From Sulfurospirillum sp. (GTDB lineage Bacteria > Campylobacterota > Campylobacteria > Campylobacterales > Sulfurospirillaceae): a DNA stretch of 27,474 nucleotides. Below are positions 1 through 27,474 of this stretch, piece by piece (positions within the stretch are counted from its first letter, which is position 1; the number at the start of each line of letters is the position of its first letter). The notes below the pieces were generated by a model. That model searched no databases, was not told the DNA's origin, and saw only the letters and a program-made list of their open reading frames with translations. The translations under genes and the position numbers were made by a program. The stretch is taken from contig JASFYR010000028.1 of the NCBI GenBank assembly GCA_045047115.1, positions 1-27,474 of the forward strand. The letters run 5' to 3'.

Positions 1-113
1 ATTCCGCAAAAATTCCTCGCGACTAAAGCTACGCCTTTGGCGAGAAAATTACTATTTATTGTCCCCTTTTTACGGAAGTGAATTCCGCAAAAATTCCTCA
101 CCCTTATGCTACG
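1..113 (-). repeat. Two tandem copies (81-bp period) of a palindromic modular repeat; the upstream copy has a degenerate 5' half and the downstream copy is cut by the window edge
   Basis: ATTCCGCAAAAATTCCTC is identical at 1-18 and 82-99; positions 10-50 are the reverse complement of 384-424. Confidence 0.85.
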
Positions 114-137
114 AGCTGTTGCTCTGTATAGTTTCAT
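1..137 (-). CDS. 5' end of a putative ORF running off the window, largely built from the modular repeat (MKLYRATARSIRVRNFCGIHFRKKGTINSNFLAKGVALVARNFCG...)
   Basis: ATG at 137-135, AAGGA at 149-145 (7-nt spacing), TATGAT at 173-168, no in-frame stop to position 1. Not in the ORF track. Could be a leader peptide or non-coding. Confidence 0.4.
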   Translation of the reverse strand, partial: MKLYRATARSIRVRNFCGIHFRKKGTINSNFLAKGVALVARNFCG

Positions 138-327
138 ACTGTAATCCTTCTTAAGTTCATTACTGTTATCATATATGTAAAACTACTATGATTTTTTTAT
201 TCTAAATTTTCACAATAGATAAGAGGCAATTCTATCCAAATTTCCCTAAATTTAGTATAAATGGTTATTAAATATTTTTTAAATAACTATATTTGCTAAG
301 GTTATATAAATGGTTTTACTAAATATA

Positions 328-348
328 CTTGACATCAATAGACTAAAG
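328..348 (+). promoter_or_regulatory. HAIR-like operator (HspR-associated inverted repeat) overlapping the clpB -35
   Basis: CTTGACA-N7-ACTAAAG versus consensus CTTGAGT-N7-ACTCAAG (11/14); clpB is an HspR target in Campylobacter. Confidence 0.7.
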
Positions 349-357
349 TTATATAAT
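329..357 (+). promoter_or_regulatory. sigma70-type promoter of clpB
   Basis: Perfect TTGACA (329-334), 17-nt spacer, TATAAT (352-357). Confidence 0.85.
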
Positions 358-383
358 TACACTAAAAAAGCAAAGTAAATCGC

Positions 384-455
384 AAATTTCTCGCCAAGGG
401 TGTAGCTTTAGTCGCGAGGAATTTAACTTAGGCTTTGTCTAAAACAAAGGGGACA
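384..455 (+). repeat. Full copy of the modular palindromic repeat in the clpB 5' leader, ending in the clpB ribosome-binding site
   Basis: 384-424 matches the reverse complement of 10-50 at 38/41; hairpin TTAGGC-ttt-GTCTAA at 428-442; AAAGGGGACA at 446-455, also on the minus strand at 69-60. Confidence 0.85.
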
Positions 456-459
456 CAAG

Positions 460-3030
<2,571 letters not shown>

Positions 3031-3035
3031 TTTAT

Positions 3036-3099
3036 AAGAGGGGTCAGGGTTAAACTTTAAACTTTTAAAAAAGTTTAAAGTTTAACCCTGACCCCTCTT
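3036..3099. repeat. 64-bp palindrome (31-bp perfect arms), REP/MITE-like, probably acting as a bidirectional terminator between convergent genes
   Basis: AAGAGGGGTCAGGGTTAAACTTTAAACTTTT (3036-3066), AA, then its exact reverse complement (3069-3099). Confidence 0.85.
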
Positions 3100-3438
3100 G
3101 AAGAGTTTTCTTATTTTTAAAAGTCCCATTTGCATGCCACTGTATTTCATGATCTTTGCCAGTTTTTTCCAATCTGCTTTTTCATAACAAGGTGCAGGAC
3201 ATTTTCTGCAACTTGGTTTTTCATCATGCGGGCAGGAAAGTAGATTGTTATATGATACTTTGAGTGTTTTTTCACACTCCTTGCATAAATTATATTTAAG
3301 TTTTCCTAGATCTTTTTCGTGATAATTTAAGTCAATAAAATTTTGGATTTTTTCCCTATTTTTATGTTTGTTATCACAATATAGTTGTATAAATTTATGT
3401 ACGGTTCTTGCATCTTTTTCAAATTTTTCAACTCTCAT
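3082..3438 (-). CDS. YgbA-family (nitrous oxide-stimulated promoter family) Cys-rich protein
   Basis: Pattern IQLYC-xx-KH...LCKEC...CP..EKPSCRKCPAPCY...IMKYSG typical of YgbA; ATGA overlap with the upstream lipoprotein gene. Confidence 0.8.
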   Translation of the reverse strand: MRVEKFEKDARTVHKFIQLYCDNKHKNREKIQNFIDLNYHEKDLGKLKYNLCKECEKTLKVSYNNLLSCPHDEKPSCRKCPAPCYEKADWKKLAKIMKYSGMQMGLLKIRKLFKRGQG

Positions 3439-3950
3439 CTTAGATTACCCCTTTGTTTCCATTTGTATTCTTTATCATTTTTTATTTTGCTAAAATATAA
3501 ATCTCCCGAATTTCTCCATGGATCCAGTAAAACACCATTTTTGAACTTACAACCTTTGCATGTAACCACCAAAACATTATGCTCGCTCCAATAGTCACCT
3601 ACATTTGCGCCACCTATATAACAGTCAAAACTTTTGTAATTCTGACTTTTGACAAAAGAGAGCATATCGTAAGCAAATTGCCAGCATAATCCTTTTTTTC
3701 TTAATCCTATATTTACTAAAAAATTTTGAAATAAAGGAGGTTTTACCAAGTCGTATTTTTTTGCCAAAATATTAGAGTGAATTACGGCTTTTTTTGCTAA
3801 ATCTTTTGCCTCATTTTTATCTACTTTCAGGGTATCTAGTAGAATTTCTAATTTTTTCTCTTTGCTAGAGTAGGGTTTTGGTCTAATAGGATTATTGGCA
3901 CATCCTATAAAAAAAACTATAAATATAAATGGGTAAATATATTTTTTCAT
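3435..3950 (-). CDS. Conserved hypothetical lipoprotein
   Basis: Signal peptide with lipobox FFIG-C; motifs GLCWQFA, EHN and LLDPWR suggest a Cys-His-Asp transglutaminase/peptidase-like triad (inference). Confidence 0.7.
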   Translation of the reverse strand: MKKYIYPFIFIVFFIGCANNPIRPKPYSSKEKKLEILLDTLKVDKNEAKDLAKKAVIHSNILAKKYDLVKPPLFQNFLVNIGLRKKGLCWQFAYDMLSFVKSQNYKSFDCYIGGANVGDYWSEHNVLVVTCKGCKFKNGVLLDPWRNSGDLYFSKIKNDKEYKWKQRGNLR

Positions 3951-3956
3951 GATGCA

Positions 3957-3962
3957 ATTGTA
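3957..3962 (-). promoter_or_regulatory. -10 box (TACAAT) of a probably leaderless lipoprotein transcript
   Basis: TACAAT lies 6 nt upstream of the ATG at 3950 and no Shine-Dalgarno is present. Confidence 0.6.
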
Positions 3963-3993
3963 GTAAACAATAATAAACGCTTTTTAAATAAGC

Positions 3994-4015
3994 TTAAGTA
4001 AAATTAGAGTATAAT
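3994..4015 (+). promoter_or_regulatory. sigma70 promoter of the rpmH operon
   Basis: TTAAGT (3994-3999) followed by TATAAT (4010-4015), a Campylobacterota-like layout. Confidence 0.65.
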
Positions 4016-4041
4016 CCGTACCTTAATTTGAGAAAATTAAA

Positions 4042-4096
4042 AACTGACCTTACGCACTATCTCACTGGAGATGTGATATAGTGCGTAAGGTCAGTT
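4042..4096. repeat. 55-bp hairpin (19-bp perfect arms) in the rpmH leader
   Basis: AACTGACCTTACGCACTAT (4042-4060) / ATAGTGCGTAAGGTCAGTT (4078-4096); inner TCAC/GTGA extends the stem. Confidence 0.85.
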
Positions 4097-4120
4097 AAAT
4101 AAATTTTAAAAGGGAAAATG

Positions 4121-4255
4121 ATGAAAAGAACATTTCAACCACACAATACGCCAAAGAAGAGAACTCATGGCTTTAGAACAAGAATGAAGACTAAAAATGG
4201 CAGAAAAGTTATCAGCGCAAGAAGAGCAAAAGGTAGAAAAAGATTGGCTGTATAG
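4121..4255 (+). CDS. rpmH: 50S ribosomal protein L34
   Basis: Hand translation [44 protein letters not shown] (44 aa); AAGGGA upstream; absent from the ORF track because it is short. Confidence 0.98.
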
Positions 4256-4581
4256 GAAGTTTTGAGATTTTAAAGAAAACAAAAGAGTTTTCTTTAGTAT
4301 ATAATAAAAGTAAAAAATGGCATTTTGATGGTGCTGTGGTCTTTTACAAATCAGGTTTGAAAAAAAATGTGGGTTTTACCGCAAGTAAAAAAGTAGGAAA
4401 TTCTGTCAAAAGAAATAGAGCCAGAAGAAGATTAAAAGCTCTATTTCTTGAATTAAGCCCTGGGCTGAAGAGTGGAAGTTATATATTTGTAGCCAGAGAG
4501 AAGATAAATAGTATGGATTATGAATCTTTAAAGAAAAGTCTTCTATGGTCATTTAAGAGATTGGATTGTTTAGAAAAATGA
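4243..4581 (+). CDS. rnpA: Ribonuclease P protein component (probable ATT start; ATA at 4252 is the alternative)
   Basis: RNR motif [18 protein letters not shown]. The N-terminal [11 protein letters not shown] segment is in frame upstream of the ORF-track GTG at 4336; the frame is closed by TAG at 4234-4236. Start position uncertain. Confidence 0.9.
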
Positions 4582-4907
4582 GAAAAGTTACTCTTCTTTT
4601 TCTGGACTTTTATCAAAAATTTTTGACACTTTTCAGTTATGGTAGTTGTAGATATTATCCTACTTGTTCGCAGTATGCCAGAGAGCAGATAATGTTCAAT
4701 AACTTTTTTAAAGCCCTGTTTTTTTCAATTTTAAGGATTTTAAGATGCAACCAGTTGTTTCGTGGTGGTATTGATTATCCTGTCGTAAAGAGAAGATTTA
4801 CAAAAATTTCATATATAAAGAGATACAAAGTTTCTCTTTTGAAAGTATCTTTTTGGTTTGTTCCAAAAGATAAAAATATTTTTTTCGTTGTAAAATCTTT
4901 CAAATAA
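4578..4907 (+). CDS. yidD: Membrane protein insertion efficiency factor YidD
   Basis: CRYYPTCSQYA and RILRCNQLFRGGIDYP motifs; ATG at 4578 overlaps the rnpA stop (ATGA). Confidence 0.92.
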   Translation: MRKVTLLFLDFYQKFLTLFSYGSCRYYPTCSQYAREQIMFNNFFKALFFSILRILRCNQLFRGGIDYPVVKRRFTKISYIKRYKVSLLKVSFWFVPKDKNIFFVVKSFK

Positions 4908-4924
4908 CTTTAAAGGGTTCGCAA

Positions 4925-6532
4925 GTGATAGACAAACTCAGTAATCAAAACAGAATCATACTAGCAACAGTCCTCTCATTTCTGTTTTTTGCTACTTATG
5001 ATTATTTTTTTATTCCAAAAACTACAAAAAATTTTAATGAGCAAAACAGCACAAAGATTGAGAAAAGCGTAGCTTCCAATTCCCAAAAAGCTCCGGCAGT
5101 ATCAAATGTTACAAGCTCCAATGTTCCGGCAAAAGTTTCTAAGTCAGTAGCTTTAACCAAAAAATCAAAAGATGATGTTTTGGTTACTGTAAAGGCAAAG
5201 AGATTTGAGCTTAAGATTGACAGATTGGGAAGAATTACAAGATTTTATCTGAATGAGAAAAAATTTACATCCAAAGACGGGAAAAGACTTCAGTTAGTTG
5301 ACCATAAAATGGGATTTTTGCCACTGGAGATGAGATTTAGTGACGAAGCTATAAACACAGAGGCATTTGCAACTTCATATGATGTTGATACTTCAAATAT
5401 CGTACTTAAAGACAGACCTGTTGAGGTTACATTGACTCAAAGATTATCTGCCCTGATTGTAGTTAAAAAAATCAAAATATATAAAGATGGGCACTATAAT
5501 ATAGAAGTAAAATTAAGCAAAAAAGCGCAATACTTCATAACTCCCGGTTTTCATCCGAGCCTAGCAAAAGACAGTTATACATTTCACGGTGCTCTTTTGC
5601 AAAAAAGTGATGGCACTATGGAGATCATAGACGACGGAGATGCTGTGCAAGCCGTGTTCAAGAATGTTAGTTTTGCAGCCAACGCAGATAAGTACTATGC
5701 GACTGTATTGTATAACTTCAAGGACAAAATGGAAGTTGTTGAAACCCCATTAAAAGATCAGGATCCAGCACTTTTTATAAAGGGTAAGCAAGATTTGAAG
5801 CTAGGTGGTTATATAGGTCCAAAAGAGTTTGCAACTTTAGAAAAAATTGATTCAAGACTAACTGATGTGATTGAGTATGGTTTTTTTACATTTATATCAA
5901 AACCACTCTTTGTTTTACTCTCTTATATACATACTTTTTTGGGTAACTGGGGATGGTCTATAGTTGTCCTTACTCTGCTTGTCAGACTGGTACTGTTTCC
6001 GCTTACATACAAGGGCATGGTTTCTATGAATAAAATGAAAGCTCTCTCTCCAAAAATGAAAGAGCTTCAGGCAAAATATAAGGGCGACAAGCAAAAACTA
6101 AATGCACACATGATGGAGCTATATAAAAAACACGGAGCAAATCCAATGGGAGGGTGTCTCCCGATGATTTTGCAAATTCCTGTTTTTTATGGTGTTTACA
6201 GGGTATTGCAAAATACGGTTGAGCTAAAAGGTGCACCTTGGATACTTTGGATTCATGATTTGGCTGTTATGGATCCGTATTTTATACTTCCTATCTTGAT
6301 GGGAGGTTCAATGTTCTTACAGCAAAGACTGGCGCCAAATAGTTTTACTGACAAAACACAAGAGAAAATTATGAAGTTTTTGCCTTTGATTTTTACATTT
6401 TTCTTTGTAACTTTCCCTGCAGGTTTGACACTATACTGGTTTGTAAGTAATCTTGCTTCTATTGTGCAACAATATTTTGTAAATAAAACATTTGCAAAAC
6501 ACAAGATTGAAGAGAAGGAGAAATTGAAATGA
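4925..6532 (+). CDS. yidC: Membrane protein insertase YidC
   Basis: N-terminal TM, periplasmic domain, GNWGWSI, NPMGGCLPMILQIPVF, WIHDL..DPYFILP, PAGLTLYW. Confidence 0.97.
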   Translation: MIDKLSNQNRIILATVLSFLFFATYDYFFIPKTTKNFNEQNSTKIEKSVASNSQKAPAVSNVTSSNVPAKVSKSVALTKKSKDDVLVTVKAKRFELKIDRLGRITRFYLNEKKFTSKDGKRLQLVDHKMGFLPLEMRFSDEAINTEAFATSYDVDTSNIVLKDRPVEVTLTQRLSALIVVKKIKIYKDGHYNIEVKLSKKAQYFITPGFHPSLAKDSYTFHGALLQKSDGTMEIIDDGDAVQAVFKNVSFAANADKYYATVLYNFKDKMEVVETPLKDQDPALFIKGKQDLKLGGYIGPKEFATLEKIDSRLTDVIEYGFFTFISKPLFVLLSYIHTFLGNWGWSIVVLTLLVRLVLFPLTYKGMVSMNKMKALSPKMKELQAKYKGDKQKLNAHMMELYKKHGANPMGGCLPMILQIPVFYGVYRVLQNTVELKGAPWILWIHDLAVMDPYFILPILMGGSMFLQQRLAPNSFTDKTQEKIMKFLPLIFTFFFVTFPAGLTLYWFVSNLASIVQQYFVNKTFAKHKIEEKEKLK

Positions 6533-7395
6533 CTAGGATAGAAGCAAACACGCTTCAACAAGCCTATCTTGATGCAGCAAGAGAGTTAAAGTGTTCTATA
6601 ACTGAGTTGGATATAGAGATAATTCAAAATTCATCTACGGGCTTTTTGGGTATGTTCAAAAAGAGTGCTATCATAGAAGTAAGTAAAAAGAGTACAATAA
6701 ATGAAAGAAAAACCAAAAACCATAGAAATAAAAGAGAGAAAAAAGTAAAAAAAGAGAGTTTGATAACAGAGAAACAAAATGTTCAAATCAGAGAAAAGAA
6801 CACTTCAAAGCCAAGAAGACAAAAGATTGAAAAAACACAAAAGACAAAGAATGAATCCAAGAAAGAAGAAAACAAGCTAAAAAAACCTCCTAGAAGAGAG
6901 CCAAAAAAACAAGAGCTTAAGGTTGATATAGACAAGGCAATAGATGAGATAAGAGTTGATATAAACAGACTTTTTAAGGAGAGTTGTTTTGAGATGGATG
7001 ATGTAAAAGTCTCAAAATTTAATGATGATACTATCTATTTGGAGTTTGGAGGAGCTGACGCTGCACTTCTCATCGGTAAAGAGGGATATAGATATAAAGC
7101 ACTTTCTTATTTTTTATATAACTGGATAAGTACAAAGTATGGAGCAAATATTCGTCTTGAGATTGCAGAATTTTTGAAAAATCAAGAAGAGATGATAAGC
7201 AAATATTTGATTCCAGTTATAGAAAGAGTAAGAAATGGTGGAAGAGGTCAAACAAAAACACTAGATGGTGTTCTTATAAAAATTGCGCTTGAAAAATTAA
7301 GAAATGAATTTCCTGAAAAGTATGTCGGTATAAAATCGGCAAGATCAGGAGGTAGATTTATAGTCATAAATGACTTTAACAGGAAAAACAAATAG
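6529..7395 (+). CDS. jag: Jag/KhpB-like RNA-binding protein, Campylobacterota type (Jag_N, Lys-rich linker, KH-like domain)
   Basis: Jag_N with GFLGMFKK; ALLIGKEGYRYKAL; located between yidC and mnmE. Confidence 0.85.
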   Translation: MTRIEANTLQQAYLDAARELKCSITELDIEIIQNSSTGFLGMFKKSAIIEVSKKSTINERKTKNHRNKREKKVKKESLITEKQNVQIREKNTSKPRRQKIEKTQKTKNESKKEENKLKKPPRREPKKQELKVDIDKAIDEIRVDINRLFKESCFEMDDVKVSKFNDDTIYLEFGGADAALLIGKEGYRYKALSYFLYNWISTKYGANIRLEIAEFLKNQEEMISKYLIPVIERVRNGGRGQTKTLDGVLIKIALEKLRNEFPEKYVGIKSARSGGRFIVINDFNRKNK

Positions 7396-8726
7396 ATACA
7401 ATTGCAGCTATCGCAACGGCCCACGGTATAGGTTCTATATCAGTAGTTAGAGTAAGTGGGCCAAACTCTTTGAAGATTGCAAAGAAACTCACTAAAAAAG
7501 AAAATTTAACCCCAAGAACTGCTTATCTTTCGACACTTTTTGACAAAAGTGATGATATTATAGACGAAGCTATCGTGATATATTTTAAAAATCCTCACTC
7601 TTTTACAGCCGAAGATGTGATAGAGTTTCAGTGTCATGGTGGTTTGATTGTTGCAGATATGGTTCTAAATGCAGTTTTAGATTTTGGTGCGAGGCTTGCA
7701 AATCCAGGTGAATTTTCAAAAAGAGCATTTTTAAATGGAAGAATTGATTTAACCAAAGCCGAAGCTATAGCCAAGCTGATAGAGACAAAGAGTGTGGAAG
7801 CGGCAAAGATTTTAGCTAGGCAATTAAAAGGTGAACTTCAAGATTTTATAGAAAAGATTAGAGATGATTTGGTGGAGATTTTAGCTTTTGTAGAGGTAAA
7901 TATCGACTATGCCGAAGAAGACTTGCCGAAAAATTTGCTAGATATGATAGAAAAAAAGCTAAAAGATATGAGTGGATTACTTAAAAACACTTATGAGAGT
8001 TCAAAAAGAAGAGAGGGTTTGATAGAAGGCTTTAAGGTAGCAATTATAGGAAAACCAAATGTTGGTAAAAGCTCTCTTCTAAACTCTTTGTTAAATTATG
8101 ACAGAGCAATCATAAGCGAAATAGCCGGAACAACCAGAGATACCATAGAAGAAGAGGTTCGTATTGGAACTCATCTCATAAAGATAGTTGATACAGCAGG
8201 CATAAGAAGTTCGCTTGACGAGGTAGAAAAGATAGGAATTCAAAGATCAAAAGAGGCGATAGAATCAAGTGATGTAGTCATAGCCATCTTTGATAATTCA
8301 AGGCTTTGTGATGTGGAGGATAGAGATATTTTAGCTATACTAGATGAGTATAAAGACAAAAAGAGTATCATTGTCGCTCTAAACAAGATAGACTTAAACA
8401 ATCAATTTGATGCTAAAATCCTGAGTGATTACATAGAGTTATCTTGCAAACAAAGTAGCGAATCAGTTATCTTGAAACTCAAAGAGATACTTGATACCAC
8501 AAACAAAGATGATTCCTTACTTCTAACTTCCAAAAGACAGATGATAGCTGTAAAATCAAGCTATGAGGAAATAGAATCAAGCAAAGAGGTTTTGAGCGAA
8601 GGAGAACTAGAGCTTTTTGCTTTTCATCTAAATGAAGCGTTGCGATATATCTCTGCCATAACTAAAAACTTTGATAGAGATGAGATTTTAGATAAAATGT
8701 TTGGGAGTTTTTGCTTAGGTAAATAG
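7392..8726 (+). CDS. mnmE: tRNA modification GTPase MnmE/TrmE (probable ATA start overlapping the jag stop)
   Basis: GKPNVGKSS, GTTRD, DTAG, NKID and C-terminal FCLGK. The conserved DTIAAIATAHGIGSISVVRVSG is in frame at 7395-7460, upstream of the ORF-track TTG at 7470. Confidence 0.95.
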   Translation: MDTIAAIATAHGIGSISVVRVSGPNSLKIAKKLTKKENLTPRTAYLSTLFDKSDDIIDEAIVIYFKNPHSFTAEDVIEFQCHGGLIVADMVLNAVLDFGARLANPGEFSKRAFLNGRIDLTKAEAIAKLIETKSVEAAKILARQLKGELQDFIEKIRDDLVEILAFVEVNIDYAEEDLPKNLLDMIEKKLKDMSGLLKNTYESSKRREGLIEGFKVAIIGKPNVGKSSLLNSLLNYDRAIISEIAGTTRDTIEEEVRIGTHLIKIVDTAGIRSSLDEVEKIGIQRSKEAIESSDVVIAIFDNSRLCDVEDRDILAILDEYKDKKSIIVALNKIDLNNQFDAKILSDYIELSCKQSSESVILKLKEILDTTNKDDSLLLTSKRQMIAVKSSYEEIESSKEVLSEGELELFAFHLNEALRYISAITKNFDRDEILDKMFGSFCLGK

Positions 8727-8822
8727 GTCACTTCTTAAGTTTCTATATAAATCTTATAATTAATTTCAAATTCACACTTATGCAGTTATACTTATCCATT
8801 ATTTTTATTATAAGGATTATAG

Positions 8823-9287
8823 ATGCAGTTTTTAATTGGATTTTTAGTTGGAGCCGTTGTGGTGGGTGTTGCTATTTGGAAGATTATGCCGGGAATGATG
8901 AGTATGACTAAAAAAAGTAATATGAACTTTGAAGATACAGTAGAAGCTGTGCAAAATGAAGCCAAAGCGCTAGGTTGGAATGCGCCACATGTTTACAATA
9001 TGCAGCAATCTTTTACAAAAGCAGGATACGATAATGTCGAGAAGATGAAAGTTATCTCTCTTGGGCATGCAAAATTTGCCTATCAAATTGTAAGAAATGA
9101 TAAAGATAAAAATATATTAGGATTCATGCCTTATCGAGCCGGAGTCTATGAAGATAAAAATGGAGATGTCTATATAACAGGAGCCAATATGGGAATTATG
9201 AGTAAAATATTTGGCGGAAATGTGGAAAAAATCATGGGGGCTTCTGCAAAAGAGTTAGAAAGAGCCTTTTCTAAGTTTACCAAATAA
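8823..9287 (+). CDS. DUF302-like protein with an N-terminal membrane anchor
   Basis: S..NFEDTVEAV....KALGW and MP.R.GVYE.KNGDVYI pattern of DUF302; AAGGA RBS. Confidence 0.7.
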   Translation: MQFLIGFLVGAVVVGVAIWKIMPGMMSMTKKSNMNFEDTVEAVQNEAKALGWNAPHVYNMQQSFTKAGYDNVEKMKVISLGHAKFAYQIVRNDKDKNILGFMPYRAGVYEDKNGDVYITGANMGIMSKIFGGNVEKIMGASAKELERAFSKFTK

Positions 9288-9354
9288 TAAAACTTCAATA
9301 CATCTTTAGCACTTTTTGAGTAAAATAGAGTAATTTATTTTATTAGGCAAAAAA

Positions 9355-11559
9355 ATGAAAAACTTAGAAGAAGTGCTAAAGAGTCACAAACTTACAAATG
9401 ATGAGTATCAAAATATACTTAAGATTATGGGACGAGAGCCAAATCTTTTGGAAATTAAGATATTCTCTTCTATGTGGAGCGAACACTGCTCCTACAAATC
9501 AAGCAAAAAATATCTAAACGGGTTCCCTACTGTTGCCCCATGGGTTATACAAGGACCCGGTGAAAATGCCGGCGTTATAGATGTGGGCGATGGAATTGCT
9601 GCAGTATTTAAGATGGAGAGCCACAATCATCCAAGCTTTATAGAGCCCTATCAAGGAGCAGCTACAGGTGTGGGTGGAATCTTGAGAGATGTTTTTACAA
9701 TGGGCGCAAGGCCAGTGGCAAATATGAACTCTCTGAGATTCGGTAATGTAGTAAACAATGACAAAATCTCAAAACATCAAAGATATTTGGTCAGAGGTGT
9801 AGTAGCCGGAATCGGTGATTATGGAAACTGCATGGGAGTGCCGACAATCGGTGGTGAGTGCTCATTTGAAGAGTGTTATAATGGAAATATCCTTGTAAAT
9901 GCCTTTACTCTAGGACTTGCTAAAACAAATGAGATTTTTTACGGACTTGCTGAGGGTGTTGGAAATCCCGTCATATATGTAGGTAGTAAAACCGGAAGAG
10001 ATGGACTAGGTGGAGCCGTGATGGCGAGTGATAGTTTTAGTGAAGAAAACAAAAGCTTAAGACCAACTGTTCAGGTCGGTGATCCTTTTGCCGAAAAATT
10101 ACTTTTGGAAGCCTGCTTGGAACTTTTTAAATACGACTACATAGTCGGCATCCAAGATATGGGTGCAGCAGGACTGACCAGTAGCTCTTTTGAGATGGCA
10201 GGAAGAAGCGGAAGTGGTATGGTGATGCATTTAGACAAGGTTCCGGCTCGCGAAGAGGGGATGGAGCCTTTTGAGTTTATGCTTAGTGAGTCACAAGAGA
10301 GAATGCTTATATGCGCTAAAAAAGGGTACGAAGATAAAGTTCTGAAAATATTTAAAAAATGGGATTTAGATGCTGAAGTTATAGGAGAAGTAACAAACAG
10401 CGGAAATATGGAACTGTTTTGGCATGGAGAGAGGGTGGCTGATATACCTGTATTGCCTGTTGGTGAAGAGGCTCCGATATATGATAGACCTATAGAAAAA
10501 CCAGCTTATTTGGAAGAGATAAAAAATATAAATATAAATGATTTTGAAAAAGTCAGCAATCAAGAAGCATTTGATAATCTTTTTGCCAGACCGGAAGTGG
10601 TGGATAAATCCTGGATTAGTGAACAATATGACTCAATGGTGCAGACAAATACTATCAAAAACTCTGGAAGCTTGGATGCAAGTGCCATAAGAATAAAAGA
10701 GAGTGGCAAAGCATTAGCCATGAGTAGCGACTGCAACCCTAGATATAACTACATTGACCCATTTGGCGGAGCAGCAGCGGCAGTGATGGAAAGTGGTAGA
10801 AATGTTGCGATGAGTGGAGCTCGACCAAAGGCGATAACAGACTGTCTAAACTATGGAAACCCTGAAAATCCTGAGATTATGTGGCAATTTGCACAAGGTT
10901 GTTATGGTATAAAAGAGGCTTGCAAAGAACTAAATACGCCTGTTGTAAGCGGAAATGTATCTTTATACAATGAGACTGACGGCGAGGGTATATATCCAAC
11001 ACCTGCTATCGCTATGGTTGGAGTAAATGATAACGCAGATCAAACTTTGTCCAGTTCCTTTCAAAAAAACAACAGTCCGATTTATCTCATAGGAGAGACT
11101 AATAGTGACTTTGGTGGTAGTTTGTATATGAAAAAACTTTATGGAAAAGTGGGTGGAATTTTGCCCAAGATCGACTATGAAGCAGAGTTAAAACTTTGGG
11201 AGTTGGTTATAGAAGCAAATAAAAAAGATCTGCTGTATTGTGCCAAAGATGTAAATGTTGGCGGTATTGCCATAGCATTGGCAAAGATGAGCTGTGTGGG
11301 AGATATTGGCTCTATATGTAAAGCAGATTTTAGAGATGCCAGAGATATCTTCAGCGAGAGTTTTTCAAGAGCCATAGTAGAAGTAAAAGATGAAAAAGGC
11401 TTTGCCCATTTAGCTAAAGAGATAGGTGTAAAAATAGAAAAAATCGGTACAACAACGAGTGAGAGAAGTTTTGTCTGTAATGACATCAGTGTTGATTTAG
11501 ATAGTCTTAAAGATATATATTTCAACAAATTTGCCCAAATCATAGAGCAGGATATTTAA
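9355..11559 (+). CDS. purL: Phosphoribosylformylglycinamidine synthase subunit PurL (small type)
   Basis: [44 protein letters not shown]; 734 aa. Confidence 0.98.
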
Positions 11560-11560
11560 T

Positions 11561-12610
11561 ATGAAGATTTTAGTGACAGGAGCAGCAGGATTTATAGGCA
11601 GTCATCTGATTTTGCCATTCTTGCAAAGAGGTGATGAGATTGTAGGCCTTGACAATATCAATGACTATTATGACAGAAGTGTAAAGTATGGCAGACTGGA
11701 GAGAAGTGGAATACAGCGAGATTTGATTGAGTACGGAAAATTGATTTCATCTGTCAAATTTCCAAACTATAAGTTTATAAAACTAAACCTTGAAGATAAA
11801 GATGCTCTAGTAGAGCTTTTCAAAAAAGAGAAGTTTGACAAAGTTATAAATCTGGCAGCACAAGCCGGTGTCAGGTATTCACTTACAAATCCTGATGCCT
11901 ATATACAGAGCAATATAGTAGGCTTCTTAAATCTTTTGGAGTGCTGTAGACACTTTGACATAAAGCACTTGGCATATGCAAGTAGTTCTAGTGTCTATGG
12001 GCTCAACAAAGAGCAGCCATTTTCTACAAATGTGGATGTGAGTCACCCTGTGAGTCTCTATGCAGCAAGCAAAAAGTCAAATGAACTGATGGCTCATACA
12101 TACTCTCATCTGTATGGTATACCAACTACCGGACTTAGATTTTTTACTGTTTATGGACCATGGGGACGACCAGATATGGCACTGTTTTTGTTTACAAAAG
12201 CGATTCTTGAGAATAGGGCAATTGACGTCTTTAACTACGGAGATATGCAAAGAGATTTTACATATATAGATGATATAATTGAAGGTGTTATAAGGGTAAC
12301 TGACAATCCTCCAAAGGGTGTGAAAGAAGAGAACATAAGCCCCTCAAACTCAACCGCACCATATAAGATATACAATATAGGAAATAACAATCCGGTGCAA
12401 CTTATGGATTTTATAGAAGCGATAGAGAACAAACTTGGTGTAAAAGCCAAGAAAAATATGCTTCCCCTTCAAGCAGGAGATGTACCAAGCACTTATGCGG
12501 ATGTGAGTGATTTGATAGAAGATTTGGACTATAAGCCAGATACTCCTATACAAGAGGGAATAGATAAGTTTATAGATTGGTATTTGGAGTTTTTTAAAGT
12601 AAAAAGGTAA
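11561..12610 (+). CDS. UDP-glucuronate 4-epimerase-like SDR (CapI/WcaG type)
   Basis: TGAAGFIG, NLAAQAGVRYS, YASSSSVYG, YAASK, LRFFTVYGPWGRPDMA. Confidence 0.9.
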   Translation: MKILVTGAAGFIGSHLILPFLQRGDEIVGLDNINDYYDRSVKYGRLERSGIQRDLIEYGKLISSVKFPNYKFIKLNLEDKDALVELFKKEKFDKVINLAAQAGVRYSLTNPDAYIQSNIVGFLNLLECCRHFDIKHLAYASSSSVYGLNKEQPFSTNVDVSHPVSLYAASKKSNELMAHTYSHLYGIPTTGLRFFTVYGPWGRPDMALFLFTKAILENRAIDVFNYGDMQRDFTYIDDIIEGVIRVTDNPPKGVKEENISPSNSTAPYKIYNIGNNNPVQLMDFIEAIENKLGVKAKKNMLPLQAGDVPSTYADVSDLIEDLDYKPDTPIQEGIDKFIDWYLEFFKVKR

Positions 12611-12613
12611 AAA

Positions 12614-13624
12614 ATGGTACTAGTAACAGGCGGAGCAGGATATATAGGGAGTCACACTTGCATATCTCTCATAAAAGCAGGGTATGATTTGGTTGTTTAT
12701 GATAATTTTTCCAACTCTTCCAAAGAGAGTATAAGAAGAGCAGAGAAGATCTTAGGTAAAAAGATATCTTTGGTCAAGGGAGACACAAGGGATGAGATTG
12801 CTTTGCAAGGCCTCTTTGATAGTTACAAGATAGACTCGGTCATACATTTTGCCGGACTAAAGGCAGTAGGAGAGTCAGTTGAGCAACCCTTGAATTACTA
12901 TGATAACAATATAAGCGGAACCATAAAACTTTGTGAAGTGATGAAAAAAAATGGCTGCAAGAAGATAGTATTTAGCTCTTCGGCTACTGTTTATGGTGAT
13001 CCCGATAGTGTCCCTATCAAAGAGGATTTTCCTCTGAGTGCTACAAATCCATATGGCAGAAGCAAGCTCTTTATAGAGGAAATTTTGAGAGATATTTTTG
13101 TTTCTGATGACGAATGGAAGATAGTTCTTTTGAGGTATTTCAATCCCGTTGGAGCTCATAGTTCAGGTTTTATAGGAGAAGATCCAAACGGTATACCAAA
13201 TAATCTCATGCCTTTCATATCTCAAGTAGCAGTTGGAAAAAGGGAATTTTTGAGAGTCTTTGGCGGAGATTATGATACGAGTGACGGAACAGGCGTGAGG
13301 GACTATATACATGTAGAGGACTTGGCATTTGGTCATGTAAAAGCGTTAGAACATATAGAGGAGTTCGATAGCGTGATGAGCATAAATCTAGGAACAGGCA
13401 ATGGCTACTCTGTGCTAGATATGGTAAAAGCGTTTGAGAAGGCATCTGGTAAAGATGTGCCATATAAGATTGTGCAAAGAAGAGCAGGAGATATAGCAGA
13501 GTGTTTTGCTGATCCATCCTATGCAAAAGAGGTTTTGGGATGGAGCGCAAAATACAATCTAGAGAGGATGTGTGAGGATTCTTGGAGATGGCAGTCTCAA
13601 AATCCAAATGGATATAGTAAGTAA
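12614..13624 (+). CDS. galE: UDP-glucose 4-epimerase
   Basis: [48 protein letters not shown]. Confidence 0.96.
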
Positions 13625-13634
13625 TGCTTAAGTG

Positions 13635-14489
13635 TCAAGTTTTCTTCATCATTAATCTTATCCCATCCTCTGTACTTACCGGATTAATCAAATTTAACCT
13701 TTTTTTGGTAAGACTGTTATCCACTTCTAAACGCTCATAAAGTCTTTTATGAAATGATGGCTTCAAAAGCTTTAAAAAAAGCTCAAAAAAAGGTATTTTC
13801 ACCAAATATACTTGCTTTTTAAGGCTCTGTGCTATGAGTTCTGTAAGCCTAGTTGTGCTTATAGGCACATCATCACTTGCCAAAAACACTCCTTCTGCTC
13901 GCTGCTGTATAATTTCATCAATCATATGACAAAGATTTCCGATATAAACCATACTTCTTCTGTTTTGAATATTTCCAAAAGGTAAAACAGGGACTTTTTG
14001 AACTAAACTGATCAAGTTTTTAATATTTGCTTTAACACCATATCCGTAAACTATAGGAGTTCTTATGATTGAAACTTGAAAGTTGTCAGATTCAAGCTTT
14101 CGTAACTCATTTTCAGCTTTTAGTTTACTCTTGCCATATTCATCTTCCGGCTTACATGTAGTAGTCTCACTGTAAGTTACATTAGTCTCTTCACCATAAA
14201 CTTTAACACTGCTCATAAATACAAACTGCTTCACACCAGAAGCTTTAGCCTTTTTAGCTAAATCTAAAGTCTGAACAACATTTACTCTTTCATATTCCTC
14301 TTTATTGGCTCCACCCATTTGATGCACAAGCGCTGAGAGATGAACAACAGTATCAACACTATTTAAATCCAAATCATCAAAGTTGTCATTTAAAAATGAA
14401 AAAGTTTCAATGTTGTATTTGTCAGTATATTTACTTTTTAAATAACTTCCTACAAAACCATTTGCGCCAGTGAGTAAAAGCTGCTTCAT
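13635..14489 (-). CDS. NAD-dependent sugar epimerase/4-reductase (WbpV-like SDR)
   Basis: TGANGFVG, HLSALVH, SSVKVYGE, YGKSK, VYGYGVKAN, NRRSMV. Confidence 0.8.
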   Translation of the reverse strand: MKQLLLTGANGFVGSYLKSKYTDKYNIETFSFLNDNFDDLDLNSVDTVVHLSALVHQMGGANKEEYERVNVVQTLDLAKKAKASGVKQFVFMSSVKVYGEETNVTYSETTTCKPEDEYGKSKLKAENELRKLESDNFQVSIIRTPIVYGYGVKANIKNLISLVQKVPVLPFGNIQNRRSMVYIGNLCHMIDEIIQQRAEGVFLASDDVPISTTRLTELIAQSLKKQVYLVKIPFFELFLKLLKPSFHKRLYERLEVDNSLTKKRLNLINPVSTEDGIRLMMKKT

Positions 14490-15598
14490 AATGATTCTTC
14501 ATAAATTTCAAAGTGTTTTTGTATAACTTTTTGAATATCGAACTCTTTTTCTGCAAGTTTTCTTCCTGCTTTTCCCATGCTTTTTCTTAGCTCTTCATTC
14601 AAAACAAGCTTCTCAATTTGCCCGGCTAATGATTTACTGTCTTTTACTTTACACAAAAGTCCTGTAATATTTGCCTCTATTGCATCCCTGCACCCTGGAA
14701 CATCTGTTGTTACAACTGCTCGTCCGCAAGCAGCAGCTTCTATAAGAACTTTTGGTAACCCTTCTCTATATGATGGAAGGACTACAATATTGGCTTTTTC
14801 AAATATGCTTGCTATATCACTACTAAAATCATGCACTTCTACATAGGTATCTCGTTTAATTTGTTCTAAATCGGCATTTATCAAAGATGCAGGGTTTGCG
14901 CTATCAATATCACCGTATAGTTCAAATGTAACATCAATGCCTTTGTCTTTTATGATTTTCGCAGCTTCTATGTATTCAAATACACCTTTATCTTTCAAAA
15001 ATCTACATGCCATAACAACTCTAATGTCTTCATTGTTTTCTTGTGTATATTTATATTGATTTAAATCAACACCTGAGCCCCTAATAAGAGTAATAGGAAC
15101 TTTCCTAATAGACAACACCACATCTCTATCATCTGGGTTTTGTACAATTACATGAGAGTTTTTACCTCCTAATGCCAAACGATACAACCCTTTTATAAAT
15201 TTTCTAACTATGGAAGCCTTAACTCCCTGCTTTATAAATATAAAACCAAGACCAGATATAGAAAAAACAGTATTGTTTATTTTTAAAATTCTTGATGCTA
15301 TACCACCATAAAGCACAGGTTTTATAGTGATAAAATGTGTTACATCAGGTTTCATAATTTTTAGTACATTATAAATCTCAATAAATGCTCTTATCTCTTT
15401 TTGCACTCCTGTACTGCCCCTGGAGATATTTAAAGGGTATACATTAATGCCAAAGCTTTCTAGGCGGTTTTTTTTATCTGTTGTTCCACAAGCTACAGAT
15501 ACATCATAACCTTTTCTTAAAGCTTCTATGGCTAAAGGCAATCTATGTGAAATGAAAAACCAATCAATATTAACAACAAATAAGATTTTTTTAGTCAA
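14486..15598 (-). CDS. GT4 glycosyltransferase (CapM/WbpU/PglA-like)
   Basis: FFISHRLPL, KPVLYG, GSGVDL, PSYREGLPKVLIEAAA. Start placed at TTG 15598 (AAGGA 8 nt upstream) rather than the ORF-track 15661. Confidence 0.88.
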   Translation of the reverse strand: MTKKILFVVNIDWFFISHRLPLAIEALRKGYDVSVACGTTDKKNRLESFGINVYPLNISRGSTGVQKEIRAFIEIYNVLKIMKPDVTHFITIKPVLYGGIASRILKINNTVFSISGLGFIFIKQGVKASIVRKFIKGLYRLALGGKNSHVIVQNPDDRDVVLSIRKVPITLIRGSGVDLNQYKYTQENNEDIRVVMACRFLKDKGVFEYIEAAKIIKDKGIDVTFELYGDIDSANPASLINADLEQIKRDTYVEVHDFSSDIASIFEKANIVVLPSYREGLPKVLIEAAACGRAVVTTDVPGCRDAIEANITGLLCKVKDSKSLAGQIEKLVLNEELRKSMGKAGRKLAEKEFDIQKVIQKHFEIYEESL

Positions 15599-17489
15599 GC
15601 CATTTTTCCTTCCACATCTGATACATAAGGATAAACCAAATTGATGAACCGGTATTTTCACCTTTAAAGAATCTAGTTTTCATATCATTAACTTCTTTTT
15701 TATTAAAAATAGTATCATCTAATCTAATCTCATCTAGATATTGAATTACTAAAGGTTTTAATTCATTTCTAAGCCACTCATTAAGGGGTATCTGAAATCC
15801 AGATTTTGGTTTGTCAACCAACTCTTTTGGAAGATATTTATACAGCACCTGTCTAAGTAAATATTTTCCTTTTTTGTTCTTGTATTTGATCTCAAGGGGA
15901 ACTTTTGCCATATATTCTATGATCCTATGATCCAGTAATGGCTCTCTGCCTTCTAAACTCACACTCATTGTAGCTCTGTCAACTTTGGTTAGTACATCAT
16001 CATTCATAAAAAGCTTATAATCAACAGCCATCATTTGATTTAAAAACTCAATATCTTCTATTTTATCCCATTTGGCGAAAAGATTTTCTTCTTTTTTCAC
16101 TTTTAAAAATTTGGCTACTTTATTTTTATCTACATAGCTACTAGCGTTTTCAAACATTTCTTCTAAACCCTTACTATTTATAGATCTTTGAAATTTTTGA
16201 AATTTATCTTTGAAATTTGTTTGTTTTAATTTTTTTGGTAACCTGTCATTTATAAACGCCATACTATCCATATTAAGCAGATTTATTCCCGCTTTTAAAA
16301 CTTCCCCTTTTAAATTATTTGAAAATATATTTTGAAATTTATTTAAAAAAAAGTATTTACTATATCCACAAAAAGCTTCATCACCGCCATCAGCACTAAG
16401 AGCAACTTTTACATGTTGCTTTGCCAGTTTTGACACTATCATAGTAGGTAGTGCTGAGCTATCGCCAAAAGGTTCATCATAATAAAATGGTAAATTCTCA
16501 ACTAAATTTAGCATATCTTTATTTTTCATATAATACTCAGTATGATTTGTTCCTAAATATCTAGCTATTGTTTTAGCATGCTTGGCTTCATTGTATTTTG
16601 AATCATTAAAACCTATAGTAAAGGTATTGATTTTTTTTCCTTGTTTTTTTGCAAGAATTGAAGCTACTAAAGAGCTATCATAACCACCACTTAAAAATAC
16701 TCCTACGGGTACATCTGAAACCATTCGTAAATCTATAGCATCCCCAAGTATCTTTTCTATATCTCTTAAAATCTCATCTTCACTTTTAGAAAACTTTTCT
16801 TGAAGGTAATAGTCATTCACATCCCAATACTTTGTGATTCTAAATTCTAAATTATCAATTTTCAATTCCAAATAGTGTCCGGCCTCTAGTTTGAAACAGT
16901 TTTTAAATATGGTGTATGGAGCAGGTATATATCCAAATTGAAAAAAATAAGGTAACACTTCTAAATTTTGTTCTTTTTTAAAACCAGGATGCTTGTGAAA
17001 TGATTTGATTTCTGATGAAAACATAAATTGATTTTCACCAGTATAATAATATAGTGGCTTTACTCCTGCTCTATCTCTGGCTAAATAAAGTTTGTTTTGT
17101 ACTTTATCCAGTATAGAAAATGCAAACATACCTATAAACTTATCAAGACATTGTATGCCCCACTCTTTGTAACTGTAAAGTATAACTTCTGTATCGCTAT
17201 TTGAGATAAATTTATAACCTATCTCTTCAAGCTCTTTGCGAATAGTTTTAAAATTATAAACTTCTCCGTTAAAGACAATAACATAATCACTATAATCACT
17301 TACAAAAGGTTGATGACCATGAGAACTTAGATCTTGAATTGCCAATCTATTATGCCCAAAATGTACTCCATTGTCTTCATTAAAATATACTCCACGGTCA
17401 TCTGGACCACGGTAGAATTGAGTCAAAAGCATTTTTTGCAGTACATCAAGATTCTTATTTTTATCGATAAATCCCACTATCCCACACAT
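15591..17489 (-). CDS. asnB: Asparagine synthase (glutamine-hydrolysing)-like amidotransferase, polysaccharide-associated, copy 1
   Basis: N-terminal nucleophile MCGI, RGPD, NGEVYN, SDTEV, RDRAGVKPLYY, LSGGYDSS, KVDRATM. Confidence 0.9.
   Translation of the reverse strand: MCGIVGFIDKNKNLDVLQKMLLTQFYRGPDDRGVYFNEDNGVHFGHNRLAIQDLSSHGHQPFVSDYSDYVIVFNGEVYNFKTIRKELEEIGYKFISNSDTEVILYSYKEWGIQCLDKFIGMFAFSILDKVQNKLYLARDRAGVKPLYYYTGENQFMFSSEIKSFHKHPGFKKEQNLEVLPYFFQFGYIPAPYTIFKNCFKLEAGHYLELKIDNLEFRITKYWDVNDYYLQEKFSKSEDEILRDIEKILGDAIDLRMVSDVPVGVFLSGGYDSSLVASILAKKQGKKINTFTIGFNDSKYNEAKHAKTIARYLGTNHTEYYMKNKDMLNLVENLPFYYDEPFGDSSALPTMIVSKLAKQHVKVALSADGGDEAFCGYSKYFFLNKFQNIFSNNLKGEVLKAGINLLNMDSMAFINDRLPKKLKQTNFKDKFQKFQRSINSKGLEEMFENASSYVDKNKVAKFLKVKKEENLFAKWDKIEDIEFLNQMMAVDYKLFMNDDVLTKVDRATMSVSLEGREPLLDHRIIEYMAKVPLEIKYKNKKGKYLLRQVLYKYLPKELVDKPKSGFQIPLNEWLRNELKPLVIQYLDEIRLDDTIFNKKEVNDMKTRFFKGENTGSSIWFILMYQMWKEKWLD
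16837..16871. repeat. Five degenerate 7-bp tandem units inside asnB copy 1
   Basis: + strand ATTCTAA ATTCTAA ATTATCA ATTTTCA ATTCCAA. Confidence 0.6.
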
Positions 17490-18616
17490 ATTATCTCTTC
17501 GTACTGTTTTATAATTTGTTCTATTCTAAAATCATCTGTTCTCTGTTTTGCTGTTTCTTTATAATTTTTTCTCAATTCATTATCGTTCATAATTAGTTCC
17601 ATGGCTTCTTTTAATTTTTGGACATTGTTAATTGGAGTCAAAATACCATACTTAGCCAACTCTAAATCATTTTGCAACTGAACCTCTATATCACTATTTG
17701 GAGCTAAAATCTCTCTTGGCCCACTTTGACAATCCGTACTAATAACAGGAAGTCCACAGGCAAGAGCCTCTAAAAGAACATTTGGAAAACCTTCATAGTT
17801 TGAGCTAAATACAAAACAATCAGCTTTTGCCAAATATTTATATGGGTTTTTTTGTCGTCCCAATAAAAATACTTTATTTTCCAAATTAAGAGTTTTTATT
17901 TGATTTTCAAGTTTACCTCTTAACTCACCTTCGCCTATGATATAGAGTTGTGCATTAACATCTTGCATAGCATCTATAATAAGTTGATGATTCTTACCAT
18001 CATCGAGTCTGCCAACAGTTACAAAAACAAAACCATTGTACTTTGACTCAATATCGTCTTTTGCTTGTTCTGCAATTTTTTTAATATCAAAAAGATTATA
18101 TATAGTTATAACTTTTTTGATATTAAAATTAGCTGTCAAATCTACACTGTTTCCCTTTGAATTAGCCGTGATTAAGTCGGATTTATTATACAAGTATTTT
18201 ATTAAAAACCTATTGATTAATCCTTGCAATCCGCTTTTGTGCTGGAGTGATGGCATAGCTCTTTCACTTATAATGCTTTTAGAGTTGTTTGCAAAAAATT
18301 TAGAGATAATGTTTATATAGTTTGGTCTGTTCATAAATGATAAACTTATATCTATATCATTATTTTCACATATCTGCTTATATCTATATCCTAAAAACGG
18401 CAACTTTAGTAACTTTTTGATTCCACTTTCATTTGGATTTGAGTTTTCGAGATATATGATTTGTAGATTTTTTGGTATATCATAGAAGATTGCATCATTC
18501 ATTAAAACCAAAGTTATATTATATTTATCTTTTAATTCATTTAACAGTACTGATACAACTCTTTCAGCACCACCACTTGCTAGAGAATATATTAAAATAG
18601 ATAGATTTTTTTTCAT
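17477..18616 (-). CDS. GT4 glycosyltransferase (PglJ/WabH-like)
   Basis: SLASGGAERV, VGRLDDGKN, NPYKYL, SNYEGFPNVLLEALAC. Confidence 0.88.
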   Translation of the reverse strand: MKKNLSILIYSLASGGAERVVSVLLNELKDKYNITLVLMNDAIFYDIPKNLQIIYLENSNPNESGIKKLLKLPFLGYRYKQICENNDIDISLSFMNRPNYINIISKFFANNSKSIISERAMPSLQHKSGLQGLINRFLIKYLYNKSDLITANSKGNSVDLTANFNIKKVITIYNLFDIKKIAEQAKDDIESKYNGFVFVTVGRLDDGKNHQLIIDAMQDVNAQLYIIGEGELRGKLENQIKTLNLENKVFLLGRQKNPYKYLAKADCFVFSSNYEGFPNVLLEALACGLPVISTDCQSGPREILAPNSDIEVQLQNDLELAKYGILTPINNVQKLKEAMELIMNDNELRKNYKETAKQRTDDFRIEQIIKQYEEIICVG

Positions 18617-20484
18617 TGTTTATTCACATATTTGTCATGCCACATTTGAAAAACCAAAATAAACCAGAGTTTGTTTATATTTAAAATTTTATCATTTTTA
18701 AGTTTTTGATACTCTTGTTGAATATAATTATTATTTAAAAGGTTATGCTTGTCTAATTTTTCATCTGTAAAATTTTTCTCAAAAAGTTCTCTCAAATCTC
18801 CACCAAACCATTCAAACATAGGTATCCCAAATCCCATCTTCGGTCTATCAATCATACTTTTTGGTATATATCTCTCAAGCACTTTTCTAAGTAGATATTT
18901 GCTGGTGCCATCTTTATATTTAAGCTCAAACGGCACTTGTGCCATAAACTCTGCAATTTTATGATCAAGTAATGGTTCTCGACCTTCTATACTTACACTC
19001 ATAGTAGCCCTGTCTACTTTTGTAAGAATATCATCTGCCAAATATCTATGATAATCCCACAGCATCATGCCTTGCATTGGATTTTCATTTTCTCCAATTT
19101 TAAAGCTTTTTTCATCTATATCTTTAATGACGCCTAAAAGCTCTTTAATCTCATAATTCTTTGAGTTGTGAATTAATTTTTCATAAATACTTTGCCAATT
19201 GTCATCTTTTAGCATTTCATTTAATTGATTGTATTTATGTTCAAAGTTTTTGATTTTAAAAAGTTTAGAGGCATTTTGAACACCTACTATATCCATTATC
19301 TTGGCTAATGATTTTCTTGCAAACTTTGGAAGTTTTAGTATTTTGTTGCCAATGGCATAGCTATACCAATACCTCTCGTATCCACAAAATATTTCATCTC
19401 CGCCATCAGCACTTAAAACTACTTTTATGCCATTTTCTTTTGCAACTTGAGATACTAAGGTTGTAGGTATGCCACTACTGTCACCAAAAGGTTCATCGTA
19501 GATATCTACAAAATTATCAAGCATTTTTTTTGCTTCGCTTGAGTTTAAAAACTTCTCTGTATGTATGGTGCCTATATATTTTGCTACCTCTTTTGCATAA
19601 GTTGCTTCGTTGTATTTTGCCTCTTTAAATCCTATGGTAAATGTATGGATATTTCCATAATGTTTTTGTAAAATCGCTGCAACTACACTACTGTCTATTC
19701 CACCACTTAAAAACACCCCAACTGGCACATCTGAAACCATTCTGTATCTAAAAGCATCAATCAAAAGAGCTTCTAACTCGTCTATCAGTTCATTTTCACT
19801 TTTTTGAAATTTTGGTAATCCAAAAAATGGTAGTATTGACCAATACTCTTTAATTTTTAATGTTAAATTTTTAATGTTAAATGTTGCGTAATGCCCAGCT
19901 GGGAGTTTGAAGCAGTTTTCAAAAATAGAAAGATTTGAAGAGATATAGCCAAACTGAAAAAACTCATAAAGTGCATCTTTGTTTATGGCTAAATCTTTTT
20001 TATATTCTATTACTGGTTTTAATTCACTTGCAAAGACAAAATCTTTTCCATCAAAATAGTAATAAAGTGGCTTAACTCCAACTCTATCACGAATAAGTGT
20101 AACAGTTTTTAAATCTTTATCATAAATAGCTATAGCAAACATACCTATAAACTTATCAACTGCCTTTATACCCCATTTATGGTAAGCTTTTAATATAACT
20201 TCACTATCGCTCTCACTCTCAAAACTATATCCAAATTTCTCAAGCTCCTTTTTTATCTCTTTAAAATTATAAACCTCACCATTATACACCATTACAAGAT
20301 TTTCAAATACCATAGGTTGATGACCACTTTGACTTAAATCCAAAATAGAAAGCCTAACATGCCCTAAAGAAAAATTCTCATCTTCATATACACCACTATC
20401 ATCCGGACCACGATGATATATACTTGTAAGCATACTGTTTAATTTTTGAGTATCTTTATTATTAAATCCTATTATTCCACACAT
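18613..20484 (-). CDS. asnB: Asparagine synthase-like amidotransferase, polysaccharide-associated, copy 2
   Basis: MCGI, HRGPD, NGEVYN, RDRVGVKPLYY, LSGGIDSS, KVDRATM; collinear with copy 1. Confidence 0.9.
   Translation of the reverse strand: MCGIIGFNNKDTQKLNSMLTSIYHRGPDDSGVYEDENFSLGHVRLSILDLSQSGHQPMVFENLVMVYNGEVYNFKEIKKELEKFGYSFESESDSEVILKAYHKWGIKAVDKFIGMFAIAIYDKDLKTVTLIRDRVGVKPLYYYFDGKDFVFASELKPVIEYKKDLAINKDALYEFFQFGYISSNLSIFENCFKLPAGHYATFNIKNLTLKIKEYWSILPFFGLPKFQKSENELIDELEALLIDAFRYRMVSDVPVGVFLSGGIDSSVVAAILQKHYGNIHTFTIGFKEAKYNEATYAKEVAKYIGTIHTEKFLNSSEAKKMLDNFVDIYDEPFGDSSGIPTTLVSQVAKENGIKVVLSADGGDEIFCGYERYWYSYAIGNKILKLPKFARKSLAKIMDIVGVQNASKLFKIKNFEHKYNQLNEMLKDDNWQSIYEKLIHNSKNYEIKELLGVIKDIDEKSFKIGENENPMQGMMLWDYHRYLADDILTKVDRATMSVSIEGREPLLDHKIAEFMAQVPFELKYKDGTSKYLLRKVLERYIPKSMIDRPKMGFGIPMFEWFGGDLRELFEKNFTDEKLDKHNLLNNNYIQQEYQKLKNDKILNINKLWFILVFQMWHDKYVNKQ
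19849..19883. repeat. Five degenerate 7-bp tandem units inside asnB copy 2
   Basis: + strand TTTAATT TTTAATG TTAAATT TTTAATG TTAAATG. Confidence 0.6.
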
Positions 20485-20487
20485 TAG

Positions 20488-20841
20488 TTACATTCCCAAA
20501 TGTTTTAAAAGTTTAAATTCTACTTCTTTTAATTCTTGAGAAGTTAAAACTGTTAATAATTTATCTAAATATATCCTACTTATATCTAAAGTACAAAGTT
20601 CATTGATACATATTTCACTATCTTTTTTTAAATTATCTCTTTTTTGTATCTTTACTCTTAAATCCCCACCATACAAATTTGTAGATATGGGTATGACAGT
20701 AATACCTTTAAATTCAACTTTATCTATATTTCGATTTGCTATATCATTTTGAATAATTAAAGCAGGTCTAACTTTACCAAATTCACTATTGTATTTTTTT
20801 CCAAAATTAACTAAATAGATTTCACCTCTTTTGATACTCAT
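20488..20841 (-). CDS. Type II toxin, PemK/MazF-family endoribonuclease
   Basis: RGEIYLVNF...SEFGKVRPALIIQND..N, VIPIST, KKDSEI..NELCTLD; 117 aa. Confidence 0.9.
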   Translation of the reverse strand: MSIKRGEIYLVNFGKKYNSEFGKVRPALIIQNDIANRNIDKVEFKGITVIPISTNLYGGDLRVKIQKRDNLKKDSEICINELCTLDISRIYLDKLLTVLTSQELKEVEFKLLKHLGM

Positions 20842-21083
20842 AATTCTTCACTTATAGACTCTATTTCTAAAAAATCAGCATAAGCTTCTTTACCTAAAGC
20901 TTTTTTATTATTCATTAAATAAACTTCATCTTCAATTTTTTCTTTTACTTTTTCGTATAATTCATATGGCAATACAACACTTTTAGTTATATGCTTCTTT
21001 GCATCTTTTATAAATGTTATATCCGTAGGTCTTGTTATATATGATGGCTTTTTTACAATATCACTTGAATTAATTATAAGCAT
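20838..21083 (-). CDS. Putative cognate antitoxin (Phd/YefM-like pattern)
   Basis: 81 aa with acidic C-terminus; ATGA overlap with the toxin; AGGAG RBS; VVLPYELYEK..EKIED resembles Phd/YefM. Confidence 0.7.
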   Translation of the reverse strand: MLIINSSDIVKKPSYITRPTDITFIKDAKKHITKSVVLPYELYEKVKEKIEDEVYLMNNKKALGKEAYADFLEIESISEEL

Positions 21084-21097
21084 ATAATCTCCTATTT

Positions 21098-21117
21098 TAT
21101 AATTTGCATATATTATA
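21098..21117 (-). promoter_or_regulatory. Internal -10 box for the TA module within a TATAAT-N8-ATTATA inverted repeat (possible operator)
   Basis: TATAAT on the minus strand at 21117-21112, upstream of AGGAG at 21093-21089. Confidence 0.5.
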
Positions 21118-21125
21118 CTATTATT

Positions 21126-21755
21126 TTACACTAATTTCAATATAGTTTCTTCAGTTTTGCTTACCATAGTTTCTATAGAAAAATTCTCAACTATCCTTTT
21201 TCTACTATTTTTACCTAAAAGTTTAAAATAACTTTTTGTCATTTGTTCTAAGCCATTATATAAACTATCCGCATTATTTGACTCAACTACTATTCCATAA
21301 TCACCAACTATTATTTTACTATCTCCAACATCTGTTACAACACAAGTACACTCACAACTCATAGCCTCAGCAATTGAATTACTAAACCCTTCTCCAAAAG
21401 AAGAAGAAGAAGAAATGTCAAATCCACTGTAAAAATCTTCTACATTTCTCTGTTTCCCTAGCCAGATGAATCTTGTATTATTATAATCTCCAAGTATCTC
21501 TTTGCACTCTTTTTTTATATTTTCATCCCCATCACCTATGGAAAAAAATTTTAGATTATTATACTTTTTTAGCAATCTTTTTGCAGACTCAGCAAAAACA
21601 TTATATCCTTTCATGTAGTCAATCCGTGCAACCATCCCAATGGCAATGTCATTTTCATTTAAATTATGTTTTTTTCTAAACTCTATTCTTTTTTTCTCAT
21701 CTTTTTTAAATCTATCTGTATCTATACCGTTATGAATAACGACCGACTTTTCCAT
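21126..21755 (-). pseudogene. C-terminal half of a GT4 glycosyltransferase, N-terminal domain missing
   Basis: Begins at VIHNGID (the GT4 inter-domain linker); has ARIDYMKG and EGFSNSIAEAM; in-frame stop at 21770-21768; overlapped by the tail of the upstream GT2. Confidence 0.75.
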
Positions 21756-22675
21756 GCTAAAACTTTCTTAACTTTAACTTTCCCTAATAAAATCTTCCCT
21801 ATAAATCTATAATGCAGTATAAAACTAATAAATTCAGTAATAGATAAATTATGATATGCATAATTGATAATATTTTTGATATTGCAACTCATAACGCTAT
21901 ATGGTATATCTTTTAAAAAATTACTAATTATTCTATTTTTCCAAATAATAATTTCCTTTTTATTAAAAAAAGCTTCTGCATAGGTAGAAACAGATACTAA
22001 TTGGTCAATATTTACAAAATATTTATCAATATCATTACTTTTGCTTTCTGAACCTTCCACTTGCCTCCATACACCTGTAGATTCTGATATAAACCCTATT
22101 TTTGAATTGATAATAAATTTTAATATTGATTCCCAATCTGAACTAATAATATCTTTGCAATAAAAATTTAACTTTACTGCTTTTGAGCGTTTATATAAAG
22201 CTGTCATATGTGGAATATGTATACCCTTTTTGCCATAATTTAAAAACAACCATTTTCCATTAATTATTACAGGTAGATCCATATCTGTATATTTGTCTTT
22301 ATTTGTATATCTAACAATTTGATTTGAAAAAACCAAATCTAATTTTTCTTTTTCAATTAATTTTACTGCTTTTGCAATATAATTATTATCTATAAAATAA
22401 TCATCTCCGTCAAGGTTGATAATAAAATCTCCACTAGCCAATTCATATAAAAGTTTTCTATAATTTTCTACTCTGCCTAGATTTTCTTGATTTCTGTAAA
22501 TTTTCAGTCGTTTATCTTTTAGTTGCTGTATTAATTGCCAAGTATTATCACTAGAATTATCATCACATACAATTACTTCTAAATCTTGATACTTTTGAGA
22601 CAATGCACTATTTATAGCATCTACTATATAATTATCTTGATTATAAGTGGGAATCATTATAGTAACTTTAATCAA
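21722..22675 (-). CDS. GT2 glycosyltransferase
   Basis: IPTYNQ, VCDDNSSD, NLDGDDY. Start placed at TTG 22675 (AAGG upstream) instead of 22693. Confidence 0.85.
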   Translation of the reverse strand: MIKVTIMIPTYNQDNYIVDAINSALSQKYQDLEVIVCDDNSSDNTWQLIQQLKDKRLKIYRNQENLGRVENYRKLLYELASGDFIINLDGDDYFIDNNYIAKAVKLIEKEKLDLVFSNQIVRYTNKDKYTDMDLPVIINGKWLFLNYGKKGIHIPHMTALYKRSKAVKLNFYCKDIISSDWESILKFIINSKIGFISESTGVWRQVEGSESKSNDIDKYFVNIDQLVSVSTYAEAFFNKKEIIIWKNRIISNFLKDIPYSVMSCNIKNIINYAYHNLSITEFISFILHYRFIGKILLGKVKVKKVLAWKSRSLFITV

Positions 22676-23603
22676 TCTTAACCTTTGGCGCATAAATGGG
22701 TAATAAAATATATTTTATTTTCCTAAGCAAACCTTTTTTTTGAATTATAAATTTTATATTTAACAAAGCAAAAATAAAAGCTTTAAATCTATTTGAAAGT
22801 GTATAATAGTTAATGGCATCATCTATAAAAGATCTTAAATTATTGGAAGTTGTTTGTTTTTTTAAGAATTTTAATCTTCTGATACGATTTTTATTCCAAT
22901 CAAGCATTGTGACACTATCAATTGGGTTGAAGATTTTATCCAGTAATGATCTTTTATCTATTTTGCTACCAGAGGTATTTGTTCCGTGCTGACGCCATAA
23001 AACTAATTGTTTATCAATAAATCTTATATTTCCATAAATTGATGCCACAATAGCAATCCACATATCATAATGTTCTATATCTTCTGATATAGGCAAAATA
23101 TGATTTTTTAACACTGATGAAAACATACAAGCATGACCTGATATCCAATTATCAAGCATTAAAGCTTTTATACTATGCTCTTTATTGATTAGTATATTAT
23201 TTGATTGGAAAAATGAACTATAAATTAATTTACCCGATCTATTAATCAATGAATCATCATGATACACTAACACACAATCTTTTATTTCATTAATCATAAC
23301 TTCTATCTTATTGAACATCCAAATATCGTCTTGGTCACTTATTGCAATATAATCGCCATTGCACAGGGAGATAGCTTTTTCAAAGTTTTTTAAAACTCCT
23401 AAACTTTTTTTATTCTCAAATAATTTTATCCTGTTGTCTCTTTTTTGATATTCTTTAATCATTCTAATTGTATTATCGAAAGAACCATCATCACAAATAA
23501 TTATCTCTAAATTTTTATATGACTGATTTATAATAGAATTTAACTGTTCTTTTAAAAATTTTTCACCATTATAAGTTGTCATGGCTATTGAGACTATATT
23601 CAT
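22668..23603 (-). CDS. GT2 glycosyltransferase (rhamnosyltransferase-like)
   Basis: SIAMTTYNGEKFLKEQL.SI, DDGS, SDQDDIW, HYDMW, RQHGTN. Confidence 0.88.
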   Translation of the reverse strand: MNIVSIAMTTYNGEKFLKEQLNSIINQSYKNLEIIICDDGSFDNTIRMIKEYQKRDNRIKLFENKKSLGVLKNFEKAISLCNGDYIAISDQDDIWMFNKIEVMINEIKDCVLVYHDDSLINRSGKLIYSSFFQSNNILINKEHSIKALMLDNWISGHACMFSSVLKNHILPISEDIEHYDMWIAIVASIYGNIRFIDKQLVLWRQHGTNTSGSKIDKRSLLDKIFNPIDSVTMLDWNKNRIRRLKFLKKQTTSNNLRSFIDDAINYYTLSNRFKAFIFALLNIKFIIQKKGLLRKIKYILLPIYAPKVKID

Positions 23604-24265
23604 ATTTTTTGACTCACCAAATGATATTGAGTTGTTAAAAACTCTTCAAATTTTCCAAATGTTAATTTATTAAATAAACTTGTTTTCCCACCATGTAAAT
23701 AAATATTTGAAACAATGTTAACAACTTCAAAACCATTTTTTTCAAAAAGTTCAAGCATATTTTTTTTACAAAAAAATCTTAAATGTGTTTTATCTAATAT
23801 GCCAGCATTGGTATATTTAAAATCACCTTCTAAAAAAATTTGTTTTAGTATTTGTATTTGACGAATATTTGGTAAACTAGCTATTAAAACACCATCATCT
23901 TTTAATATCAAACGAAGTTTCCTAACTATATTATAGGGATCAACTAAATGCTCTAAAACATCTCCACATAAAATTACATCAAAAAAGTTTTTTTCAAAAG
24001 GTAGTTTTATTTGTTCTATATTTCCTATAATAAACTCTTCAAATTCTTCACTTTTTTGAAAAGAATTTTTTAACTCACACAATTCCACTCCATAAATTTT
24101 TTTTGCGTAACCATTTTGTTTTGCATACAGTAAAGTATCACCCGAACCTGCACCAATTTCCAACACATTACCCCTTTTATTACATTTAGGTGTTAAATTT
24201 AACAAATCTAATCTTACATTTGAAAAATAATTTTTTGGTTTTACTTTATAATTTTCTTCTATCAT
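23600..24265 (-). CDS. Class I SAM-dependent methyltransferase (probable sugar O-methyltransferase)
   Basis: VLEIGAGSG, FDVILCGDVLEHLVDP, SLPN, GILDKTHLRFF. Confidence 0.85.
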   Translation of the reverse strand: MIEENYKVKPKNYFSNVRLDLLNLTPKCNKRGNVLEIGAGSGDTLLYAKQNGYAKKIYGVELCELKNSFQKSEEFEEFIIGNIEQIKLPFEKNFFDVILCGDVLEHLVDPYNIVRKLRLILKDDGVLIASLPNIRQIQILKQIFLEGDFKYTNAGILDKTHLRFFCKKNMLELFEKNGFEVVNIVSNIYLHGGKTSLFNKLTFGKFEEFLTTQYHLVSQKI

Positions 24266-25182
24266 TTATACTGATCCTTTTTGAATAAATATAAAGATAT
24301 TGGCAAGACTAAAAAAAATATAATTCTTTTATAATTATTGTTAATATCTTTCAACATTTTTTTGAAATTATAGTTACTGTGTAATCCAATTCTTCCAAAT
24401 TGGATAAAATCTTTTAAAAGCCTAATCGGATTAATTTTGATTAAATCCCAAAACAGTTCATCTATAACCATCTTGTGATATATATACCTTCCTTTTGCAT
24501 GATTTTTATAACTATTGATTATATTTTTAGAAAATCCATCATTTTGATGATATATTATTCTTAAAGTTTCATTTATAGAAAAAATTTTACGATTTTGGTT
24601 AACTTTATCCCAAATATATGCTTCAGGTATAAATTTTATTTCATCAGCTTCTGGAAATAAATATTGTTTAAATAATTTTATATTTAATGCTCCCCATGTT
24701 TCAAAATAGATTTTATTTTTATGCTTCCATTTAAAAGCATTTTCTATTATACCATCTTGAATATTTTTGCCAATCAGTAAACCAGTATTTCCATCTTTAC
24801 ATAGACAATTAATTCCATATATATCTTTCCTTGTAGCATCGTCCAACTTTTTCCAATATTTCCAAAAAACATTCATGCATTTTGGAATAATAGCATCATC
24901 GCTGTCCAATATTAAAAACAATTCCCCCTTTGCCAATTTAATCGCTTTATTGTGACAATAATTCTTGCCTTTGTTTTCTTGCTTAATATACCTAATATCA
25001 AAATTTGCTTGAGAAGAAAATTTTTTTACCAAATCATCAGTATTATCTGTCGAACCATCATTAATCAAAATCCATTCAAAATCACAATGTCTAATTGTTT
25101 GGCTCATTAAAGAATCAAATACTCTTTGCAAAGTATATGCTCTGTTGAAAGTTGGAGTAAAAACCGTAAATTTATATTTCAT
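24262..25182 (-). CDS. GT2 glycosyltransferase
   Basis: TVFTPTFNRA, INDGSTD, LDSDD. Confidence 0.88.
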   Translation of the reverse strand: MKYKFTVFTPTFNRAYTLQRVFDSLMSQTIRHCDFEWILINDGSTDNTDDLVKKFSSQANFDIRYIKQENKGKNYCHNKAIKLAKGELFLILDSDDAIIPKCMNVFWKYWKKLDDATRKDIYGINCLCKDGNTGLLIGKNIQDGIIENAFKWKHKNKIYFETWGALNIKLFKQYLFPEADEIKFIPEAYIWDKVNQNRKIFSINETLRIIYHQNDGFSKNIINSYKNHAKGRYIYHKMVIDELFWDLIKINPIRLLKDFIQFGRIGLHSNYNFKKMLKDINNNYKRIIFFLVLPISLYLFKKDQYK

Positions 25183-25198
25183 TATTTAAACACCTTGA

Positions 25199-25463
25199 TT
25201 ATTTTGGCAAAAGAGAAGCTTTAAAACTTTGCCATGTTTTTTTATAATTTCTATAAAACTTAAAAAAATCGCATCTTCCTCTTTTTTGTAAATTAATATA
25301 TTTAATATTTGAATTTTTTTTTCAACTGTATCTTTTGAACTCCATCATGACATAAAACTGTCGCATAAAATTTTGTTTTATCAAAATATTTGACAAGTTC
25401 TACAAATTGTCTTTTTAGGCAAACTAATATTAGGTGAGTGACTTGATAAAAGTATTTTATCAT
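25199..25463 (-). pseudogene. Decayed N-terminal fragment of a GT4 glycosyltransferase (several frameshifts)
   Basis: ATG at 25463 overlaps the upstream stop (ATGA); pieces in different frames read RQFVELVKYFDKTKF and NIKYINLQKRGRCDFFKFY, resembling GT4 N-termini (GGAERQ..L...LD...F). Confidence 0.6.
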
Positions 25464-26245
25464 AACTTTTCTTTGCCCATTATGCTTCTTATTGTGTTAA
25501 TATATTTAGCGGGTATTAATTGTCTAACTTTTTTCTTTATTAATGTTTCTCGAATATTTTGTAAATCTTCCTCGCTCAAAAAAGCTCTTGTTGAATTTAA
25601 AGGCAACCCCTCTTGTTTTAAAATATCTTTTAAAAAAGGATAAAACTTTCCTTTTTCCACAAAGTGTGTATATGTAATAAAGTTATAGTTTGTAACATAA
25701 AACCCATCACTATTTGACAAAGACTCCTTTGTCTTTCCGGCTTTTACCTCAAACTCCCAAGGAGAAAAATTATAAGATAAAAGCTGGATTAAAAATTCTT
25801 TTTTCCAAATAGCCATTTGTAAAGATGTTATATAAGGAACATATGATTTTACATCTATTCTTGAAAAATCGTTATCTATTTTTGTATCTCCTTTTGGATT
25901 TGGAGTCAATCTTAGATATACTCCATTTTTTGACTTTATAAACTTAAAAGCTTTTTTTATTAGATTATTATTTACTTTTTCTAAAATCATAAAATCATCA
26001 AGCATTAAAATAAAATACTCTTCATTTATACTTTCTAAATAACTCATTAAACTTTTTGAAAAAGATATATCTTCCCCATTATTAATATAGTTCCAACCCT
26101 CTGGCTCAAACTCTTTTCTGTCTTCTCCATTGGCGCCAAGAGTAATCTGTAAATCTGGCTTCCAATACTTATTTTTAAAGTGGTCTGTTATATACCAAAT
26201 ATCACTTGCTTTGGAATAGCTAGCAATTAACACATTTATTTTCAT
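25460..26245 (-). CDS. Hypothetical polysaccharide-locus protein, possible GT-A-fold glycosyltransferase
   Basis: 261 aa, no TM segment; YFILMLDDF DxD-like motif, SLQMAIWKK, SPWEFE. Confidence 0.55.
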   Translation of the reverse strand: MKINVLIASYSKASDIWYITDHFKNKYWKPDLQITLGANGEDRKEFEPEGWNYINNGEDISFSKSLMSYLESINEEYFILMLDDFMILEKVNNNLIKKAFKFIKSKNGVYLRLTPNPKGDTKIDNDFSRIDVKSYVPYITSLQMAIWKKEFLIQLLSYNFSPWEFEVKAGKTKESLSNSDGFYVTNYNFITYTHFVEKGKFYPFLKDILKQEGLPLNSTRAFLSEEDLQNIRETLIKKKVRQLIPAKYINTIRSIMGKEKL

Positions 26246-26905
26246 TGTTTTAATTCCGCTAAATAATTAAAGTAAAATGGCGTAAAAATCAAAAAACTTT
26301 CATGTGGGGCATAGATATAATCACTTATATCCATTAGTTTGTTGATTGAAAGCTCTGCTATCTTTTCTTTTTTGAGCTAAATATGTGATTAAATTATATA
26401 CTATATATATTCTAATGAAAAAATAGATTTTATAAAATCCAGTCATATAAAATAACTTCATTTTTATAATCTCTTTTTTGCTAAATCCATCTTTTCTAAA
26501 TGGATTTTGATAAGCACCATCTAAATTGACAATATTAGGAGCAATCACAGCAATATTATTATCTTCGTTATATTTTTCAACCAATATTTTTAATAATAAA
26601 TCTTGTTTATCTATCTTAATATCACTGTTGGAACAAATAATAAAATTACATCCATCTTCTCTAGCTTTTGATATGCCGAGATTATTTCCATTTGCAAATC
26701 CTAAATTAACTTTTGAAATAATTAAATTAAAATTAATCTTTTTTTGAATTTGCCTTAACTTTTCAATACTCTCATTATATGATCCATTTTCTACTACATA
26801 TATCTGTATTTGTTCAAACCATACTTGATCTTTTAGGCTATACAACAATTCTATTGTGTCAGTATATGTCTTATAGTTTAAAATTACAAATCCAAATTTA
26901 TTCAT
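26242..26905 (-). pseudogene. Frameshifted and truncated GT2 glycosyltransferase
   Basis: Frame 1 (VILNY, VENGS, NLGFANGNN, NSD) stops at 26321; a second frame open from 26376 carries YIYAPHESFLIFTPFYF and ends at the ATGA overlap with the next gene. Confidence 0.75.
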
Positions 26906-27474
26906 ACTTTTTTAAATACCACTCAATAGTTTTTACTATCCCACTTTCAAAATTCTCATCTGCTTTCCAGCCAAGCTCATTTTCTATTTTACTTGCATCT
27001 ATTGCATAGCGTCTGTCATGTCCTGCACGATCCTCAACAAAAGTTATCAAACTTTTGTATGAGGATAATATTGAATTTTGAGTGTTGAATTTTGAATTAT
27101 TCTTGATAGGATAGGCTTCGTCCAATATCTCACAAATTCTATCTACTATTTGCAGGTTCGTTCGTTCATTTCTTCCACCTATATTATAAACATTTGCCTC
27201 TTTACCTGTATGATAAACTAAATCTATACCCTTACAGTGATCAAGCACATATAGCCAATCTCTAATATTTTTACCATCACCATATATAGGAATACTTTCA
27301 CCTGCTAATGCTTTTCTGATAATTGTAGGAATTAGCTTTTCATCATGCTGTTTTGGACCATAGTTGTTTGAACAGTTTGTTATAACTGTATTCATTCCAT
27401 AAGTCTCTTGATAAGATCTTACTATCATATCACTACTTGCCTTTGATGCTGAATATGGGCTATTTGGTGCATAT
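26898..27474 (-). CDS. rfbB: dTDP-glucose 4,6-dehydratase, 5' part outside the window
   Basis: In-frame [13 protein letters not shown] upstream of the ORF-track Met, [32 protein letters not shown]. Confidence 0.95.
27071..27098. repeat. Four 7-bp tandem units inside rfbB
   Basis: Coding strand AATTCAA AATTCAA CACTCAA AATTCAA (encodes NSKFNTQNS). Confidence 0.75.

Follow-up and report, generated by a model that had tools for sequence, protein, structure and literature searches.

We found that the leader of clpB in this Sulfurospirillum contig carries one copy of a dispersed, structured repeat, and we consider it rather likely that this repeat is a non-autonomous element of the Campylobacterales that comes and goes at the starts of translated genes. 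A unit of about 80 bases consists of a hairpin (A), a conserved core, a second hairpin (B), a Shine-Dalgarno (SD)-like tail and an ATG, and units occur singly and in tandem arrays. The window, meaning the whole 27,474-nucleotide stretch analyzed, is contig C28 of a genome of 2.14 Mb, 35% GC and 41 contigs (G000). An iterated profile search of this genome found 85 copies at 69 sites, and at 57 of the 69 a sense open reading frame (ORF) starts no more than 45 nt away. The element family is apparently undescribed, its proposed new traits being start-codon targeting and self-repair; no description of it turned up in the open-access text searched, and a prior description is possible.

Structure of the repeat and its copies at the clpB locus

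The clpB ORF (460-3030, + strand, 856 aa) has TIGR03346 as its top match at 1169 bits, slightly below the curated cut-off of 1232. A complete, SD-bearing copy of the element occupies 383-460 (+) in its leader, with a covariance-model score of 58.3 bits; all of its parts are on the + strand. Hairpin A of this copy (390-405) has a 2-bp base, one bulge, a 4-bp stem and a 3-nt purine loop; the stem covaries, and the base and bulge come from the parsed copies. The conserved core that separates the two hairpins (405-421) corresponds to invariant or near-invariant columns of our alignment A1. Hairpin B, placed at 422-448 by covariation and local folding, has a family stem of 11 bp, of which three lower pairs are mismatched here. 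The element's own SD site, a spacer and the clpB ATG follow in the sequence at 448-462, and the first-pass annotation was right to read GGGGA, 5′ of the ATG at 460, as the clpB SD. A promoter scan predicts a sigma-70 promoter with 12/12 consensus matches at 329-357 (+), and relatives with and without the element have this promoter too. Since the copy lies downstream of the predicted promoter, it would be part of the 5′ leader. A HAIR-like inverted repeat with 11/14 HAIR consensus matches, a probable HspR operator, covers the −35 box at 328-348 and is outside the element. We found no promoter inside the element, all promoter-like sites of window positions 1-600 being outside the copies. No terminator was found in the same 600 positions, where hairpin B is followed by A, not U.

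Two further units lie on the − strand in the leader of the divergent gene. The first unit of this tandem array spans 55-132 (66.8 bits) and has the other hairpin-A subtype and a degenerate core. The second, also a model match, spans 1-51, where the contig end cuts through it, and continues on contig C32 to the start of an S41 peptidase gene. The element described by the first-pass annotation is real, but the window holds three copies of it (383-460, +; 55-132, −; 1-51, −) rather than the two claimed. Its minus-strand module had the right coordinates and combined two copies: the spacer at 90-70 is part of the unit at 55-132, which has a different 5′ hairpin and a degenerate core, and does not go with the core at 50-10. 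The 41-bp cores at 384-424 (+) and 50-10 (−) do match at 38/41 positions (92.7%), and the 21-nt spacers at 425-445 and 90-70 are both there and each folds. Positions 1-73 of the window are identical to the last 73 bases of C32, whose end gene, outside the window, is the S41 C-terminal peptidase (TIGR00225, above cut-off). The C28-C32 join is supported by relatives, in which a single contig carries both purS and clpB, 2-3 kb apart. Upstream of the left array (135-152, −), an SD-like site at 152-145 precedes an ATG at 137-135 that, judging by the sequence, would be the original start of the divergent gene. The frame from this ATG stays open through both units to the contig end and, assuming the simplest two-unit join, would end at an ATGA overlap on C32. 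A candidate −10 box for the divergent transcript at 229-234 (−) was read by eye and was not reported by the promoter scan; the stretch around it looks conserved in relatives.

The window holds other repeats as well. A perfect palindrome with 31-bp arms (3036-3099), in the gap between clpB and a convergent gene, is a head-to-head doublet of the inverted repeat that flanks a Y1 gene on contig C7 (L121:1413-1441 and 2221-2249), and a 12-mer from it occurs 13 times in the genome. An inverted repeat with 24-bp arms (4042-4096) lies in the leader of a short ribosomal-protein-like ORF that starts near 4120 and that we take to be rpmH. Two related ORFs of 632 and 623 aa (15591-17489 and 18613-20484), about 3 kb apart, have several direct repeats in common, in a setting that looks like a polysaccharide gene cluster.

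A fuzzy search for the core found 61 matches in the genome, compared with 1 and 2 in two mononucleotide shuffles, far more than chance would give. For hairpin B we used 50 of 57 parsed G000 copies, having dropped 3 that parsed poorly, 3 without a locus and 1 cut by a contig end; 97.6% of 549 cells are paired and 9 of the 11 pairs are compensatory, against 72.0% paired in shuffles and at most 68.3% in slid controls. For the 4-bp core of hairpin A, two sets of 22 and 20 copies from G000 and relatives, chosen by loop length (3 nt and 4 nt), gave 100% of 88 and 98.8% of 80 cells paired, with 4/4 pairs compensatory. The first-pass annotation had made a 41-bp hairpin a feature of the module and had taken the spacer sequence to be free, and neither idea was borne out. 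The long hairpin is the predicted fold of one subtype only, and 20 copies showed 74.1% paired cells against 74.0% after shuffling and 0/11 compensatory pairs, in a test whose power is limited by a nearly invariant 3′ partner. The spacers turned out to vary a single 11-bp stem, whose loop comes in two classes.

On the sense strand, the ratio of G-U to A-C in hairpin B is 32:7 for G000, 22:12 for relatives and 56:11 for the metagenome copies; in hairpin A it is 9:1 for G000 but 1:1 for relatives. The excess of G-T over A-C implies that the sense strand is the one that folds, as RNA or as single-stranded DNA. Loops are 3-5 nt long. Tetraloops of hairpin A are mostly GNYA, not GNRA, and by their thermodynamics GNYA tetraloops suit single-stranded DNA better than RNA. 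The twin hairpins of ANTAR target RNAs, which go with an ANTAR protein, have six-nucleotide loops; a search for ANTAR gave no match in G000, but it gave none in its control genomes either. All main combinations of hairpin-A class, loop class of hairpin B and core type occur. Two genomes (G004 and G008) have a longer hairpin B, and two others (G054 and G115) have a third hairpin added at the 5′ end. The units with this extra hairpin, in G054 (L539-L559) and G115 (L540-L556), are about 123 and 141 bp long and near-identical, which suggests recent bursts. The antisense end reads TGTC in most copies of alignment A1, and a search of this alignment for terminal inverted repeats found no complementary ends. 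The window had no gathering-level match in Rfam, relaxed E-values giving only weak, unrelated matches. At two places in G000 (C9:65172-65290 and C11:39401-39500), the loop of hairpin B encloses another small repeat, some 35 bp long.

Position of the copies at translation starts

At 40 of the 57 sites with a nearby ORF, the start is 2-4 nt from the model end and the tail of the element is the SD. At the other 17 it is 13-31 nt away, and these are mostly a subtype with an SD-less tail, placed before the native SD. Within the same 45 nt, the opposite strand gave a start at 11/69 sites and random intergenic points at 665/1584. Eight of the 69 sites are at contig edges, and on inspection the remaining four were a nested insertion before a start, a short ORF, a copy about 90 nt before a gene and a copy in RNase P RNA. 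This leaves 61 judged sites (57 direct, three before gene starts on inspection and one in RNase P RNA). None of the 61 is antisense or in a convergent gap, yet convergent gaps hold about 14% of the intergenic length (gaps of at least 60 bp). At 55 of 60 sites the gene upstream runs in the same direction, compared with 1593 of 2059 genes overall (77%). Sense orientation, start-codon position and covariation in two stems thus all uphold the proposal of a portable ribosome-binding site, and they support that of a REP-like element at leaders. Roles as a domesticated element or a stabilizer, which were also proposed, may or may not apply. Copies are neither randomly oriented nor downstream of genes, and the transcription start, as predicted, does not lie past the element.

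Targets are functionally unrelated and differ between species. NCBIfam names among them dapD, adenosine deaminase, mog, moeA, rpoC and a decarboxylase subunit, with several matches scoring under the curated cut-offs; from their N-termini we take further targets in G000 to be guaA, purS, purE, argF, hemN, nfo, dnaK, infA and ribosomal-protein genes. One element-led short ORF of about 49 codons (C9:68690-68840) falls under the 50-codon cut-off. By local GC skew, 52 of 63 sites are on the leading strand, against 1262 of 1843 genes, and with this mild excess only, we rejected targeting of the lagging strand. In a check for local hopping, 3 of 13 nearby copy pairs were above the 98th similarity percentile, with a mean of 0.656 versus 0.612. 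Arrays reach four units, and no head-to-head dimers of the element were seen. Such arrays break assemblies, with many copies at contig ends, and the element can yield false short ORFs or N-terminal extensions (L430, L447).

Orthologous sites can be filled or empty. G000, G001, G003, G004, G006 and G010 carry the element in front of clpB, and G005, G007, G009, G011, G013, G014, G016 and G017 lack it there; two further loci had no anchor. The clpB leader of G012 (L014) has an unrelated palindrome of about 65 bp between promoter and SD, in the position of the element. The states of purS, guaA and hemN differ again, and the presence patterns at clpB/purS/guaA/hemN (for example, 1000 in G001, 0111 in G009 and 1101 in G010) conflict on a GuaA+HemN tree of the genus. 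These states were scored by eye, with remnants marked apart, among genomes more distant from each other than very close strains. Among those listed, filled orthologous sites often carry different variants. In clear pairs, the filled allele consists of the original SD, the ATG, a few gene bases, the element and then a new SD and ATG. Pairs that keep the old SD and ATG upstream are G003 L202 versus G000 C23, G009 L238 versus G000 C13, purS in G000 versus G001 and hemN in G000 versus G011. Direct repeats around the ATG are 15 bp long at a leuA-like site and 14 bp at hemN. The gene-specific excess of duplication is small, with a forward match of 5.03 versus 4.70 (107/5000 permutations) and a backward match of 1.72 versus 1.16 (71/5000 permutations), and the duplication is therefore mostly generic ATGA. 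We found no target duplication of fixed length at these sites; the duplication is ragged and centered on the ATG.

We examined the retained upstream start in a set of 130 non-redundant element-led starts, in which copies are related, so that the statistics overstate. An ATG is found just upstream in 57 of the 130, and 35 of the 130 have an SD as well, against a background of 20/343. Since the other 73 sites, the clpB copy included, are without an upstream ATG, coupling is not general. Of the 35 upstream frames, 22 end in ATGA on the gene start, 5 end within 12 nt of it and 1 fuses in frame; the remaining 7 terminate sooner, 6 of these in arrays, at roughly one or two units' distance upstream. 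The ATG-to-ATG distances peak at 80 (n = 18) and 83 (n = 26), with n = 7 at 81 and n = 2 at 82. The −1 frame accounts for 48 of 67 distances, or 38 of 53 after collapsing by N-terminus, while 5000 permutations of left and right part lengths averaged 38.7 and reached 48 at most. In the coupled frame, stops are as common in units that have an upstream ATG (15/67) as in units that lack one (26/93; p 0.47). In distant genomes, 0 of 8 measurable nearest-ATG distances are in the −1 frame. In G054 and G115, 9 of 10 traced copies have a frame through the element that stops 4-7 nt before the model end. The ATGA layout resembles a bicistronic design, and by this analogy the leader would be translated.

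Distribution, RNase P RNA copies and the search for a mobilizer

The element also occurs within the gene for RNase P RNA, at 4 of 25 matches (G000, G015, G016 and, as a second copy, G003). The copy in G000 is a covariance-model match at C9:162660-162731 (L386:1631-1707), and the others are model matches in L379, L383 and L395. The insertion site is a variable helix, presumably P12, that is short in G007, G009, G010, G013 and G014. In five more genomes (G002, G004, G012, G017 and G027) the same helix is occupied by other hairpin inserts, so it is a site tolerant of repeats. Rickettsia palindromic elements, too, insert into RNase P RNA and tmRNA. The inserts of G000 and G016 have an ATG at both junctions. 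The RNase P RNA copies suggest that targeting is by a sequence in the transcribed strand and not by translation itself; alternatively, the element may have been inherited there from the ancestor of the family, with loss afterwards. G003 has two different RNase P RNA genes, L395 with and L373 without the element, possibly through bin contamination.

Within the family, our model R1 matches 33 of 37 genomes, which have 0-115 copies, with 19-115 in genus g1 and 0-3 in g3. An order-wide scan, in which 33 candidates were scored per genome, found the element in 39 of 141 genomes and 10 of the 25 families listed, in a patchy distribution. The same layout appears in G047, G101, G115 and others, and 28 of 32 distant copies inspected have an ORF start no more than 5 nt from the model end. 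The element was not found in the two largest families of the phylum sample (0/51 and 0/53 genomes). At metagenome loci, where the search pattern included the SD, an ORF start follows in 77 of the 80 listed out of at least 120, and of 28 metagenome targets, 11 have the element in front of them in G000 too. Phages and plasmids gave no match, apart from one viral 20-mer without hairpins that we took as chance. A copy at argF persists in genomes with only 1-3 copies, and single copies persist at one 74-76-aa gene in several genomes. The recurrent targets and the persistence at argF fit either retention for function or old insertions.

No mobilizer was found: of 59 loci around Y1, reverse transcriptase (RT) or IS110 genes, one has a copy within about 1.5 kb, and that copy leads an ordinary gene. 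Y1 genes are present in 22/25 and 5/5 genomes regardless of copy number, and they are not flanked by the element. The single contig of G013, with its 19 copies, yielded one short match to an IS200-type Y1 gene and none to RT or IS110; across the genus, IS110 turned up in 2 of the 13 genomes tallied. The sole GIY-YIG match in G000 is a 609-aa frame, probably UvrC by our naming. Of 14 ORFs adjacent to metagenome copies and without a G000 match, 13 were scanned against Pfam and gave no nuclease or transposase. G000 has no RT, and 2 of 5 other high-copy genomes have one with no copy nearby; a SINE-like retroelement was rejected on these grounds. The one lead to a mobilizer is the tail decamer, which is part of the inverted repeats flanking a Y1 gene on contig C3, a TIRYT-type motif, and this match may be convergence on an SD-like word. 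The C3 locus itself has inverted arrays of short G-rich repeats (L120:1127-1220 and 1927-2008) flanking a 215-aa TIRYT-like Y1 gene.

Possible explanations and known systems

If the repeat is gained and lost at translation starts, a unit would enter just behind a start codon and thereby duplicate ATG(A). The old SD and ATG would stay upstream while the tail of the unit provided a new SD and ATG, and the gene would survive. Where the old start remains, selection would favor lengths that end the upstream frame on the gene's ATG (ATGA), and translating ribosomes would melt the hairpins and re-initiate at the gene. Recombination between duplicated starts would produce arrays and clean loss, and the SD-less subtype would land between an upstream stop and the native SD. 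As for copying, our guess is a single-strand copy-in route that uses short matches at the ATG. Any influence of the element on expression is probably a by-product, now and then domesticated locally. We propose more tentatively, as a possibility somewhat short of even, that this is a class of selfish mini-elements whose members home in on start codons and offset their own cost through the rebuilt SD and ATG and the ATGA-coupled leader cistron, with order-wide spread in the absence of a dedicated transposase and about 3% of genes' starts rewritten, including those of rpoC and ribosomal-protein genes.

The repeat could instead be a domesticated cis-acting RNA module, whose hairpins and core set mRNA stability or processing in operons or bind a common protein such as CsrA and so tune housekeeping translation. 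We think this unlikely, though worth serious attention: the sense-strand G-U excess over A-C, the strict sense orientation with 55/60 sites operon-internal, the recurrence of targets and the single copies kept at argF and the 74-76-aa gene are what such a module would show, but the targets are unrelated and vary between species, orthologous sites have different variants or none, units are stacked up to four in arrays or placed inside RNase P RNA, and the GNYA tetraloops favor single-stranded DNA. A thermometer was among the options of the first-pass annotation; that the repeat is an RNA thermometer, or a heat-shock leader peculiar to clpB, appears highly improbable. Copies in G000 do precede clpB and dnaK (the latter named from its N-terminus), others precede genes that from their N-termini we take to be hslV- and hslU-like (G146) and hspR-like (G101), and the SD of the clpB leader is predicted to open further with heat, from 0.50 at 20°C to 0.90 at 65°C. 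However, hairpin B ends before the SD, which has a median predicted unpaired probability of 0.78 at 37°C over 38 copies, the dnaK copy is of the SD-less subtype, and most element-led genes are not heat-shock genes. RNA thermometers such as ROSE and fourU hold the SD in a melting stem and are confined to heat-shock or virulence leaders, whereas the SD of the element is predicted to be mostly open, the genes behind it are unrelated and Rfam has no match. The clpB of several relatives lacks the element despite the same promoter, which, together with the unrelated targets and the RNase P RNA copies, speaks against a clpB-specific or conserved leader function. The HAIR-like operator is at clpB in relatives with and without the element alike; scored with a consensus taken from part of PMC7464140, it was the top site in 11 of 14 clpB loci tested and was visible by eye in the other three. 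Given this operator and the analogy to the HspR system of C. jejuni, heat control of clpB would need no element.

It is also improbable, though less so than a thermometer, that we are looking at an ordinary REP/BIME family, CGTC/TGTC antisense-tagged or derived from TIRYT ends, with little insertion specificity and a start position due to purifying selection only. The portion of PMC3733652 used here describes CGTC/GTAG REPs and BIMEs as short hairpins having heterogeneous stems with G-T pairs, in tandem clusters that take in flanking DNA, counts TGTC among the variants of CGTC and includes CGTC repeats with no linked transposase; its families include some of Sulfurovum. The antisense TGTC end of most copies and the tandem clusters, typical of REP families, agree with this, as does the 3′ decamer common to the inverted repeats of the C3 Y1 gene; the REP/TIRYT motif GGGG[AT][CG]A[CG] resembles the tail of the element (PMC3733652 and PMC6006769, in the parts used). 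Described REPs are 20-40 bp, mostly downstream of genes and often head-to-head, whereas the element is 5′, sense-only and head-to-tail, with 0/61 judged sites in convergent gaps. The CGTC REPs of that description have an unpaired CGTC/TGTC tag, an 8-9-bp stem starting with AT and a CCA tail; most copies of the element have TGTC on the antisense strand, but with an 11-bp stem and no evident AT pair or CCA tail. Copies of REPs or REPINs with a RAYT flank the Y1 (TnpA-REP) gene, and copies of the element do not. The SD-less subtype is also sense and upstream, which selection for an intact SD leaves unexplained.

A start-targeting repeat resembles several known systems in part. Neisseria REP2 and Borrelia IR-A, in the sections of PMC3184786 considered, are dispersed intergenic repeats with two internal stem-loops, a ribosome-binding site plus an ATG; REP2 has 23-26 promoter-bearing copies of 120-150 bp, IR-A has a promoter too, and those sections leave spread and origin unexplained. 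The element likewise has two stem-loops, a ribosome-binding site plus an ATG directly upstream of genes and no terminal inverted repeats. Compared by description, it differs in its length of about 80 bp, in having no promoter found and in being mostly operon-internal. Unlike them, it covaries, swaps modules, forms tandem arrays and spans at least a dozen families, and it leaves the old start in place upstream and is found inside RNase P RNA. Synthetic bicistronic designs, as far as described in the part of bioRxiv 10.1101/2023.02.09.527918 used here, have an SD1 and a short leader cistron that contains an SD2 and whose stop overlaps the next start; the helicase activity of the ribosome removes structure, and re-initiation drives the gene. 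Those designs are engineered and unstructured, whereas the layout of the element would come from insertion, concerns about a quarter of sites (35/130) and is presumed to be translated. Rickettsia palindromic elements, according to the portion of PMC10969869 used, are also palindromic repeats tolerated in functional sequence; they fuse in frame inside proteins, while the element sits at starts and fuses in frame in 1/35. Bacterial MITEs (ERIC, Correia, RUP), in the same portion, are similarly small, non-autonomous, gene-adjacent repeats that fold as RNA, but they have terminal inverted repeats and a defined target duplication, neither of which was found for the element.

If our preferred reading of gain and loss at translation starts is true, the repeat would spread in a gene-dense genome by landing where damage is repairable, and it would show turnover of the ribosome-binding sites of core genes between species. 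The filled and empty orthologous sites bear on a question raised for REP2, namely how repeats that carry a start arise and multiply. The element would then also be the naturally occurring equivalent of engineered bicistronic designs.
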